Shown here: positions 1-64,000 of the stretch, piece by piece
Layout of the letters: the number at the start of each line of letters is the position of its first letter
Position numbering within the stretch: the stretch's first letter is position 1
Origin: a virus
Taxonomy: Duplodnaviria; Caudoviricetes
DNA length: 64,000 nucleotides
IMG/VR virus record: IMGVR_UViG_3300029305_011953
Coordinates: 1-64,000 of that record
Reading direction: 5' to 3' (one strand)
Position numbers and translations under genes: made by a program
Notes under the pieces: model-generated
The model's database searches: none
What the model saw: the letters and a program-made list of their open reading frames with translations, nothing else
What the model was told of the DNA's origin: nothing

Positions 1-396
1 ATGCGAAAGAAAGTATTAAAAGAAATCTTGGAGTTATGTGAAAAAGTAGGAACGCTTGACGAATTAAAAGAGGCGTTGAACAACCTTGAATATGGTGAGG
101 ATGTTGACGGAAAGACGGTTAAAATCCGTATGTATAAGGACGGAAATGGGCAAGTAAAAACGGAAATCCTTTCCATATGCGATTATCGAGATACTGAAAA
201 TATGACCATTGAGGAATTGGAAGAATATTATAGGGAACTTGAAGAGCAGTACGATGATATGGAAAGCGAAGAACCCGACGATTCCGAAAGTGAGGAATAT
301 GAAGAATGGGAAGAAAATCTTGAAGAAATCGAAGATGAGATGGACACGGTAAGGGAAAAAATTGAAGAATTGAAGGGGAGTTCAACAGAAGAATGA
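1..396 (+). CDS. Hypothetical protein with very acidic C-terminal half; 5' context outside the window
   Basis: 131-aa ORF, E/D-rich coiled-coil-like tail; stop overlaps the start of the next gene. Confidence 0.6.
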   Translation: MRKKVLKEILELCEKVGTLDELKEALNNLEYGEDVDGKTVKIRMYKDGNGQVKTEILSICDYRDTENMTIEELEEYYRELEEQYDDMESEEPDDSESEEYEEWEENLEEIEDEMDTVREKIEELKGSSTEE

Positions 397-974
397 AAGT
401 GTTAAATGGGACGGAAAAATTAATGCAAAACGGGAAAGAATTGCCCATACCCATTATAGAGTTTTGGGCGTGGAATTCTTCCGACCTTTTAAATAATACC
501 TTACGCGGTGCATACGCCGAATACCTTGTTTCCAAGGCTCTTGAGCTTAATCTGTCGGAGTCAAGGATTGATTGGGATGCCTATGATGTAAAATACGGCA
601 ATGTAAGAATTGAAGTGAAAAGTTCTGCTTATTTGCAGGCGTGGGAGCAGAATAAACCAACGTCAATTCGTTTTAGTATTGCACCCGCACAAGCGTGGTC
701 ATCAAGTACATGGTATGATGGAAAGTCAATAAGACACTCTGATTTTTACGTATTTTGCTTATTTGCTTGCAAAGAAAGAGAAAAGGCAAATCCATTAAAT
801 CTCGACCAATGGGATTTTTATGTGTTACCAACCCAGGTTTTAGACCAGAAATGCGGTGTGCAAAAATCAATTGCTTTTTCCGCTTTATTGAAGTTGGGGG
901 CTGTTAAGTGCCATTATGAAGAAATTAAGGCTTATATTGATAATCAATCAAGGATTTTAGGAGTGAAAAAATGA
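393..974 (+). CDS. PD-(D/E)XK restriction-endonuclease-fold hypothetical protein
   Basis: Motif YDVKYGNVRIEVKSS (D...EVK); translationally coupled to neighbours. Confidence 0.6.
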   Translation: MKVLNGTEKLMQNGKELPIPIIEFWAWNSSDLLNNTLRGAYAEYLVSKALELNLSESRIDWDAYDVKYGNVRIEVKSSAYLQAWEQNKPTSIRFSIAPAQAWSSSTWYDGKSIRHSDFYVFCLFACKEREKANPLNLDQWDFYVLPTQVLDQKCGVQKSIAFSALLKLGAVKCHYEEIKAYIDNQSRILGVKK

Positions 975-1534
975 GGAAGGACATTACAAGTATGCCTCTT
1001 GGCGAGGCGTTGATGTATGTGCGCAAGTCGCACAAAGAATATAGTTCGAGAGAAAAATTATCGCAAGTAACCGGTGTTAGTAAATGGATGTTAACACGTT
1101 ATGAAAGAGAAGGATATCTGCCACCTATGTCCGAGTGGAATAGAATATGCGATGCACTTGGGAACGAGGAATTGAGAAAAATGGGGAAAGAAATTATAGA
1201 GTATAAACGGACACACCCAGATGTGTATATTTGCTTTTCCGACGATACTGTTTGTTGGAAATGTCGCAATAAAATGTGTTCCGTTTATGGACTGATTGAT
1301 GGGAATCCAATCTCGCCCGATTTTTTTAACGAAGAAATGGTACGAGTTTCGCGCGAAAAGGGCGTTGTATTGACTGAACGCAGAAGTGGTGTTACGGGCG
1401 AAACGCACCTTGTTAATACTTGTCCGCATTGCGGTGCTTTCATTGGAGAGTTTTATTTACACGACCTTTGGTATGGGGAAAAGGAACGAATCCCCGTGAC
1501 CGATGTGACGGAGTTTATTCAAGAAGAGGATTAA
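971..1534 (+). CDS. XRE-like HTH protein with C-terminal Cys-rich putative Zn-binding domain
   Basis: SREKLSQVTGVSKWMLTRYERE HTH-like segment; CWKC and CPHC pairs. Confidence 0.6.
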   Translation: MRKDITSMPLGEALMYVRKSHKEYSSREKLSQVTGVSKWMLTRYEREGYLPPMSEWNRICDALGNEELRKMGKEIIEYKRTHPDVYICFSDDTVCWKCRNKMCSVYGLIDGNPISPDFFNEEMVRVSREKGVVLTERRSGVTGETHLVNTCPHCGAFIGEFYLHDLWYGEKERIPVTDVTEFIQEED

Positions 1535-1541
1535 ACTGTAT

Positions 1542-1790
1542 TTGAGTGGTGTATTAGGGATTATATTTATGGACAAGAAACTGAAAAATATAGAAAGTCC
1601 TACTATTAAACGGACGATATTACTGGATTGCTTTATGACGAAGAATATATCGCTTGATACACAGTACAGGATTGCCTTGCTTATAAACCAATCAAGCAAT
1701 CGAGAGCAAAAAGCGGAAGAAATGACAAGGATAGTGGAATCAGCGAAATCGGAAACGGAAATCTTGGCAATGATTAAAACAATGGAGTGA
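1542..1790 (+). CDS. Small hypothetical protein
   Basis: 82-aa ORF filling the gap in a tightly packed operon; start uncertain. Confidence 0.45.
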   Translation: MSGVLGIIFMDKKLKNIESPTIKRTILLDCFMTKNISLDTQYRIALLINQSSNREQKAEEMTRIVESAKSETEILAMIKTME

Positions 1791-1813
1791 AAAGACATTG
1801 GAGGGAGGAATTT

Positions 1814-3052
1814 ATGAATAATTTTTCTTTTGCGATTGATAAATTCGGCATAGGCTGTATGATATGGCGTATGCAACTTGGGGAGAATAAATTTGAGCTT
1901 AATCCCACCAATCTGTTCAGTGATGACATTCAACACCTACTTTGGGCTGTTCTTGGTTTTCATCCAGATTACGACGATGCAATTTGGTTTATGGCTGGGG
2001 AACGTCAAGACGAACATGTTCCGTGCGAGAAAATTGAAATTGACGAAGAGGGGAGTACCGCCGTTTGGTCGATTTCTATAAACGAAGAAAAAAGCACCAA
2101 GCAGGAACGAATTTTACATATGCATATTTTCCACGACTTGAATATTTCGCAGCATACGTATGAGGCGGATGTGCCTTATTATGAGTTTGCCGAAGAAGTA
2201 ATGAAGGTCATCGATGTTTTCATTCGCAGTTTAGGTTTAACGAATTATTATAAAGAATGGGGACGTCCGTTTCCGTTAACGGATTATGTTAACGCAAAAG
2301 CAATACTCATGCGGAAGAAACCAGAGTGCTTGGAAGATGAAATTTTACTCCTTGAACGACCGTTTTATATTGCTTTTATGGATGAACCCATCCGTAAAAT
2401 TACAATAGAGTCCGATAATGTTTGTTATGGCCCAATGCCAGAAATTGATGAAATAACACACCAAAGGCTGACGATATCCACCAAGGGAAGAGTAGACATC
2501 ACGACGAAGACTTATGCAGGTACGGTTGTGGAAAAGAAACATTTCTATATGAATAAGTTTGATACCAAGGAACTCGTGCAGGACTTGGTTGACTATTTCC
2601 AAGAACGACCGTTGATAACGTATGCAACGGATGTCGGCTCGTGGGATCTAACGATTGAAAGTGAGTCTGGCAAAAAATACGTTTTTAATGGCGCTCTTAT
2701 CGTAGATGAAGATGATTTCTTTTCCGAATATTCCATCAAAGTTCGCAAATATTTAAGGCGAAGGGACTTGTTTGTTTTTGACGGGCAAGACCAAACGGGG
2801 CTTATTTTCTTGTCCTGCGAATTTGAAGGAGGAAGCAAATCGTATTATTATCGAACTGACGATGAAACAATTGATATTGGGGATTATGTTCGTGTTCCAG
2901 TTGGCGAGAACGGTCGAACGGCGATTGTTGAAGTGGTTGATATTGATTACTTCGAGGAAGATGAAGTGCCTATGCCATTGGAAAAGGTAAAGGTTGTCAT
3001 TGAGAAAGTCGACGAATTTGGAGTTTATCCCGAAGATGAGGAGGATGAGTAA
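1814..3052 (+). CDS. Multi-domain hypothetical protein
   Basis: Long ORF; GGAGG RBS before ATG 1814; C-terminal beta-rich SYYYRTDDETIDIGDYVRVPVG segment. Confidence 0.65.
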   Translation: MNNFSFAIDKFGIGCMIWRMQLGENKFELNPTNLFSDDIQHLLWAVLGFHPDYDDAIWFMAGERQDEHVPCEKIEIDEEGSTAVWSISINEEKSTKQERILHMHIFHDLNISQHTYEADVPYYEFAEEVMKVIDVFIRSLGLTNYYKEWGRPFPLTDYVNAKAILMRKKPECLEDEILLLERPFYIAFMDEPIRKITIESDNVCYGPMPEIDEITHQRLTISTKGRVDITTKTYAGTVVEKKHFYMNKFDTKELVQDLVDYFQERPLITYATDVGSWDLTIESESGKKYVFNGALIVDEDDFFSEYSIKVRKYLRRRDLFVFDGQDQTGLIFLSCEFEGGSKSYYYRTDDETIDIGDYVRVPVGENGRTAIVEVVDIDYFEEDEVPMPLEKVKVVIEKVDEFGVYPEDEEDE

Positions 3053-5025
3053 TGAAAAATCTTCAGACCCGTTTTATAAACGCTTTAACGAAAAATCCGC
3101 CTAATTATAAAACGGCTCTTGAAATATTGTCTCAAGGGCTTGATATCAATGCACCTTGTGAAGACGATGAAGAGGAAAATCTTCTTTCTTCGATGTTGCT
3201 CGGCTTTGGACAGACAGAAGAAACAATGGGGAATGAAAGCCTTCAAAGAATCGTTAATGCATACCTGGTTGATGTTATCAATTTTATGCTTAAAAATGGG
3301 TTTGATTTGTCGAAGGACGGGGGCAGGTATGGAGCAATGTGTCTTAATAACCTTACCTTTTGTACGCACGATGAGAATATTGTTTACGCAGCGAAGTTGC
3401 TTTTAGATAACGGTGCGAAGAACATCGAATTTGAAAAAGGCGAATCGCCTCTTTACACAATCGGAGGAGAGGCGAGTTTCTTAACGGTTTGCGAAGAAGA
3501 CCATCATACGGGGAATATTTTTGACGCATTGTACGAAATCGTGGAGTATGCCGACCAAGGGAAGGACTATCATAATATAGACATCTATTTTGAGGCAAAA
3601 AATAAAATCGTTCAAAAAGTTCTATTGAAAAAAGACGACCGTGGGATTTTTGATTTGAATTATGATGAATCAAACCATAAAAATTGCTTTGTTTCAAGAA
3701 TTTACTTTGACCTCGGAGACTTGTATCTTTCGGTTGATAAATGGGCAGGATTAATCTGCTATAAAAAAATCGAGGATGAAGTTGTTGATATTTCCTCGTT
3801 ATTTGAAGGGTATATTGGAAACAGGATAGTCGACTTTGAATTTGACCATTTCAAAATTTATAAGCAAGTAGCAAAGAACGGGAAGGATATTCCCACCAGC
3901 TATGGACAGACGATTGCTAAAATTATAATGGAAGACGGCTCGTGGGTTATTTTTACCGATAATCACGGGGAAAAACAAGACGATTATGTAGGATATTTCA
4001 CTTTGGGGAAGGACGATAAAATGGGTAAAAAAGAAGAGTTAACACAGGAAGAAAAGGATTTAATTGGATTAATGTTGGAAATGGGCTTTGAAAAAGATGA
4101 CGTTTTCGCTGTGTGTGCTTTTTCACAAGAAACGGAAGTTCGTAAAAAATTGCTTAAGTATTTGCTTTTCAAAGGAAAATATGCAACGGTTTCTGATGCG
4201 CTCAACTATAGCGACATGGTGGAGCGTGCAATGGGAGCGAGATATCAGTATCTTCCCCAGAACCTTTTCGTTCAGTTTATTCGAGAAACAACGGATGAGC
4301 TTAATCAAGGGGACTATTATCAAGTTGATACGGTGTACGGTTTGAAAGATGTCGTTTATTTGATGATGAACGAAAAAGATGAAATGAAGGAGTATTCTGC
4401 AAGCGATTTTATTCGTTTAAGACCTTCGTTAATCACGTACACGGGTATTCCCGACGATAATGGCGGGGAAACGCAAGTAACCGAAGGATACGAGCTTGGC
4501 AAGGAGTATCGTGTGGTAGGGGAACATGGAAATGATTATGTTTTAGAGGACGGTCGTGTTGTTCCCTTCTTTGAAACGGATGAAATCGAGTTCGTTCCTG
4601 CAGAACCAATCATTAAGAAACCGATTCCGCACGACATACTTCTCTATATGCTGCGACAAGTGCTTGAATTTGGTGATATGCACCGCATTTATGAACGTAT
4701 GACGGACGAGACAGAGTTCGTGTCAAAAGCAAAGGATTTAACGATTATAGGGAGGGATAAAATTCTCGATTATATCGAAGAAATCTCGAAAAATCGTGTT
4801 GAACAGGATGCTTTTTCCGATGTCGTGGTAGCCACAGTCACGGAAGACGATAATAATGGTCATAAAGCAGGGGAACGCTTTTTGATGTTGTTCCACGACG
4901 ATGACACCCGTAGTTCCGCTTTTTTGTATGATGACGGAACTTTTATCACGAAAATCGTTCTTGACGATTATTGGCCCGCTTACCAATGTGATGAGGCTAA
5001 AATTAACGAACTCGGCAAAGAATAA
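3052..5025 (+). CDS. Large hypothetical protein; ankyrin-like N-terminus, possible NTF2/SnoaL-like C-terminal domain
   Basis: 657-aa ORF; ALEILSQGLDINA and AAKLLLDNGA ankyrin-like segments; IIGRDKILDYI SnoaL-like segment. Confidence 0.55.
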   Translation: MKNLQTRFINALTKNPPNYKTALEILSQGLDINAPCEDDEEENLLSSMLLGFGQTEETMGNESLQRIVNAYLVDVINFMLKNGFDLSKDGGRYGAMCLNNLTFCTHDENIVYAAKLLLDNGAKNIEFEKGESPLYTIGGEASFLTVCEEDHHTGNIFDALYEIVEYADQGKDYHNIDIYFEAKNKIVQKVLLKKDDRGIFDLNYDESNHKNCFVSRIYFDLGDLYLSVDKWAGLICYKKIEDEVVDISSLFEGYIGNRIVDFEFDHFKIYKQVAKNGKDIPTSYGQTIAKIIMEDGSWVIFTDNHGEKQDDYVGYFTLGKDDKMGKKEELTQEEKDLIGLMLEMGFEKDDVFAVCAFSQETEVRKKLLKYLLFKGKYATVSDALNYSDMVERAMGARYQYLPQNLFVQFIRETTDELNQGDYYQVDTVYGLKDVVYLMMNEKDEMKEYSASDFIRLRPSLITYTGIPDDNGGETQVTEGYELGKEYRVVGEHGNDYVLEDGRVVPFFETDEIEFVPAEPIIKKPIPHDILLYMLRQVLEFGDMHRIYERMTDETEFVSKAKDLTIIGRDKILDYIEEISKNRVEQDAFSDVVVATVTEDDNNGHKAGERFLMLFHDDDTRSSAFLYDDGTFITKIVLDDYWPAYQCDEAKINELGKE

Positions 5026-5297
5026 TCCCCCGCGAAGTACCGTTATGTGCTTGAAAAAAGTGGTAAAAGAAACCATAATATTGACACGAAAAATGTCGGT
5101 ATTATTTTCACAATGAGGGTATTATCCGTTTACTTTAATTTTATAGCATAAAAGTAGGTTTGCCAGGGTGTTTTTCTTTCCTGCAAGCCTTTTTTGTTTT
5201 TAGTCGTAAATATAAATCATTCACTTTATATCCCTTTTGTTCAATTGTTGGTATTTTTTCTCGTGGATTTTTTGGGGTTAAAAGCATGAAACAAAAT

Positions 5298-5364
5298 AAA
5301 ACACTATGAAAACACTATAAAACCATATAAAACACTTGATTTTTTTTGTTGGTAATGCTATAAT
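5298..5364 (+). promoter_or_regulatory. Sigma70/A promoter of the R-M operon with upstream ~10-bp tandem direct repeats
   Basis: TTGATT 5336-5341, 17 bp, TGcTATAAT (TATAAT 5359-5364); AAAACACTAT-like units at 5298, 5309, 5319 and 5329. Confidence 0.7.
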
Positions 5365-5403
5365 AAAATTACATAATTTTAATTTATTTCGAGAGGTATT
5401 AAA

Positions 5404-5592
5404 ATGGCAGAACAAGTAGCAGAAAATTGGATTAGTATTGCTGAGGCTGCTGCACATCTTGGCGTTAAGGTTGACACTATCCGTGCGTGGATTAAAAAGA
5501 CAGATATTCCAGCTCACAAAATCGGTAAACTGTGGAAGTTTAAAATTTCCGAATTGGACAAATGGGTTAGTAGCGGACACGCCGCAATTTAA
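5404..5592 (+). CDS. Excisionase/MerR-like (HTH_17) DNA-binding protein
   Basis: WISIAEAAAHLGVKVDTIRAWIKK...IPAHKIGKLWKFKISELDKW signature; GAGGT RBS. Confidence 0.85.
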   Translation: MAEQVAENWISIAEAAAHLGVKVDTIRAWIKKTDIPAHKIGKLWKFKISELDKWVSSGHAAI

Positions 5593-5610
5593 AAAGAAAC
5601 GGAGAAAAAC

Positions 5611-6744
5611 ATGAAAGGTTTATCGTTATTTGCCAATGCTGGAATCGCCGAAACTTTCTTAGCTGATGTCGGCGTTGATATAGTGGTTGCTAACGAATTA
5701 TTAGAGGAAAGAGCTGATTTTTATCGTCATTTATATCCGTCATGTGATATGATTCAAGGCGATATTACCAATTCTATTATTTTCAATAAAGTAATTACAA
5801 AATCAAAAGAACTTGGGGTTGAGTTTATAATTGCAACTCCACCTTGTCAAGGTATGAGTTATGCAGGACACAAAGACCCTAACGATGTTAGAAATGCGTT
5901 AATAACCTATGTTTTTGACGCAATTAGACAGCTGAATCCTAAGTATGTGCTTATCGAAAATGTTGTACCTCAATTGCAAACACCCGTAACATACGAGGGG
6001 AAAACAATGCTGATTCCAGATATGATTGATTATTTATTTGCGAGTAAGTACCAAATCAATAAGAATCATGTGCTGAATGTTGAAAATTTGGGTGTGCCTC
6101 AGAGCAGAAAAAGAGCTTTGTTTTTAATGGTTGATAAGTCGCTTAATCAGATATGGGAAATCCCCCAAGGCGATGGCACTATTGTTACATTGAGAGAAGC
6201 TATAGGTGATTTGCCTTCTCTCGATCCACCTATAAAAGAAAAAGGAATGACAGAAAAGATTTTTCCTAATTATGAAGAAAAAAAGAAGAGGGGGCTTGCC
6301 GTTTCAAAATGGCATATAGCTCGTCCACATGTTTGGCGAAATGTTGAGGTTATGATGCATACTCCAACTGGGAAATCTGCGAAAGAAAATCCCATTTATT
6401 ATCCGAAAAATAGAGACGGTCAAATGGTGGGTGGCTCTTGTTGTGCGTATAAGAGAATGGACTGGGATAAACCCGCCCCCACTGTGACCACCTACAATCA
6501 TACAATTTCATCTTTTCATAATGTTCATCCTGGTCATTTGGATGAAAAAACAGGATTGTATACCGATGCTAGAGTGTTGACTATTTTTGAATTGATGCGC
6601 GTAACTTCTTTGCCTGACGATTGGAATATTCCTGATTGGGCAAGTGAAAACTTGGTTAGAACAGTCATTGGTGAAGGTATCCCCCCGTTGGCAATAAAAA
6701 AGGTTGTAGCAGAGTTGGCTATTGTGAGAGAGGGGAAAAGATGA
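5611..6744 (+). CDS. DNA (cytosine-5)-methyltransferase M1
   Basis: Motif I LFANAG, IV TPPCQG, VI IENV, VIII PQSRKR, X IGEGIPP. Confidence 0.9.
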   Translation: MKGLSLFANAGIAETFLADVGVDIVVANELLEERADFYRHLYPSCDMIQGDITNSIIFNKVITKSKELGVEFIIATPPCQGMSYAGHKDPNDVRNALITYVFDAIRQLNPKYVLIENVVPQLQTPVTYEGKTMLIPDMIDYLFASKYQINKNHVLNVENLGVPQSRKRALFLMVDKSLNQIWEIPQGDGTIVTLREAIGDLPSLDPPIKEKGMTEKIFPNYEEKKKRGLAVSKWHIARPHVWRNVEVMMHTPTGKSAKENPIYYPKNRDGQMVGGSCCAYKRMDWDKPAPTVTTYNHTISSFHNVHPGHLDEKTGLYTDARVLTIFELMRVTSLPDDWNIPDWASENLVRTVIGEGIPPLAIKKVVAELAIVREGKR

Positions 6745-7874
6745 TTAAAGGTATATCTTTATTTTCAAATGTTGGCATAGCCGAAACTTATTTAAAAGAA
6801 GTAGGCATTGACATTGTTTTAGCCAATGAATTACTTGAAAAAAGAGCACTCTTTTATAAGCATCTTTACCCAGAGTGTGAGGTTGTAAATGGAGACATTA
6901 CAGACCCTGCTATTTTTGATAGTATTATTTCCAAGGCAAAAGAATTACAGGTTGAATTTCTTATTGCTACGCCTCCCTGTCAGGGGATGAGCATTGCTGG
7001 ACTGATGAATCCCTACGATGAAAGAAATAGCCTCGTAAAATATGCTATCGACGCTATCGAGATGATTCAGCCCAAATTTGTCTTGTTAGAAAATGTCCCT
7101 AGACAAATGGTTACGCCTATTTTTTATCAAGGTGAGGAGTTGTTAATCCCCGAATATATTATACGGAGATTGTCTAATTCGTACAATATTTGTATAGAGC
7201 CTCACATAAATGCAGCGGATTATGGTGTTCCACAAAGAAGAGAACGGGCCATTCTTTTAATGACTCGTAAAGATTGTAAAGAAATTTGGACATTCCCTGA
7301 AAAAGAAAACTCACACATAACGCTTGAAGTGGCATTTAAGGGTATACCTGACCTTTGGCCCGTAGTTAGAGATGCTGATTATGTGAGTGTATTGCCTGCG
7401 AACTCAAAGGAAGCGCTTTCTTTTCATAAGTGGCATGTCCCTCCCACACATTCATGGAGACACGTGTTATGTATGCTTTATACGCCGACAGGCAATACTG
7501 CTTTTGATAATGAATATTACTATCCCCGCAACAAAGATGGTTCGCGCATAAAGGGATATGATACAACTTATCATAGAATGTTTTGGGATAAACCTGCTCC
7601 AACAATAACTAGACACAATAGTGTAATAGGTTCGCAGAATAATGTTCATCCTGGTAGACCTTGGAAAAAGGATTCAGACGGAAATATGATGTATACGAAT
7701 CCTAGAGTATTAACTATTTACGAACTGATGGTTGCAAGCTCTTTGCCCACAGATTGGAATATACCCGAATGGGCATCGCATGAGCTTATAAGACAAGTTA
7801 TCGGTGAGGGTATTCCCCCACTGTTGATTAAAAAAATTGTACAAAGGTTGGGTATAATGAATGGCACGAAATAA
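6741..7874 (+). CDS. DNA (cytosine-5)-methyltransferase M2, paralogue of M1
   Basis: LFSNVG, TPPCQG, LENV, PQRRER, IGEGIPP; collinear with M1 over its whole length. Confidence 0.9.
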   Translation: MIKGISLFSNVGIAETYLKEVGIDIVLANELLEKRALFYKHLYPECEVVNGDITDPAIFDSIISKAKELQVEFLIATPPCQGMSIAGLMNPYDERNSLVKYAIDAIEMIQPKFVLLENVPRQMVTPIFYQGEELLIPEYIIRRLSNSYNICIEPHINAADYGVPQRRERAILLMTRKDCKEIWTFPEKENSHITLEVAFKGIPDLWPVVRDADYVSVLPANSKEALSFHKWHVPPTHSWRHVLCMLYTPTGNTAFDNEYYYPRNKDGSRIKGYDTTYHRMFWDKPAPTITRHNSVIGSQNNVHPGRPWKKDSDGNMMYTNPRVLTIYELMVASSLPTDWNIPEWASHELIRQVIGEGIPPLLIKKIVQRLGIMNGTK

Positions 7875-10611
7875 TATGAAAATTAATTTTCCCACAAATG
7901 TGGTTAACCCTATAACATATGCGACATATATGCAGATAATCGATTCTCAACCTGGTGGACAAGTAGATGCTGCGTATGCAGGCAATACCTTGTTCCCCAC
8001 AATGAAAAATGGCAAAGATGGGGCAGGAAAAAAAGATACTCATACCATCGGAGTGTTGATTGACTATGGATTAGCGCAATATGTTGATGATAAAAAGAAA
8101 ATTGTTGCATTGACGCACTTTGGGAAACGCTTTCTAGAGGTGTTTAAAAAAAGTTCTGATGAAGATTCTGGGCGGATGGAGAGAAAAACAGATGTAGACA
8201 TTAACTATAATGCTTTAATGTTGGAAATCCTCCTTAACTGGAAAGAAGCCGTTGGTGATAAAATTTTTTATCCAGGAGCTTTAATCATTCGTCTTTTAAT
8301 GGATGAACGTATGGAGTATAAATTTAATGCTTACGAATGGGAATTTATATGTGAAAACGTAAAATTCATAGAAACAAGTAACTATGATAAATTGGTAAGT
8401 GATGTTATTGAATTTAGAAAAAGCGGTCAAACCATTGATTTGAAGAAAGCGCATGACTTTTGTAACTCTTTGGCAAATTCCTGGGCGTTATTGATTAAGA
8501 ATGATGAAAAGTTTTATCTATTAAGAGAACTTACCAAAGAAAATATAAGAGACTGGCAAGCTAATAATAGGGATTTGGTTTATACAATGGGTACTATTTC
8601 CACACTGCGTGATAAAAATGTGCTACCCGAATCTTCGGATGTTTTTACTTTAATAAAGGAAAGATACAATACTGGTGATTATCCTCATCAAGACATAAAG
8701 GAATTAGAAAAAATATATTCAAACTTTAATGCATTATATGGCAAGGAGACCTTAAAGGCCCTTAAAGGCAAAGAACTCTTATACCGTATTTTTGGCACCA
8801 AGGCTCAAGATAATCTTTCTTTGACATATATAATTGAACGTGGGAAGGAATATGCTGACTTTGGTTCATGTAGGGGTGCGTATGGTTGGGCTAACGTCTT
8901 AACTTGCTTTCAAGGTAATCAATGGCAGTATTGTACTAGCGCATCGGATATAACAAATATTACCGAAGATGAGGCTATTGAAAAAGCAGAATTACTTATC
9001 AAAGCACTTGTGCGTTCCCTTGAAGTTATCGAGGAATACGAGGCTAAAAACAAGTTGTCGACCGTCGATGGGTACATTGAATTGGATGAAGAGTTAAAAA
9101 AGGTTTTAGGTGACCTTTATAACAAGCCGCGATTTAAGAAGCATTTAGCAATTCTGTATCCCCATCTTTTTATGAATATGTTTGACTATATTCTAAAAAA
9201 AGACGGTTGGCTGAATAGAATATTTAGCACCTTGCAACTTGAATTATCAGGCAATTGGTATACACAAAGCGGCAGATTTTCTGTTTTAGCAAAGGAATTA
9301 GGTATCCCCAATTTGGATTTATATCTTATTGTTAAAGCGTTGCTTGAAGAATCAGGTGAGGTTGAGGATGAGGTCGTAGGAGACGAAGACGATATGTTGG
9401 TGGATTATAAGGAAAACGAGAAAAGATTTAGAGAATGGATGGCTACACAAACCTCTCAGTCAGGAACATTGTGCAAGCCTGGTACGATTAGCAACAATTG
9501 TAGTGCCTTGAATAAGGTTTGCTCTATGATGGAAATTATCGAATACCCTGAGTTGGAGTCTATTTTCCAAATCGTTGATATTGATACTTTCAACGAAGTA
9601 AAAGGTATCATTAAGAGTCACCCCGATTACGAAGACGTGGACAAGGCTTGCAACAATAGATATTTGTCTTCGGGATTGAAGTGGTATGCTAAATATCTCG
9701 ATGAGCTTTTTGTGACAAAAGCGGTAGGAGAGGAGATTAAGGCAGACCCCTATGATAAAGCAAAGTTCCTTGCAGATGTATTTATGAGTCCAGAACAATA
9801 TGACCAATTAAAGCGACTTCTTTTCTATAAGAAAAATGTGATTTTGCAAGGTGCGCCAGGCGTTGGTAAAACGTATTTAGCAAGAAAACTTGCCCACTCT
9901 ATTATCGGCAAAAAAGACGATAGATACATTGAAATGGTGCAATTCCATCAAAATTATAGCTACGAAGATTTTATTATGGGTTATAAGCCTGTAGAGGATG
10001 GATTTGAACTTACAACGGGTGTTTTTTATAATTTCTGCAGGAAAGCTGAAGCTGAACCCGCAAGCAAATTCTTCTTTATTATCGATGAAATTAACAGAGG
10101 TAACCTTAGCAAAATTTTCGGGGAGCTTATGATGCTTATAGAAAGCGATAAGCGTGGTGCGAACAACAAGTTAAAACTTGCGTATAAAAACGAACTCTTT
10201 AGTGTTCCCGAAAATCTCTATATCATTGGTATGATGAATACAGCTGATAGAAGTTTGGCTATGATGGACTATGCATTGAGAAGAAGATTCTCTTTCTTTG
10301 ATGTTGTTCCTGCTTTTGGCAACGAATCGTTCAAGCAATATCTTTTGAAAAACATAGGTGTTTCCGTTGTCAATAAAGTTATTAGCCGTTTTAAGGAACT
10401 CAATGACAAAATTGCAGATGAAAGCACTTCAAATCTTGGTAAAGGCTATTGTATAGGTCATAGTTATTTTTGTATCGAACCCGTGGATGGTCAATCGGAC
10501 GAAGAATGGTATAGTTCTATTATTGAATACGAAATTGCTCCCTTGCTTTATGAGTATTGGTGGGATGATAAGGATAAAGCCGATGAGTGCATTAAGGCAT
10601 TAAAGGCATAA
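7861..10611 (+). CDS. mcrB: McrB-family AAA+ GTPase restriction subunit with long N-terminal extension
   Basis: Walker A GAPGVGKT, Walker B FIIDEINRGN, McrB signature MNTADRS, QFHQNYSYEDF. Confidence 0.9.
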   Translation: MARNNMKINFPTNVVNPITYATYMQIIDSQPGGQVDAAYAGNTLFPTMKNGKDGAGKKDTHTIGVLIDYGLAQYVDDKKKIVALTHFGKRFLEVFKKSSDEDSGRMERKTDVDINYNALMLEILLNWKEAVGDKIFYPGALIIRLLMDERMEYKFNAYEWEFICENVKFIETSNYDKLVSDVIEFRKSGQTIDLKKAHDFCNSLANSWALLIKNDEKFYLLRELTKENIRDWQANNRDLVYTMGTISTLRDKNVLPESSDVFTLIKERYNTGDYPHQDIKELEKIYSNFNALYGKETLKALKGKELLYRIFGTKAQDNLSLTYIIERGKEYADFGSCRGAYGWANVLTCFQGNQWQYCTSASDITNITEDEAIEKAELLIKALVRSLEVIEEYEAKNKLSTVDGYIELDEELKKVLGDLYNKPRFKKHLAILYPHLFMNMFDYILKKDGWLNRIFSTLQLELSGNWYTQSGRFSVLAKELGIPNLDLYLIVKALLEESGEVEDEVVGDEDDMLVDYKENEKRFREWMATQTSQSGTLCKPGTISNNCSALNKVCSMMEIIEYPELESIFQIVDIDTFNEVKGIIKSHPDYEDVDKACNNRYLSSGLKWYAKYLDELFVTKAVGEEIKADPYDKAKFLADVFMSPEQYDQLKRLLFYKKNVILQGAPGVGKTYLARKLAHSIIGKKDDRYIEMVQFHQNYSYEDFIMGYKPVEDGFELTTGVFYNFCRKAEAEPASKFFFIIDEINRGNLSKIFGELMMLIESDKRGANNKLKLAYKNELFSVPENLYIIGMMNTADRSLAMMDYALRRRFSFFDVVPAFGNESFKQYLLKNIGVSVVNKVISRFKELNDKIADESTSNLGKGYCIGHSYFCIEPVDGQSDEEWYSSIIEYEIAPLLYEYWWDDKDKADECIKALKA

Positions 10612-10618
10612 AAGGAAG

Positions 10619-11704
10619 ATGGTTATGAGCAACATAAAGACACCAATTCCCATAAAGAATTTGTTTTATATGCTTTGCTATGCTTGGGATATTCTTGCTA
10701 TTAAGGATGATATACTTGTAGATTCCGATGATTTTGATGATGCGTATAATCTTTTGGCACGTGTTTTTTCGCACGGCATTGGTAAGATAATTCGGTCTGG
10801 TTTTCATCGTTCATACATATCAAAGGAAGAAGAATTATCAACAGTTAGAGGAAAAATCAATATTCAAGAAAGCATTAACAGGCTTTCTATGCATCGAAAA
10901 CAGTTGATGTGTTCATATGATGAGTATTCTACTGATGATATTTTCAACAAAATCCTAAATTATACTATCGCAGCATTAATTAAGAATCCAAATGTAGATA
11001 TTTCTATTAAACGACAATTGAAAAAACAAAAAATGTTCTTTGTTGGGATTGGCGAAACACCGCCCACAAAAGCAAATAGGAAAAAGATTAGTTTTAATAG
11101 AAATAATGTCATTTATAAAATGCTTATACGTGTTGCTATAATGATATATGACAATACCACCGTAAGCGAAGAGGACGGCAAGGAAATATTCAAAGACTTC
11201 TTTAGAGAAGAGCAAATGCAAAAAGTATATGAAACTTTTTTGCTAAATTTTTATGCGATGCACCTTGATAAAAATATATACCGTGTACATGCCCCTAAAT
11301 TTACCTGGATAAAATCAGAGGTTGAGGATATTTGGGATGAATATGAGGATGCCGATAGTTATATGCCAGAATTACGAAGTGATATTGTAATAGAAAACAA
11401 ACAAAAAGACATACAGTTTATCATTGATGCTAAATATTATAAAGAGGCTCTGGTTAAATCCCACCATAGCAATGCGAAAAAATTTAGAAGAGACCACATC
11501 TCTCAAGTAATGACTTATATGATTAATAGCACTTATTCAGGGACAAAGCGTGGTGCTCTGTTATATCCTACCGTTTGTGACGTGCTTGATGGCAAACAAA
11601 ATATTGCAACTGGTATGGTGTTTTTCAAGAGTGTAAATCTTGATACAGCTTGGCGAAATATAGAGAGTCAGTTGCTTGCTTTTGCAAGAATAGCTGATCA
11701 ATAA
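10619..11704 (+). CDS. mcrC: McrC-family PD-(D/E)XK nuclease subunit
   Basis: IPIKNLFYMLCYAW N-terminus, ELRSDIVI...IIDAKYY; directly follows the McrB-like gene. Confidence 0.85.
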   Translation: MVMSNIKTPIPIKNLFYMLCYAWDILAIKDDILVDSDDFDDAYNLLARVFSHGIGKIIRSGFHRSYISKEEELSTVRGKINIQESINRLSMHRKQLMCSYDEYSTDDIFNKILNYTIAALIKNPNVDISIKRQLKKQKMFFVGIGETPPTKANRKKISFNRNNVIYKMLIRVAIMIYDNTTVSEEDGKEIFKDFFREEQMQKVYETFLLNFYAMHLDKNIYRVHAPKFTWIKSEVEDIWDEYEDADSYMPELRSDIVIENKQKDIQFIIDAKYYKEALVKSHHSNAKKFRRDHISQVMTYMINSTYSGTKRGALLYPTVCDVLDGKQNIATGMVFFKSVNLDTAWRNIESQLLAFARIADQ

Positions 11705-11725
11705 TTTAATTAAGGGGGATAAGTT

Positions 11726-13627
11726 ATGGCTAAAAAATACAAGGACTTAAAGGCATACTTGAACGATGCTTATTATGACTTGTTATGCTCTGCCATAGAA
11801 AATGAAATACTGCGAAAGCAAAAAGCCTATAATATATCCTCTTACCGTATTCCGTTCCCTAATTATGAAGACACCTACATCGACAACGTTGCTATTACAA
11901 GCCTATATACCGAGGTTAAGCCCGACGATTATGTGCGTATTATTTGTAATGTTTCCAGCGAAGTCACTTTTAAGGGCTTTGCAAATGGCAGACGGCGCAA
12001 CGATGTAGATGAGGACTCCAAGATTGTTTGGTTGCGAATAATTTTGGGTTGCAGATTTAACGAGGAATTTGAAGCACTCAAGGTTGTAAGCATAAAGCCT
12101 TTAGACGAAAAGGAAAAATTCGTGCTTAATCAATCGTCAACACCCACATTTATTCCCTATATGGAAGGGGACTCTCTCGACCAATATGCCACGGAATTCT
12201 TAAAAAAATATTGTCACGAAGCTCTTACCACTCCTATGCCTTTGCCAATAAAAAAGGTTATCAGGGCAATGGGGTTAAGGGTGATAGCAGGAACTCCAAA
12301 GGACGGCTCTTTCGGACGTTGTTATTTCGTTGATAAAAAAGCAAAAGACAAAGCTGGCAATGAAAAAATCATCCGCAAAGGCACAATAATGTACAACCCT
12401 GAAGCTGTTTTCTTTAACGGTATTGGGTGCGCCAATAATACGATAATTCACGAATGCGTGCATTGGGAATATCATCGTAAGTTCTTTGCGTTGATGAAAT
12501 TGCTCGACCCGTCCATATCAGCTATTCACTGTAAGATGATAGAGGATACAAGAGCCAATCGCGAAAATAGCGATGACTACCATTGGATGGAGTGGCAAGC
12601 AAACGCTTTAACACCTAGAATTTTGATGCCCGCCGATATGGTGAAACTCAAATACGAGGAAATCAAGGGTGAGATTATAGCTAGCGGAGTTAAGCACCTT
12701 CCCGAAGTATACAAGCAAACCATAAGCAGATTGGCGGACTTCTTCCAGGTAACCGTTACCTCCATAAAAATAAGGTTGTTAGAGCTTGGTTTTAACTATC
12801 TAAAAGGTATTTACGATTACGCTGGGCAAACCCCAACAAAGCCGTATTTATACAACCCCAAGAAAATCCAGGCAAACCAAACCTTTGCCGCTGGGTTGAG
12901 TGATGTAATAACAAGTGCCAACGATAACAATGACTTAAAAAATTGCTTGGCATTGAGAACCATCGTTTACGCAGGCGGTTTCTTTGTTATTAACAACAAA
13001 AAATATACATACAAAGACCCTCTTACGGGTAGACAAGAGCTTACCGACTATGCTTTAGAGCATATGGACGAGTGCTGTCTTGTTTTTGATTGTGAGCCGA
13101 AGAAAAAGGTGACTTTCGATGACAGATATTATTCGATGTGTTTCCTCTGCCGTGGGCAGCTGGGGAAAACCCCGTATGCAAAGACCGTAAAAAATAATGA
13201 CCTCAACAATGGCATTATGCGCCGTTCTATTGAGTTGTGCGATGCTCTCGCAGAAAATGAAGAGGCTTTAGCTCTCGTTGCTCAATTTGAAGACGGCTTT
13301 GCCCACAACCTCGGTTTGCTTATGGAACGCTATGGTGTTAGTAATCGTGAATTGAAACGGACAAGCACCATTGATGACCATAAAATTGCTTCTTTCGTTG
13401 ATGGCTCAAAAGAACCAAGCAGGACGGAGGTCTTGGCTATCATTGCTGCTTTGCAATTATACCCCGTTGTAGCGGAGGCTTTGTTTACGAAAGCAGGGTT
13501 CACTTTCAGAGCAACCAAACAAGATCAGGCATACAAATTCCTTATGAACCATTACTACGAAGAAGGGCTTGAAGTGTGGAATCAGAGTTTGCGAGACGAA
13601 GGGATGGTGGATTGGCAGCTCCCGTAA
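11726..13627 (+). CDS. ImmA/IrrE-family metallopeptidase fused to a C-terminal XRE-like HTH
   Basis: IIHECVHW (HExxH), EWQAN third ligand, C-terminal GVSNRELKRTSTIDDHKIASFVDG HTH-like segment. Confidence 0.8.
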   Translation: MAKKYKDLKAYLNDAYYDLLCSAIENEILRKQKAYNISSYRIPFPNYEDTYIDNVAITSLYTEVKPDDYVRIICNVSSEVTFKGFANGRRRNDVDEDSKIVWLRIILGCRFNEEFEALKVVSIKPLDEKEKFVLNQSSTPTFIPYMEGDSLDQYATEFLKKYCHEALTTPMPLPIKKVIRAMGLRVIAGTPKDGSFGRCYFVDKKAKDKAGNEKIIRKGTIMYNPEAVFFNGIGCANNTIIHECVHWEYHRKFFALMKLLDPSISAIHCKMIEDTRANRENSDDYHWMEWQANALTPRILMPADMVKLKYEEIKGEIIASGVKHLPEVYKQTISRLADFFQVTVTSIKIRLLELGFNYLKGIYDYAGQTPTKPYLYNPKKIQANQTFAAGLSDVITSANDNNDLKNCLALRTIVYAGGFFVINNKKYTYKDPLTGRQELTDYALEHMDECCLVFDCEPKKKVTFDDRYYSMCFLCRGQLGKTPYAKTVKNNDLNNGIMRRSIELCDALAENEEALALVAQFEDGFAHNLGLLMERYGVSNRELKRTSTIDDHKIASFVDGSKEPSRTEVLAIIAALQLYPVVAEALFTKAGFTFRATKQDQAYKFLMNHYYEEGLEVWNQSLRDEGMVDWQLP

Positions 13628-13637
13628 AAAAAAGTTG

Positions 13638-13655
13638 TGCGGAAATTTTTACGCA
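13638..13655. promoter_or_regulatory. Palindromic operator-like site TGCG-N10-CGCA, copy 1
   Basis: TGCGGAAATTTTTACGCA; 15/18 identical to copy 2. Confidence 0.5.
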
Positions 13656-13681
13656 TTTTTCAATTAAATAATTAACGAAAC

Positions 13682-13733
13682 AAGACTCTATGTACTACTT
13701 AGAACGCTAAGTAAGTGCAAAGGGTCTTTTTTT
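13682..13733 (+). terminator. Long hairpin with U-tract downstream of the ImmA-HTH gene
   Basis: aagactct/agggtctt outer stem, acttag-aacg-ctaagt inner stem, followed by T run. Confidence 0.7.
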
Positions 13734-13756
13734 ATGCCTTTTTGCAGAAAAAACGG

Positions 13757-13799
13757 TGCGTATTTTTTTACGCAGTCAAAAATTTCATTTTGTTATAAT
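13757..13799 (+). promoter_or_regulatory. Operator-like palindrome copy 2 overlapping the -35 position of an extended -10 promoter
   Basis: TGCGTA-N6-TACGCA at 13757-13774; TGtTATAAT at 13791-13799. Confidence 0.55.
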
Positions 13800-14083
13800 A
13801 AAGATGCAGTAAGGAATTGACAAATGCGAAATCTCTCATAAAATATAATTCCCTTTGAAAGGGAAGAAGTCGAATAATATATCTCGTCTCGATATGCATT
13901 AAGAGGCAAGCGGATATGACATAGCTCCATACCTCGGACAAGGGGTTAGAGGGTTATGTGTGTACCCTTGTTTTTTCACGCCATTTCGAGGCTGTCTGGG
14001 CTTGGGTACTCAACTGGGTGTCCAAGCCTTTTTTATTTCCGCTTTCCGATTATTGCACTTCTTCGACGGGGAAGGAGTCAATT

Positions 14084-14491
14084 ATGAAAATTAAATACAG
14101 ATTTGCAAATGGCGAAGTCAGCGAAGTTGAAGTTGACGATGAACTCGGTGCTGTTATTACGGCATCCAGAAGGGAAGAGGAAAACTACGAACGCAAAATG
14201 CGATATCATTGCCCGTACTCGATAGACAAGCTCGTCTACGAAGGGGAAGATTACGCAGACAAAGAAACACCCTCGCCCGACACGCACGTGGAAAATAAGG
14301 AAGAAGGACAGGGTGTACAAGCCTTTCTGGAAACCTTAACGGAAGTGCAAAGACGTCGAGTACATATGCGAATGGATGGAATGACCATCACCGAAATTGC
14401 AGAGGCAGAGGGGACAAGTTATATGTCCGTAAAAGAAACCTTTACGCAATTAAAAAAGAAATTTTCAAAATTTTTCAAAAAACACCCTTAA
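14084..14491 (+). CDS. Sigma-70 region-4-like transcriptional regulator
   Basis: AAGGAG RBS before ATG 14084; FLETLTEVQRRRVHMRMDGMTITEIAEAEG..VKE..KKK C-terminal HTH. Confidence 0.75.
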   Translation: MKIKYRFANGEVSEVEVDDELGAVITASRREEENYERKMRYHCPYSIDKLVYEGEDYADKETPSPDTHVENKEEGQGVQAFLETLTEVQRRRVHMRMDGMTITEIAEAEGTSYMSVKETFTQLKKKFSKFFKKHP

Positions 14492-14555
14492 AAACCCCCT
14501 TCCTTTTCTCCGTACATTGAAAGGCAACTGAAATGCCCGACAAAGGAGGTACGGA

Positions 14556-14762
14556 ATGGAACACAATCTCAAAATAAGTGTTTCAAAGGAACCAGAGCAA
14601 GACGGATTGGTTTCCTGCAAGACGATGTCCCTCAAAGAACGATTGTTCACAAAGCTGTTCGGCAAAAAGCGGAAGGTCGTGATCATTGTTCCTGGGGACT
14701 CGATACAGGAAATCAGTATCTGCGAAAAGGCAAGTGAAGGAGGTGATAGGGATGCCACCTAA
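14556..14762 (+). CDS. Small conserved phage protein
   Basis: GGAGG RBS; coupled to the next gene. Confidence 0.65.
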   Translation: MEHNLKISVSKEPEQDGLVSCKTMSLKERLFTKLFGKKRKVVIIVPGDSIQEISICEKASEGGDRDAT

Positions 14763-15891
14763 CAACCACGCTGTGCTTTCGGCATCATCTTCCCACCGTT
14801 GGTTGAACTGTAACCCTTCGGCTCGGCTTGAGTTAGAGTTCGAGGATAGGACAACGTCGGCGGCATCGGAAGGAACGGCAGCCCACGCTCTTTGCGAACA
14901 CAAATTGAAACGGCGATTGAAACTGCGAAGTGAACGACCCGTTTCCGTTTGGGACAGCGATGAGATGGAGGCTTGCACGGACGATTATGCGGACTTCGTT
15001 ATGGAAAACGTGGTGCGAGAACGAAGAAGAGACAAGGACACGCAAGTGTTAATCGAACAGAAACTTGACTTCTCGTGTTTCGTGCCGGACGGGTTTGGAA
15101 CGGGTGACTGCATTATCGTAAGCAAAGGTCGACTGCACATCATCGACTTCAAATACGGTCAAGGGGTTCTCGTCGAAGCGGAGGATAATCCGCAGATGAA
15201 ACTCTACGCACTCGGCGCACTTGGACTTTTTGAAGAGAAGTATCAAATCAAAAAGGTCAAGATGACCATCTTCCAACCCAGGCGGGAAAACGTCAGTACG
15301 TGGGAGATTACGGTCAACCGCTTGAAGAAGTGGGCGGAAAAAGAACTTAAACCGAAGGCAGAAAAAGCCTTCAAAGGCGAAGGTCAATACTGTCCAGGCG
15401 AGTGGTGCTTATTCTGCAAAGCAGCAATCAAATGCAGAGCGAGGGCGGAAGACAAGTTGAAGTTGGCACAAAGCGAGTTCAAACTCCCACCGCTTTTGAC
15501 CGATGCTGAAATTGAGGATGTGCTGATTAAACTGCCCGACATCAAAAAGTGGGCGGAAGAAATCCAAGCATATGCACTCGCACAGGCACTCGGCGGAAAA
15601 GAGTGGGCGGGGTTCAAACTGGTGGAAGGTAGGTCGAACCGAAAGTACGCAAATGAACAGGAAGTAGCAAAGGCAGCAGAAAGGGCAGGATACCACGACA
15701 TCTACACGAAGTCCCTAATTAGCATCGGCGAAATGGAAAGGCTGATGGGTAAGAAGGAGTTCAATGAAATTCTCGGTGGACTGGTAGTCAAACCCCAAGG
15801 TAAACCCACGCTTGTTCCCGATACAGACAAGCGACCGGCACTCATTGTATCGAACGCAAAAAATGACTTTAACGAATTTATAGGAGATTAA
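14752..15891 (+). CDS. DUF2800-family PD-(D/E)XK (Cas4-like) phage exonuclease
   Basis: HAVLSASSSHRWLNC, EGTAAH, FGTGDCII..HIIDFKYG, PGEWCLFC. Confidence 0.85.
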   Translation: MPPNNHAVLSASSSHRWLNCNPSARLELEFEDRTTSAASEGTAAHALCEHKLKRRLKLRSERPVSVWDSDEMEACTDDYADFVMENVVRERRRDKDTQVLIEQKLDFSCFVPDGFGTGDCIIVSKGRLHIIDFKYGQGVLVEAEDNPQMKLYALGALGLFEEKYQIKKVKMTIFQPRRENVSTWEITVNRLKKWAEKELKPKAEKAFKGEGQYCPGEWCLFCKAAIKCRARAEDKLKLAQSEFKLPPLLTDAEIEDVLIKLPDIKKWAEEIQAYALAQALGGKEWAGFKLVEGRSNRKYANEQEVAKAAERAGYHDIYTKSLISIGEMERLMGKKEFNEILGGLVVKPQGKPTLVPDTDKRPALIVSNAKNDFNEFIGD

Positions 15892-15896
15892 AAATT

Positions 15897-16445
15897 ATGG
15901 CAAATAGTAAGACAAAAGTGGTAACTGGTGTAGTAAGACTTTCTTATGCGAACGTATGGGAACCTAAAGCGGTAACCGAAGGCGCAAAGGAAAAATATAG
16001 CGTTTCTATCATTATCCCCAAATCGGATAAAGAAACGCTTGCAAAAATCAACGCAGCCATTGATGCGGCGATTGAAGAAGGTATCGGCAAGTTCGGCGGT
16101 AAGAAACCGAATAAAGCGGCGATTAAAATTCCTCTCCGCGACGGCGATATTGAAAGAGAAGACGACGAAGCGTATGCAAATTCGTACTTCATCAACGCAA
16201 ACAGCACGACCGCACCCCAAATTGTTGACCTTAAGGTTCAGCCTATTTTGGAACGTAGCGAAGTGTATAGCGGCGTATATGCGAGGGTTTCCATTAACTT
16301 CTACGCATTCAATACGAACGGCAATAAGGGCGTAGCTTGCGGACTTGGCAACATCCAAAAGGTAAGAGACGGCGAACCTCTCGGTGGCAAGACCAACGCT
16401 GCGGACGAGTTCGAGGCAACGAGCGAAGACGATTTGCTTGGCTGA
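15897..16445 (+). CDS. DUF2815-family phage ssDNA-binding protein
   Basis: VRLSYANVWEP, IPLRDGD, YSGVYAR, GVACGLGNIQK..DGEPLGG, acidic tail. Confidence 0.85.
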   Translation: MANSKTKVVTGVVRLSYANVWEPKAVTEGAKEKYSVSIIIPKSDKETLAKINAAIDAAIEEGIGKFGGKKPNKAAIKIPLRDGDIEREDDEAYANSYFINANSTTAPQIVDLKVQPILERSEVYSGVYARVSINFYAFNTNGNKGVACGLGNIQKVRDGEPLGGKTNAADEFEATSEDDLLG

Positions 16446-16505
16446 TGAAATACACACGGCAAGGGGTGGTAGCAATACCGCCCTCTTGCTGAAAGGATGG
16501 AAGGT

Positions 16506-18455
16506 ATGAAAACATTATCGATTGATATAGAAACTTATTCTTCCGTTGACCTGACAAAGGCTGGTGTTTACCGATACGCGGAGAGCGATGATTTTGAAAT
16601 CTTGCTCTTTGCGTATTCGGTGGACTACGGCGAAGTGGAAGTTGTCGACATTGCAATGGGCGAGAGGATTCCACTTGAAATAATCAATGCGTTGACGGAT
16701 GAAAAAATTAAAAAATATGCGTTCAACGCACAGTTTGAGCGTGTTTGTATTTCACGGTTCTTGGGCTATCCAGTAGGGCAGTATTTGAACCCCGATTCTT
16801 GGTATTGCACGATGGTTTGGGCGGCAACATTAGGATTGCCATTATCGCTTGAAAAGGTCGGCGAAGTTCTCGGTATTGAAAAGCAGAAGTTGACCGTTGG
16901 CAAGGAGCTGATTCGATATTTCTGCAAGCCTTGTGAACCGACTGCGACAAATCATTTCCGAACGAGAAACTTGCCTACGCACGCACTTGATAAGTGGGAA
17001 ACCTTCAAAGCGTATAACAAGCGTGACGTTGAGGCAGAAATGAATATTCAGCAACGAATGGTGGCGTTCCCCGTCTTGGAAAGTGAATGGGAAAATTACC
17101 ATCTCGACCAACGCATCAACGATTATGGCATCGCTTTGGATATGGACTTCGTTGACCATGCGATTTTATGCGACGAAGTAAACACGGGCAAGGCGGAAGA
17201 GAAAGCAAAGGTGTTGACGGGAATTGATAACCCTAACTCGCCAGCGCAACTCAAAGCGTGGCTCGTAGAACAGGGGCAAGTGGTGGAATCGTTGTCAAAG
17301 GCGGAAGTTGCTCGATTGTTGCAGGATGCGACGGGAAACGTGGAAGAAATCCTTCGACTTCGGCAGGAACTTGCAAAGTCAAGCGTTAAAAAATATATCG
17401 CAATGCGAAACGTGGCAGGAAAGGATAAACGCGCAAGGGGATTGATTCAATTCTACGGTGCAAACCGAACGGGACGGTATTCTGGACGGCTTATTCAAGT
17501 GCAAAATCTTCCACAAAACCATCTTGAAGATCTCACGGGAGCAAGGGAACTTGTAAGGAATGACAATTACCAAGGCATTGAAACCAAGCATGGGAATATC
17601 TCGTCCGTTTTATCGGAACTTATCCGAACGGCTTTTATTCCCAAGGATGGAAGTCGATTTATCGTAGCGGACTTTTCCGCAATCGAGGCTCGTGTCATTG
17701 CTTGGTATGCAGGGGAGCAATGGAGATTGGATGTCTTTGAAAAGGGCGGCGATATTTACTGTGCTTCCGCAAGTCAAATGTTCAAAGTCCCCGTTGAAAA
17801 GAACGGTGTCAATGGTCATCTTCGGCAGAAAGGTAAGATTGCTGAACTTGCCCTTGGATATGGTGGTTCGGTTGGCGCTTTGAAAGCGATGGGTGCGACC
17901 GCAATGGGAATACGTGAGGAAGAATTAAAACCGCTTGTGGATGCTTGGCGCAATTCTAACCCCGCTATAACCAAGTTCTGGTGGACGGTGGATAAGGCGG
18001 TCAAGTATGTCGTTTCTACCAAGCAACAGTATTCCTGCTACGGTGTTACATTTTCCTACGCAAAAGGGATTTTATTTGTGAAATTGCCGTCGGGCAGAAG
18101 TCTTGCGTATGTAAGACCGAGAATGGGTGTGAACAATTTCGGGAGCGAGTGCGTGACCTATGAAGGACTCGGCTCGTCGAAGAAATGGGAGCGTATTGAA
18201 AGCTACGGCCCCAAGTTCGTGGAAAACATCGTTCAGGCAACGGCAAGGGATATTTTAGCGGAATCAATGCAACGGCTGCATAACGCAGGGTTTGCAATTA
18301 CAATGCACGTCCACGACGAAGTGGTGCTTGAAGTACCGAATGGTGTATCGAGCGTGGAACAGGTGTGCAGGATTATGGGGAAGGCCCCCCAATGGGCGGA
18401 AGGATTAAATCTTCGCGCCGACGGCTATGAATGCCAATTTTATAAAAAGGAGTGA
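16506..18455 (+). CDS. Phage family-A DNA polymerase
   Basis: SIDIET exonuclease motif, ADFSAIEARV, RQKGKIAELALGYGG, HVHDEVV. Confidence 0.9.
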   Translation: MKTLSIDIETYSSVDLTKAGVYRYAESDDFEILLFAYSVDYGEVEVVDIAMGERIPLEIINALTDEKIKKYAFNAQFERVCISRFLGYPVGQYLNPDSWYCTMVWAATLGLPLSLEKVGEVLGIEKQKLTVGKELIRYFCKPCEPTATNHFRTRNLPTHALDKWETFKAYNKRDVEAEMNIQQRMVAFPVLESEWENYHLDQRINDYGIALDMDFVDHAILCDEVNTGKAEEKAKVLTGIDNPNSPAQLKAWLVEQGQVVESLSKAEVARLLQDATGNVEEILRLRQELAKSSVKKYIAMRNVAGKDKRARGLIQFYGANRTGRYSGRLIQVQNLPQNHLEDLTGARELVRNDNYQGIETKHGNISSVLSELIRTAFIPKDGSRFIVADFSAIEARVIAWYAGEQWRLDVFEKGGDIYCASASQMFKVPVEKNGVNGHLRQKGKIAELALGYGGSVGALKAMGATAMGIREEELKPLVDAWRNSNPAITKFWWTVDKAVKYVVSTKQQYSCYGVTFSYAKGILFVKLPSGRSLAYVRPRMGVNNFGSECVTYEGLGSSKKWERIESYGPKFVENIVQATARDILAESMQRLHNAGFAITMHVHDEVVLEVPNGVSSVEQVCRIMGKAPQWAEGLNLRADGYECQFYKKE

Positions 18456-18462
18456 GAGAGGA

Positions 18463-18903
18463 ATGAAAAATCCAAGTTTTTATAACAGCGAAGGCTATCC
18501 CGATCCCACTCACTATGCTGTGGAAATGAAGATGGCAAAGGAAGAACGGGAACGGAAAAGGATGTTGCACCAATTTCGACCTATCGTATACATCTGTTCC
18601 CCGTTTAGTGGTGACGTGAAGGAAAACAAGAAAAAGGCGAGAACGTATTCACGTTTTGCGGTCAAGAAAGGGTATCTGCCGATAACACCGCATTTACTCT
18701 TTCCACAGTTCTTGGACGATGAGAACCCAGACGAGCGAGAAATAGGTCTGCACATGGGTTTGGTATTGATGACCAAATGTGTGGAAGTTTGGGTGTTCGG
18801 CGAGAAAAGGTCGGAAGGGATGAAAAGGGAAATCCAAAAAGCAAAATGGCGCGGAAAGGTAGTCCGCTATTTTACAAGTGATATGGAGGAAATAAAACGA
18901 TGA
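18463..18903 (+). CDS. DUF4406-like protein (nucleoside deoxyribosyltransferase-like fold)
   Basis: VYICSPFSGD, PITPHLLFPQFLDD, EVWVFG..SEGM..EI. Confidence 0.7.
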   Translation: MKNPSFYNSEGYPDPTHYAVEMKMAKEERERKRMLHQFRPIVYICSPFSGDVKENKKKARTYSRFAVKKGYLPITPHLLFPQFLDDENPDEREIGLHMGLVLMTKCVEVWVFGEKRSEGMKREIQKAKWRGKVVRYFTSDMEEIKR

Positions 18904-21017
18904 TTGTACCGTTTAGAGGATATGTAAAAACCAAGGATAAAAGCCCTTGTCAGAAGTTCGGAAACGGAGAGCCACTTTTGACATTGGAAGAAGTGGAAAA
19001 TCTCGATGAATACGCAGGGATATTAAACGGTGAGTTTACGGTCAAAGACGTGGACGAAACTGGTGAGGCGGAAAGGGTTTATAGGTTCGTAACCGATATG
19101 AACTACAACTGCCGTGTATACAAAACGACCAGGGGTCTGCACTTTATGTTCAAAAGCAGTCCCTATTGCACGAAAGGCGTGGTTAAGGCTACCGATGCGC
19201 TCGGTTTTTCCTTCGACGTCCGCACGGGCAAGAATATGTACGTAGTCTTGAAAAGCAAGGGGAAAGTAAGAGAAATTATTCGAGATTTTGACGAGTCTCG
19301 ACCGATTGACGAATTTCCTAAATGCCTTGCACCTGTCCGCAATGCCCAGAAGTTCACCGGTATGGGTGACGGTGATGGAAGAAACGGTGCATTGTTCAAG
19401 CATTCTGCTTTACTTTTGAAATGCGGATATACGCCTTCCGAGGTAAAGAGTATTCTGTATTTTATCAACAACTACGCATTCGACGAACGCCTCTCTGAAG
19501 AAGAGATGCAGAAGATAACCAGAAGAGAGGCATTAGAGAATTTCGTAGAGAGTAGCTCTGCGGCAGAAGACTTCGGTAACCCTCTTAAGCCGACTACGCA
19601 AAACGATATCGGTATGGCGGAATTGTTCGTGCAAGAATACCGAAATGAGGTGCGTTATAGCCCTGCAACGGGGTGGATTGTTTGGGATGGAACGAGATGG
19701 GAGCCTTCTGAACTGAAAGCGGAGCAGAAGTATATCGAGTTCGTGAAAAGAGCGCTGAAAGAGGCTCGAAAAGAGGTGCAGAACTCTTATGGCACTCTTG
19801 GCGAAGTTGCTATGGGAGAGGGCGAAAAGAGTGCAAAAGAGGATGCGGAGAGAGCGATAAAAGAGGCGCTTGCTTATTTCAAATTCGTCAACAAGATGTG
19901 CGATAGCGGAAAAATAAAAGCCGTGATGAGCATTGCGAAGGGGTTTCTTGAAATAGGTGTTAGCGAATTGGACAGCAATCCGTTTGAATTGAACACACCC
20001 TTTGGCATTGTGGATTTGAAAACGGGAGTAGTATATCCGCACCGTGCGGAGTCATATTGCACCAAAATAACCAAGGTGGCTGCGACGATGGACGGTATGG
20101 ATATGTGGCAAGAATGTCTTGACTTGGTTTCGCAGAACGACGAGGAGTTCAAGTCATATTTGCAAACCGCCGCCGGAGCGATTGCAATTGGTAAGGTCTA
20201 TCAAGAGGCACTCATCATTGCCTTTGGGGACGGCGCAAACGGCAAAAGCACGGTTTTCAACACAATTTATGAAGTTTTAGGCGATTATGCGGGCAAAATC
20301 CCTGCGGAATCGCTGACTACGAAGGCGAGAAACACCAAAGTTGACCTTGCAGAACTGCTTGGAAAGCGGTTTGTCCTTGCAAGCGAAACGGAAGAAGGTC
20401 AACGTCTTTCTACCAGTATGCTGAAACAGATTGCAAGCGTGGATACCATCACGGGCGAGAAAAAGTACCACGATCCGTTCACGTTCACACCTACGCACAC
20501 AACTGTGCTTTATACGAACCACCTGCCGAGAGTAGGTAGCAACGATAAAGGCACGTGGCGAAGACTGATAGTTGCACCGTTTAACGCAAACATTAAGAAC
20601 CCCAGAACCAACTATGGCGAAGAACTGCTGACGAAGGCAAGCGGTGCGGTTTTGAAGTGGATAATCGACGGCGCAAAGATGTTTATTGACGGCGGGTTCA
20701 AGATACCGCATTGCAAAAAGGTGGACGATGCGATTGGCAAGTACCGTGAAGAGAACGATTGGCTTGCACATTTCCTTTCGGAGTGTTGCATTGTCGGCGA
20801 AAAGGAGTCGGTCGGCGGGGGCGTGCTTTATAAGGCTTACCGCGCGTGGGCTACGGAAACGGGCGAGTATGTGCGCCGAAATAGGGATTTTGCGGATGCG
20901 TTGCGTGTCGCAGGTTTTGAAATGAAGAAAACAAGCAAAGAAAACGTATGGAAAGGGCTGACTTTGTCGGTTGACAGAGCATACGGTACAACGGCAGAGG
21001 AGGATTTCCTGAAATAA
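18900..21017 (+). CDS. P4-family primase/helicase (prim-pol domain + D5-like SF3 helicase)
   Basis: KTTRGLHF prim-pol segment, GDGANGKST Walker A, LASETEEG. Confidence 0.85.
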   Translation: MIVPFRGYVKTKDKSPCQKFGNGEPLLTLEEVENLDEYAGILNGEFTVKDVDETGEAERVYRFVTDMNYNCRVYKTTRGLHFMFKSSPYCTKGVVKATDALGFSFDVRTGKNMYVVLKSKGKVREIIRDFDESRPIDEFPKCLAPVRNAQKFTGMGDGDGRNGALFKHSALLLKCGYTPSEVKSILYFINNYAFDERLSEEEMQKITRREALENFVESSSAAEDFGNPLKPTTQNDIGMAELFVQEYRNEVRYSPATGWIVWDGTRWEPSELKAEQKYIEFVKRALKEARKEVQNSYGTLGEVAMGEGEKSAKEDAERAIKEALAYFKFVNKMCDSGKIKAVMSIAKGFLEIGVSELDSNPFELNTPFGIVDLKTGVVYPHRAESYCTKITKVAATMDGMDMWQECLDLVSQNDEEFKSYLQTAAGAIAIGKVYQEALIIAFGDGANGKSTVFNTIYEVLGDYAGKIPAESLTTKARNTKVDLAELLGKRFVLASETEEGQRLSTSMLKQIASVDTITGEKKYHDPFTFTPTHTTVLYTNHLPRVGSNDKGTWRRLIVAPFNANIKNPRTNYGEELLTKASGAVLKWIIDGAKMFIDGGFKIPHCKKVDDAIGKYREENDWLAHFLSECCIVGEKESVGGGVLYKAYRAWATETGEYVRRNRDFADALRVAGFEMKKTSKENVWKGLTLSVDRAYGTTAEEDFLK

Positions 21018-21022
21018 GGGTA

Positions 21023-21121
21023 GTGGAAGATAAATGGAGTATGAAACAGTAAATTTACTTAAAGAAATCAAAAAATTAAAAAATATAGAAATTTATGAAT
21101 TTATACTCCATTATCCTCCAC
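21023..21121. repeat. ~19-bp inverted repeat around an AT-rich core; candidate phage replication origin
   Basis: gtggaagataaatggagtat (21023-21042) versus atactccattatcctccac (21103-21121). Confidence 0.55.
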
Positions 21122-21143
21122 AGCAATTCTCAAGGGTGGCTGT

Positions 21144-21425
21144 ATGGAAGAAAAGCGAATAGAAAGGAAACTTAAAAAGGCGGTCAAAAATTGCGGAGGT
21201 ATGTGCTTGAAATTCGTGTCCCCATCTTTTGATGGCGTTCCCGACAGGATTGTACTGCTACCGCAAGGACGCATTGCTTTTGTAGAAACAAAGGCAACGG
21301 GAGAGGAAATGCGACCTCTCCAGAAATACAGAAAAAGGCAGTTGGAAAGACTCGGTTTTTTGGTTTTCTGCCTTGACAACGAAAACGACATAGGAGAGAT
21401 TATCAATGAAATACGTACCGTATGA
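21144..21425 (+). CDS. VRR-NUC domain protein
   Basis: GGMCLKFVSP..GVPDRIVL....FVETK......LQ. Confidence 0.85.
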   Translation: MEEKRIERKLKKAVKNCGGMCLKFVSPSFDGVPDRIVLLPQGRIAFVETKATGEEMRPLQKYRKRQLERLGFLVFCLDNENDIGEIINEIRTV

Positions 21426-22752
21426 ATATCAGCAATACGCCACAAGGTTTATCGAAAAAAACGAGGTCGCAGCCATTTTCCTGGAATGCGGTCTTGGGAA
21501 GAGTGTGATAACCTTGACGGCAATCAAAAACTTAATAGCAAAGGGCGAAGTAAAAAAAGTGCTTGTCATTGCGCCTTTGCGTGTAGGGAAGACAACTTGG
21601 CCCGATGAAATTGAAAAGTGGGAACACCTGAAAGGCTTGACCTATTCGGTTGCAATCGGGACGGTAAAGGAAAGGGAGTCGGCGTTAAGAAAAAATGCAG
21701 ATATCACGATCATTAACAGAGAAAACGTGGAATGGCTGATTGCGAAAAGCGGAGTTCCCTTTGACTACGATATGGTGGTTATAGACGAGCTTTCGTCCTT
21801 CAAATCCTATAAAGCAAAGCGTTTCAAATATCTTTTGAAAGCAAGACCTACGGTGGAAAGGATTGTCGGCTTGACGGGAACGCCTTCTTCCAACGGCTTG
21901 ATGGATTTGTGGGCGCAGTTCCGATTGCTTGACCTTGGCGAAAGACTGGGGCGGTACATAACCAGATACCGTGAAGGCTACTTCACTCCCGATAAGCGGA
22001 ATGCCCAAGTGGTATTTTCCTACAAACCCTTGCCTGGGGCGGAAGAGAAAATCTACGATAAAATCGGCGATATTACGATTTCGATGAAAGCAAAGGATTA
22101 TTTGAAAATGCCAGACCTCGTGATGAATACCGTAAAGGTTAAAATGTCGGATAAAGATGGGGCAATTTACGAGCAGTTGAAGGATGATATGTTCATCGAT
22201 ATTCGTGAAGAGGAAATCGACGTTGCAAATGCGGCGGCTCTGTCAAATAAACTTCAACAGTTGGCGAACGGTGCGATTTACGGCGTGGACAAGAAGGTCA
22301 TCCGTATCCACGACGGGAAGTTGGATGCTTTGGAGGATTTAATCGAGAGCGCCAACGGCAAACCAGTCCTTGTGGCGTATTGGTTCAAGCACGATTTGGA
22401 ACGCATCAAGGAGCGTTTTCCTTTCGTTCGTGAAATCAAAACCCCCGACGATATAAAGGCTTGGAACAAGGGGGAAATCCTTGTGGGGATTATTCATCCT
22501 GCATCCGCCGGACACGGCTTGAATTTACAACAGGGCGGTTCGACGATGATATGGTTTGGCTTAACGTGGAGCTTGGAACTTTATCAACAAACGATTGCAA
22601 GGTTGTACCGCCAAGGGCAAACGAAAACGGTTGTGGTACACCACATTGTAACCGAGGGGACGATTGACGAGTTGATGTTGGTTTCCCTTGACAGGAAAGA
22701 AAAAAGACAAGACGCATTGATTGATGCGGTAAAAGCACAGATAAGGAGGTAG
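21406..22752 (+). CDS. SNF2-family helicase
   Basis: ECGLGKS, VVIDELS, GLTGTP, AGHGLNLQ, QTIARLYRQGQ. Confidence 0.9.
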   Translation: MKYVPYEYQQYATRFIEKNEVAAIFLECGLGKSVITLTAIKNLIAKGEVKKVLVIAPLRVGKTTWPDEIEKWEHLKGLTYSVAIGTVKERESALRKNADITIINRENVEWLIAKSGVPFDYDMVVIDELSSFKSYKAKRFKYLLKARPTVERIVGLTGTPSSNGLMDLWAQFRLLDLGERLGRYITRYREGYFTPDKRNAQVVFSYKPLPGAEEKIYDKIGDITISMKAKDYLKMPDLVMNTVKVKMSDKDGAIYEQLKDDMFIDIREEEIDVANAAALSNKLQQLANGAIYGVDKKVIRIHDGKLDALEDLIESANGKPVLVAYWFKHDLERIKERFPFVREIKTPDDIKAWNKGEILVGIIHPASAGHGLNLQQGGSTMIWFGLTWSLELYQQTIARLYRQGQTKTVVVHHIVTEGTIDELMLVSLDRKEKRQDALIDAVKAQIRR

Positions 22753-22755
22753 CGT

Positions 22756-22974
22756 ATGAAATCAGCAGAGTGGCAAGAAAACCTGGCACACGCCATTATA
22801 TTGCAAGCGGTGAGGGATTACCGTGATGTGCGAAAAATCTTACGCAAGTATCCCGAACACGACTTGTCTTTGAAATTAAAAGCAGAAGTGGAGGAGTTCT
22901 TCCTTTCGAGTTGGTTCACGGTTTTAACGAACCTTGATGGGAAGGCACTCTTAAAAAAATTACAGGAGGAGTGA
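22756..22974 (+). CDS. Small conserved phage protein
   Basis: GGAGG RBS; LAHAIILQAVRDY...EEFFLSSWF. Confidence 0.7.
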   Translation: MKSAEWQENLAHAIILQAVRDYRDVRKILRKYPEHDLSLKLKAEVEEFFLSSWFTVLTNLDGKALLKKLQEE

Positions 22975-22978
22975 GAAT

Positions 22979-23392
22979 ATGACAAAGAAGGAATATCTGA
23001 ACCAAGCGTATTATTTGGATAAGCAAATCAAACGGGATTTGTTGCAATTGGAAAACTTAAAAAGCATAGCCGATTCCATTCCTTCGCCGTGCTTTGGGGA
23101 AAAGGTAAAGAGTACGAGAAACTTCGACCCGCCGTTCGTGAGAACGTTAGAAAAGATATGGCAAAAGGAGGAAGAAATCAACGTGGAGATTGCAAAGCTA
23201 CTGGATTTGAAGGACGAGATTCGTGCGGTCATTAATACGCTTGCAAATCAAGACGAGAGATTGGTTTTGGACTACCGCTACCTGCTTTTCCATAAGTTGG
23301 AGGAGATAGCGGCGGAAATGAACGTGAGTATGTCGAGCGTTAAGCGTTGGCACCAGAACGGAATAAAAAATTTGACGATTCCTAAAAGTTGA
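22979..23392 (+). CDS. DUF1492/ArpU/RinA-like late transcriptional activator
   Basis: MTKKEYLNQAY start; ERLVLDYRYL...LEEIAAEMNVSMSSVKRWH HTH; position just before the late operon. Confidence 0.75.
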   Translation: MTKKEYLNQAYYLDKQIKRDLLQLENLKSIADSIPSPCFGEKVKSTRNFDPPFVRTLEKIWQKEEEINVEIAKLLDLKDEIRAVINTLANQDERLVLDYRYLLFHKLEEIAAEMNVSMSSVKRWHQNGIKNLTIPKS

Positions 23393-23465
23393 ACCCTTTT
23401 GAGCCTTTTTTATCCAAATTGAGCCGAAATGAGCCTTGATGAGCCGTTGCCATTTGTGGTATGAT
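23390..23465 (+). promoter_or_regulatory. Putative late promoter: TGAGCC direct repeats at 10-bp period plus extended -10
   Basis: TGAACC/TGAGCC at 23390, 23400, 23420, 23430 and 23440 (degenerate at 23410); TGgTATGAT at 23457-23465. Confidence 0.65.
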
Positions 23466-23485
23466 ATACTTGTGAAAATATAACG

Positions 23486-23516
23486 TAAGCCTTTGAGAAA
23501 TCAAGGGCTTATTTTT
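23486..23516 (+). terminator. Intrinsic terminator-like hairpin in the late-operon leader
   Basis: taagcctttga-gaaa-tcaagggctta followed by ttttt. Confidence 0.65.
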
Positions 23517-23530
23517 ATGGGGAAATAATT

Positions 23531-23911
23531 ATGCCAAGAAAACCGAAGAAACCGTGTGCGTTTCCTGGTTGTCCTAAATTAACTGACGGAAGATACTGTG
23601 AAGAGCATACCAAGGTGATGAACGACAGGTACAATAAATATGAACGCCCCTACGATTCTTCGGAAAGGTATGGAAGTCTGTGGCGGAAGATAAGAAACCG
23701 CTACATCAAAAAGCATCCTTACTGTGAGGAGTGCTTGAAGAACAGAAAGCTGACGAAGGCAGAAGAAGTTCATCACATTCTTCCGTTGAACCATGGAGGA
23801 ACACACGCAGAAAATAATTTGATGTCTCTGTGCAAGCCATGTCACTCACGCATCACAGCATTGATGGGAGACCGCTGGGGCAAGCCAACAGAGGATGGGT
23901 CTAAAAAGTAG
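23531..23911 (+). CDS. Terminase-associated HNH endonuclease
   Basis: CEEC...EVHHILPL..GG....NLMSLCKPCH. Confidence 0.9.
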   Translation: MPRKPKKPCAFPGCPKLTDGRYCEEHTKVMNDRYNKYERPYDSSERYGSLWRKIRNRYIKKHPYCEECLKNRKLTKAEEVHHILPLNHGGTHAENNLMSLCKPCHSRITALMGDRWGKPTEDGSKK

Positions 23912-23958
23912 GCGCAACCTCCCGCGAGGATGGGTCTATTTTTTTTACGCAACCTCCC
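23891..23958 (+). repeat. Two tandem 33-bp units GAGGATGGGTCT-N10-CGCAACCTCCC (35-bp period)
   Basis: Units at 23891-23923 and 23926-23958; flanks identical, 10-nt centres differ. Confidence 0.8.
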
Positions 23959-23976
23959 TTGGGGGCATCGGGGGTA

Positions 23977-24060
23977 GGGGAGGTCAAATCTCTGGCTCTC
24001 CCTGCCGAACAGCGGGCGCGGGCTTTCGTGTGCAAAAATTGCTTTTCAAACGTGGTATTA
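23977..24060 (+). other. Probable cos/packaging-initiation region
   Basis: G-rich GGGGAGGTCAAATCTCTG...GGGCGCGGG...GTGTGCAAAAATTGC between HNH and terS; assignment based on position. Confidence 0.45.
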
Positions 24061-24090
24061 ACCCCACCCCTAAAATGAAGGAGGAAAACT

Positions 24091-24627
24091 GTGGCAAAAG
24101 ACGGAACAATGCGAGGTGGCGCTCGTATCGGTGCAGGCAAGAAACCAAAGGCTCTGCACGAAAAAATCGCCGAGGGAAAAGACGATGGTGCAATGGTGCT
24201 GCCGAACCCTATTGATTTGGACGGAGTTGACGTTCCGCCCGTGAAAGAATATTTGAAAGCCACCCAGAAAAACGGAAAGGCGATGTGCGCCGAGGAAGTG
24301 TACAAGGAAATCTATCTGTGGCTGAAACAAAGACGGTGTGAAAAGCTCGTCAGCAAGCAACTCATCGAGCAGTACGCAATGAGCGTTTCTCGTTGGGTGC
24401 AATGTGAAGAAGCGATTTCCGAATATGGTTTCCTTGCGAAACACCCCACGACAGGGAACGCAATCGCAAGTCCGTATGTGGCGATGAGCCAACAGTATAT
24501 GAAGCAGTCGAACCAAATCTGGTATCAAATCTTCCAGGTAGTAAAAGAGAACTGCTCGGTGGATTATGGTGGCAGTCCGCACGACGATATGATGGAAAAA
24601 TTACTCGCATCAAGGCGAGGAAAATAA
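24091..24627 (+). CDS. terS: Terminase small subunit (P27-like)
   Basis: RGGARIGAGKK start, AKHPTTGNAIASPYV; follows HNH. Confidence 0.85.
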   Translation: MAKDGTMRGGARIGAGKKPKALHEKIAEGKDDGAMVLPNPIDLDGVDVPPVKEYLKATQKNGKAMCAEEVYKEIYLWLKQRRCEKLVSKQLIEQYAMSVSRWVQCEEAISEYGFLAKHPTTGNAIASPYVAMSQQYMKQSNQIWYQIFQVVKENCSVDYGGSPHDDMMEKLLASRRGK

Positions 24628-24643
24628 AGGAGAGATACGAAAA

Positions 24644-25678
24644 ATGAGACTTTTTTCTACGGAACAAGTCAGCAAGTATCATCCCGATAAATATGCAGAC
24701 CAAATTTCGGATGCGATTTTGACGGCTTGCTTGCGCCAAGACAAAGACAGCCATTGTGGAATTGAAACGATGGTCAAGGACAACACGGTCGTTCTCGGTG
24801 GCGAGATTACGACCAAGGCAAAAATCGACGTTGAGCAGATTGTAAAGCAAGTTGCTGCCAAGCTCGGCTATACGGTGGATAAGGTTATAAACCTTATCGG
24901 TCAGCAATCGCCGCAAATCAATAACGCGGTATCCTCGGTGGAAGAAATCGGTGCGGGAGACCAAGGCACGATGTTTGGGTATGCTACAGCAGAAACATCA
25001 AGCAGACTTCCGTTTGGTTTTGACCTTGCGAATAAAATCATCAAGGCGATTGAAACGGACGTGGAGACGAACCCCGATACGATTTTTAAGGGCGATGCAA
25101 AAACGCAGGTAGTCGTTGACCTTGACAAAGAGCCGACCTTTGAATCGGTAAAAAGTATCCTCGTTTCGGCTTGCCATAAAGAGGGAATTGCTCTTGATGT
25201 CGTAAAATGCCGAATTAGGGCGTTAATTGCCGAAATTTGGGACGATACCGAACTCCCCGAACTGATTATCAATCCGTCGGGAGCGTGGACAATTGGCGGT
25301 GCTACGGCGGATTGCGGTTTGACGGGTAGAAAGATTGTTTGCGACCAATACGGTGGCTACTGTGCTGTCGGCGGCGGTGCTTTCTCTGGCAAAGACCCGA
25401 CGAAGGTTGACCGTTCGGCGAGTTATATTGCGAGAAAAATTGCTGTTGACTTGCTCGAAGCGTATGACCTTAAGTGGTGCGAAGTACAGCTTGGTTATGC
25501 AATCGGCATCGCAGAACCCATTTCCGTTTGCGTAAAAAACGACAAAGGGTTTGACCTTTCCGACGAAGTAAGAAAATATTATTCGTTGACCCCTCGTGGA
25601 ATTATCGAAGAACTCGGTCTTTTAGAAAAGGACTACGAGAAGATTGCGGAAGGGTGTCATTATAGGGAAAAATTCTAA
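24644..25678 (+). CDS. metK: Phage-encoded methionine adenosyltransferase (SAM synthetase), shortened
   Basis: HPDK..DQISDAIL, GAGDQG, GLTGRK, GGGAFSGKDPTKVDRS. Confidence 0.9.
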   Translation: MRLFSTEQVSKYHPDKYADQISDAILTACLRQDKDSHCGIETMVKDNTVVLGGEITTKAKIDVEQIVKQVAAKLGYTVDKVINLIGQQSPQINNAVSSVEEIGAGDQGTMFGYATAETSSRLPFGFDLANKIIKAIETDVETNPDTIFKGDAKTQVVVDLDKEPTFESVKSILVSACHKEGIALDVVKCRIRALIAEIWDDTELPELIINPSGAWTIGGATADCGLTGRKIVCDQYGGYCAVGGGAFSGKDPTKVDRSASYIARKIAVDLLEAYDLKWCEVQLGYAIGIAEPISVCVKNDKGFDLSDEVRKYYSLTPRGIIEELGLLEKDYEKIAEGCHYREKF

Positions 25679-25706
25679 ATTTTCCTAAAAATTTTATTAA
25701 AAACGT

Positions 25707-25735
25707 TTGACAAGATAAAAAAATGTGGATATAAT
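25707..25735 (+). promoter_or_regulatory. Perfect consensus sigma70/A promoter of the nucleotidyltransferase moron
   Basis: TTGACA (25707-25712), 17 bp, TATAAT (25730-25735). Confidence 0.85.
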
Positions 25736-25795
25736 ACTATGATTTAGTGCAGAAAGTGCTAAATGGGTGGCTTGGGAAACAAGGAGTTTTGTATT

Positions 25796-26446
25796 ATGTA
25801 CCACTATATCGAAGACAAAGAATTTTTGAAGAGAATGCGTAGCCTGTGCGCCGACATTATTAACCAGTTGGTTCAAAAAATCAACAGGGAAGGAAAAATG
25901 ACGGTTGAAGCTCACCTTGTTGGTAGCGGGGCGAGAAATATGGAAACGCAAAATGCCAATCAACCCGTTGACCTTGACTATAACCTTTGGGTCTATAAGT
26001 GCGATGATATAAATGATTGTCGTGCAATCAAAGAATACGTGAGAAAAACTTTCAATAAGGTGTTGAAAGCAAATGGTTGGTCTGACTGCGAGGATTCAAC
26101 TTCTTCCTTAACGACGGAAAGAAGACACTTCACGAAAGGAAATCAAACGGAATTTAGTATCGACCTTGCTATTGTTGCAGAAGGGCGCACAGACAACTGG
26201 TATCGACTTATCCATAAGAAGACGGGATATGTGCAGAGGGATGAATATTGGTGGCAAGAAGCACCACATTCCGATGGGCTGCGAGATAAGGTTGACGATT
26301 TAAAAGACAATGATTTGTGGCTTGAGGTTCGTCAAACCTATCTCGACAAGAAAAATATGTATTTGAGAAGGCAGGATAAAAACCATCCTTCTTTCAACGT
26401 GTACATAGAATCGGTAAATGAAGTTTACTATAAGCATTTTAGATAA
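25796..26446 (+). CDS. Pol-beta-superfamily nucleotidyltransferase, cGAS/DncV (CD-NTase/SMODS)-like
   Basis: LVGSGARN...VDLDYNL (GS...DxD), DSTSSLT strand, FSIDLAIV third Asp; AAGGAG RBS. Confidence 0.65.
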   Translation: MYHYIEDKEFLKRMRSLCADIINQLVQKINREGKMTVEAHLVGSGARNMETQNANQPVDLDYNLWVYKCDDINDCRAIKEYVRKTFNKVLKANGWSDCEDSTSSLTTERRHFTKGNQTEFSIDLAIVAEGRTDNWYRLIHKKTGYVQRDEYWWQEAPHSDGLRDKVDDLKDNDLWLEVRQTYLDKKNMYLRRQDKNHPSFNVYIESVNEVYYKHFR

Positions 26447-26463
26447 AAATAAATAATTGACGG

Positions 26464-26491
26464 AACCGTCCTGTAAAAGGGGCGGTTTTTT
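26464..26491 (+). terminator. Intrinsic terminator closing the nucleotidyltransferase moron
   Basis: aaccgtcc...gggcggtt stem plus T run. Confidence 0.7.
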
Positions 26492-26511
26492 CATGCCAAA
26501 AAGGAGGAATA

Positions 26512-27789
26512 ATGGCGAGAACAACGACAGAAATGCAACTGATCGAACTCTCGAAATTGGTCCCGTATGTCAATAACGCACGAACGCACTCGGTGGAGCA
26601 GATAAACAAACTTCGGTCGAGTCTTCGTGAGTTTGGTTTTATTAACCCAGTCATTATTGACAAGGACTACGGCATCATCGCGGGACACGGTCGTGTGATT
26701 GCAGCGAGAGAAGAAGGTATTGAAAAAGTGCCTTGCGTGTTGGTGGATTATCTCACGGAGGCACAGAAGAAAGCGTACATTTTGGCTGACAACCGTATGG
26801 CTTTGGATGCAGGATGGGATGAAGAACTTCTGCGTGTGGAAATCGAGGCTTTGCAAGGCGAGAACTTTGACGTTGGTTTGACGGGTTTTGATGAAAAGGA
26901 ACTTGCAGACCTCTTCAAAGGGGAAGATAAGGAAATCGAAGATGACGATTTTGACTTAACCGCCGCCCTTGAAAAAGCATCGTTTGTACAAAGGGGCGAT
27001 GTTTGGACGGTGGGACGGCATAGGCTCGTGTGCGGTGATGCGACCAATGCCGACGACGTGAAAACCTTAATGGACGGCAAACGCGCCAACCTCATTCTGA
27101 CAGATCCGCCGTATGGCGTTTCCTTTAAGAGTAAGAGTGGCTTGACTATCCAAAACGACAGTATGAAGGACGATGAGTTCTATCAATTCTTATATAAAGC
27201 CTTCGTGAATATGGCGGAAAATTTAGAGCCAGGCGGTTCTGCTTATGTTTTCCACGCCGACACCGAAGGCTTAAAGTTTAGAAAGGCGTTTATTGATGCA
27301 GGTTTCCACCTTGCCGGTGTTTGCATTTGGGCGAAGAATAGCCTTGTCCTTGGCAGGTCGGATTATCAATGGCAACACGAACCCGTTTTATACGGCTTTT
27401 TGCAGAACGGCAAGCATAAGTGGTATTCGGATAGAAAGCAGACGACCATTTGGAACTTTAACAAGCCTAAACGCAATGAAAATCATCCCACGAGTAAGCC
27501 ACTTGACTTGCTCGGCTATGCGTTGAAGAACTCTTCGCAGGAAAATGCTATTGTTGTGGATACGTTCGGCGGAAGTGGTTCTACGCTTATGGCGTGCGAG
27601 GGGATGAATCGTATCTGCTATACCATTGAACTTGACGAAAAGTACGCATCCGTTATTCTTCGTCGATATGTCGAGGATACTGGCAATGCAGATGGAGTCT
27701 TCGTGGTGCGAGATGGTAAGCAAATCCCGTATGCCGACCTTGTAAAAGAAGTGCAAGGCAGAAACAGCAATGCGGATAGCGATAATTGA
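26512..27789 (+). CDS. ParB-like domain + N6-adenine/N4-cytosine DNA methyltransferase (beta class)
   Basis: PYVNNARTHS..GFINPVII..IIAGHGR ParB domain; TDPPY; HPTSKP; DTFGGSGST. Confidence 0.9.
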   Translation: MARTTTEMQLIELSKLVPYVNNARTHSVEQINKLRSSLREFGFINPVIIDKDYGIIAGHGRVIAAREEGIEKVPCVLVDYLTEAQKKAYILADNRMALDAGWDEELLRVEIEALQGENFDVGLTGFDEKELADLFKGEDKEIEDDDFDLTAALEKASFVQRGDVWTVGRHRLVCGDATNADDVKTLMDGKRANLILTDPPYGVSFKSKSGLTIQNDSMKDDEFYQFLYKAFVNMAENLEPGGSAYVFHADTEGLKFRKAFIDAGFHLAGVCIWAKNSLVLGRSDYQWQHEPVLYGFLQNGKHKWYSDRKQTTIWNFNKPKRNENHPTSKPLDLLGYALKNSSQENAIVVDTFGGSGSTLMACEGMNRICYTIELDEKYASVILRRYVEDTGNADGVFVVRDGKQIPYADLVKEVQGRNSNADSDN

Positions 27790-28861
27790 TGCGGATTTAA
27801 TCGGTCGTAAAAAACATAGGTTTCCAAATTTGGCGTGTATGAAGATATCCGCTTTTCATAAAAATCAAGGGGACAGCGTAGAACTAAAAACAGATTACAA
27901 CGGTTTATCGGAGTACGACAAAATATATCTGTCAAAGGTATTCACGGACACGGTAGTCCCTAACGAGGTTTTAAGTTTGGAAAATCTTTCATTCGGCGGG
28001 ACGGGTTTCTTTTATGATAAAGCACCTCCCTTGCCGGAGGAAGTGGAACATCAAAAGCCAGATTATCACTTGTATGATGCTTGGGTTGATGAACAACTTC
28101 GTGCCGGTGGTAAAGAGCGCGATTTTTCCTATTACCGTGATTATTCGATAGGTTTCTTAACGAGAGGCTGTTTCCGCAAATGCGAGTTCTGCGTGAATAG
28201 AAATTATAAGCGGGTATTAAAGCACAGCCCCATAGAAGAATTCCTGGATGAAACACGACCGAAAATATGCTTGCTCGACGATAATTTCCTTGGGTATCCT
28301 TGTTGGAAAGAAATGTTGCTTGAATTACAAAGCAGAGGAAAGCCATTCCAGTTCAAACAAGGGTTGGATGAAAGGCTTTTGACCGATGAGTCGTGTTCCA
28401 TTTTATTCTGTAGTAAATACGACGGCGATTATATTTTTGCATTCGATAACGTGGCGGACAAGGAAATCATCGAAAGAAAGATTAAACTTGCACGGAAGTA
28501 CACGACCGCCGCCTTGAAATTTTATTGTTTCTGCGGTTTCGATCGTGAAGGAAAATGGGATGACGGTTTTTGGCGAGAAGATATTTTTGACCTTTTCAAA
28601 AGAATAGAAATTCTCGCTTGTTATGGCTGCGTTCCATACGTGATGAGGTACGCTCGATATGTGGAAAGTCCGTATCGAGGGTTGTATATTACGATTGCAC
28701 GGTGGTGCAATCAACCGAATTTTTTCAAAAAGAAAAGTTTGCGTGAATTTGCGGAAGCGAATGGGCGAACAAGTGCTTGTTACAGGTATATGCGTGACTT
28801 CGAGAATGCTTTCCCAGAAGTCGCTTTTTATTTGGATATGAAATATTGTCCGTCCAAGTAA
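27770..28861 (+). CDS. Radical-SAM-like protein
   Basis: RGCFRKCEFC (CxxxCxxC), LLDDNF; N-terminal FPNLACMKIS..HK..GD.V. Confidence 0.75.
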   Translation: MRIAIIDADLIGRKKHRFPNLACMKISAFHKNQGDSVELKTDYNGLSEYDKIYLSKVFTDTVVPNEVLSLENLSFGGTGFFYDKAPPLPEEVEHQKPDYHLYDAWVDEQLRAGGKERDFSYYRDYSIGFLTRGCFRKCEFCVNRNYKRVLKHSPIEEFLDETRPKICLLDDNFLGYPCWKEMLLELQSRGKPFQFKQGLDERLLTDESCSILFCSKYDGDYIFAFDNVADKEIIERKIKLARKYTTAALKFYCFCGFDREGKWDDGFWREDIFDLFKRIEILACYGCVPYVMRYARYVESPYRGLYITIARWCNQPNFFKKKSLREFAEANGRTSACYRYMRDFENAFPEVAFYLDMKYCPSK

Positions 28862-28908
28862 CGGGTTCATATAATTACGAAAGATAAAAATTAAAGGATT
28901 TACGAAAG

Positions 28909-30915
28909 ATGAATAAAAAACTGACGTTGGGCAGTCTGTTCGACGGGTCGGGTGGATTCCCGTTAGGCGGTCTGCTTGCAGATATTTCTCCTTTGTGGGC
29001 ATCCGAGGTCGAGCCTTTTGCTATAAGGGTTACGACCAAGCGGATGCCTTTTGTCAAACATTACGGCGATATTTCCCAAATGGACGGCGGGAAAATCGAA
29101 CCCGTGGATATAATCACGTTTGGTAGCCCCTGTCAAGATATGAGCGTTGCGGGAAAGCGTAGCGGTCTTGACGGGAGTCGTTCGTGCTTGTTTTACGAAG
29201 CTGTCCGAATTATTAAAGAAATGAGGAGTGCAACGAATGGAAAATATCCAAGATATGTCGTTTGGGAAAATGTCCCAGGCGCATTCTCAAGCAACGGAGG
29301 CAAAGACTTCAAAGCGGTGCTTGACTCGCTCGTCAGCATCGTCGAAGAGACAGCCGAAGTGCCTTTTCCTGAAAAAGGGGAATGGGCATACGCCGACTGC
29401 TACATGGGAGACGGATGGAGCCTTGCTTACCGAGTTCTCGACGCTCAATATTGGGGAGTCCCCCAACGACGTCGTAGAATCTACCTTGTCGCAGATTTTG
29501 GAGGTAGGAGTGCCTGCGATGTATTATTTAAGTCCGAAGGCTTGTCAAGGTATTCTGCGGAGGGCTTCCGTGCGTGGCAAAGAACTGCCAATCATACTCA
29601 AGAACGCTTTGGAACGCCAGGCGTTGGGTTCGATGGATACAACGGAAGCGTAGACGAAAAGGCAGCAACGCTCGGTGTGAATTGCGGAATGTCCACAGGC
29701 AGGAACGGAGTTGTCCTTAACGACCAAGGCGGAAACAGAATGGACGTAACGGAAGAAGTTACTTGCACCTTAAGAGCGCAAGCACATCATCCGCCTGTGG
29801 TTATGGATGTCTTTGACAACCACGGAAAGGATGTCCGCTATACGGGGCCTATTGAAATTGCGCCTACGATTTCTGCAACCTATGGAACGGGAGGGAACAA
29901 TCAACCGTTTGTCGTGGGTAAGAGTTGGGATGGCAGAGAAGTTTCGCCGACCTTAACCAAGCAAAATGCAGGTGGCAATCAACGAATGCCCGACAAGGAC
30001 AATTTTAACTGCGTTCTTCAACCTTACGGTATTTCCGCAAAGGATAGTAATGCAATGAAATCAAGCAATCCCCATAGCGGTATTTACGCAGCAAAGACAT
30101 CTCGAACTCTTGACGGCAATGGCGGAAATCCCGCTTGTAATCAAGGTGGTATCGCTGTGGTATGCGTCGACCAAGGTGGCGGAAAGTCCGCTTGCAACGT
30201 GACGGTTGAGAAAACACCAACACTCACTTGCACGCACGGGGGCGAGCCTGCGGTTTGCGTAGAAACTCCCAAAGAAGGTAAAGACCCTGTATATGCGATG
30301 ACAACGGGAAGTTATCAACAGGTGGAAGAAGGGCGTTCGCCGACATTAATGGCAAGGGACTACAAAGACCCGAACGCTGTTTGTTACGGAATAGGCAGAG
30401 ACACCTTTAACCAAGGAAAGAATGCCAAGTTCTCGCCGACCTTTGAAAAGGAACTTCAACCCACGATGGTCGCAAAGGGGCCTGGGGCAATTGCGTATGG
30501 GTTCGACCAATGTGCGGACAGGGATGTTGGGGCGTTATTCCTTGAAGAGAAATCAAAAACGCTCACGAACGGCACTTGTCCTGGCTATCACAACAGCGTA
30601 TGCAAAACAGATTATACGGTACGAAGATTAACCCCCGTTGAATGCGCAAGATTGCAGGGTTTCCCCGATTGGTGGTGTCAAAACCTTGAAACGGAAAAAC
30701 CGACGGACGAGGATGTATATTATTGGTATAAGGTTTTCGAGACGTATCGTAAACTGACTGGCGAAGGAAAGCCGAAGACCGATAAGCAAATCCGCAAGTG
30801 GTTGAACTCGCCGCATTCCGATTCCGCAGAGTATAAACTTTGGGGGAACGGCGTGGCTTTACCGTGCGTATTTTTTGTACTTTCGGGCATTGAATATTAC
30901 GCAAAAAAATCTTAA
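28909..30915 (+). CDS. Large phage DNA (cytosine-5)-methyltransferase with expanded variable region (alpha chain)
   Basis: LFDGSGG, GSPCQ, WENV, PQRRRR, RRLTPVECARLQGFP, WGNGV. Confidence 0.9.
   Translation: MNKKLTLGSLFDGSGGFPLGGLLADISPLWASEVEPFAIRVTTKRMPFVKHYGDISQMDGGKIEPVDIITFGSPCQDMSVAGKRSGLDGSRSCLFYEAVRIIKEMRSATNGKYPRYVVWENVPGAFSSNGGKDFKAVLDSLVSIVEETAEVPFPEKGEWAYADCYMGDGWSLAYRVLDAQYWGVPQRRRRIYLVADFGGRSACDVLFKSEGLSRYSAEGFRAWQRTANHTQERFGTPGVGFDGYNGSVDEKAATLGVNCGMSTGRNGVVLNDQGGNRMDVTEEVTCTLRAQAHHPPVVMDVFDNHGKDVRYTGPIEIAPTISATYGTGGNNQPFVVGKSWDGREVSPTLTKQNAGGNQRMPDKDNFNCVLQPYGISAKDSNAMKSSNPHSGIYAAKTSRTLDGNGGNPACNQGGIAVVCVDQGGGKSACNVTVEKTPTLTCTHGGEPAVCVETPKEGKDPVYAMTTGSYQQVEEGRSPTLMARDYKDPNAVCYGIGRDTFNQGKNAKFSPTFEKELQPTMVAKGPGAIAYGFDQCADRDVGALFLEEKSKTLTNGTCPGYHNSVCKTDYTVRRLTPVECARLQGFPDWWCQNLETEKPTDEDVYYWYKVFETYRKLTGEGKPKTDKQIRKWLNSPHSDSAEYKLWGNGVALPCVFFVLSGIEYYAKKS
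29237..29653 (+). CDS. Nested +1-frame gene within the C5 methyltransferase; putative M.EcoHK31I-beta-like subunit
   Basis: AGGAG 8 nt before ATG 29237; STLSQILEVGVPAMYYLSPKACQGILRRA resembles the L.DILE...YYLS segment of C5 MTases. Confidence 0.65.
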   Translation: MENIQDMSFGKMSQAHSQATEAKTSKRCLTRSSASSKRQPKCLFLKKGNGHTPTATWETDGALLTEFSTLNIGESPNDVVESTLSQILEVGVPAMYYLSPKACQGILRRASVRGKELPIILKNALERQALGSMDTTEA

Positions 30916-30921
30916 AAAAGT

Positions 30922-31018
30922 GTATCAAAATTAAATAAAAAATTATCAAATTATCGCCCAAATTCGCTGGATATAATTCCGTTTTAGAGGTAATATACCC
31001 ATACAAAAATCAAAGGAG
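30922..31018 (+). repeat. Repeated promoter/RBS element, copy A
   Basis: Near-identical to 32324-32421; core also present at 52737-52794; TGGATA-17-TAATAT. Confidence 0.75.
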
Positions 31019-31029
31019 GGCGATTGCCT

Positions 31030-31941
31030 ATGAAGATTCATTTCAATATAAGCAGACAGAGCGAAAGAGAACGCTTTGTCGAAGAAATAACCAGATGGCT
31101 TGGTTATGAGAGAGAAGTAACGGAAGACGGTTTTCTCGTTATTGGTAAGGTTCAAATCGACAAAGAAAACAACCTTATTATTGCCGACGAGATGGAAGAC
31201 GAAACGGTGGAGCGTTTACTTCAATTTTTGTACGACGAGGGGTTCGAGAGCGATTTGAGTTATAAATTCGACGATGAACCCCAAGCGGACGAAAGTAACG
31301 AAGACCCCACCTACGCATTTGAGGATTTCAACTTTGAAGATGTTGATATTACGAAGAATGCAGCCGTGGAAAGAAAGCCTTATGAAAAAAAGCAAAAGGC
31401 AAAAGAAACGGAGGAGCCTACCCAGCCCAAGGCGGTCATAGAACCACCGCAAGAAATAGGATATAGCCTTCCGCCGATCAAAAATGAAAGCGAGTTTACG
31501 AAAAACGAAATAAATCGCAGAAAGGTCTGTGAGTTAAGTGTAACGGAAGCGATATTGCTTGACCTTCGGAACAGGTATAAGGAGGGGACGAGAGTGGAGC
31601 TTATCAAAATGGACGATAAGCAAGCACCTCCCCTTAAAACGCACGGAACGGTTCGGCACGTAGACGACATAGGAACGATTCATGTTTCTTGGGACAGCGG
31701 TTCATCGCTTGGGGTGGTTTTTGGCGAGGATGATTGCAGACCCCTTGTGACGATGAACGACAGAATTAAAGAACAGATTTTGAAAATCCGTGCGACGGGT
31801 ATTACAAATATGTTCGACACCAAGTATGTTCAATGGCTTGCCAACTTCTGCGGATATTTTGAATTGGTTTGTTTTATCGAGGATAATGTCAGCGATTACG
31901 TGAAGTTTATTTGCGAAGGGAGGGTTGGAGATTATGCTTGA
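31030..31941 (+). CDS. Fusion protein containing DUF4314-like and DUF5049-like domains
   Basis: YKEGTRVELIKMDDKQAPP...GTVRHVDDIGTIHVSWDSGSSLGVV; EQILKIRATGITNMFD. Confidence 0.7.
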   Translation: MKIHFNISRQSERERFVEEITRWLGYEREVTEDGFLVIGKVQIDKENNLIIADEMEDETVERLLQFLYDEGFESDLSYKFDDEPQADESNEDPTYAFEDFNFEDVDITKNAAVERKPYEKKQKAKETEEPTQPKAVIEPPQEIGYSLPPIKNESEFTKNEINRRKVCELSVTEAILLDLRNRYKEGTRVELIKMDDKQAPPLKTHGTVRHVDDIGTIHVSWDSGSSLGVVFGEDDCRPLVTMNDRIKEQILKIRATGITNMFDTKYVQWLANFCGYFELVCFIEDNVSDYVKFICEGRVGDYA

Positions 31942-32227
31942 GTGGATTACGGTAAAGCTGATGCCCAAGGCTGATGTCATAATTTATCCCAACGGACGAT
32001 TTTACTTCACGGGACACGCACAAAAACGGTTAGAATTATATAAAAGTCATTGGCAAATTGTGGAAGATGTGCAAAAGAAACGGCTTGCTATGCTTTTCGC
32101 TGAATCGGGAAGAGATGCGAGCTTTGGATATACCTGTATTCCGTGCGTTGTAGCAAGGGATTACTTGGGGAAATTTAGATTGCTCCCTCTGGGGGACAAA
32201 GGCTATATTTTAGAGCCGATCGAGTAA
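31934..32227 (+). CDS. Hypothetical protein
   Basis: GGAG RBS; overlaps the preceding stop. Confidence 0.55.
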   Translation: MLEWITVKLMPKADVIIYPNGRFYFTGHAQKRLELYKSHWQIVEDVQKKRLAMLFAESGRDASFGYTCIPCVVARDYLGKFRLLPLGDKGYILEPIE

Positions 32228-32323
32228 AAAACGCTTACAGATAGCGGATTCCCAACCGCTAAAACCCCTTTATGGAACAGGGCTGAAAGGCTCTGTTCCT
32301 CGTTATGAAAAAGCGTGATTTTT

Positions 32324-32421
32324 GTATCAAAATTAAATAAATTAATTATCGAATTATCGCCCAAAATCGCTGGATATATATTCGTTTTAGAGGTAATATA
32401 CACATACAAAAAACGAAGGAG
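32324..32421 (+). repeat. Repeated promoter/RBS element, copy B
   Basis: gtatcaaaattaaataa...cgctggata...ttttagaggtaatatac.catacaaaaa...aaggag. Confidence 0.75.
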
Positions 32422-32430
32422 CGAACAGCT

Positions 32431-32754
32431 ATGAAAAGAAAAATCAAAGTAACAATGGTAAGCAAAGCGGCAAGCGTTATGGATTACAACGCACGAGTTG
32501 CAAGGGGCGAAGGTACGCAGGTTGAGGTGGTTATCGAAAAGACCATTCGCCTTTCCTTCACGAACTACACGATTTTCGGGGCGAGATTGCTTGACGAACA
32601 GAACTTCATCAGAAACAACCAAGACCTTATGAAAGTGGACGAAGACGGCGTTTGGCACGTAATCAGGGTTACTTGCAAGGACTCGAACCTTTCGATTTTG
32701 GTAAATGCGGAAGGCTACGATTACGCAAGATACTCGGCAACGATTAGAAAGTAA
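32431..32754 (+). CDS. DUF6329-like protein
   Basis: VIEKTIRL...NFI..NQDLM.VDEDGVWH...VNAEGYDYARY. Confidence 0.6.
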   Translation: MKRKIKVTMVSKAASVMDYNARVARGEGTQVEVVIEKTIRLSFTNYTIFGARLLDEQNFIRNNQDLMKVDEDGVWHVIRVTCKDSNLSILVNAEGYDYARYSATIRK

Positions 32755-32765
32755 GGGGGTAGGCT

Positions 32766-33251
32766 ATGAACAGAGAAGAATTGATTACCTTTATGCTTGG
32801 GACAGGCGAATATTCCACGGTCAAGGAAGCGGACAGAGCCATTATGAATAAAATGGCGGAGTTGAAAAGGTCGGGGATGAGCCAAAAGAACGCTTGGGAA
32901 AGTATGGTTGAATTTATGGAGCTGACCCTTACGCCAAAGACGGATTTGTTTGAAACGAGAGAGCAAGCAATGCAAGGCTGCCTTGCGGAGAGCGATGTTT
33001 GCGCTCGGTTTTCCGAAAAGGCAATAGAACTTTTCCGCCAAGGGAAAATCAAGGAAGGGTTTGAGTGGTACGAGCTTGCGAAAACGGCAAGCGTATGTGC
33101 AATGCAAGCGCACGAAGCCTTGTGGAAAATGGCAAAAGGTGAGTTGACCGAAGACGAGCAGAGAGCCTTTGAAACGGTAGAAAATGCGGTCGGGAAACTT
33201 TTCACGGCAAGGTTCGTTTTGAAAGAAGAATCGAAAAAGGTAGGGTTTTGA
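32766..33251 (+). CDS. Hypothetical helical protein
   Basis: 161-aa ORF with RBS, in operon. Confidence 0.6.
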   Translation: MNREELITFMLGTGEYSTVKEADRAIMNKMAELKRSGMSQKNAWESMVEFMELTLTPKTDLFETREQAMQGCLAESDVCARFSEKAIELFRQGKIKEGFEWYELAKTASVCAMQAHEALWKMAKGELTEDEQRAFETVENAVGKLFTARFVLKEESKKVGF

Positions 33252-33253
33252 GT

Positions 33254-33478
33254 ATGTGGCTTAACGGAAATCTTACGGTGGACGGAATCGAATACGAGTA
33301 TTGGATTAAGGTATACGAAGAACCTTCTTCATTTGGGATTAACGACGGTCGCATTTCAAAACTTTCCCTTTATCGCGGTAAGGTGGAAGTAGCGAGTTAT
33401 GACCGTGGTTGGGACAGACGAGCGAAAGACCCCACGGACAAAAAAGCACTCAAACAGATTTTGAATGACAAAAATTGA
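33254..33478 (+). CDS. Small conserved phage/ICE protein
   Basis: YWIKVYEEPSSFGINDGRISKL...YDRGWD. Confidence 0.65.
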   Translation: MWLNGNLTVDGIEYEYWIKVYEEPSSFGINDGRISKLSLYRGKVEVASYDRGWDRRAKDPTDKKALKQILNDKN

Positions 33479-33495
33479 CAAAGGAGAGAAAAACA

Positions 33496-33987
33496 ATGGC
33501 AAAAATTTATGGGTTTACTTTGAAAGGGATAGTTAGTTATCCCGACACGGACGGTATAACCGTTCACGCAAACATTTATTACGGCGCAAAGCGTGTAGGC
33601 ACGTACACGGATCGAGGTGACGGTTCATATTTCCCCATTATCGATTTTGATGGGGATTTCCAAAAGCGGAAGGAAATGGAAGAACTGCTTGCGGAAAAGG
33701 CAAAGCAATTTTACGAGAGATTCCCTGAAAAACGGGAACTTAAAGAACTTTATTCAGAAGACCAGGAGCTTTTGAATTATCTCGTCGACCTTGTGGAAGA
33801 TGAAAAGGCATATAAAAAGGGAGCGAAAGACGGCTACGGATTTATGTTTTCCTTTGTGAACGAGCAAGGTTATCTGTGCTACATCGGCTACCGCACCGAA
33901 GAAGAAATGAATAAAGGGTTGGAAAGGCATAAGAACGACCAAATCGTAAAGGTCTACAAAAGCATTTCTGAATTTACGATAGAATAA
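33496..33987 (+). CDS. Hypothetical protein
   Basis: AAGGAG RBS before ATG 33496; followed by a terminator. Confidence 0.6.
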   Translation: MAKIYGFTLKGIVSYPDTDGITVHANIYYGAKRVGTYTDRGDGSYFPIIDFDGDFQKRKEMEELLAEKAKQFYERFPEKRELKELYSEDQELLNYLVDLVEDEKAYKKGAKDGYGFMFSFVNEQGYLCYIGYRTEEEMNKGLERHKNDQIVKVYKSISEFTIE

Positions 33988-34009
33988 AGGCAAGAAAACA
34001 GAATAAGCC

Positions 34010-34042
34010 AAAGGCAGGTATCAAACGATGCTTGCCTTTTTT
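34010..34042 (+). terminator. Intrinsic terminator before terL
   Basis: aaaggcaggtatc-aaac-gatgcttgccttt plus T run. Confidence 0.7.
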
Positions 34043-34067
34043 GTTACAAAAAAAGGGGGGTGGTGTC

Positions 34068-35669
34068 TTGCGAAAGTTGAAAAAATATATGCCGACGAAG
34101 TTTAAGGCAAAGGACTCCATCTACGATAAAGGGGCGGCGGATTACGCCGTCAATTTTATTGAATGCCTATGCCATACAAAAGGCACATGGGCAGGGAAGA
34201 AGTTTGAACTGATTGATTGGCAAGAGCAGATTATAAGGGATGTGTTTGGTACGCTTAAGCCGAATGGATACCGTCAGTTCAATACGGCGTATATTGAAAT
34301 TCCTAAAAAACAAGGGAAGTCCGAACTTGCCGCCGCCGTTGCACTTTTGCTTACGTGCGGTGATGGCGAAGAGAGGGCGGAAGTTTACGGCTGTGCGGCG
34401 GATCGACAGCAAGCATCCATTGTTTTTGAAGTGGCGGCGGATATGGTTCGTATGTGTCCAGCGTTGAACAAGCGAGTAAAAATTCTTACGGCAACCAAGC
34501 GTATTATTTATCTTCCAACGAACAGCTTTTATCAAGTTCTTTCTGCGGAAGCGTATAGCAAGCACGGTTTTAACATTCACGGTGTTGTTTTCGACGAGTT
34601 GCACACGCAACCAAATCGAAAGCTGTTTGATGTAATGACCAAGGGGTCGGGTGATGCCCGTATGCAACCGTTATACTTTCTGATTACTACGGCGGGAACG
34701 GACACGCATTCGATTTGCTATGAAACCCACCAAAAGGCAAAGGATATCTTGGAAGGGCGTAAGATAGACCCGACCTTTTATCCTGTGATTTATGGTGCGG
34801 AGCAAGACGACGATTGGACTGACCCAAAGGTATGGAAAAAAGCAAATCCGTCTCTTGGGATAACGGTAGGGCTTGATAAGGTAAAAGCGGCGTGTGAATC
34901 GGCAAAGCAAAACCCTGCGGAAGAGAACTCTTTCCGTCAACTGCGCCTTAATCAATGGGTTAAGCAAGCGGTGCGTTGGATGCCGATGGAAAAGTGGGAT
35001 AAATGTGAAGTGGTTTTTCACGAGGAAGATTTGGAGGGGCGCGTTTGTTACGGTGGTCTTGACTTGTCTTCCACAACCGACATTACGGCGTTTGTTTTGG
35101 TTTTCCCTCCTACGGCGGATGATGAAAAATATTATATTTTGCCGTATTTTTGGATTCCCGAAGAAAATATCCCTTTGCGTGTTAATCGTGACCATGTCCC
35201 GTATGACTTATGGCAAAGGCAGGGAATTTTGGAAACGACCGAGGGCAACGTTGTCCATTACGCCTATATTGAAAAGTTCATCGAAAAATTAGGAGAAAGG
35301 TTTAATATTCGTGAAATCGCCTTTGACCGATGGGGTGCTGTGCAAATGGTACAGAACCTTGAAGGAATGGGATTCACGGTTGTTCCGTTTGGGCAGGGAT
35401 TTAAGGATATGAGTCCGCCGACCAAAGAGTTGATGAAACTCGTACTTGAAGGAAAGCTCGCTCACAGCGGGCATCCTGTTCTTCGGTGGATGATGGACAA
35501 TGTCTGTGCGAGAACTGACCCAGCAGGGAACGTGAAGATGGACAAAGAAAAGTCCACGGAAAAAATCGACGGCGCAGTTGCAACCGTTATGGCGTTGGAT
35601 AGAGCAATACGCTGTGGAAACGATAATTCGGAATCGGTCTACGACAATCGTGGACTGATTTTTATTTAA
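34068..35669 (+). CDS. terL: Terminase large subunit
   Basis: EIPKKQGKSE Walker A, VVFDELH, GGLDLS, KIDGAVA; likely TTG start. Confidence 0.92.
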   Translation: MRKLKKYMPTKFKAKDSIYDKGAADYAVNFIECLCHTKGTWAGKKFELIDWQEQIIRDVFGTLKPNGYRQFNTAYIEIPKKQGKSELAAAVALLLTCGDGEERAEVYGCAADRQQASIVFEVAADMVRMCPALNKRVKILTATKRIIYLPTNSFYQVLSAEAYSKHGFNIHGVVFDELHTQPNRKLFDVMTKGSGDARMQPLYFLITTAGTDTHSICYETHQKAKDILEGRKIDPTFYPVIYGAEQDDDWTDPKVWKKANPSLGITVGLDKVKAACESAKQNPAEENSFRQLRLNQWVKQAVRWMPMEKWDKCEVVFHEEDLEGRVCYGGLDLSSTTDITAFVLVFPPTADDEKYYILPYFWIPEENIPLRVNRDHVPYDLWQRQGILETTEGNVVHYAYIEKFIEKLGERFNIREIAFDRWGAVQMVQNLEGMGFTVVPFGQGFKDMSPPTKELMKLVLEGKLAHSGHPVLRWMMDNVCARTDPAGNVKMDKEKSTEKIDGAVATVMALDRAIRCGNDNSESVYDNRGLIFI

Positions 35670-35679
35670 GGAGGTAAAA

Positions 35680-37005
35680 ATGGGGTGGTTTACAAGCCTA
35701 TTTCGGTCAAGGGATAAACCCAAGGTTGAAAATCGAACGGCGGGTAGCAGTTATACCTTTATGCTTGGCGGTTCAACAAGTGGCAAACCTGTAACCGAGC
35801 GTTCGGCAATGCAAATGACGGCGGTGTATTCGTGCGTTAGAATTTTGGCGGAAGCGGTGGCAGGTTTGCCGTTGCACTTATATCGATATAAAGACGGCGG
35901 CGGTAAAGAAAAAGCAACCGACCATTCGTTATATCACCTTTTGCACGACGAGCCGAACCCAGAAATGAGTTCCTTTGTTTTTAGGGAAACGTTGATGACA
36001 CACCTTTTGCTTTGGGGGAATGCGTATGCGCAAATCATCCGCAACGGCAAGGGCGAGGTTGTGGCGTTGTACCCTTTGATGGCAAACAAAATGACCGTTG
36101 ACAGGGATGAAAACGGGAAGATTATTTACAAGTATCAGCACACGAGCGAAGAAGCAAGCACGATGAAAAATACCATTGTAACGCTTGCCCCGAAGGATGT
36201 TCTTCACGTACCTGGTCTTGGGTTCGATGGTTTGGTGGGGTATTCGCCGATTGCAATGGCAAAGAATGCAATTGGTATGGCGATTGCCTGCGAAGAATAC
36301 GGCGCAAAGTTCTTTGCGAACGGTGCTGCGCCGAGTGGAGTTTTGGAACATCCAGGCGTAATCAAAGACCCCAGTCGAGTGCGTGATGCTTGGCAGAGCC
36401 AGTTTGGTGGTTCGGCAAACGCAAATAAAGTGGCGGTTTTGGAAGAAGGGATGAAATATACGCCTATTTCCATTTCGCCAGAACAAGCACAATTTCTTGA
36501 AACAAGAAAGTTTCAAATCAATGAAATTGCTCGAATTTTCCGAGTGCCTCCACATATGGTTGGCGATTTGGAAAAATCGAGCTTTTCTAATATTGAACAG
36601 CAGAGCTTGGAGTTCGTAAAGTATACGCTTGAACCGTGGCTTGTGCGGTGGGAACAATCGCTTGCAAGGGCGTTATTTTCCATCGACGAAAAAACGGAGT
36701 TGTTCGTTAAATTCAACGTGGAAGGGTTGCTTCGTGGCGATTATAAAAGCCGAATGGAAGGTTATGCAACGGCTCGTCAAAACGGTTGGATGAGCGCAAA
36801 CGATATACGAGAACTCGAAAATATGGAACGAATTCCCGAAGAAAAAGGCGGGGATTTGTATTTGGTAAACGGCAATATGCTACCGCTTGGTATGGCGGGG
36901 GCTTATGCAAATTCAAAAAAAGAGGAGGACAATAGTGAAGAAGTTTTGGAAGTGGAAGAACCAGTCTCCAACCGCAGACGAAAGCGGACACGAGAAACCG
37001 ACTGA
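35680..37005 (+). CDS. HK97-family portal protein
   Basis: TAVYSCVRILAE, LLLWGNAY, GYSPI, IARIFRVPPHMVG. Confidence 0.92.
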   Translation: MGWFTSLFRSRDKPKVENRTAGSSYTFMLGGSTSGKPVTERSAMQMTAVYSCVRILAEAVAGLPLHLYRYKDGGGKEKATDHSLYHLLHDEPNPEMSSFVFRETLMTHLLLWGNAYAQIIRNGKGEVVALYPLMANKMTVDRDENGKIIYKYQHTSEEASTMKNTIVTLAPKDVLHVPGLGFDGLVGYSPIAMAKNAIGMAIACEEYGAKFFANGAAPSGVLEHPGVIKDPSRVRDAWQSQFGGSANANKVAVLEEGMKYTPISISPEQAQFLETRKFQINEIARIFRVPPHMVGDLEKSSFSNIEQQSLEFVKYTLEPWLVRWEQSLARALFSIDEKTELFVKFNVEGLLRGDYKSRMEGYATARQNGWMSANDIRELENMERIPEEKGGDLYLVNGNMLPLGMAGAYANSKKEEDNSEEVLEVEEPVSNRRRKRTRETD

Positions 37006-37678
37006 ACGTGTACTTGAACTTTACGGTACGATTGCAGAGGAAAGTTGGTTTGACGACGAAGTAACCCCGCGAATGTTCAAAGATGAGTTATTCGCAGGGA
37101 ACGGCCCCATCACGATTTGGATTAACTCGCCTGGCGGGGATTGTGTTGCGGCGAGTCAAATCTATTCGATGTTGATGGACTATAAAGACAATGTCACGGT
37201 CAAGATTGACGGTATCGCTGCATCCGCCGCATCGGTAATTGCGATGGCTGGTACGAAGGTTCTAATGGCACCCACGGCAATGATGATGATTCACAATCCA
37301 CTCACGGCGGTTTTCGGCAATTACGAAGATATGCAGAAAGCCATTGAGATGTTGGACGAAGTCAAGGAATCCATTATCAACGCCTACGAAATCAAGACGG
37401 GGCAATCGAGAGCGAAACTTTCCCACCTTATGGATGCGGAAACGTGGATGAACGCCAATAAAGCACTTGAACTTGGTTTCTGTGATGGTCTCTTGGAAGA
37501 CGAGAAAAAGGGCGGATTGAACGTTGGTTTCGCCTTCTCTCGGAAAGAGGTCAATAACGCATTTATCAACAAGGTCGTAGCGAAAATACCCAAAGCGCCT
37601 GAACCTCAAATTGAGGAAACAGGGCGTTCCGTTGACGATCTTAAAAAGGCAATCAAACAAATTAAAGAGGTCATTTAA
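36935..37678 (+). CDS. ClpP-like head maturation protease
   Basis: WINSPGGD, IDGIAASAASVIAMAG, MMIHNP, ETWM; GTG start after GGAGG. Confidence 0.9.
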   Translation: MKKFWKWKNQSPTADESGHEKPTERVLELYGTIAEESWFDDEVTPRMFKDELFAGNGPITIWINSPGGDCVAASQIYSMLMDYKDNVTVKIDGIAASAASVIAMAGTKVLMAPTAMMMIHNPLTAVFGNYEDMQKAIEMLDEVKESIINAYEIKTGQSRAKLSHLMDAETWMNANKALELGFCDGLLEDEKKGGLNVGFAFSRKEVNNAFINKVVAKIPKAPEPQIEETGRSVDDLKKAIKQIKEVI

Positions 37679-37691
37679 GGAGGAAAAAATT

Positions 37692-38924
37692 ATGACTTTA
37701 AACGCAATGATTGAAAAACGCAAGAAACTTTTGAACACGATGGATGGATTCCTTGATACCCATAAGGGCGTTAATGGTGTCCTTTCCAAAGAAGACGACG
37801 CGGTATACGCAGAAATGGAACAGGAATTCAAAGACCTGACGACCGAAATTCAGCGTATGCAACGCCGTGAAGAAATGGAGCGTGAGATGAATAAACCCAT
37901 CAATACGCCCATTACAGAAAAGCCTATGAACGTACCTTCCACGGAAGCGGAAGAAAAAAAGGGCAGAGCATCCAAAGCCTACAACAAGGCGTTCTGGAAG
38001 AAGACGAGAGAAAGAACGGGTTTTGATACCCTTTCCGTTGAAATGAAGAACGCATTGCAAGAAGGCACGGATTCCGAAGGTGGCTACCTTGTACCCGACG
38101 AGTTTGAAAATACGCTCGTTCAATCCCTTGAAGAAGAGAATATCGTCAGAAAGTTGGCGCATACGTTCACGACTTCCGCAGGTGATAGAAAAATTCCTAT
38201 CGTTACGACGAAGGGTACGGCAGCGTGGACGGGTGAGGAACAAGCCTACCACGAAAGCGATGACACGTTCGGTCAACAGAGTATCGGTGCGCATAAGGTA
38301 ACGACCCTTATTAAAGTATCCGAAGAACTTCTTAACGACTCGGCGTTTGACCTTGAAGGTTATTTCTCGACCGAGTTTGCCCGTCGTATCGGCAACAAGG
38401 AAGAAGAGGCGTTCCTTTTGGGTGATGGCGATAATAAGCCCTTGGGTATTCTCTCTGAAACGGGCGGTGCGGAAATCGGCGTAACGACCGCATCTGCAAC
38501 GGCGATTACGGCAGACGAACTCATCGACTTGTTCTACAGCCTTAATTCTGCATACAGAAAGAACGCAGTATGGCTTTTGAACGACAGCACGATGAAGGTT
38601 ATCCGTAAGTTGAAGGACAGCAGCGGTCAGTATTTGTGGCAACCCGCACTTCACGAAGGCGGTCACGAGACCTTGCTTGGCAAGCGTATCTACACCTCGC
38701 CTTACTTCCCTGAAGTGGCATCGGGCAACAAAACGGTCGCATTCGGCGATTTCTCGTTCTATTGGATTGGTGACCGCCAAGGCATCAATTTCCGCAGATT
38801 GAACGAACTTTACGCTACCACGGGGCAGGTTGGGTTCATTGCCTCCAAACGTTTGGACGGTAAACTCATTCTTCCCGAAGCGGTCAAGGTTCTTCAACAG
38901 AAAGGTGGCACGACTACCGCCTAA
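37692..38924 (+). CDS. HK97-fold major capsid protein
   Basis: EGGYLVPDEF, VSEELLNDS, LLGKRIY, FGDFS; N-terminal coiled-coil delta-like domain. Confidence 0.92.
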   Translation: MTLNAMIEKRKKLLNTMDGFLDTHKGVNGVLSKEDDAVYAEMEQEFKDLTTEIQRMQRREEMEREMNKPINTPITEKPMNVPSTEAEEKKGRASKAYNKAFWKKTRERTGFDTLSVEMKNALQEGTDSEGGYLVPDEFENTLVQSLEEENIVRKLAHTFTTSAGDRKIPIVTTKGTAAWTGEEQAYHESDDTFGQQSIGAHKVTTLIKVSEELLNDSAFDLEGYFSTEFARRIGNKEEEAFLLGDGDNKPLGILSETGGAEIGVTTASATAITADELIDLFYSLNSAYRKNAVWLLNDSTMKVIRKLKDSSGQYLWQPALHEGGHETLLGKRIYTSPYFPEVASGNKTVAFGDFSFYWIGDRQGINFRRLNELYATTGQVGFIASKRLDGKLILPEAVKVLQQKGGTTTA

Positions 38925-38941
38925 CACAAGGAGGATAAGCT

Positions 38942-39232
38942 ATGCTCGAACTTAAGGAAACGAAAGAGTTCTTGCGAATAGATGGGGATGAGGAAGATAA
39001 CCTCATCTCCACGCTTATTCTCACAGCCCAAACGTTGACCGAGGACGTAATACGCCAAAAATTATCGGAATTCGAGGAAGTACCTGAACCTATCCACCAA
39101 GCAATGTTGATTTTGGTTGGAACGCTCTACGAAGAAAGGCAAATCTCGAAAGAAAAGTCGGGTGTTGATATCAAAGAAACACTCGATTTAGTTCGTCGGA
39201 TGTTGTTTGCGTATAGGAGGACAATGTTTTGA
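38942..39232 (+). CDS. Head-tail connector (gp6-like)
   Basis: LKETKEFLRIDGDEEDNLI...IHQAMLILVGTLYEER. Confidence 0.85.
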   Translation: MLELKETKEFLRIDGDEEDNLISTLILTAQTLTEDVIRQKLSEFEEVPEPIHQAMLILVGTLYEERQISKEKSGVDIKETLDLVRRMLFAYRRTMF

Positions 39233-39579
39233 AAATCGGTAGACTAAATCGGCGGATAGATGTTTTGGAATATAAAACCAAGCGCGACGAGTATGGCGGC
39301 GAGGAAGGCAAGTGGGAAATAACGGACACACTCTGGGCGAGTATCGAACCCGTAAGTGGAACAGAATTTTTCCAAGCCCAAACCGTCAATGCGGAAACCG
39401 TTGTAAAGATTACCGTGCGGTATAATCCCAAGATTACCGTGTTGAACAGAATCCAATATCAAGGCACCGTGTACGAGATTATTGGCGTAATTGATAGTCA
39501 TACGGCGCACAGGGCTACGGTATTAAATTGCAAGGAGAGAGTGAACGATGGGTTATGCAGCAAAGCAGAAGAAGGTTAA
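39229..39579 (+). CDS. Head closure/head-tail adaptor protein
   Basis: MKIGRLNRRI...LWASIEPVSGTEF...KITVRY. Confidence 0.85.
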   Translation: MKIGRLNRRIDVLEYKTKRDEYGGEEGKWEITDTLWASIEPVSGTEFFQAQTVNAETVVKITVRYNPKITVLNRIQYQGTVYEIIGVIDSHTAHRATVLNCKERVNDGLCSKAEEG

Positions 39580-39943
39580 GGTTGGTATTGAAGGTGCGGA
39601 TAAAATCGTGAAGGAATTAAAAGCGATGGAAGAGAACGCATCCGACGTGCTTATGCAGGGGGCAAAGGCAGGTGGGAAGATAGCACTTGCTGATGCTCGG
39701 CAGAATTGCCCTGTGGATACAGGCGCATTAAAAGCAAGCCTTGATTTGACGGAAATGAAAGCAACGGCAACGAAGGCAACTGTAAAAGTTGACTACGATA
39801 AATCGCTCCAATATGGAACGCATGTCGAACTTGGTGCAAGGGGCAGACCAGGCAATCCTTTTTTGCGTAATGCGGTGGATAAAAATATCGACCAAATTAA
39901 CAGAGAAATTGTCAACGTGATTTCCAAGGCGGTGGGGAGGTAA
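39548..39943 (+). CDS. HK97 gp10-family tail-completion protein
   Basis: CPVDTGALKAS...YGTHVELG...PFLRNA. Confidence 0.85.
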   Translation: MGYAAKQKKVKVGIEGADKIVKELKAMEENASDVLMQGAKAGGKIALADARQNCPVDTGALKASLDLTEMKATATKATVKVDYDKSLQYGTHVELGARGRPGNPFLRNAVDKNIDQINREIVNVISKAVGR

Positions 39944-39945
39944 GA

Positions 39946-40356
39946 ATGAAGGATATTTGTCAAGCGCTCTACGAGTATTTGAGTGGAATAACGGAAATCC
40001 AAGACCGAGTGCAAGGACGAGTTTATCCCATTCTTCTTCCGCAAGATAAACCCCTTCCAGCAATTGTTTATTCGCCTGTTATAGCGAATTACGATTCCGC
40101 TTTGCAAGGGGATACGGGTTTCGTCAAGCAAACGATTCAGTTTGTTTGCCATGACACGACCTATAAACGAACGAGGGAATTATCCCGAATGCTGAAACGA
40201 GCATTCCAGGATTTCCACGGAGATATGTGCGGGTTGTTTATTCAAGCCGTATTTATCAAAAGTGATTACGAGTACAACGCAAATACGTCTCTTAAATTTG
40301 ATATGGGAGAGTATATGTCAAGTCTCGAATTTGAATTCTTTTTCAATGAAAAATAA
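39946..40356 (+). CDS. Tail terminator (DUF3168-like)
   Basis: RVYPILLPQD..LPAIVY; module position. Confidence 0.75.
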   Translation: MKDICQALYEYLSGITEIQDRVQGRVYPILLPQDKPLPAIVYSPVIANYDSALQGDTGFVKQTIQFVCHDTTYKRTRELSRMLKRAFQDFHGDMCGLFIQAVFIKSDYEYNANTSLKFDMGEYMSSLEFEFFFNEK

Positions 40357-40370
40357 TAGGAGGAACAATT

Positions 40371-40769
40371 ATGGCTATTGCAGGTAAGAACGGTAAAGTC
40401 GTGATCGGCGGAAGTTCTGAAAAGGTAGTTGGTATTAAGAACTGGTCGTTGGAGCTTTCGTTGGAAACGCTTGAAACTACCGCCCTTGGTGATGATTGGA
40501 AAAATTATATCACGGGCTTGAAAGAATGGACGGCAAGTTCCGAAGGCGATTATAACGTACCGTCGGATACGGCTGGTCAAGAAGCGTTACAGACGGCATT
40601 CCTGAACGGCGAAACCGTAACGGTCAAACTGTACGTGGACGGAAAGAACTATTACCAAGGCGAGGCTTATATTTCGAGCCTTTCCATTGAAGACCCTGTG
40701 GACGACGTCGTAACAATTAGCATTGAGTTCACGGGTTCGGGCGCACTTTCCTTTGAAAAGGGCGTATAA
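40371..40769 (+). CDS. Major tail tube protein
   Basis: LETTALGDDWKNYITGLKEW, VTISIEFTGSGAL. Confidence 0.8.
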   Translation: MAIAGKNGKVVIGGSSEKVVGIKNWSLELSLETLETTALGDDWKNYITGLKEWTASSEGDYNVPSDTAGQEALQTAFLNGETVTVKLYVDGKNYYQGEAYISSLSIEDPVDDVVTISIEFTGSGALSFEKGV

Positions 40770-40786
40770 ACAAAAAGGAGTAAATT

Positions 40787-41104
40787 ATGAAGAAAGGTGT
40801 AACGATTCAACTTGATAAACCCAGAACCCTTCGCTACGGCATCAATGCTCTTGCGAAAATCGAAGATATCATCGGCAGACCTATTATGGGTCTTGACCTT
40901 GAAAAGCTCGGCATCAAAGAACTGCTTGCGATTGTTTACGCAGGTCTTTATCACGAAGATAAAAACCTCACGGTTTCCAAGGTCGGCGATTTGATTGATG
41001 ATTATTCCGACTTAAACGAAATTGCTGAAAAACTCGGCGAAGCGTTGACGGAGGCATTCGGTAAACCCAAGACGGAAACGGCGGAGGATACCACGGGGGA
41101 ATAA
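40787..41104 (+). CDS. Tail assembly chaperone (gpG-like)
   Basis: Between tail tube and tape measure; ends at slippery GGGGGAA then TAA. Confidence 0.75.
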   Translation: MKKGVTIQLDKPRTLRYGINALAKIEDIIGRPIMGLDLEKLGIKELLAIVYAGLYHEDKNLTVSKVGDLIDDYSDLNEIAEKLGEALTEAFGKPKTETAEDTTGE

Positions 41105-41418
41105 ACGCCGCCACTTTTGACTTATCTAACTTCTGTGATAGGGCTGTCGTGCAACTTGGTATTGACCCGTTGATAATTGGCGAATATACGCCTTACGAGT
41201 TAGTGCTTTTAGCCAAGCAAAAGAGGGAACGTGAGCAACAGCAGTTTGAAAACGACCTTGTTTTGGCTTGGCATATCGAGGCTTTCGGTAGGCAAAAACG
41301 TCTGCCGAAACTTGAAAAAATATTAAAAGATGCACGGCGAAAGCCCAAGAAAACAGACAGTCGGAGTGATGCCATTTTGAAAGCAATGGCGGCGGAAAAA
41401 GGAGTAATTATCGAATAG
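41095..41418 (+). CDS. -1 frameshift extension of the tail chaperone (gpGT-like)
   Basis: The -1 frame is open from GGGGGAA (41095-41101) through ORF 41149-41418. Confidence 0.7.
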   Translation, partial: GGINAATFDLSNFCDRAVVQLGIDPLIIGEYTPYELVLLAKQKREREQQQFENDLVLAWHIEAFGRQKRLPKLEKILKDARRKPKKTDSRSDAILKAMAAEKGVIIE

Positions 41419-41429
41419 GAGGGGAATAG

Positions 41430-44117
41430 ATGGCAGTAATAAGAAACCTTGTTGTGAAGATTGCAGCCGACATCTCTTCGCTATCGAAAGGACTACAAAA
41501 CGCGCAAAAGCAAATCCAGAAAGTTTCGGCGGGTTTTACAAAGGCAGGTACGAAGTTAACGGCAGGAATAACTGCGCCTTTATTGGCGTTAGGGGGAACT
41601 GCTATTAAAATTTCAAAGGATTTCGAGCAATCAATGGCAAACGCCGCATCTGTTTCGGGTGCGACGGGCGAAGAACTCCAAGAAATGACAGACCTTGCTC
41701 GTCGAATGGGTGCAAAAACGGTCTTCTCGGCATCCGAGGCGGCAGACGCACTTTATTATATGGCATCGGCGGGTTATAAAGTCGACCAGATGTCAAGCTC
41801 TATCGAGGCAACGCTGAACCTTGCATCTGCAACCCAAAGTGACCTTGCATTTACAACCGATACCGTTATTTCGGCTCTCAACCAGTTCGGGTTGGAGGCG
41901 AGTTCAGCAGAGCGTGTAACGAACGTTTATGCCGCCGCTATCGGTGCATCAATGGCGAGTATGGATAAACTATCCACATCAATGGGGTATATTGGCCCCG
42001 TGGCGCATAGCCTTGGATGGGAAATTGAAGAAGTCACGGGTGCGCTTTCGGTTTTGTATAATGCAGGTTATGACGGCTCAACGGCAGGTACTTCGTTAAG
42101 ACAGGCGCTTGTGGCATTGATGAACCCGACTTCATCGGCAATTAAGGTTTTTGATGAGTTGGGTATCAATTTGGAACAACTTGACCCGACATCAAACGAC
42201 CTTGCCTCAATTTTGGATACGCTTTCTGCGGCTGGAATGACAACTGCCCAAGCAATGGAAGTTTTCGGCGCAAGGGCAGGTCCTGGTATGTTGGCATTGA
42301 TGAGCGCCGGTGGTGATGCCGTTCGTGATATGACGGCGGCGGTCACGGGGACAAACAAAGCCAACGAAATGGCTGCACAACAATTGGATACCTTGGAAGG
42401 GCAATGGGCGGAATTAACCTCCCAATTGGAAGAAATCGCCATTATGTTCGGTGACGTTTTAATTCCAATTATAAGGCAATTAATAACGAAATACATCACG
42501 CCACTCACAACTAAATTAATGGGAATGAGTATGGGGACAAGAAAAAACGTCGTTGTTATTGCTTTGTTGGCGGCGGCGATTGGCCCCTTGTTGCTTGTGA
42601 TGGGGAAACTTATATCAAGCGTAGGGATGATTGCGAAGGTTGCTTCTGTTCTCTTCTCGAAGGTTGGCTTAATTATTATGATTATTGCCGCCGTTATCGG
42701 GGTGTTGATTTATCTTTGGAAAACGAATGAGGATTTCCGAAACTTCGTCAAAAAGGTATGGGATCAGATAAAGAAATTTATTCTTTCTGCGGTTGAAAAA
42801 GTCAAGTCGTGGTGGGATAAAAACGGCGAGAAAATAATCAATGAAGCAAAGAAAGCCTTGCAAGCGTTGTGGAATACGGTCAAGTATATTTTCTCGCTTA
42901 TTTGGAAAATCGTCGTTGAAGTTTTCGGTATCGTCAAGGATATAGTTTTAGACGTTTTGTCTTTAATTGCACAGTTCTGGCAACAGTATGGTGCGAAGAT
43001 ATGGGCAACGGTAAAAAATCTGTTCACGCAGATTTGGAGTATCGTCAAAACCTGCCTTGATATTATCGTGGATGCGGTATTGAAATTTTTAACGTATGTA
43101 CGACCGATATGGGAAAATATCAAGTCCTTATTTGCCTCGCTTTGGGATACAATCGTTCAACTTTACGAAACGTTAAAGCCGATTTTTGAACTTATCGGTG
43201 GGGTGGTCTTGTCGCTTTTAGGCGTTGTCGTTGGCGTGGTTGACGGCATTATTTCTGCACTTGGCCCCTTAATCCAAGCGGTGATAGACGTTGGTAAGGC
43301 GGTGTTTGACATTGTCAAGATGGTTTGTGCCTTACTTCGTGGTGACTGGGCAGAGGCTTGGGAATATATGAAGAGCTTTGCCCTTAATATCTGGTCAGCA
43401 ATAAAGAATATTTTCCTTGGAATTTGGGAGTTCATACAAGGATTCTGCGACGGAATTGGAAAATTTTTCGGGAATCTTGGCGATACAATTGTCAATATTT
43501 TTAAGGCTGCCTGGGAAGGCATATCCTCGTTCTTCGTAAATCTCTGGGACGGTATCTGTTCCGTTTGCGGTTGGATTTGGGATAAAATTACGGGGTTGTT
43601 TTCAAGTATTGGCGATTTCTTTGCGGATATTATTGCCGATGCGTTCAATTGGGGTAAGAACCTAATTCAAAACATAGGTGACGGTATCGAGGCTGCTTGG
43701 GATTGGGTTGTTGACGGTGTAAAGGACATAGGTGGAGCTATCAAGGACTTCCTTGGGTTCGGTTCACCGACAAAGAAAGGACCAGGACATACCGCCGACG
43801 AATGGATTCCAAACCTAATGGAAATGATGGCGATGGATATGTATGCAAATATCCCGCTTATCCAAAGAGCAGCAATTCAAGTGGCATCTGCCTTGAACCC
43901 GACTTCGCCAAATAAGGCGGTGGTTGGAACAGGCAGCAGTCCTTATGGAGACCTTTTGAACGGTTTATTGCAAGGTATGGTTGCAACCAATAATCCAGGA
44001 GGCGAAGAGAAAAACGAAATCGTTATGGAACTTGATGGTCAGACGTTTGCGCGTTTGATTGTTCCAAAATTAACGAGAGAATATAAACGAAATGGTGTCT
44101 TTTTGAAGGAGGTATAG
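41430..44117 (+). CDS. Tape measure protein (TP901-like core)
   Basis: FEQSMANAASVSGATGEEL, AGYDGSTAGTSLR, W-periodic amphipathic repeats, FGSPTKKGP. Confidence 0.9.
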   Translation: MAVIRNLVVKIAADISSLSKGLQNAQKQIQKVSAGFTKAGTKLTAGITAPLLALGGTAIKISKDFEQSMANAASVSGATGEELQEMTDLARRMGAKTVFSASEAADALYYMASAGYKVDQMSSSIEATLNLASATQSDLAFTTDTVISALNQFGLEASSAERVTNVYAAAIGASMASMDKLSTSMGYIGPVAHSLGWEIEEVTGALSVLYNAGYDGSTAGTSLRQALVALMNPTSSAIKVFDELGINLEQLDPTSNDLASILDTLSAAGMTTAQAMEVFGARAGPGMLALMSAGGDAVRDMTAAVTGTNKANEMAAQQLDTLEGQWAELTSQLEEIAIMFGDVLIPIIRQLITKYITPLTTKLMGMSMGTRKNVVVIALLAAAIGPLLLVMGKLISSVGMIAKVASVLFSKVGLIIMIIAAVIGVLIYLWKTNEDFRNFVKKVWDQIKKFILSAVEKVKSWWDKNGEKIINEAKKALQALWNTVKYIFSLIWKIVVEVFGIVKDIVLDVLSLIAQFWQQYGAKIWATVKNLFTQIWSIVKTCLDIIVDAVLKFLTYVRPIWENIKSLFASLWDTIVQLYETLKPIFELIGGVVLSLLGVVVGVVDGIISALGPLIQAVIDVGKAVFDIVKMVCALLRGDWAEAWEYMKSFALNIWSAIKNIFLGIWEFIQGFCDGIGKFFGNLGDTIVNIFKAAWEGISSFFVNLWDGICSVCGWIWDKITGLFSSIGDFFADIIADAFNWGKNLIQNIGDGIEAAWDWVVDGVKDIGGAIKDFLGFGSPTKKGPGHTADEWIPNLMEMMAMDMYANIPLIQRAAIQVASALNPTSPNKAVVGTGSSPYGDLLNGLLQGMVATNNPGGEEKNEIVMELDGQTFARLIVPKLTREYKRNGVFLKEV

Positions 44118-44118
44118 G

Positions 44119-44475
44119 GTGGAATTTTTAAGATTAAACGGTAAAGCCATCAAAGCGCCGAAAGAAATCACAATCTCGCCTGAAAACCTTGATAAGGCGG
44201 AAAGAACAATGGACGGAACGATGGTGGTTGACATCATCGGTACGAAAAGGAAGATTGATGCCTCTTGGGAATACCTCTCGAAAGAAGATATGGCGATTTT
44301 GGCAAATGCAACACGGAAAGAAACTTTTACGCAGGTAACCTTCCACGACAAAACTACGGCAGAACTTATTACGATAACCGCAAGAGCAGAGGGGCTTACG
44401 TATAGCCCTTTCTACGACTGGGCGAAGGATAAACTTCTGTGGAAAGGTGTGGCGGTTACCTTTAAGGAAAAGTAA
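44119..44475 (+). CDS. Distal tail/baseplate protein (DUF6711-like)
   Basis: AERTMDGTMVVDIIGTKRKIDASW; directly after the tape measure gene. Confidence 0.65.
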   Translation: MEFLRLNGKAIKAPKEITISPENLDKAERTMDGTMVVDIIGTKRKIDASWEYLSKEDMAILANATRKETFTQVTFHDKTTAELITITARAEGLTYSPFYDWAKDKLLWKGVAVTFKEK

Positions 44476-44485
44476 GGAGGGGAGT

Positions 44486-46261
44486 ATGGAATATTCAGAC
44501 AATCCTCGCAAAATTTACGGAAAAGTCGAAATCGTCTATTCGGATGCGGATATCAGTAAAGACCTTGAAACGACCGAAAGCGGAAATTCTGAAATCAGCC
44601 ATCCGCAGGAAATTTATCGTGGGTATGCAACGCCCACAGTACGTGCTTGCACGATGGACGGGAACTGTACTATGGACGGGTCTTGGTTTATGATAGACGA
44701 TTCGTGCAAATGTGGGTGGTGGAGTGGCTCACTTTCCGATGGGAATGGTGTGTTTGCAACGCCACCTTTTATTGAGCTTGCGTTCGTTCAACGACCTATT
44801 ATTTCTTGGAAAATTAAAGGAGATAGCAAGCTCGAACAGTACCCTGTTGATTTTAGAATTGATTATAAAAGGAACGGAACAATAGTACGGAGCGAAAACA
44901 TAGTCGGGAATGACTTGTTGGAAGTTTTGTTGACTCCAAAAATTGAGGACATTACGTCTGTTCGGATGACTATAACGAAGTGGAGCAAGGGCAATGCGTG
45001 TGCAAAAATAATGCAGTTTTATGAAACCTTGTTTGAAACGTATGAAGGCGATGCGATGCAGATGTTTGAGGTCAACGAGGAACTCGGTGCAGCAGACGGC
45101 AATTACAATATTAACTCTGATACGATGACCGTCTCGATTTATAACGAAGAGCGAAAATTCGACAAGGGATACTTGCGTTCCTTAACGGTGCTTGACCGAA
45201 AGGTGATGCCGTATTTGGGAATAGAAAAGGATGGGAAAATCGAGTATACGGCACTTGGCACATTTTATTCCGACGAATGGCAAGTCAGCCAAGATAGTCA
45301 ATGGGTCAAATGCAACGCCGTCGATAAGTTGATGCGATTGCAGACAAAGACCTATGTGGGTTTTCCTTTGACAAATAACGCTACCATGTACGAGATTACG
45401 GAGGATATTTTGCAGAAGGGTGGGTTAACACCAAGCCAATACATTATATCCGAAGAATTAAAGAATATGGTAGTCCCGATGGCGTTTATTCCAAAAATTT
45501 CTGTTTGGGATGCTTTACAGGAAATCGCAAACGCGGGACTTTGTAAAATTTATATGGATAGGCAAGATAGAACGATTGTCAGGGCGGAGAGTGAAGTACC
45601 GATTGAGGAAACGGTTCGTATTTCTCCGAGCAATATGTTCACTTACACGAGCAATATCACGCTGACGGAATTCGCAAACAGCGTAAATGTGGAATACTGC
45701 GAAATTACATTGTCGGATGATTTAGTGGATACGGCAGAAATCGAAGTTGTTTTGAATCCATATGAAAGCAAAGTTGTTGAATGCGATTATACTTCCGATA
45801 TTGCGTATGCCTCTGCGGTTTCTGATAATTCAAAGGTGCGAATCAGTAATTTTACAAGTGGCGTTAATGCAGGGACTATGACGGTAAGCAACACATCGGG
45901 CGAGTACGCAACGGCAATTATTACAATATCCGGCAACGCAATAGAGGTAAACTCCAAGAAGATAAATAAGCAAGATGCCGAAAGTGTGGACAATTTCGGT
46001 GTAATAGAATATACGCACCCCGCAAGCGAGTTGGTTCAAAGTAGCGAACACGCTGTCCATATCGCAAATATTTTACTTGGAAAAATGAAAGCAAATCAAG
46101 GAAACATCACTACGACGTGGCGTGGTAATCCTGCGTTGCAATTGGGTGATAGTTATGAGTGCGAGGATCGTTTCGGCGATACAAATAAATTGATTTGCGA
46201 GTATAACAAATTTAGCTTTGACGGGGGATTGAAACAAGAAACCCGTGGAAGGAAGGTATAG
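44486..46261 (+). CDS. Baseplate hub/minor tail protein
   Basis: Large beta-rich ORF after the distal tail gene; WRGNPALQLGD C-terminus. Confidence 0.7.
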   Translation: MEYSDNPRKIYGKVEIVYSDADISKDLETTESGNSEISHPQEIYRGYATPTVRACTMDGNCTMDGSWFMIDDSCKCGWWSGSLSDGNGVFATPPFIELAFVQRPIISWKIKGDSKLEQYPVDFRIDYKRNGTIVRSENIVGNDLLEVLLTPKIEDITSVRMTITKWSKGNACAKIMQFYETLFETYEGDAMQMFEVNEELGAADGNYNINSDTMTVSIYNEERKFDKGYLRSLTVLDRKVMPYLGIEKDGKIEYTALGTFYSDEWQVSQDSQWVKCNAVDKLMRLQTKTYVGFPLTNNATMYEITEDILQKGGLTPSQYIISEELKNMVVPMAFIPKISVWDALQEIANAGLCKIYMDRQDRTIVRAESEVPIEETVRISPSNMFTYTSNITLTEFANSVNVEYCEITLSDDLVDTAEIEVVLNPYESKVVECDYTSDIAYASAVSDNSKVRISNFTSGVNAGTMTVSNTSGEYATAIITISGNAIEVNSKKINKQDAESVDNFGVIEYTHPASELVQSSEHAVHIANILLGKMKANQGNITTTWRGNPALQLGDSYECEDRFGDTNKLICEYNKFSFDGGLKQETRGRKV

Positions 46262-46271
46262 GAGGTAGAGA

Positions 46272-47336
46272 ATGGCAACTTGGAAAACTCCAAACACGAG
46301 TCATACGGTTGAAGACCAGGTTACGCCAGATATTTTTAACACGCTGGCGGAAAATGAAATTTATTTGAAAGACACTAAAATCGTCAGTTCGCAGGTTCAA
46401 GATGGTGCGGTTACGAGTACGGAGAGTACGACCCGTGCAAACATCTCAAGCGGTGATACTGTTAAGGTTGCGTTTGGAAAACTGCGGAAATGGTTCTCTG
46501 ATTTTGGTGTTCTTTGCTTTTTAGATAAGGTTGACACCGACCAAATCGAGGCAACTTCGGTAACAATGGGTAAAATTGCAAGCAATGCTGTCTCTACGGG
46601 TAAATTAGACGGACTTGCAGTTACGACGGCGAAAATTGCAAATGCCGCCGTAACGGATGTAAAACTTGCGGTAAACTCCGTCATAACAGAAAAAATACTC
46701 GATTTGGCAGTAACAACATCGAAACTTGCCGACCTTGCAGTAACGAGTGCAAAGCTCGCAACAAGTGCGGTTACAACGGCTAAAATTGCCGATTTAAACG
46801 TGACAACGGCAAAGTTGGCGAATGGTTCGGTGACCACGGCGAAACTCGCTGATGGGGCTGTTACCGATGTAAAAGTGAGCGATGTTGCAGCAAGTAAAAT
46901 AACGGGGCTTGCCGCAGTTGCTACGAGTGGGAAGTATAGCGATTTAACAGGTACTCCTTCCTTTAGCTCGTTCACTTTAACAAGAGGAACTTATACCGTA
47001 GATAAGCAATACAACATTCCTGCGACGGGTTTGTATTTGCCTTTTATCAAATTCACAAACAATGCAGGTTATGTAAGTGTTTCTTGTATGGGTACGTTTT
47101 CAAATAAAACAGGGCAAGTCAATCCAAGTTATAGCTCGATTTCGTCAATATACTATAGCGGACAAAAGCAGATTCAGTTGAGATGTGTTTACGTAAGCTC
47201 GACGGCGCTACGATATGAAGTATACATTTCAAGTAATGCTACCACAGCTCCAAGCACGCTTTGGACGGATTATTCCGATAGCGGGACTTTAGAGTTGATT
47301 ATGTATAAAATCGACAACTTCTCGGCGATTTGGTAA
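46272..47336 (+). CDS. Tail fibre-like protein with about 11 decapeptide repeats
   Basis: K[IL]AxxAVTTA repeats at aa 91-200; LAAVATSGKYSDLTGTP. Confidence 0.7.
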   Translation: MATWKTPNTSHTVEDQVTPDIFNTLAENEIYLKDTKIVSSQVQDGAVTSTESTTRANISSGDTVKVAFGKLRKWFSDFGVLCFLDKVDTDQIEATSVTMGKIASNAVSTGKLDGLAVTTAKIANAAVTDVKLAVNSVITEKILDLAVTTSKLADLAVTSAKLATSAVTTAKIADLNVTTAKLANGSVTTAKLADGAVTDVKVSDVAASKITGLAAVATSGKYSDLTGTPSFSSFTLTRGTYTVDKQYNIPATGLYLPFIKFTNNAGYVSVSCMGTFSNKTGQVNPSYSSISSIYYSGQKQIQLRCVYVSSTALRYEVYISSNATTAPSTLWTDYSDSGTLELIMYKIDNFSAIW

Positions 47337-47354
47337 GTTATAAGGGGTGGAAGA

Positions 47355-47642
47355 ATGCTGACGGTAGTAAAAGGCGATATTTTTGAATTCTGCGTTGCGA
47401 TGTGCAATGTCGACCCCTATGCGGTAAAGAAAGTTGAGTTTTCCAGCCGTGATTTGGGCGTAATCCACGAAGCGTTTTATGACGATGGTGTGTACCGTGT
47501 ACGCATTCATGGTGAGGTTACAAAGAATTTCCCCGTTGGATTTGCAAAATACGATGTTACGGTCACGTTAATCGATGATGAGCGTTTGACCGTGAAAGTG
47601 AACGAGAGAGTTCAAGTCTTGGAAAAACGAAACGAGGTGTGA
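47355..47642 (+). CDS. Small tail/baseplate protein (BppU-N-like)
   Basis: MLTVVKGDIFEF, AKYDVTV; position in tail module. Confidence 0.5.
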   Translation: MLTVVKGDIFEFCVAMCNVDPYAVKKVEFSSRDLGVIHEAFYDDGVYRVRIHGEVTKNFPVGFAKYDVTVTLIDDERLTVKVNERVQVLEKRNEV

Positions 47643-47643
47643 A

Positions 47644-47988
47644 ATGAATAAAGAACACGGAATTATGATTTGTCCAGGCGTAACGGTCTCGGACAATTAT
47701 ATTCGGCTTACGAACAAGCCAAAAATAAACGGGATTGAGTTATGTGGAAATAAAACTTCTACGCAACTCAATCTTTTATCTAACCAAATCGGCGAATATA
47801 GCGAGATAGACCTTGCGACAGCAGGCAACGACTCCTATATGCTCGTATTCCCTCAAGCGGGTCAGCCGAGTAAAGTACGGGTGGGGGATATCAAGTCGGG
47901 AATGTTTTCCACAACGGAAGCGGTAACCGAAGAAACAGTAGAAACGATGGAAGTCGGTGAATTTATATTCAAAAAATTGGAGGATTAA
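47644..47988 (+). CDS. Small tail-region protein
   Basis: YIRLTNKPKINGIELCGNKTS motif; RBS present. Confidence 0.55.
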   Translation: MNKEHGIMICPGVTVSDNYIRLTNKPKINGIELCGNKTSTQLNLLSNQIGEYSEIDLATAGNDSYMLVFPQAGQPSKVRVGDIKSGMFSTTEAVTEETVETMEVGEFIFKKLED

Positions 47989-47991
47989 AAA

Positions 47992-49095
47992 ATGGCACAA
48001 ACGACTAACAAATTTCAAATTATTCAGAAGGTAAGCGAAACAGACACGATGGTTCTTCATCCAGAAACGGATGCGAGTATCGTAAAATATGACGGTACAA
48101 CGTCGGGGTTGAGTGCAACCGATGCAAAAGCGGCAATTGACGAGCTTGCAAGTCAAATTGATGATATCACGGGTGGCGGTGTTGTTACTGGTATCAAGGG
48201 TAATACGGAAAGCACTTATCGAAAAGGTCAAGTAAATCTTACCGCTGCAAATATCGGAGCAGAAACGGCGGGGACTGTAGCAACACACAATAGCAATACT
48301 TCTGCGCATACGGATATCCGCAATTTAATTACGGCGGCACAGAATAAGGCAAATCAAGCCTACACGCTGGCAGAAGGTAGGGCAAGAGCTGTGGCGTTTG
48401 ATACGCTTGATTCGGTAAAAACGAACTTGAAATCGGCATCGAATTCGGCTTATAAGGTTGGCGATCACATTCTTATCAAGGCAACAAATACGCCTGATTA
48501 TTGGATTTCCGCAATCCTTACGAGCAACACGGGCGATTATGGTTATTACGAGTTGACCGCATTGGAAACCCCGAAGGTTGACCTTTCTGGGTATCAGACC
48601 AAAACGGACAGCTCTTTAACGACCACGGCAAAAACTGTCGTTGGGGCGATTGGCGAAGTCAAAACGACAGCGGATTCCGCATTGAGTAAGGCAACGACCA
48701 ATGCCACGAATATTACTAATATTATCAACGGCACGACGGTTGTGTCGAAGGCTACGTCAGCGACTTCGGCAACGAGTGCAACTACTGCAACGAGTGCGGG
48801 GAAGTGGACAACTGCAAGAACAATTGGTGTAACGGTCGGTTCTGGTACGAAGAGTGATGGTAGCACGGCAATTACAGCAACGGGGTCTCAATCGGTTGAC
48901 GGTTCGGCAAATAAGACCATTTCCGTCACGCTCGGCGATAGCGGTGTTGCTGCAGGTGTGTATAGTGCGATTCAGGTCAACTCGAAGGGTATCGCTACGG
49001 CGGGTGGACAAATCATAGAAATTGGTTCTGCAAGCCAAACTTCGCCGAGTGCTGACCTTGCAACAGGCGGAATTTTCTTCAAAATGATTTCTTAA
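47992..49095 (+). CDS. Tail fibre-like T/S/A-rich protein
   Basis: VVTGIKGNTESTYRKGQVNLTAANIGA, TARTI...DGSAN, SGVAAGVYSAIQVNSKG. Confidence 0.65.
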   Translation: MAQTTNKFQIIQKVSETDTMVLHPETDASIVKYDGTTSGLSATDAKAAIDELASQIDDITGGGVVTGIKGNTESTYRKGQVNLTAANIGAETAGTVATHNSNTSAHTDIRNLITAAQNKANQAYTLAEGRARAVAFDTLDSVKTNLKSASNSAYKVGDHILIKATNTPDYWISAILTSNTGDYGYYELTALETPKVDLSGYQTKTDSSLTTTAKTVVGAIGEVKTTADSALSKATTNATNITNIINGTTVVSKATSATSATSATTATSAGKWTTARTIGVTVGSGTKSDGSTAITATGSQSVDGSANKTISVTLGDSGVAAGVYSAIQVNSKGIATAGGQIIEIGSASQTSPSADLATGGIFFKMIS

Positions 49096-49107
49096 TAGGA
49101 GGTAGTT

Positions 49108-50001
49108 ATGCCATACAGACCGACAATTAAAAATAGTGACGGCACGTTAACGGATTTGCCTTTAGAAGCTGAAACGGCTGTAAAGTTGAAAACGGCAAGA
49201 AGTATTTCGTTGTCTGGCGTAACGGCAACCGCACAGTCTTTCAATGGTGGTTCAAATATAACTATTCCTATTACGGCAGTACCAGGTACGCTTTTAACGG
49301 GTTCAACGACAATCAGCACTTCGGGTAATGCAGGAACGGCTACGAAACTTGCTACCGCGCGGACAATTGGGTTAAGTGGAGTAACTGCCACCGCCCAGTC
49401 GTTCAACGGCTCGGCAAATATTACAATCCCGATAACAGCTGTTCCCGCAAGTCTTTTGACAGGAACGGCATCGATAAGCACAACGGGCAATGCGGCAACG
49501 GCTACGAAAGCGACAAACGCAGATGCGATTTTTAAGAATTCGAGTGGAAGTTACTTGACTGCAACCATTGATTCAAGCGGTTATGCCCAGTTGAGCGATG
49601 GCTCTACGGTAAGACGAAAAAAGCCTTTGTATGTGTCAACCATAGGCACGTATTATGATGATTATCAGATTTTATCGGGGGATACCTTTCCAACTGGCGG
49701 TAAACTCTATGAAATCATCTATGAAGATAACGGGATAAGTCAATATTTTAGGTATAGATTTCCTACGACAACAAGTGGGACTCTTACTATTTATTTCTCG
49801 TTGCTTTTCAATGTTCATAAGAGTACCTATGATTTTAGGATACAAGAGGCAGGCAGTAGCACGACCTATAAGTCTATGAAGTGGGTTATTGACTTTACAA
49901 ATAAAACAGTAAAGCAAACGAAATATTCGGGTGGTTCGTGTGCGGCAACAACGGTGTACTTTAAGGGAATATATGAATTGATTGAACAAGGAGGAGCGTA
50001 A
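49108..50001 (+). CDS. Tail fibre/receptor-binding-like protein with two 54-aa repeats
   Basis: TAxKLxTARxIxLSGVTATAQSFNG..NITIPITAVP repeated at aa 23-76 and 77-130. Confidence 0.65.
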   Translation: MPYRPTIKNSDGTLTDLPLEAETAVKLKTARSISLSGVTATAQSFNGGSNITIPITAVPGTLLTGSTTISTSGNAGTATKLATARTIGLSGVTATAQSFNGSANITIPITAVPASLLTGTASISTTGNAATATKATNADAIFKNSSGSYLTATIDSSGYAQLSDGSTVRRKKPLYVSTIGTYYDDYQILSGDTFPTGGKLYEIIYEDNGISQYFRYRFPTTTSGTLTIYFSLLFNVHKSTYDFRIQEAGSSTTYKSMKWVIDFTNKTVKQTKYSGGSCAATTVYFKGIYELIEQGGA

Positions 50002-50003
50002 GA

Positions 50004-50378
50004 ATGAAGATAGTACCTATCAGTAAACACGAATATCGGGTTTTTCCGATAAGGGAAGACGAACCGTATCTTGAAATTACGGAAAAAGAATATCAAGGAT
50101 TGGAAATGCAAACGCATTGTTTCAACGATGACTTGTCTGCTGTGATTGAATACGTGAAATCGACAGAAGAATTGGAGCTTGAAAGGGTGCAGGAGCGTAA
50201 TTTTCAAATTCGCATAAGAATTAGCGAATTAAAGAGTCAGTTGGCGCAGACCGACTACAAGACCTTGAAGTTGTTTGAAGGATTGATTACGGAAGAAGAG
50301 TATCTGGAAACTCGTGTACTTCGTGAAAGCCTTCGAGCGCAAATTAATGACCTTGAAAGCCAAATCGTGGAGGTGTAA
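50004..50378 (+). CDS. Putative tail-fibre chaperone-like protein
   Basis: ISELKSQLAQTDYK..K..EG...EEEY....RQ-like C-terminus; follows the fibre genes. Confidence 0.5.
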   Translation: MKIVPISKHEYRVFPIREDEPYLEITEKEYQGLEMQTHCFNDDLSAVIEYVKSTEELELERVQERNFQIRIRISELKSQLAQTDYKTLKLFEGLITEEEYLETRVLRESLRAQINDLESQIVEV

Positions 50379-50379
50379 A

Positions 50380-50676
50380 GTGGTTGCAATCATTATCAGT
50401 ATTACGGGAAGCATTGTCAGCGGGATGGTGCTTTTTTTCTTGCAGAGATTTTTCAAGAAAAAGGCAAAGACGGATGAGGAAAGGGATGAGGCGAAGAGAA
50501 AAGAGAATATTCTCATCCTTAAAAGTATCGATGCGGTGGGGAAACTCACCTATGCTGATGCCATTGCAATTCGTGATGGCAAGACGAACGGGGAAATGAA
50601 GACCGCAATTGAGGCATATAAAAAAGCCGACGAAGAACTTTATAATTTCCTACTCGAACAGAATGCAATGAAATAA
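50380..50676 (+). CDS. Membrane protein with one N-terminal TM helix and a coiled coil (lysis cassette)
   Basis: GGAGGT RBS then GTG; hydrophobic AIIISITGSIVSGMVLFFL followed by a basic stretch. Confidence 0.65.
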   Translation: MVAIIISITGSIVSGMVLFFLQRFFKKKAKTDEERDEAKRKENILILKSIDAVGKLTYADAIAIRDGKTNGEMKTAIEAYKKADEELYNFLLEQNAMK

Positions 50677-50686
50677 GGAGGACAAT

Positions 50687-51118
50687 ATGAAGAAAATTAA
50701 TGGTGTTTTATTTTGGATTTTATCCTTAACCTGGGGACTTCCTATGACCCTCGTAGGCGCTTTGGTGGCGCTTGCATTGCTCATAACGGGGCATAAACTG
50801 AAACGTTTCCAGCACTTCATTTATTTTGAAGTTGGGTATAATTGGGGCGGATTTGAGGTCGGCGGATTCTTCGTTGTGGATAAATACGCAAGCGAACGCA
50901 CAAAACGCCACGAGGCTGGACACGGCATACAGAATATTATCCTGGGGCCGTTAATGCCGTTCTTGGTGAGTATCCCTTCGGCAACGAGATATTGGTATCG
51001 TGAGTATCTTGTTAGGAAGAAAAAGAAACTTCGTAGTGAATTGCCCCCGTATGATTCCATCTGGTTTGAAGGGTGGGCAACGAAACTTGGAGATAAATAT
51101 TACAAGGAGGCAGTATAA
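50687..51118 (+). CDS. Membrane-associated HExxH (zincin-like) protein
   Basis: N-terminal hydrophobic helix; RHEAGHG and downstream FEGWA. Confidence 0.6.
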   Translation: MKKINGVLFWILSLTWGLPMTLVGALVALALLITGHKLKRFQHFIYFEVGYNWGGFEVGGFFVVDKYASERTKRHEAGHGIQNIILGPLMPFLVSIPSATRYWYREYLVRKKKKLRSELPPYDSIWFEGWATKLGDKYYKEAV

Positions 51119-51414
51119 TGGAACAATACTTAGAATTGATTTCCGTCCCTGCGATTGCAGCGGTGGTCTATTGGATTATCAACATCATCAAAACTGCTGT
51201 TAAAAGCGAGAAGTTCAACCGATTTATTCCTTTGATTGCGGCGGTTCTTGGTGTGATTAGTGGGGTCGTTTGTTTTTATGCGATTCCGTCTATCATTCCG
51301 GCACAGAACGTGATTGTTGCAATCATTATCGGTGGCGCAAGTGGTTTGACGGCAACTGGTACGAACCAAATCATCAAGCAATTGACGAAGTCCGACACCG
51401 AAAATAAAGAATAA
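51118..51414 (+). CDS. Holin
   Basis: Three hydrophobic segments; FIPLIA, IIGGASGLTATGTNQIIKQ, charged C-terminus. Confidence 0.8.
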   Translation: MEQYLELISVPAIAAVVYWIINIIKTAVKSEKFNRFIPLIAAVLGVISGVVCFYAIPSIIPAQNVIVAIIIGGASGLTATGTNQIIKQLTKSDTENKE

Positions 51415-51431
51415 TTGAATAAAGCAAATAA

Positions 51432-51471
51432 AGCCTATCTGGAACTTCTTCTTGGTAGGCTTTATTTTTTT
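51432..51471 (+). terminator. Terminator, copy 1 of a 40-bp direct repeat
   Basis: agcctatc...ggtaggct plus T run; 38/40 identical to 52109-52148. Confidence 0.8.
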
Positions 51472-51492
51472 TATCTGCGCATATGATTGTAA

Positions 51493-51521
51493 TTGAATAA
51501 TTTGTAAATCTATGTTATAAT
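51493..51521 (+). promoter_or_regulatory. Sigma70/A promoter of the AAA/kinase moron
   Basis: TTGAAT, 17 bp, TGtTATAAT. Confidence 0.7.
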
Positions 51522-51555
51522 TAACTCACCGATAAATAAGAATTTGCAGGTGCGA

Positions 51556-52053
51556 ATGATGAAAACTTTATATATGATTGGTGGCACTATGGGAATTGGA
51601 AAAACAACTGTGTGCCAACAGCTTAAACAGGATTTGCCGAATAGCGTATTTCTTGACGGAGATTGGTGCTGGGATGCAAGTCCGTTCCAAGTAACCGATG
51701 AAACAAAAGCAATGGTGACAAATAATATTTGTTATGTACTCAATAATTTTCTGAAGTGTTCTGCATACGAGAATATCATTTTTTGTTGGGTGATGCACGA
51801 GCAGAGTATTATCAATTCCATACTTGAGAAGCTGGATACACAGAACTGTGAGGTGAAATGCGTCTCGCTTGTAGCGGATGAAAAGACTCTGTGTGAAAGA
51901 TTGGCAATGGATGTAGAAAGAGGTATCCGTTCAGAAGATATAATTGAGCGAAGCATAGCAAGAATACCGATGTATCAAGCACTCAATACCATTAAAATTG
52001 ATACCAACGCCAAAACCGTGGCTATGATTGCCAATGAGATAAAGCTGTTGTAA
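51556..52053 (+). CDS. P-loop nucleotide-kinase-like (AAA_18/AAA_33-like) protein
   Basis: Walker A GGTMGIGKTT, LDGDWCW. Confidence 0.75.
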   Translation: MMKTLYMIGGTMGIGKTTVCQQLKQDLPNSVFLDGDWCWDASPFQVTDETKAMVTNNICYVLNNFLKCSAYENIIFCWVMHEQSIINSILEKLDTQNCEVKCVSLVADEKTLCERLAMDVERGIRSEDIIERSIARIPMYQALNTIKIDTNAKTVAMIANEIKLL

Positions 52054-52108
52054 TACCGTCAAATTCCAATTTATCGAGTTTAATCAAAATTGAATATTTG
52101 CGTAAGGT

Positions 52109-52148
52109 AGCCTATCTGGAACTTTTTCTGGGTAGGCTTTATTTTTTT
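52109..52148 (+). terminator. Terminator, copy 2 of the 40-bp direct repeat
   Basis: agcctatctggaactttttctgggtaggctttattttttt. Confidence 0.8.
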
Positions 52149-52210
52149 GCCTAATATACCCTTAAAAAATGGTTCTTTTTTCTCCGTATCTTGAAGGAGC
52201 GTGAAATAAT

Positions 52211-52585
52211 ATGACGAACGAAGAAAAAAATAAAATCATTGAACTGTCCCAACAGGGGCTTGGATACACAAAAATTGCAACGCAGGTGGGTTTGTCCCCA
52301 AACAGCGTAAAAACATTTTTAAGAAGGCAGAAGGAACATACTTCGTGCCGGTGTTTACAATGTGGGACGGAAATTACGAGTATGCCGCATAAAAAGGAAA
52401 AGAAGTTCTGCTCGGCTGTTTGCCGTATGCGTTGGTGGAACGAGCACCAAAAGCAAGTGAACAGAAAGGCATACTATACCTTGACGTGCGAATGCTGTGG
52501 CTCTACCTTTGTCACGTATGGGAATGCAAAGCAAAAATTCTGTTCTCGTAAGTGTTTTGCTAATTATCGGAGGAAAGAAAAATGA
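52211..52585 (+). CDS. HTH + Cys-rich Zn-finger protein
   Basis: GLGYTKIATQVGLSPNSVKTF; CLQC, FCSAVC, CECC, FCSRKC. Confidence 0.75.
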   Translation: MTNEEKNKIIELSQQGLGYTKIATQVGLSPNSVKTFLRRQKEHTSCRCLQCGTEITSMPHKKEKKFCSAVCRMRWWNEHQKQVNRKAYYTLTCECCGSTFVTYGNAKQKFCSRKCFANYRRKEK

Positions 52586-52752
52586 TGGAAAATCAAGAGA
52601 ATATTTTAAGATATACCTTGGCGGTAACAATGGCAGAATCGATGCTTGAAAAGGGTATTATTTCCAAGGACGATTATAATAAAATTGAACAGAAATTTTG
52701 CGAAAAATATTGTATCAATTTATCGTCTATATTCCGCAAAATCGCTGGATAA
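52582..52752 (+). CDS. 56-aa SHOCT-like protein (not in the ORF track)
   Basis: Translated by hand: MMENQENILRYTLAVTMAESMLEKGIISKDDYNKIEQKFCEKYCINLSSIFRKIAG; ATGA overlap with upstream gene. Confidence 0.65.
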   Translation: MMENQENILRYTLAVTMAESMLEKGIISKDDYNKIEQKFCEKYCINLSSIFRKIAG

Positions 52753-52794
52753 TATTCTCTTTTAGAGGTAATATACACATACCAAAAAAGGAGG
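52737..52794 (+). repeat. Repeated promoter/RBS element, copy C, upstream of the recombinases
   Basis: caaaatcgctggata...ttttagaggtaatatacacatac...aaggagg. Confidence 0.7.
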
Positions 52795-52799
52795 GTATT

Positions 52800-54080
52800 A
52801 TGGCAAGAATTGTTCAAGTAATTCAACCTACGAAAAACATAGGAATTGAATATTTGAATGTTTGTGCGTATGCGAGAGTTTCAAGTGGAAAAGATGCAAT
52901 GATGCATTCGCTTTCCGCGCAAATCAGCTATTACCAAACATACATTCAAAGAAAGCAAAACTGGCGTTTCCGTGGGGTATATGCGGACGAGGCAATTTCG
53001 GGGACGAAAGACAACCGTGAATGCTTTAATGCAATGCTTGAAGAGTGCCGAAAGGGGCATATTGATTTAATTGTTACGAAGTCAATTTCAAGATTTGCAA
53101 GAAACACGATTACGCTTTTGGAAACGATACGAGAGTTAAAGGATATAGGTGTTAACGTTTACTTTGAAGAACAGAACATCAACACCCTTTCGGCGGAAGG
53201 GGAAGTGCTTTTGACTTTGTTGGCATCCTACGCACAGGAAGAAGCTCGTTCGGCAAGCGAAAATCAAAAATGGAGAGTGCTGTTGAATTTCAAACAAGGT
53301 AAACCTTGGTGTTGCACTATGTTTGGATATCGTCACGAAAAGGGGAAGTTTTATATCGTCGAGCGTGAGGCAGAAATCATTCGATGGATTTATAAATCTT
53401 ACCTTGAAGGGCGTGGAACGACAGCAATCTCTAATGACCTCGCCGCTTATGGGGAAGTTGGTAGGAAGGGGCATTTATTTTCAAAAGGTTCAGTTATGAA
53501 AATTCTTCGGAATTATGCTTATACGGGAAACTTGATACTTCAAACGACCTATCGAGAAAACTATATGACAAAGGTTCGTAAAAAGAATGAAGGTCAACTT
53601 CCAATGTACCAGGCAGAAGATACGCACGAGCCGATTATAGACCTTGCTACTTTTAAGGAAGTACAAGCAGAAATTGCTCGGCGGAAAGAAGAGTTTGCGC
53701 CAAAAAAAGAAAAGGGCAGGTATGCGTTCACGGGGTTAATCAAGTGCGAAAACTGCGGAAAGGGATTTAGGCGCAAGACGACGGCAACCAGAGTTGTTTG
53801 GATATGCTCGACCTTCAATACAAGGGGAAAGATGTATTGCCATGCAAAACAAATCCCCGAAGAAACGCTTGAGAAATTAACGGCGGATTTAGACCTTTCG
53901 ACCGTAAAAGAAATCAGGGCGGCGGAAGGGAATAAACTAACCTTTGTTTTTAAAGACGGAAAGGAAGAAATACGGTATTGGAAAGACCGTTCGAGAAGTG
54001 AGTCTTGGACGGAAGAAAAACGGAAAAAAGCAAGTGAAGACGCATATAGGAGGGAATATAAATGCCGAAAGTTACAATAA
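52800..54080 (+). CDS. Large serine recombinase 1
   Basis: AYARVSS, KSISRFARN, recombinase domain, CENC..C..C Zn ribbon. Confidence 0.9.
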   Translation: MARIVQVIQPTKNIGIEYLNVCAYARVSSGKDAMMHSLSAQISYYQTYIQRKQNWRFRGVYADEAISGTKDNRECFNAMLEECRKGHIDLIVTKSISRFARNTITLLETIRELKDIGVNVYFEEQNINTLSAEGEVLLTLLASYAQEEARSASENQKWRVLLNFKQGKPWCCTMFGYRHEKGKFYIVEREAEIIRWIYKSYLEGRGTTAISNDLAAYGEVGRKGHLFSKGSVMKILRNYAYTGNLILQTTYRENYMTKVRKKNEGQLPMYQAEDTHEPIIDLATFKEVQAEIARRKEEFAPKKEKGRYAFTGLIKCENCGKGFRRKTTATRVVWICSTFNTRGKMYCHAKQIPEETLEKLTADLDLSTVKEIRAAEGNKLTFVFKDGKEEIRYWKDRSRSESWTEEKRKKASEDAYRREYKCRKLQ

Positions 54081-55645
54081 TACCAGCAACAAGAGATTTC
54101 CATACAGGAAACCTTAAAAACGATTTGAGAAAAAAGCGAGTGGCTGCCTATGCTCGTGTTTCCACGAATAGCGAAGAACAACAGACTTCCTATGAGGCGC
54201 AAGTAGATTATTATACCAAATACATCAAAAGCAGACCCGATTGGGAGTTTGTTGATGTTTATACAGATGAAGGTATAACCGCAACCAACACAAAAAAGCG
54301 TGAAGGCTTTAAGGAAATGGTGGAAAACGCCCTTGCGGGAAACATAGACCTAATCATCACAAAATCGGTCAGTCGATTTGCGAGAAATACGGTTGACAGC
54401 TTAACGACGATCCGTAAGTTGAAAGACAAGGGTATTGAAGTTTTCTTTGAAAAGGAAAATATTTATACCTTGGATAGCAAGGGGGAGTTGGTATTAACAA
54501 TTATGAGTTCCCTTGCCCAGGAAGAAAGCAGAAGTATTTCGGAAAACGTAACTTGGGGCAGAAGAAAGCAATTCGCCGACGGGAATGTCTGCTTGCCCTA
54601 TAAACATTTCCTTGGATATAAAAAGGGCGAAGACGGCAAACCAGAAGTTGTTCCTGCAGAGGCGGCGATTATACGATTGATTTATATGCTTTTCCTTGAA
54701 GGGAAAACGCCAGGGGCGATTGCGGATTACTTAACGGAACAAGGCTTTCCCACGCCGACAAATAAAAGTAAGGTGTGGCACTTGAAAACGGTAGAGAGTA
54801 TTCTCACGAACGAAAAATACAAAGGTTCGGCAATTCTGCAAAAGAAGTACACCGTCAATTATTTGGAAAAGAAAATGGCGGTAAACGACGGGCAAGTTCC
54901 TAAATATTACATTGAAGAAAGCCACGAGGCGATTATCCCCCCTGGCGAGTTTGAAATGGTACAAGAAGAAATGAAACGCCGCAAAAGTTTATCGAGAAAA
55001 TATAGTGGTTCAACCTTGTTTGCATCAAAGATTATTTGTGGAGATTGCGGTTCGTATTTTGGCGCAAAGGTGTGGCATTCAAATACAGAATACCGTCGAG
55101 TGATTTATCGATGTAATGAAAAATACGAGAAGAAAGGCGCACCCAGGTGTTCGACGAGCCATCTTTCCGAAGACGAAATTAAGAACGGTTTTGTACGAGC
55201 GTTGAATATTTTGATTAACGAAAAGCAAGTAGTGTTGGATGATTGCAGATTACTATTTGATACGCTGACGGAAACAACGGAATTGGATGCACAAATTGAA
55301 ATGCAAATGGCAGAGCGAGAATATGCTATGGAAATTTTGAAGAAATGCGTTGAGGATAATGCGATAAAAGAGCAGAGTCAATTAGAATATTGGAAACGCT
55401 ACGATGCCCTTGCGGAACGTTACGAGGCGGAAAAGAATAAACTTGAAAAACTCCTTGCTTTAAAAGAAGAACGCAAGCACAAGGCGGAATTGATAGGCGC
55501 GTTTATGTTTGAGTTAAGCGAAATGGACGGAATAATTGAGAATTTCGATGCTCGGCTTTGGTTTTTCACGGTTGAAAGAGTGGTTGTTACCGAAGGCAAG
55601 AAAATGACATTTGAAATGAGAAACGGTGCAAAAATTGCCGTGTGA
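54062..55645 (+). CDS. Large serine recombinase 2
   Basis: AYARVST, KSVSRFARN, CGDC..C..C, long coiled coil. Confidence 0.92.
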   Translation: MPKVTIIPATRDFHTGNLKNDLRKKRVAAYARVSTNSEEQQTSYEAQVDYYTKYIKSRPDWEFVDVYTDEGITATNTKKREGFKEMVENALAGNIDLIITKSVSRFARNTVDSLTTIRKLKDKGIEVFFEKENIYTLDSKGELVLTIMSSLAQEESRSISENVTWGRRKQFADGNVCLPYKHFLGYKKGEDGKPEVVPAEAAIIRLIYMLFLEGKTPGAIADYLTEQGFPTPTNKSKVWHLKTVESILTNEKYKGSAILQKKYTVNYLEKKMAVNDGQVPKYYIEESHEAIIPPGEFEMVQEEMKRRKSLSRKYSGSTLFASKIICGDCGSYFGAKVWHSNTEYRRVIYRCNEKYEKKGAPRCSTSHLSEDEIKNGFVRALNILINEKQVVLDDCRLLFDTLTETTELDAQIEMQMAEREYAMEILKKCVEDNAIKEQSQLEYWKRYDALAERYEAEKNKLEKLLALKEERKHKAELIGAFMFELSEMDGIIENFDARLWFFTVERVVVTEGKKMTFEMRNGAKIAV

Positions 55646-55685
55646 GGATGCGTAAAAAAAGTAGGCGCAACCAAAAATAGAGAAA

Positions 55686-55714
55686 ACTCCTGTTAAACGC
55701 AGGAGTCTTTTCTT
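55686..55714. terminator. Hairpin, probably a bidirectional terminator, between convergent modules
   Basis: actcctg-ttaaacg-caggagt flanked by A and T runs. Confidence 0.65.
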
Positions 55715-56710
55715 TTATAAATCGTCAATAGAACTTTGGAACGGAAAGGAAGGTTCGATTGCATCCGTATCATCTTCGTCGTCTTCATCTGCATCGCCTT
55801 CATCGATTTCGTCAACATCTTCTGTGGTAATATCTTCCTTTTCCGTGTCATCATCGGGGTTGAAAGAGGGCGAATAGTGGTTTTCTTCGTCTTCATCATC
55901 CAAACCTTCTGCATCGTAGCCTTTTGCGTAGAGCATACCAATAGGTAATCGGAATAAGTCGCTTTTCTTCTTTCCGTTATAAATTATTACCATTGCTTCT
56001 GCATATCCAAGGGTGCCAGAACGTCTTTCCTTGGCGGTTCGCGCAATGGTTTTTATGGATACTGCGCCTAATTTTTCCTTAAAAATCTCGTCATCCAAAC
56101 GGTCTCGGTAGGTATTGACAAGTTTTGCAACCGCCCTTAAAACATTTGCAGAAAGGGAATTAGAATCGCCTTCCCACGCCGCAATAACCAAACGAAGCGT
56201 GCGATTAAGGGTTTGATAACCATATTTAGTATAAATGGATTCCAATGATGAGATTGCACAAATAACGCCAGGAGCCTTTGTTAAACCGATGGTAAGGTTG
56301 TAAGATTCGACCAAATCTCGTATTAAGAGCTGTTGGTGGTTTCCCGCCTCAAGGTGCGCCATGAAGATTTCATAAGGGAGCAGGGGTTTAACGAATTTCT
56401 GCTGATTGGCAAAGATGTCGGCTTCGTTTTGATATTCGAGATCGTCATAAACCATGCACCATACAGGGGTTTCGCGAGAACCCGAAACACGTGCAATAAT
56501 CTCGATGGTATGCTGTCCGTTGAAAACATAGTTAATTCCGTCACGCTTACTAACTTTTACGGGATTGATTTGGTTAAGGTCGAAGTTTTCTGCGGCCTTT
56601 TCAATATGAGCAATCGAAAGATTTCTTTGATAATCTTGGTTCGATACAAGGTCTTTAATGGGAATAAGTTCAAAATGAACTTGTGGCACGTACATACTAT
56701 AATCACTCAT
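55715..56710 (-). CDS. DUF6551-like ParB/Srx-fold protein with acidic tail
   Basis: NQDYQRNL, INPVKVS, VFNGQHT (DGQHR-like), EADIF. Confidence 0.7.
   Translation of the reverse strand: MSDYSMYVPQVHFELIPIKDLVSNQDYQRNLSIAHIEKAAENFDLNQINPVKVSKRDGINYVFNGQHTIEIIARVSGSRETPVWCMVYDDLEYQNEADIFANQQKFVKPLLPYEIFMAHLEAGNHQQLLIRDLVESYNLTIGLTKAPGVICAISSLESIYTKYGYQTLNRTLRLVIAAWEGDSNSLSANVLRAVAKLVNTYRDRLDDEIFKEKLGAVSIKTIARTAKERRSGTLGYAEAMVIIYNGKKKSDLFRLPIGMLYAKGYDAEGLDDEDEENHYSPSFNPDDDTEKEDITTEDVDEIDEGDADEDDEDDTDAIEPSFPFQSSIDDL

Positions 56711-64000: not shown

Follow-up and report, generated by a model that had tools for sequence, protein, structure and literature searches.

How might a single gene for a cGAS/DncV-like nucleotidyltransferase (CD-NTase) act in a phage genome in which no effector gene stands beside it? 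This question is raised by a cassette of ~785 bp (25707-26491, from promoter to terminator) in the window, by which we mean the whole stretch of viral DNA that was analysed (64,000 nucleotides). The cassette reads as four parts, all on the plus strand, namely a SigA-type promoter, a leader with a hairpin and a G-box, the gene for a 216-aa enzyme, and an intrinsic terminator. The sigma-70/SigA-type promoter (25707-25735; -35 element TTGACA at 25707-25712 and -10 element TATAAT at 25730-25735, 17 nt apart) scores 12/12 against the consensus, and it is the sole perfect TTGACA-17-TATAAT site in the 64-kb window, where 0.02 would be expected by chance. The predicted mRNA begins with a hairpin (25742-25764; arms 25742-25750 and 25756-25764, loop AGAAA), which is identified by covariation and the minimum-energy fold. 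Between this hairpin and the Shine-Dalgarno sequence lies a G-rich box, UGGGUGGCUUGGG (25764-25776), recognized by its conservation in the leader alignment, with the family consensus UGGGYGGCAUGGG. The Shine-Dalgarno sequence AAGGAG (25781-25786), read directly from the DNA and kept in the leader alignment, is followed 9 nt further on by the ATG of the open reading frame (P0001, 25796-26446), which encodes a 216-aa miniature nucleotidyltransferase (NTase) of the CD-NTase fold, as assigned from its translation, its family, an AlphaFold model and structural matches. An in-frame ATG at 25763 would extend the protein to 227 aa; we rejected it as a conserved start, since the G-box-to-ATG distance falls in frames 0, 1 and 2 in 23, 23 and 18 loci, with stop codons in 5 of the 23 in-frame cases. 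The terminator (26458-26493) consists of a G+C-rich hairpin followed by U6, with a folding energy of -18.4 kcal/mol (z = -3.98; none of 200 shuffles was as stable). It was absent from the list of a simple consensus scan and was found by folding against shuffles. The promoter and the terminator that the original prediction had ascribed to this gene are thus both present.

The cassette sits where the original prediction had placed it, and Pfam domains identify both flanking genes. To its left is the phage metK gene for SAM synthetase (24644-25678, plus strand), which has all three S-AdoMet synthetase domains, and to its right is a ParB_N-fused N6/N4 DNA methylase gene (26512-27789, plus strand; PF02195 and PF01555), and the surroundings form a block of metK, ParB-methylase and C5-methylase. 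The neighbouring genes contain no transmembrane, nuclease, patatin or TIR effector, as had been claimed, and no effector gene was found among the other open reading frames scanned in the window. For comparison, we collected 80 viral contigs that encode a ParB-methylase of 75-84% identity. In the four closest contigs that also carry metK (L094, L095, L096 and L098), the gap between metK and the methylase gene is 9-15 nt, versus 833 nt in the window, and the GC content of the flanks, 0.45-0.50, drops to 0.37-0.40 within the cassette. Since metK and the ParB-methylase gene abut in these four sister phages, the cassette is a true moron, carried by a temperate phage of a gut Clostridia bacterium. 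In a related phage (L118), the site between terS and the methylase gene is occupied by a family member of 31% identity, which likewise has a promoter, a leader and a terminator of its own; this copy is an independent insertion at the same hot spot.

The moron claim needs one qualification. The insertion between genes that abut in sister phages stands, but the cassette is not phage-specific, since most of its copies reside in chromosomes, integrative elements or islands. We examined 80 genome loci with relatives 51-100% identical to the protein, from Lachnospiraceae, Oscillospiraceae, Acutalibacteraceae and other Clostridia, Acholeplasmatales, Anaeroplasma, Metamycoplasma faucium and one Melainabacteria MAG; one of them is a 100%-identical host contig in an Eubacteriales MAG. 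The source samples include wild deer and Hadza people. The family is sporadic in gut Clostridia and Mollicutes: in the one order sampled it occurs in 1 of 141 genomes, and its viral carriers amount to about 13-14 IMG/VR contigs and 2 of 50,697 GenBank phage records. In 756 of the 763 locus pairs compared, DNA homology begins no earlier than about -60/-90 and ends at +642, counted from the ATG, and because it stops at the borders of the promoter-leader-gene cassette, this cassette is the mobile unit. In two further contexts, one copy stands alone in a chromosome and the other adjoins an integrase/relaxase element.

The lack of a linked effector extends from this locus to the other loci of the family that were compared. 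When all open reading frames within 5 kb were clustered for 82 loci, the commonest neighbour was a large serine recombinase (7 of 82 loci), followed by relaxase-like, DUF5688, SSB and GmrSD-like genes of integrative elements, and no recurrent partner emerged, whether an effector, Cap2/Cap3, HORMA, HEPN or AbiEi. In a 32%-identical relative, the next gene downstream is a separate PIN7 gene, and one family member is fused to a PIN7 domain. Such adjacency or fusion is confined to a small divergent branch and is absent from the window and the other loci examined. PIN7 was also considered as a universal unlinked partner and rejected, being present in 2 of 5 NTase-bearing genomes and absent from the present provirus host. 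A search for SAVED in five host genomes gave no match, and its control was equally silent.

At the sequence level, the protein belongs to a large, unnamed family that has no entry in Pfam, NCBIfam or PHROGs. Clustering at 90% identity divides the family into 1831 clusters; at 50% there are 674, of which 384 have E < 1e-10, and nearly all members are 210-235 aa long. The catalytic motifs read in the original prediction are all present (G43-S44, D59-L-D61, and D123 within SIDLAIV). Among 62 aligned members, whose identity is 29-73%, G43 never varies, and S44, N53, D59, D61, S101, D123, R137, K142, W153, K186, N187, S199, E205 and N208 are at least 90% conserved; such conservation of catalytic and other residues is what an active enzyme would show. 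Family members are practically never fused to large domains. Short variable C-terminal additions occur in some members, and four longer singletons, in which a neighbouring gene (Eco57I, HsdR, recombinase) is joined on, probably reflect errors of assembly or gene calling. No published description of this mini-NTase family was found in the literature searched.

The original prediction had proposed an HMM comparison with CD-NTase clades, and this gave weak matches to cyclase models in PADLOC and none in Pfam or NCBIfam. Specifically, residues 13-172 of the protein match positions 25-174 of the 340-position CBASS cyclase model PDLC00795 (E 7e-8). The same model is matched by 13 of the 62 diverse members, and a few single members match other cyclase models. 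The sole non-cyclase PADLOC match among the 62 members is a weak one to CARF/PD-(D/E)xK in a single member (E 2.7e-4); neither the protein nor any of the 62 members matches the PADLOC MNT-HEPN or AbiEii-type families. Neither Pfam, including SMODS (PF18144) and DncV-like (PF21654), nor NCBIfam gave a match to the protein at E up to 10, a PHROGs scan of the protein returned nothing meaningful, and PDB sequence searches with both the protein and the family profile gave chance matches only. When the family was aligned by hhalign with one SMODS/DncV-like cyclase that has a SAVED neighbour (L194), the GS, DxD and third Asp fell in register, at a probability of 2.8%. In the ESM Atlas, SMODS is the nearest named cluster at 0.86, which we take as a lead only.

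The fold gives a firmer answer. An AlphaFold2 model built on the family alignment (pLDDT 96.4) has a five-stranded NTase core, preceded by a long N-terminal helix and followed by three C-terminal helices (residues 162-215). In a Foldseek search of the PDB, the top 20 matches are all CD-NTases (DwCdnB, ClCdnE, EcCdnC, BfCdnB, DncV and CdnG; E 1.6e-7 for DwCdnB, TMq 0.63 for BfCdnB), and below them come more CD-NTases, cGAS and MiD51. A VIA-align search of 48,161 representative chains likewise places CD-NTases at 15 of the top 16 positions (Z 10.6-12.9, with 182-195 residues aligned), with cGLR, cGAS and OAS scoring ~10-11 and poly(A) polymerases and TUTases ~9. The BFVD viral fold library returned a match to one uncharacterised giant-virus protein, which adds no information on function. 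CD-NTases therefore lead both structural searches, which upholds at fold level the cGAS/DncV-like identity that had been proposed, and among their top matches the protein does not group with antibiotic- or tRNA-modifying NTases, the outcome named beforehand as counting against it. The lincosamide and aminoglycoside NTase structures looked for all fell outside the 50 best matches of the VIA-align search.

The model nevertheless does not contain everything that defines a CD-NTase. The whole model covers only the first 200-260 residues of CD-NTase chains of 272-374 residues, the alignments ending at ~206 of 290 in BfCdnB and at ~260 of 374 in CdnG, so ~85-150 residues of the C-terminal lobe of these enzymes have no counterpart. 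At 216 aa, the protein is shorter than every CD-NTase aligned, which agrees with the earlier remark on its unusual length. In CD-NTases, the C-lobe helps cage both nucleotides. Here the C-terminal lobe that closes the two-nucleotide pocket is incomplete and the protein ends after three helices; since most of the C-lobe is missing, cyclisation may be impossible. Together, these data indicate a CD-NTase membership that is firm at the level of the predicted fold, weak by sequence, and short of one defining structural feature.

We then turn to the region between promoter and gene, which proved to be conserved in its own right. A promoter scoring at least 10/12 and ending 54-60 nt before the ATG is found at 70 of 83 loci, versus 5 of 83 shuffled controls, and the leader behind it is conserved although the proteins are just 50-70% identical. 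Its layout is GAU, a hairpin of 7-9 bp that starts 1-2 nt after the predicted transcription start, the G-box UGGGYGGCAUGGG, ~5 nt, AGGAG, 7-12 nt and AUG. Across 69 leaders, 91.6% of the cells in the hairpin alignment are paired, versus 26-43% when the partner is slid, and changes on both sides of a pair are seen in 116 cells, versus 3-16 in the slid controls; for example, AUUUAG/CUAAAU in one leader corresponds to AUACAG/CUGUAU in another. We weighed the hairpin as a DNA palindrome or operator, a reading disfavoured by the count of wobble pairs (42 G-U cells in seven pairs versus 6 A-C cells, the latter typed for the inner five pairs alone). Because G-U wobbles outnumber A-C cells, an RNA hairpin on the plus strand is favoured. 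The UGG, GG and UGGG positions of the G-box are at least 90% conserved in the 69 leaders, and the box is retained in paralogues of 31-44% protein identity. An N-terminal coding extension does not account for it, given the even frame use and the occurrence of stop codons.

The link between leader and gene is exclusive. A covariance model built on the 69 leaders produced 74 matches in 1.04 Mb, and all 74 lie directly upstream of an NTase gene. At loci outside the model set the leader was found in 16 of 16, including the 31-44% paralogues and two second copies within genomes G001 and G002. It also occurs in the PIN7-linked branch (32-35% protein identity), and a 29%-identical outlier is without it. 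Among the 141 genomes of one order, leader and protein were found in one and the same genome, at the same two places. A search of Rfam 15 with the region 25736-25795 gave no match at E up to 10, and the leader contains no conserved small ORF of the ribosome-stalling attenuation kind.

The presence of a conserved structured leader points to post-transcriptional control or mRNA stabilisation, and a reading of its expression as simply constitutive would have to be revised in this direction. Several specific modes of action were considered. Masking of the ribosome-binding site by the leader was not confirmed for the subfamily, the mean probability that the Shine-Dalgarno sequence is unpaired being 0.60 by thermodynamic folding. 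With default parameters, a G-quadruplex appears in the minimum-energy fold of 2 of 66 leaders. Pairing of the G-box with codons 9-25 reaches -11.4 kcal/mol, versus -8.5 kcal/mol for control segments, a modest difference seen at inconsistent positions, from which we draw no conclusion. The G-box might instead bind a protein or a ligand, or form a G-quadruplex together with the Shine-Dalgarno sequence.

Our best reading of the cassette as a whole, to which we give slightly less than an even chance, is an active miniature nucleotide synthase whose output is set by its leader, carried as lysogen- or element-expressed cargo in conflict with other mobile elements and without a linked effector. The ~785-bp accessory unit was inserted into the genome of a temperate Clostridia phage, with metK on one side and the ParB-methylase gene on the other. 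The enzyme, built from the N-terminal spine helix, the Pol-beta core with intact GS and D-x-D...D, and the first helices of the C-lobe, is predicted to be active and would join NTPs into an oligonucleotide, whether linear or cyclic, or else form a nucleotidyl adduct. The leader would set mRNA stability, translation or both, so that output would be regulated and not simply constitutive. The cassette may then act in the conflict between mobile elements and hosts, for example by shielding the lysogen from superinfection, through either a genetically unlinked target or the enzyme's own activity. A bolder version, which we regard as unlikely, holds that leader and mini-enzyme work together as a single RNA-protein device. 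In it the leader, as a small RNA element of a new kind, either a riboswitch or a protein-binding site, would sense a nucleotide signal or the enzyme itself, possibly through a two-tier G-quadruplex built from G tracts in the G-box and in the Shine-Dalgarno sequence. The 785 bp would then form a complete, self-regulating module for nucleotide signalling or immunity that needs no linked effector.

Other explanations draw on the same data. The protein could be a toxin or abortive-infection effector of the MenT/AbiEii-like kind that adds nucleotides to RNA 3' ends, tRNA or protein, with the leader curbing its synthesis in the absence of a trigger. With its shortened C-lobe, the enzyme should have an open cleft, as polymer-acting enzymes do, poly(A) polymerases and TUTases score just ~3 Z-units below the CD-NTases, the gene is solitary on mobile elements and under what would be tight leader control, and the divergent branch has a PIN7 RNase-type domain adjacent or fused. 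Nevertheless, the top structural matches are consistently CD-NTases and not MenT/AbiEii, CCA-adding enzymes or TUTases, no antitoxin-like partner recurs, and a perfect consensus promoter would be odd for a toxin, and we consider this explanation improbable on the whole, if still a serious one. Rather doubtful is a role in counter-defence, in which the enzyme would produce a nucleotide that serves as decoy or competitor, or else alter a host immune signal, so as to weaken CBASS, Thoeris or type III CRISPR-like signalling in the recipient cell. Its carriers (phages, relaxase/serine-recombinase integrative elements and islands) would suit such a role, as would the insertion site inside a gene block expected to counter restriction, and a divergent member was independently inserted at the equivalent terS/ParB-methylase junction of L118. 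Against this, a unit with its own promoter and terminator in a late operon is the classic arrangement of a lysogen-expressed gene that benefits the host, the phage carriers are as few as given above, and no anti-defence enzyme of such kind was found in the literature searched.

A self-promoted, leader-bearing, stand-alone cassette on serine-recombinase/relaxase elements, found across phyla of animal-gut bacteria, also resembles a resistance gene, and the protein might accordingly be a new antibiotic (small-molecule) NTase spreading in gut Firmicutes and Mollicutes, with the leader as an inducible attenuator. We judge this very unlikely, in view of the NCBIfam result, the place of the lincosamide and aminoglycoside NTases looked for outside the top 50 structures, the occurrence of the family in wild deer and Hadza samples, and a leader that has no conserved small ORF for ribosome-stalling attenuation. 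Finally, the protein could be catalytically dead or purely regulatory, or the cassette could be selfish and of no benefit to its carrier, as might be read from its lack of a partner and of a known product and from its patchy spread (a single genome of the 141 in one order). We give this hardly any weight, since conservation of at least 90% extends across hundreds of clusters at the catalytic residues and ~20 further positions, and the leader is under selection for structure.

The family matters in two respects. It is a large family, uncatalogued in curated protein libraries, that has kept the catalytic core, lost most of the C-lobe and never fixed a partner, and that moves among phages, integrative elements and chromosomes of gut bacteria; should it make a signal, this would imply immune or counter-immune signalling with unlinked receptors, or else a new single-gene mechanism. 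The leader, short (~45 nt) and readily testable, with its clear covariation and near-invariant G-box, is a promising candidate for a new class of regulatory RNA, and it would offer a direct experimental handle on the timing of enzyme production. As judged from the databases searched, what is new here is a leader without an Rfam family and a protein without a Pfam, NCBIfam or PHROGs family.

How does the cassette compare with known systems? The classical features of a moron, as known from the lambdoid-phage literature, are its own promoter and terminator, insertion between adjacent genes and a lower GC content. The present cassette shares all of them with the morons of lambdoid-type phages and differs in that it also circulates outside phages and bears a conserved structured leader. 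This leader is closest to the 5' stabiliser stem-loops of the aprE/ermC type and to small riboswitches, with a hairpin at the predicted mRNA start followed by a strong Shine-Dalgarno sequence. In Firmicutes, such a combination shields the mRNA from 5'-end-dependent decay by RNase J. A stabiliser, however, leaves the near-invariant G-box unexplained, and the leader matches no family in Rfam 15.

Among enzymes, the closest likeness is to the CBASS CD-NTases (CdnB, CdnC, CdnD, CdnE, CdnG and DncV) and to animal cGAS, cGLR and OAS, with which the protein shares, in its model, the spine helix, a Pol-beta core bearing GS and DxD...D, and the initial C-lobe helices. In contrast to the CBASS enzymes, it has 216 aa, has lost most of the C-lobe, has no linked effector and comes with its own RNA leader. 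In CBASS a cyclase lies beside a patatin, transmembrane, nuclease or TIR effector or a SAVED fusion; here the neighbours are metK and methylase genes. We know of no characterised bacterial cGAS-like enzyme that works outside an operon with an effector.

Three described systems bear on such a pared-down synthase. In Panoptes, OptS/mCpol is a miniature cyclase with a Cas10 palm that makes a constitutive inhibitory signal and is reported to be active without a partner sensor (PMC12657218, PMC12657230; summary in PMC13434031). The likeness is one of concept, a pared-down immune nucleotide synthase there and a self-promoted mini-synthase here; the two differ in that OptS/mCpol has a GGDEF/Cas10 palm and not a Pol-beta core, and is always operonic with a 2TM effector, which the mini-NTase family does not have. 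In Hailong (HalB) and Clover, an NTase provides a DNA or dinucleotide signal that regulates an immune effector (PMC13434031; PMC12265719). These NTases were not among the top structural matches in Foldseek or VIA-align, and they belong to two-gene operons with HalA or a dGTPase, unlike the mini-NTase family with its lack of a linked effector. Panoptes/mCpol, Hailong and Clover are thus neighbours of this cassette in concept, each of them with the linked effector that the mini-NTase family lacks.

The related phage contig L118 carries a family member with 31% identity (L118:4100-5000) between terS and the ParB-methylase gene, equipped with its own promoter and terminator and with the same leader motif as the window gene. 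The L118 gene was inserted independently of the window gene, at a hot spot that the two phages share. On the other side of the window's ParB-methylase gene, we observed a 363-aa ORF (27770-28861) that overlaps the end of the methylase gene and had no match in a Pfam search; copies of this ORF with 71% identity are restricted to two of the 80 sister phages (L106 and L142).

The same leader accompanies more distant relatives. Two genomes each encode a second, divergent NTase paralogue behind it, of 209 aa at locus L092 (G001:C1:464259-464982) and of 217 aa at locus L093 (G002:C10, minus strand). The L092 leader holds four G tracts within the G-box alone, UGGGUGGGUGGAUUGGG, which is a textbook sequence for G-quadruplex formation. 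The leader is also kept by the NTase genes of a divergent branch linked to PIN7, in which PIN7 is either a domain fused to the NTase (L188:482-1537) or a 112-aa protein encoded by its own gene behind that of the NTase (L189:408-1495). In this branch only, PIN7 is possibly an effector or partner of the NTase.

Elsewhere in the provirus, a tandem pair of C5 cytosine methylase genes (window 5611-6744 and 6741-7874) is followed by genes for a McrB-like AAA_5 protein (7861-10611) and then a McrC-family protein (10619-11704), and the whole stretch from 5611 to 11704 looks like methylation-dependent restriction cargo next to its own methylases. Towards the end of the window, two large serine recombinase genes lie in tandem on the plus strand (52698-55645), followed by a DUF6551 gene (55718-56710), on the far side of which are two further resolvase-domain genes on the minus strand (58846-61477). 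This gene layout suggests an integration module adjoining a second element, either nested or adjacent.

Gene callers predict forms of 227-231 aa for the window NTase and many of its relatives, because an ATG in frame with the ORF lies inside the G-box (window 25763). The conserved start is at 25796 rather than at this upstream ATG. The N-terminus encoded from there, M-Y-x-Y (window 25796-25807), is conserved family-wide in the alignment of 62 members (29-73% identity), with M1 present in at least 90% and Y2 and Y4 as the majority residues. In HalB of the Hailong system, a tyrosine is the priming residue for synthesis (review, PMC13434031).
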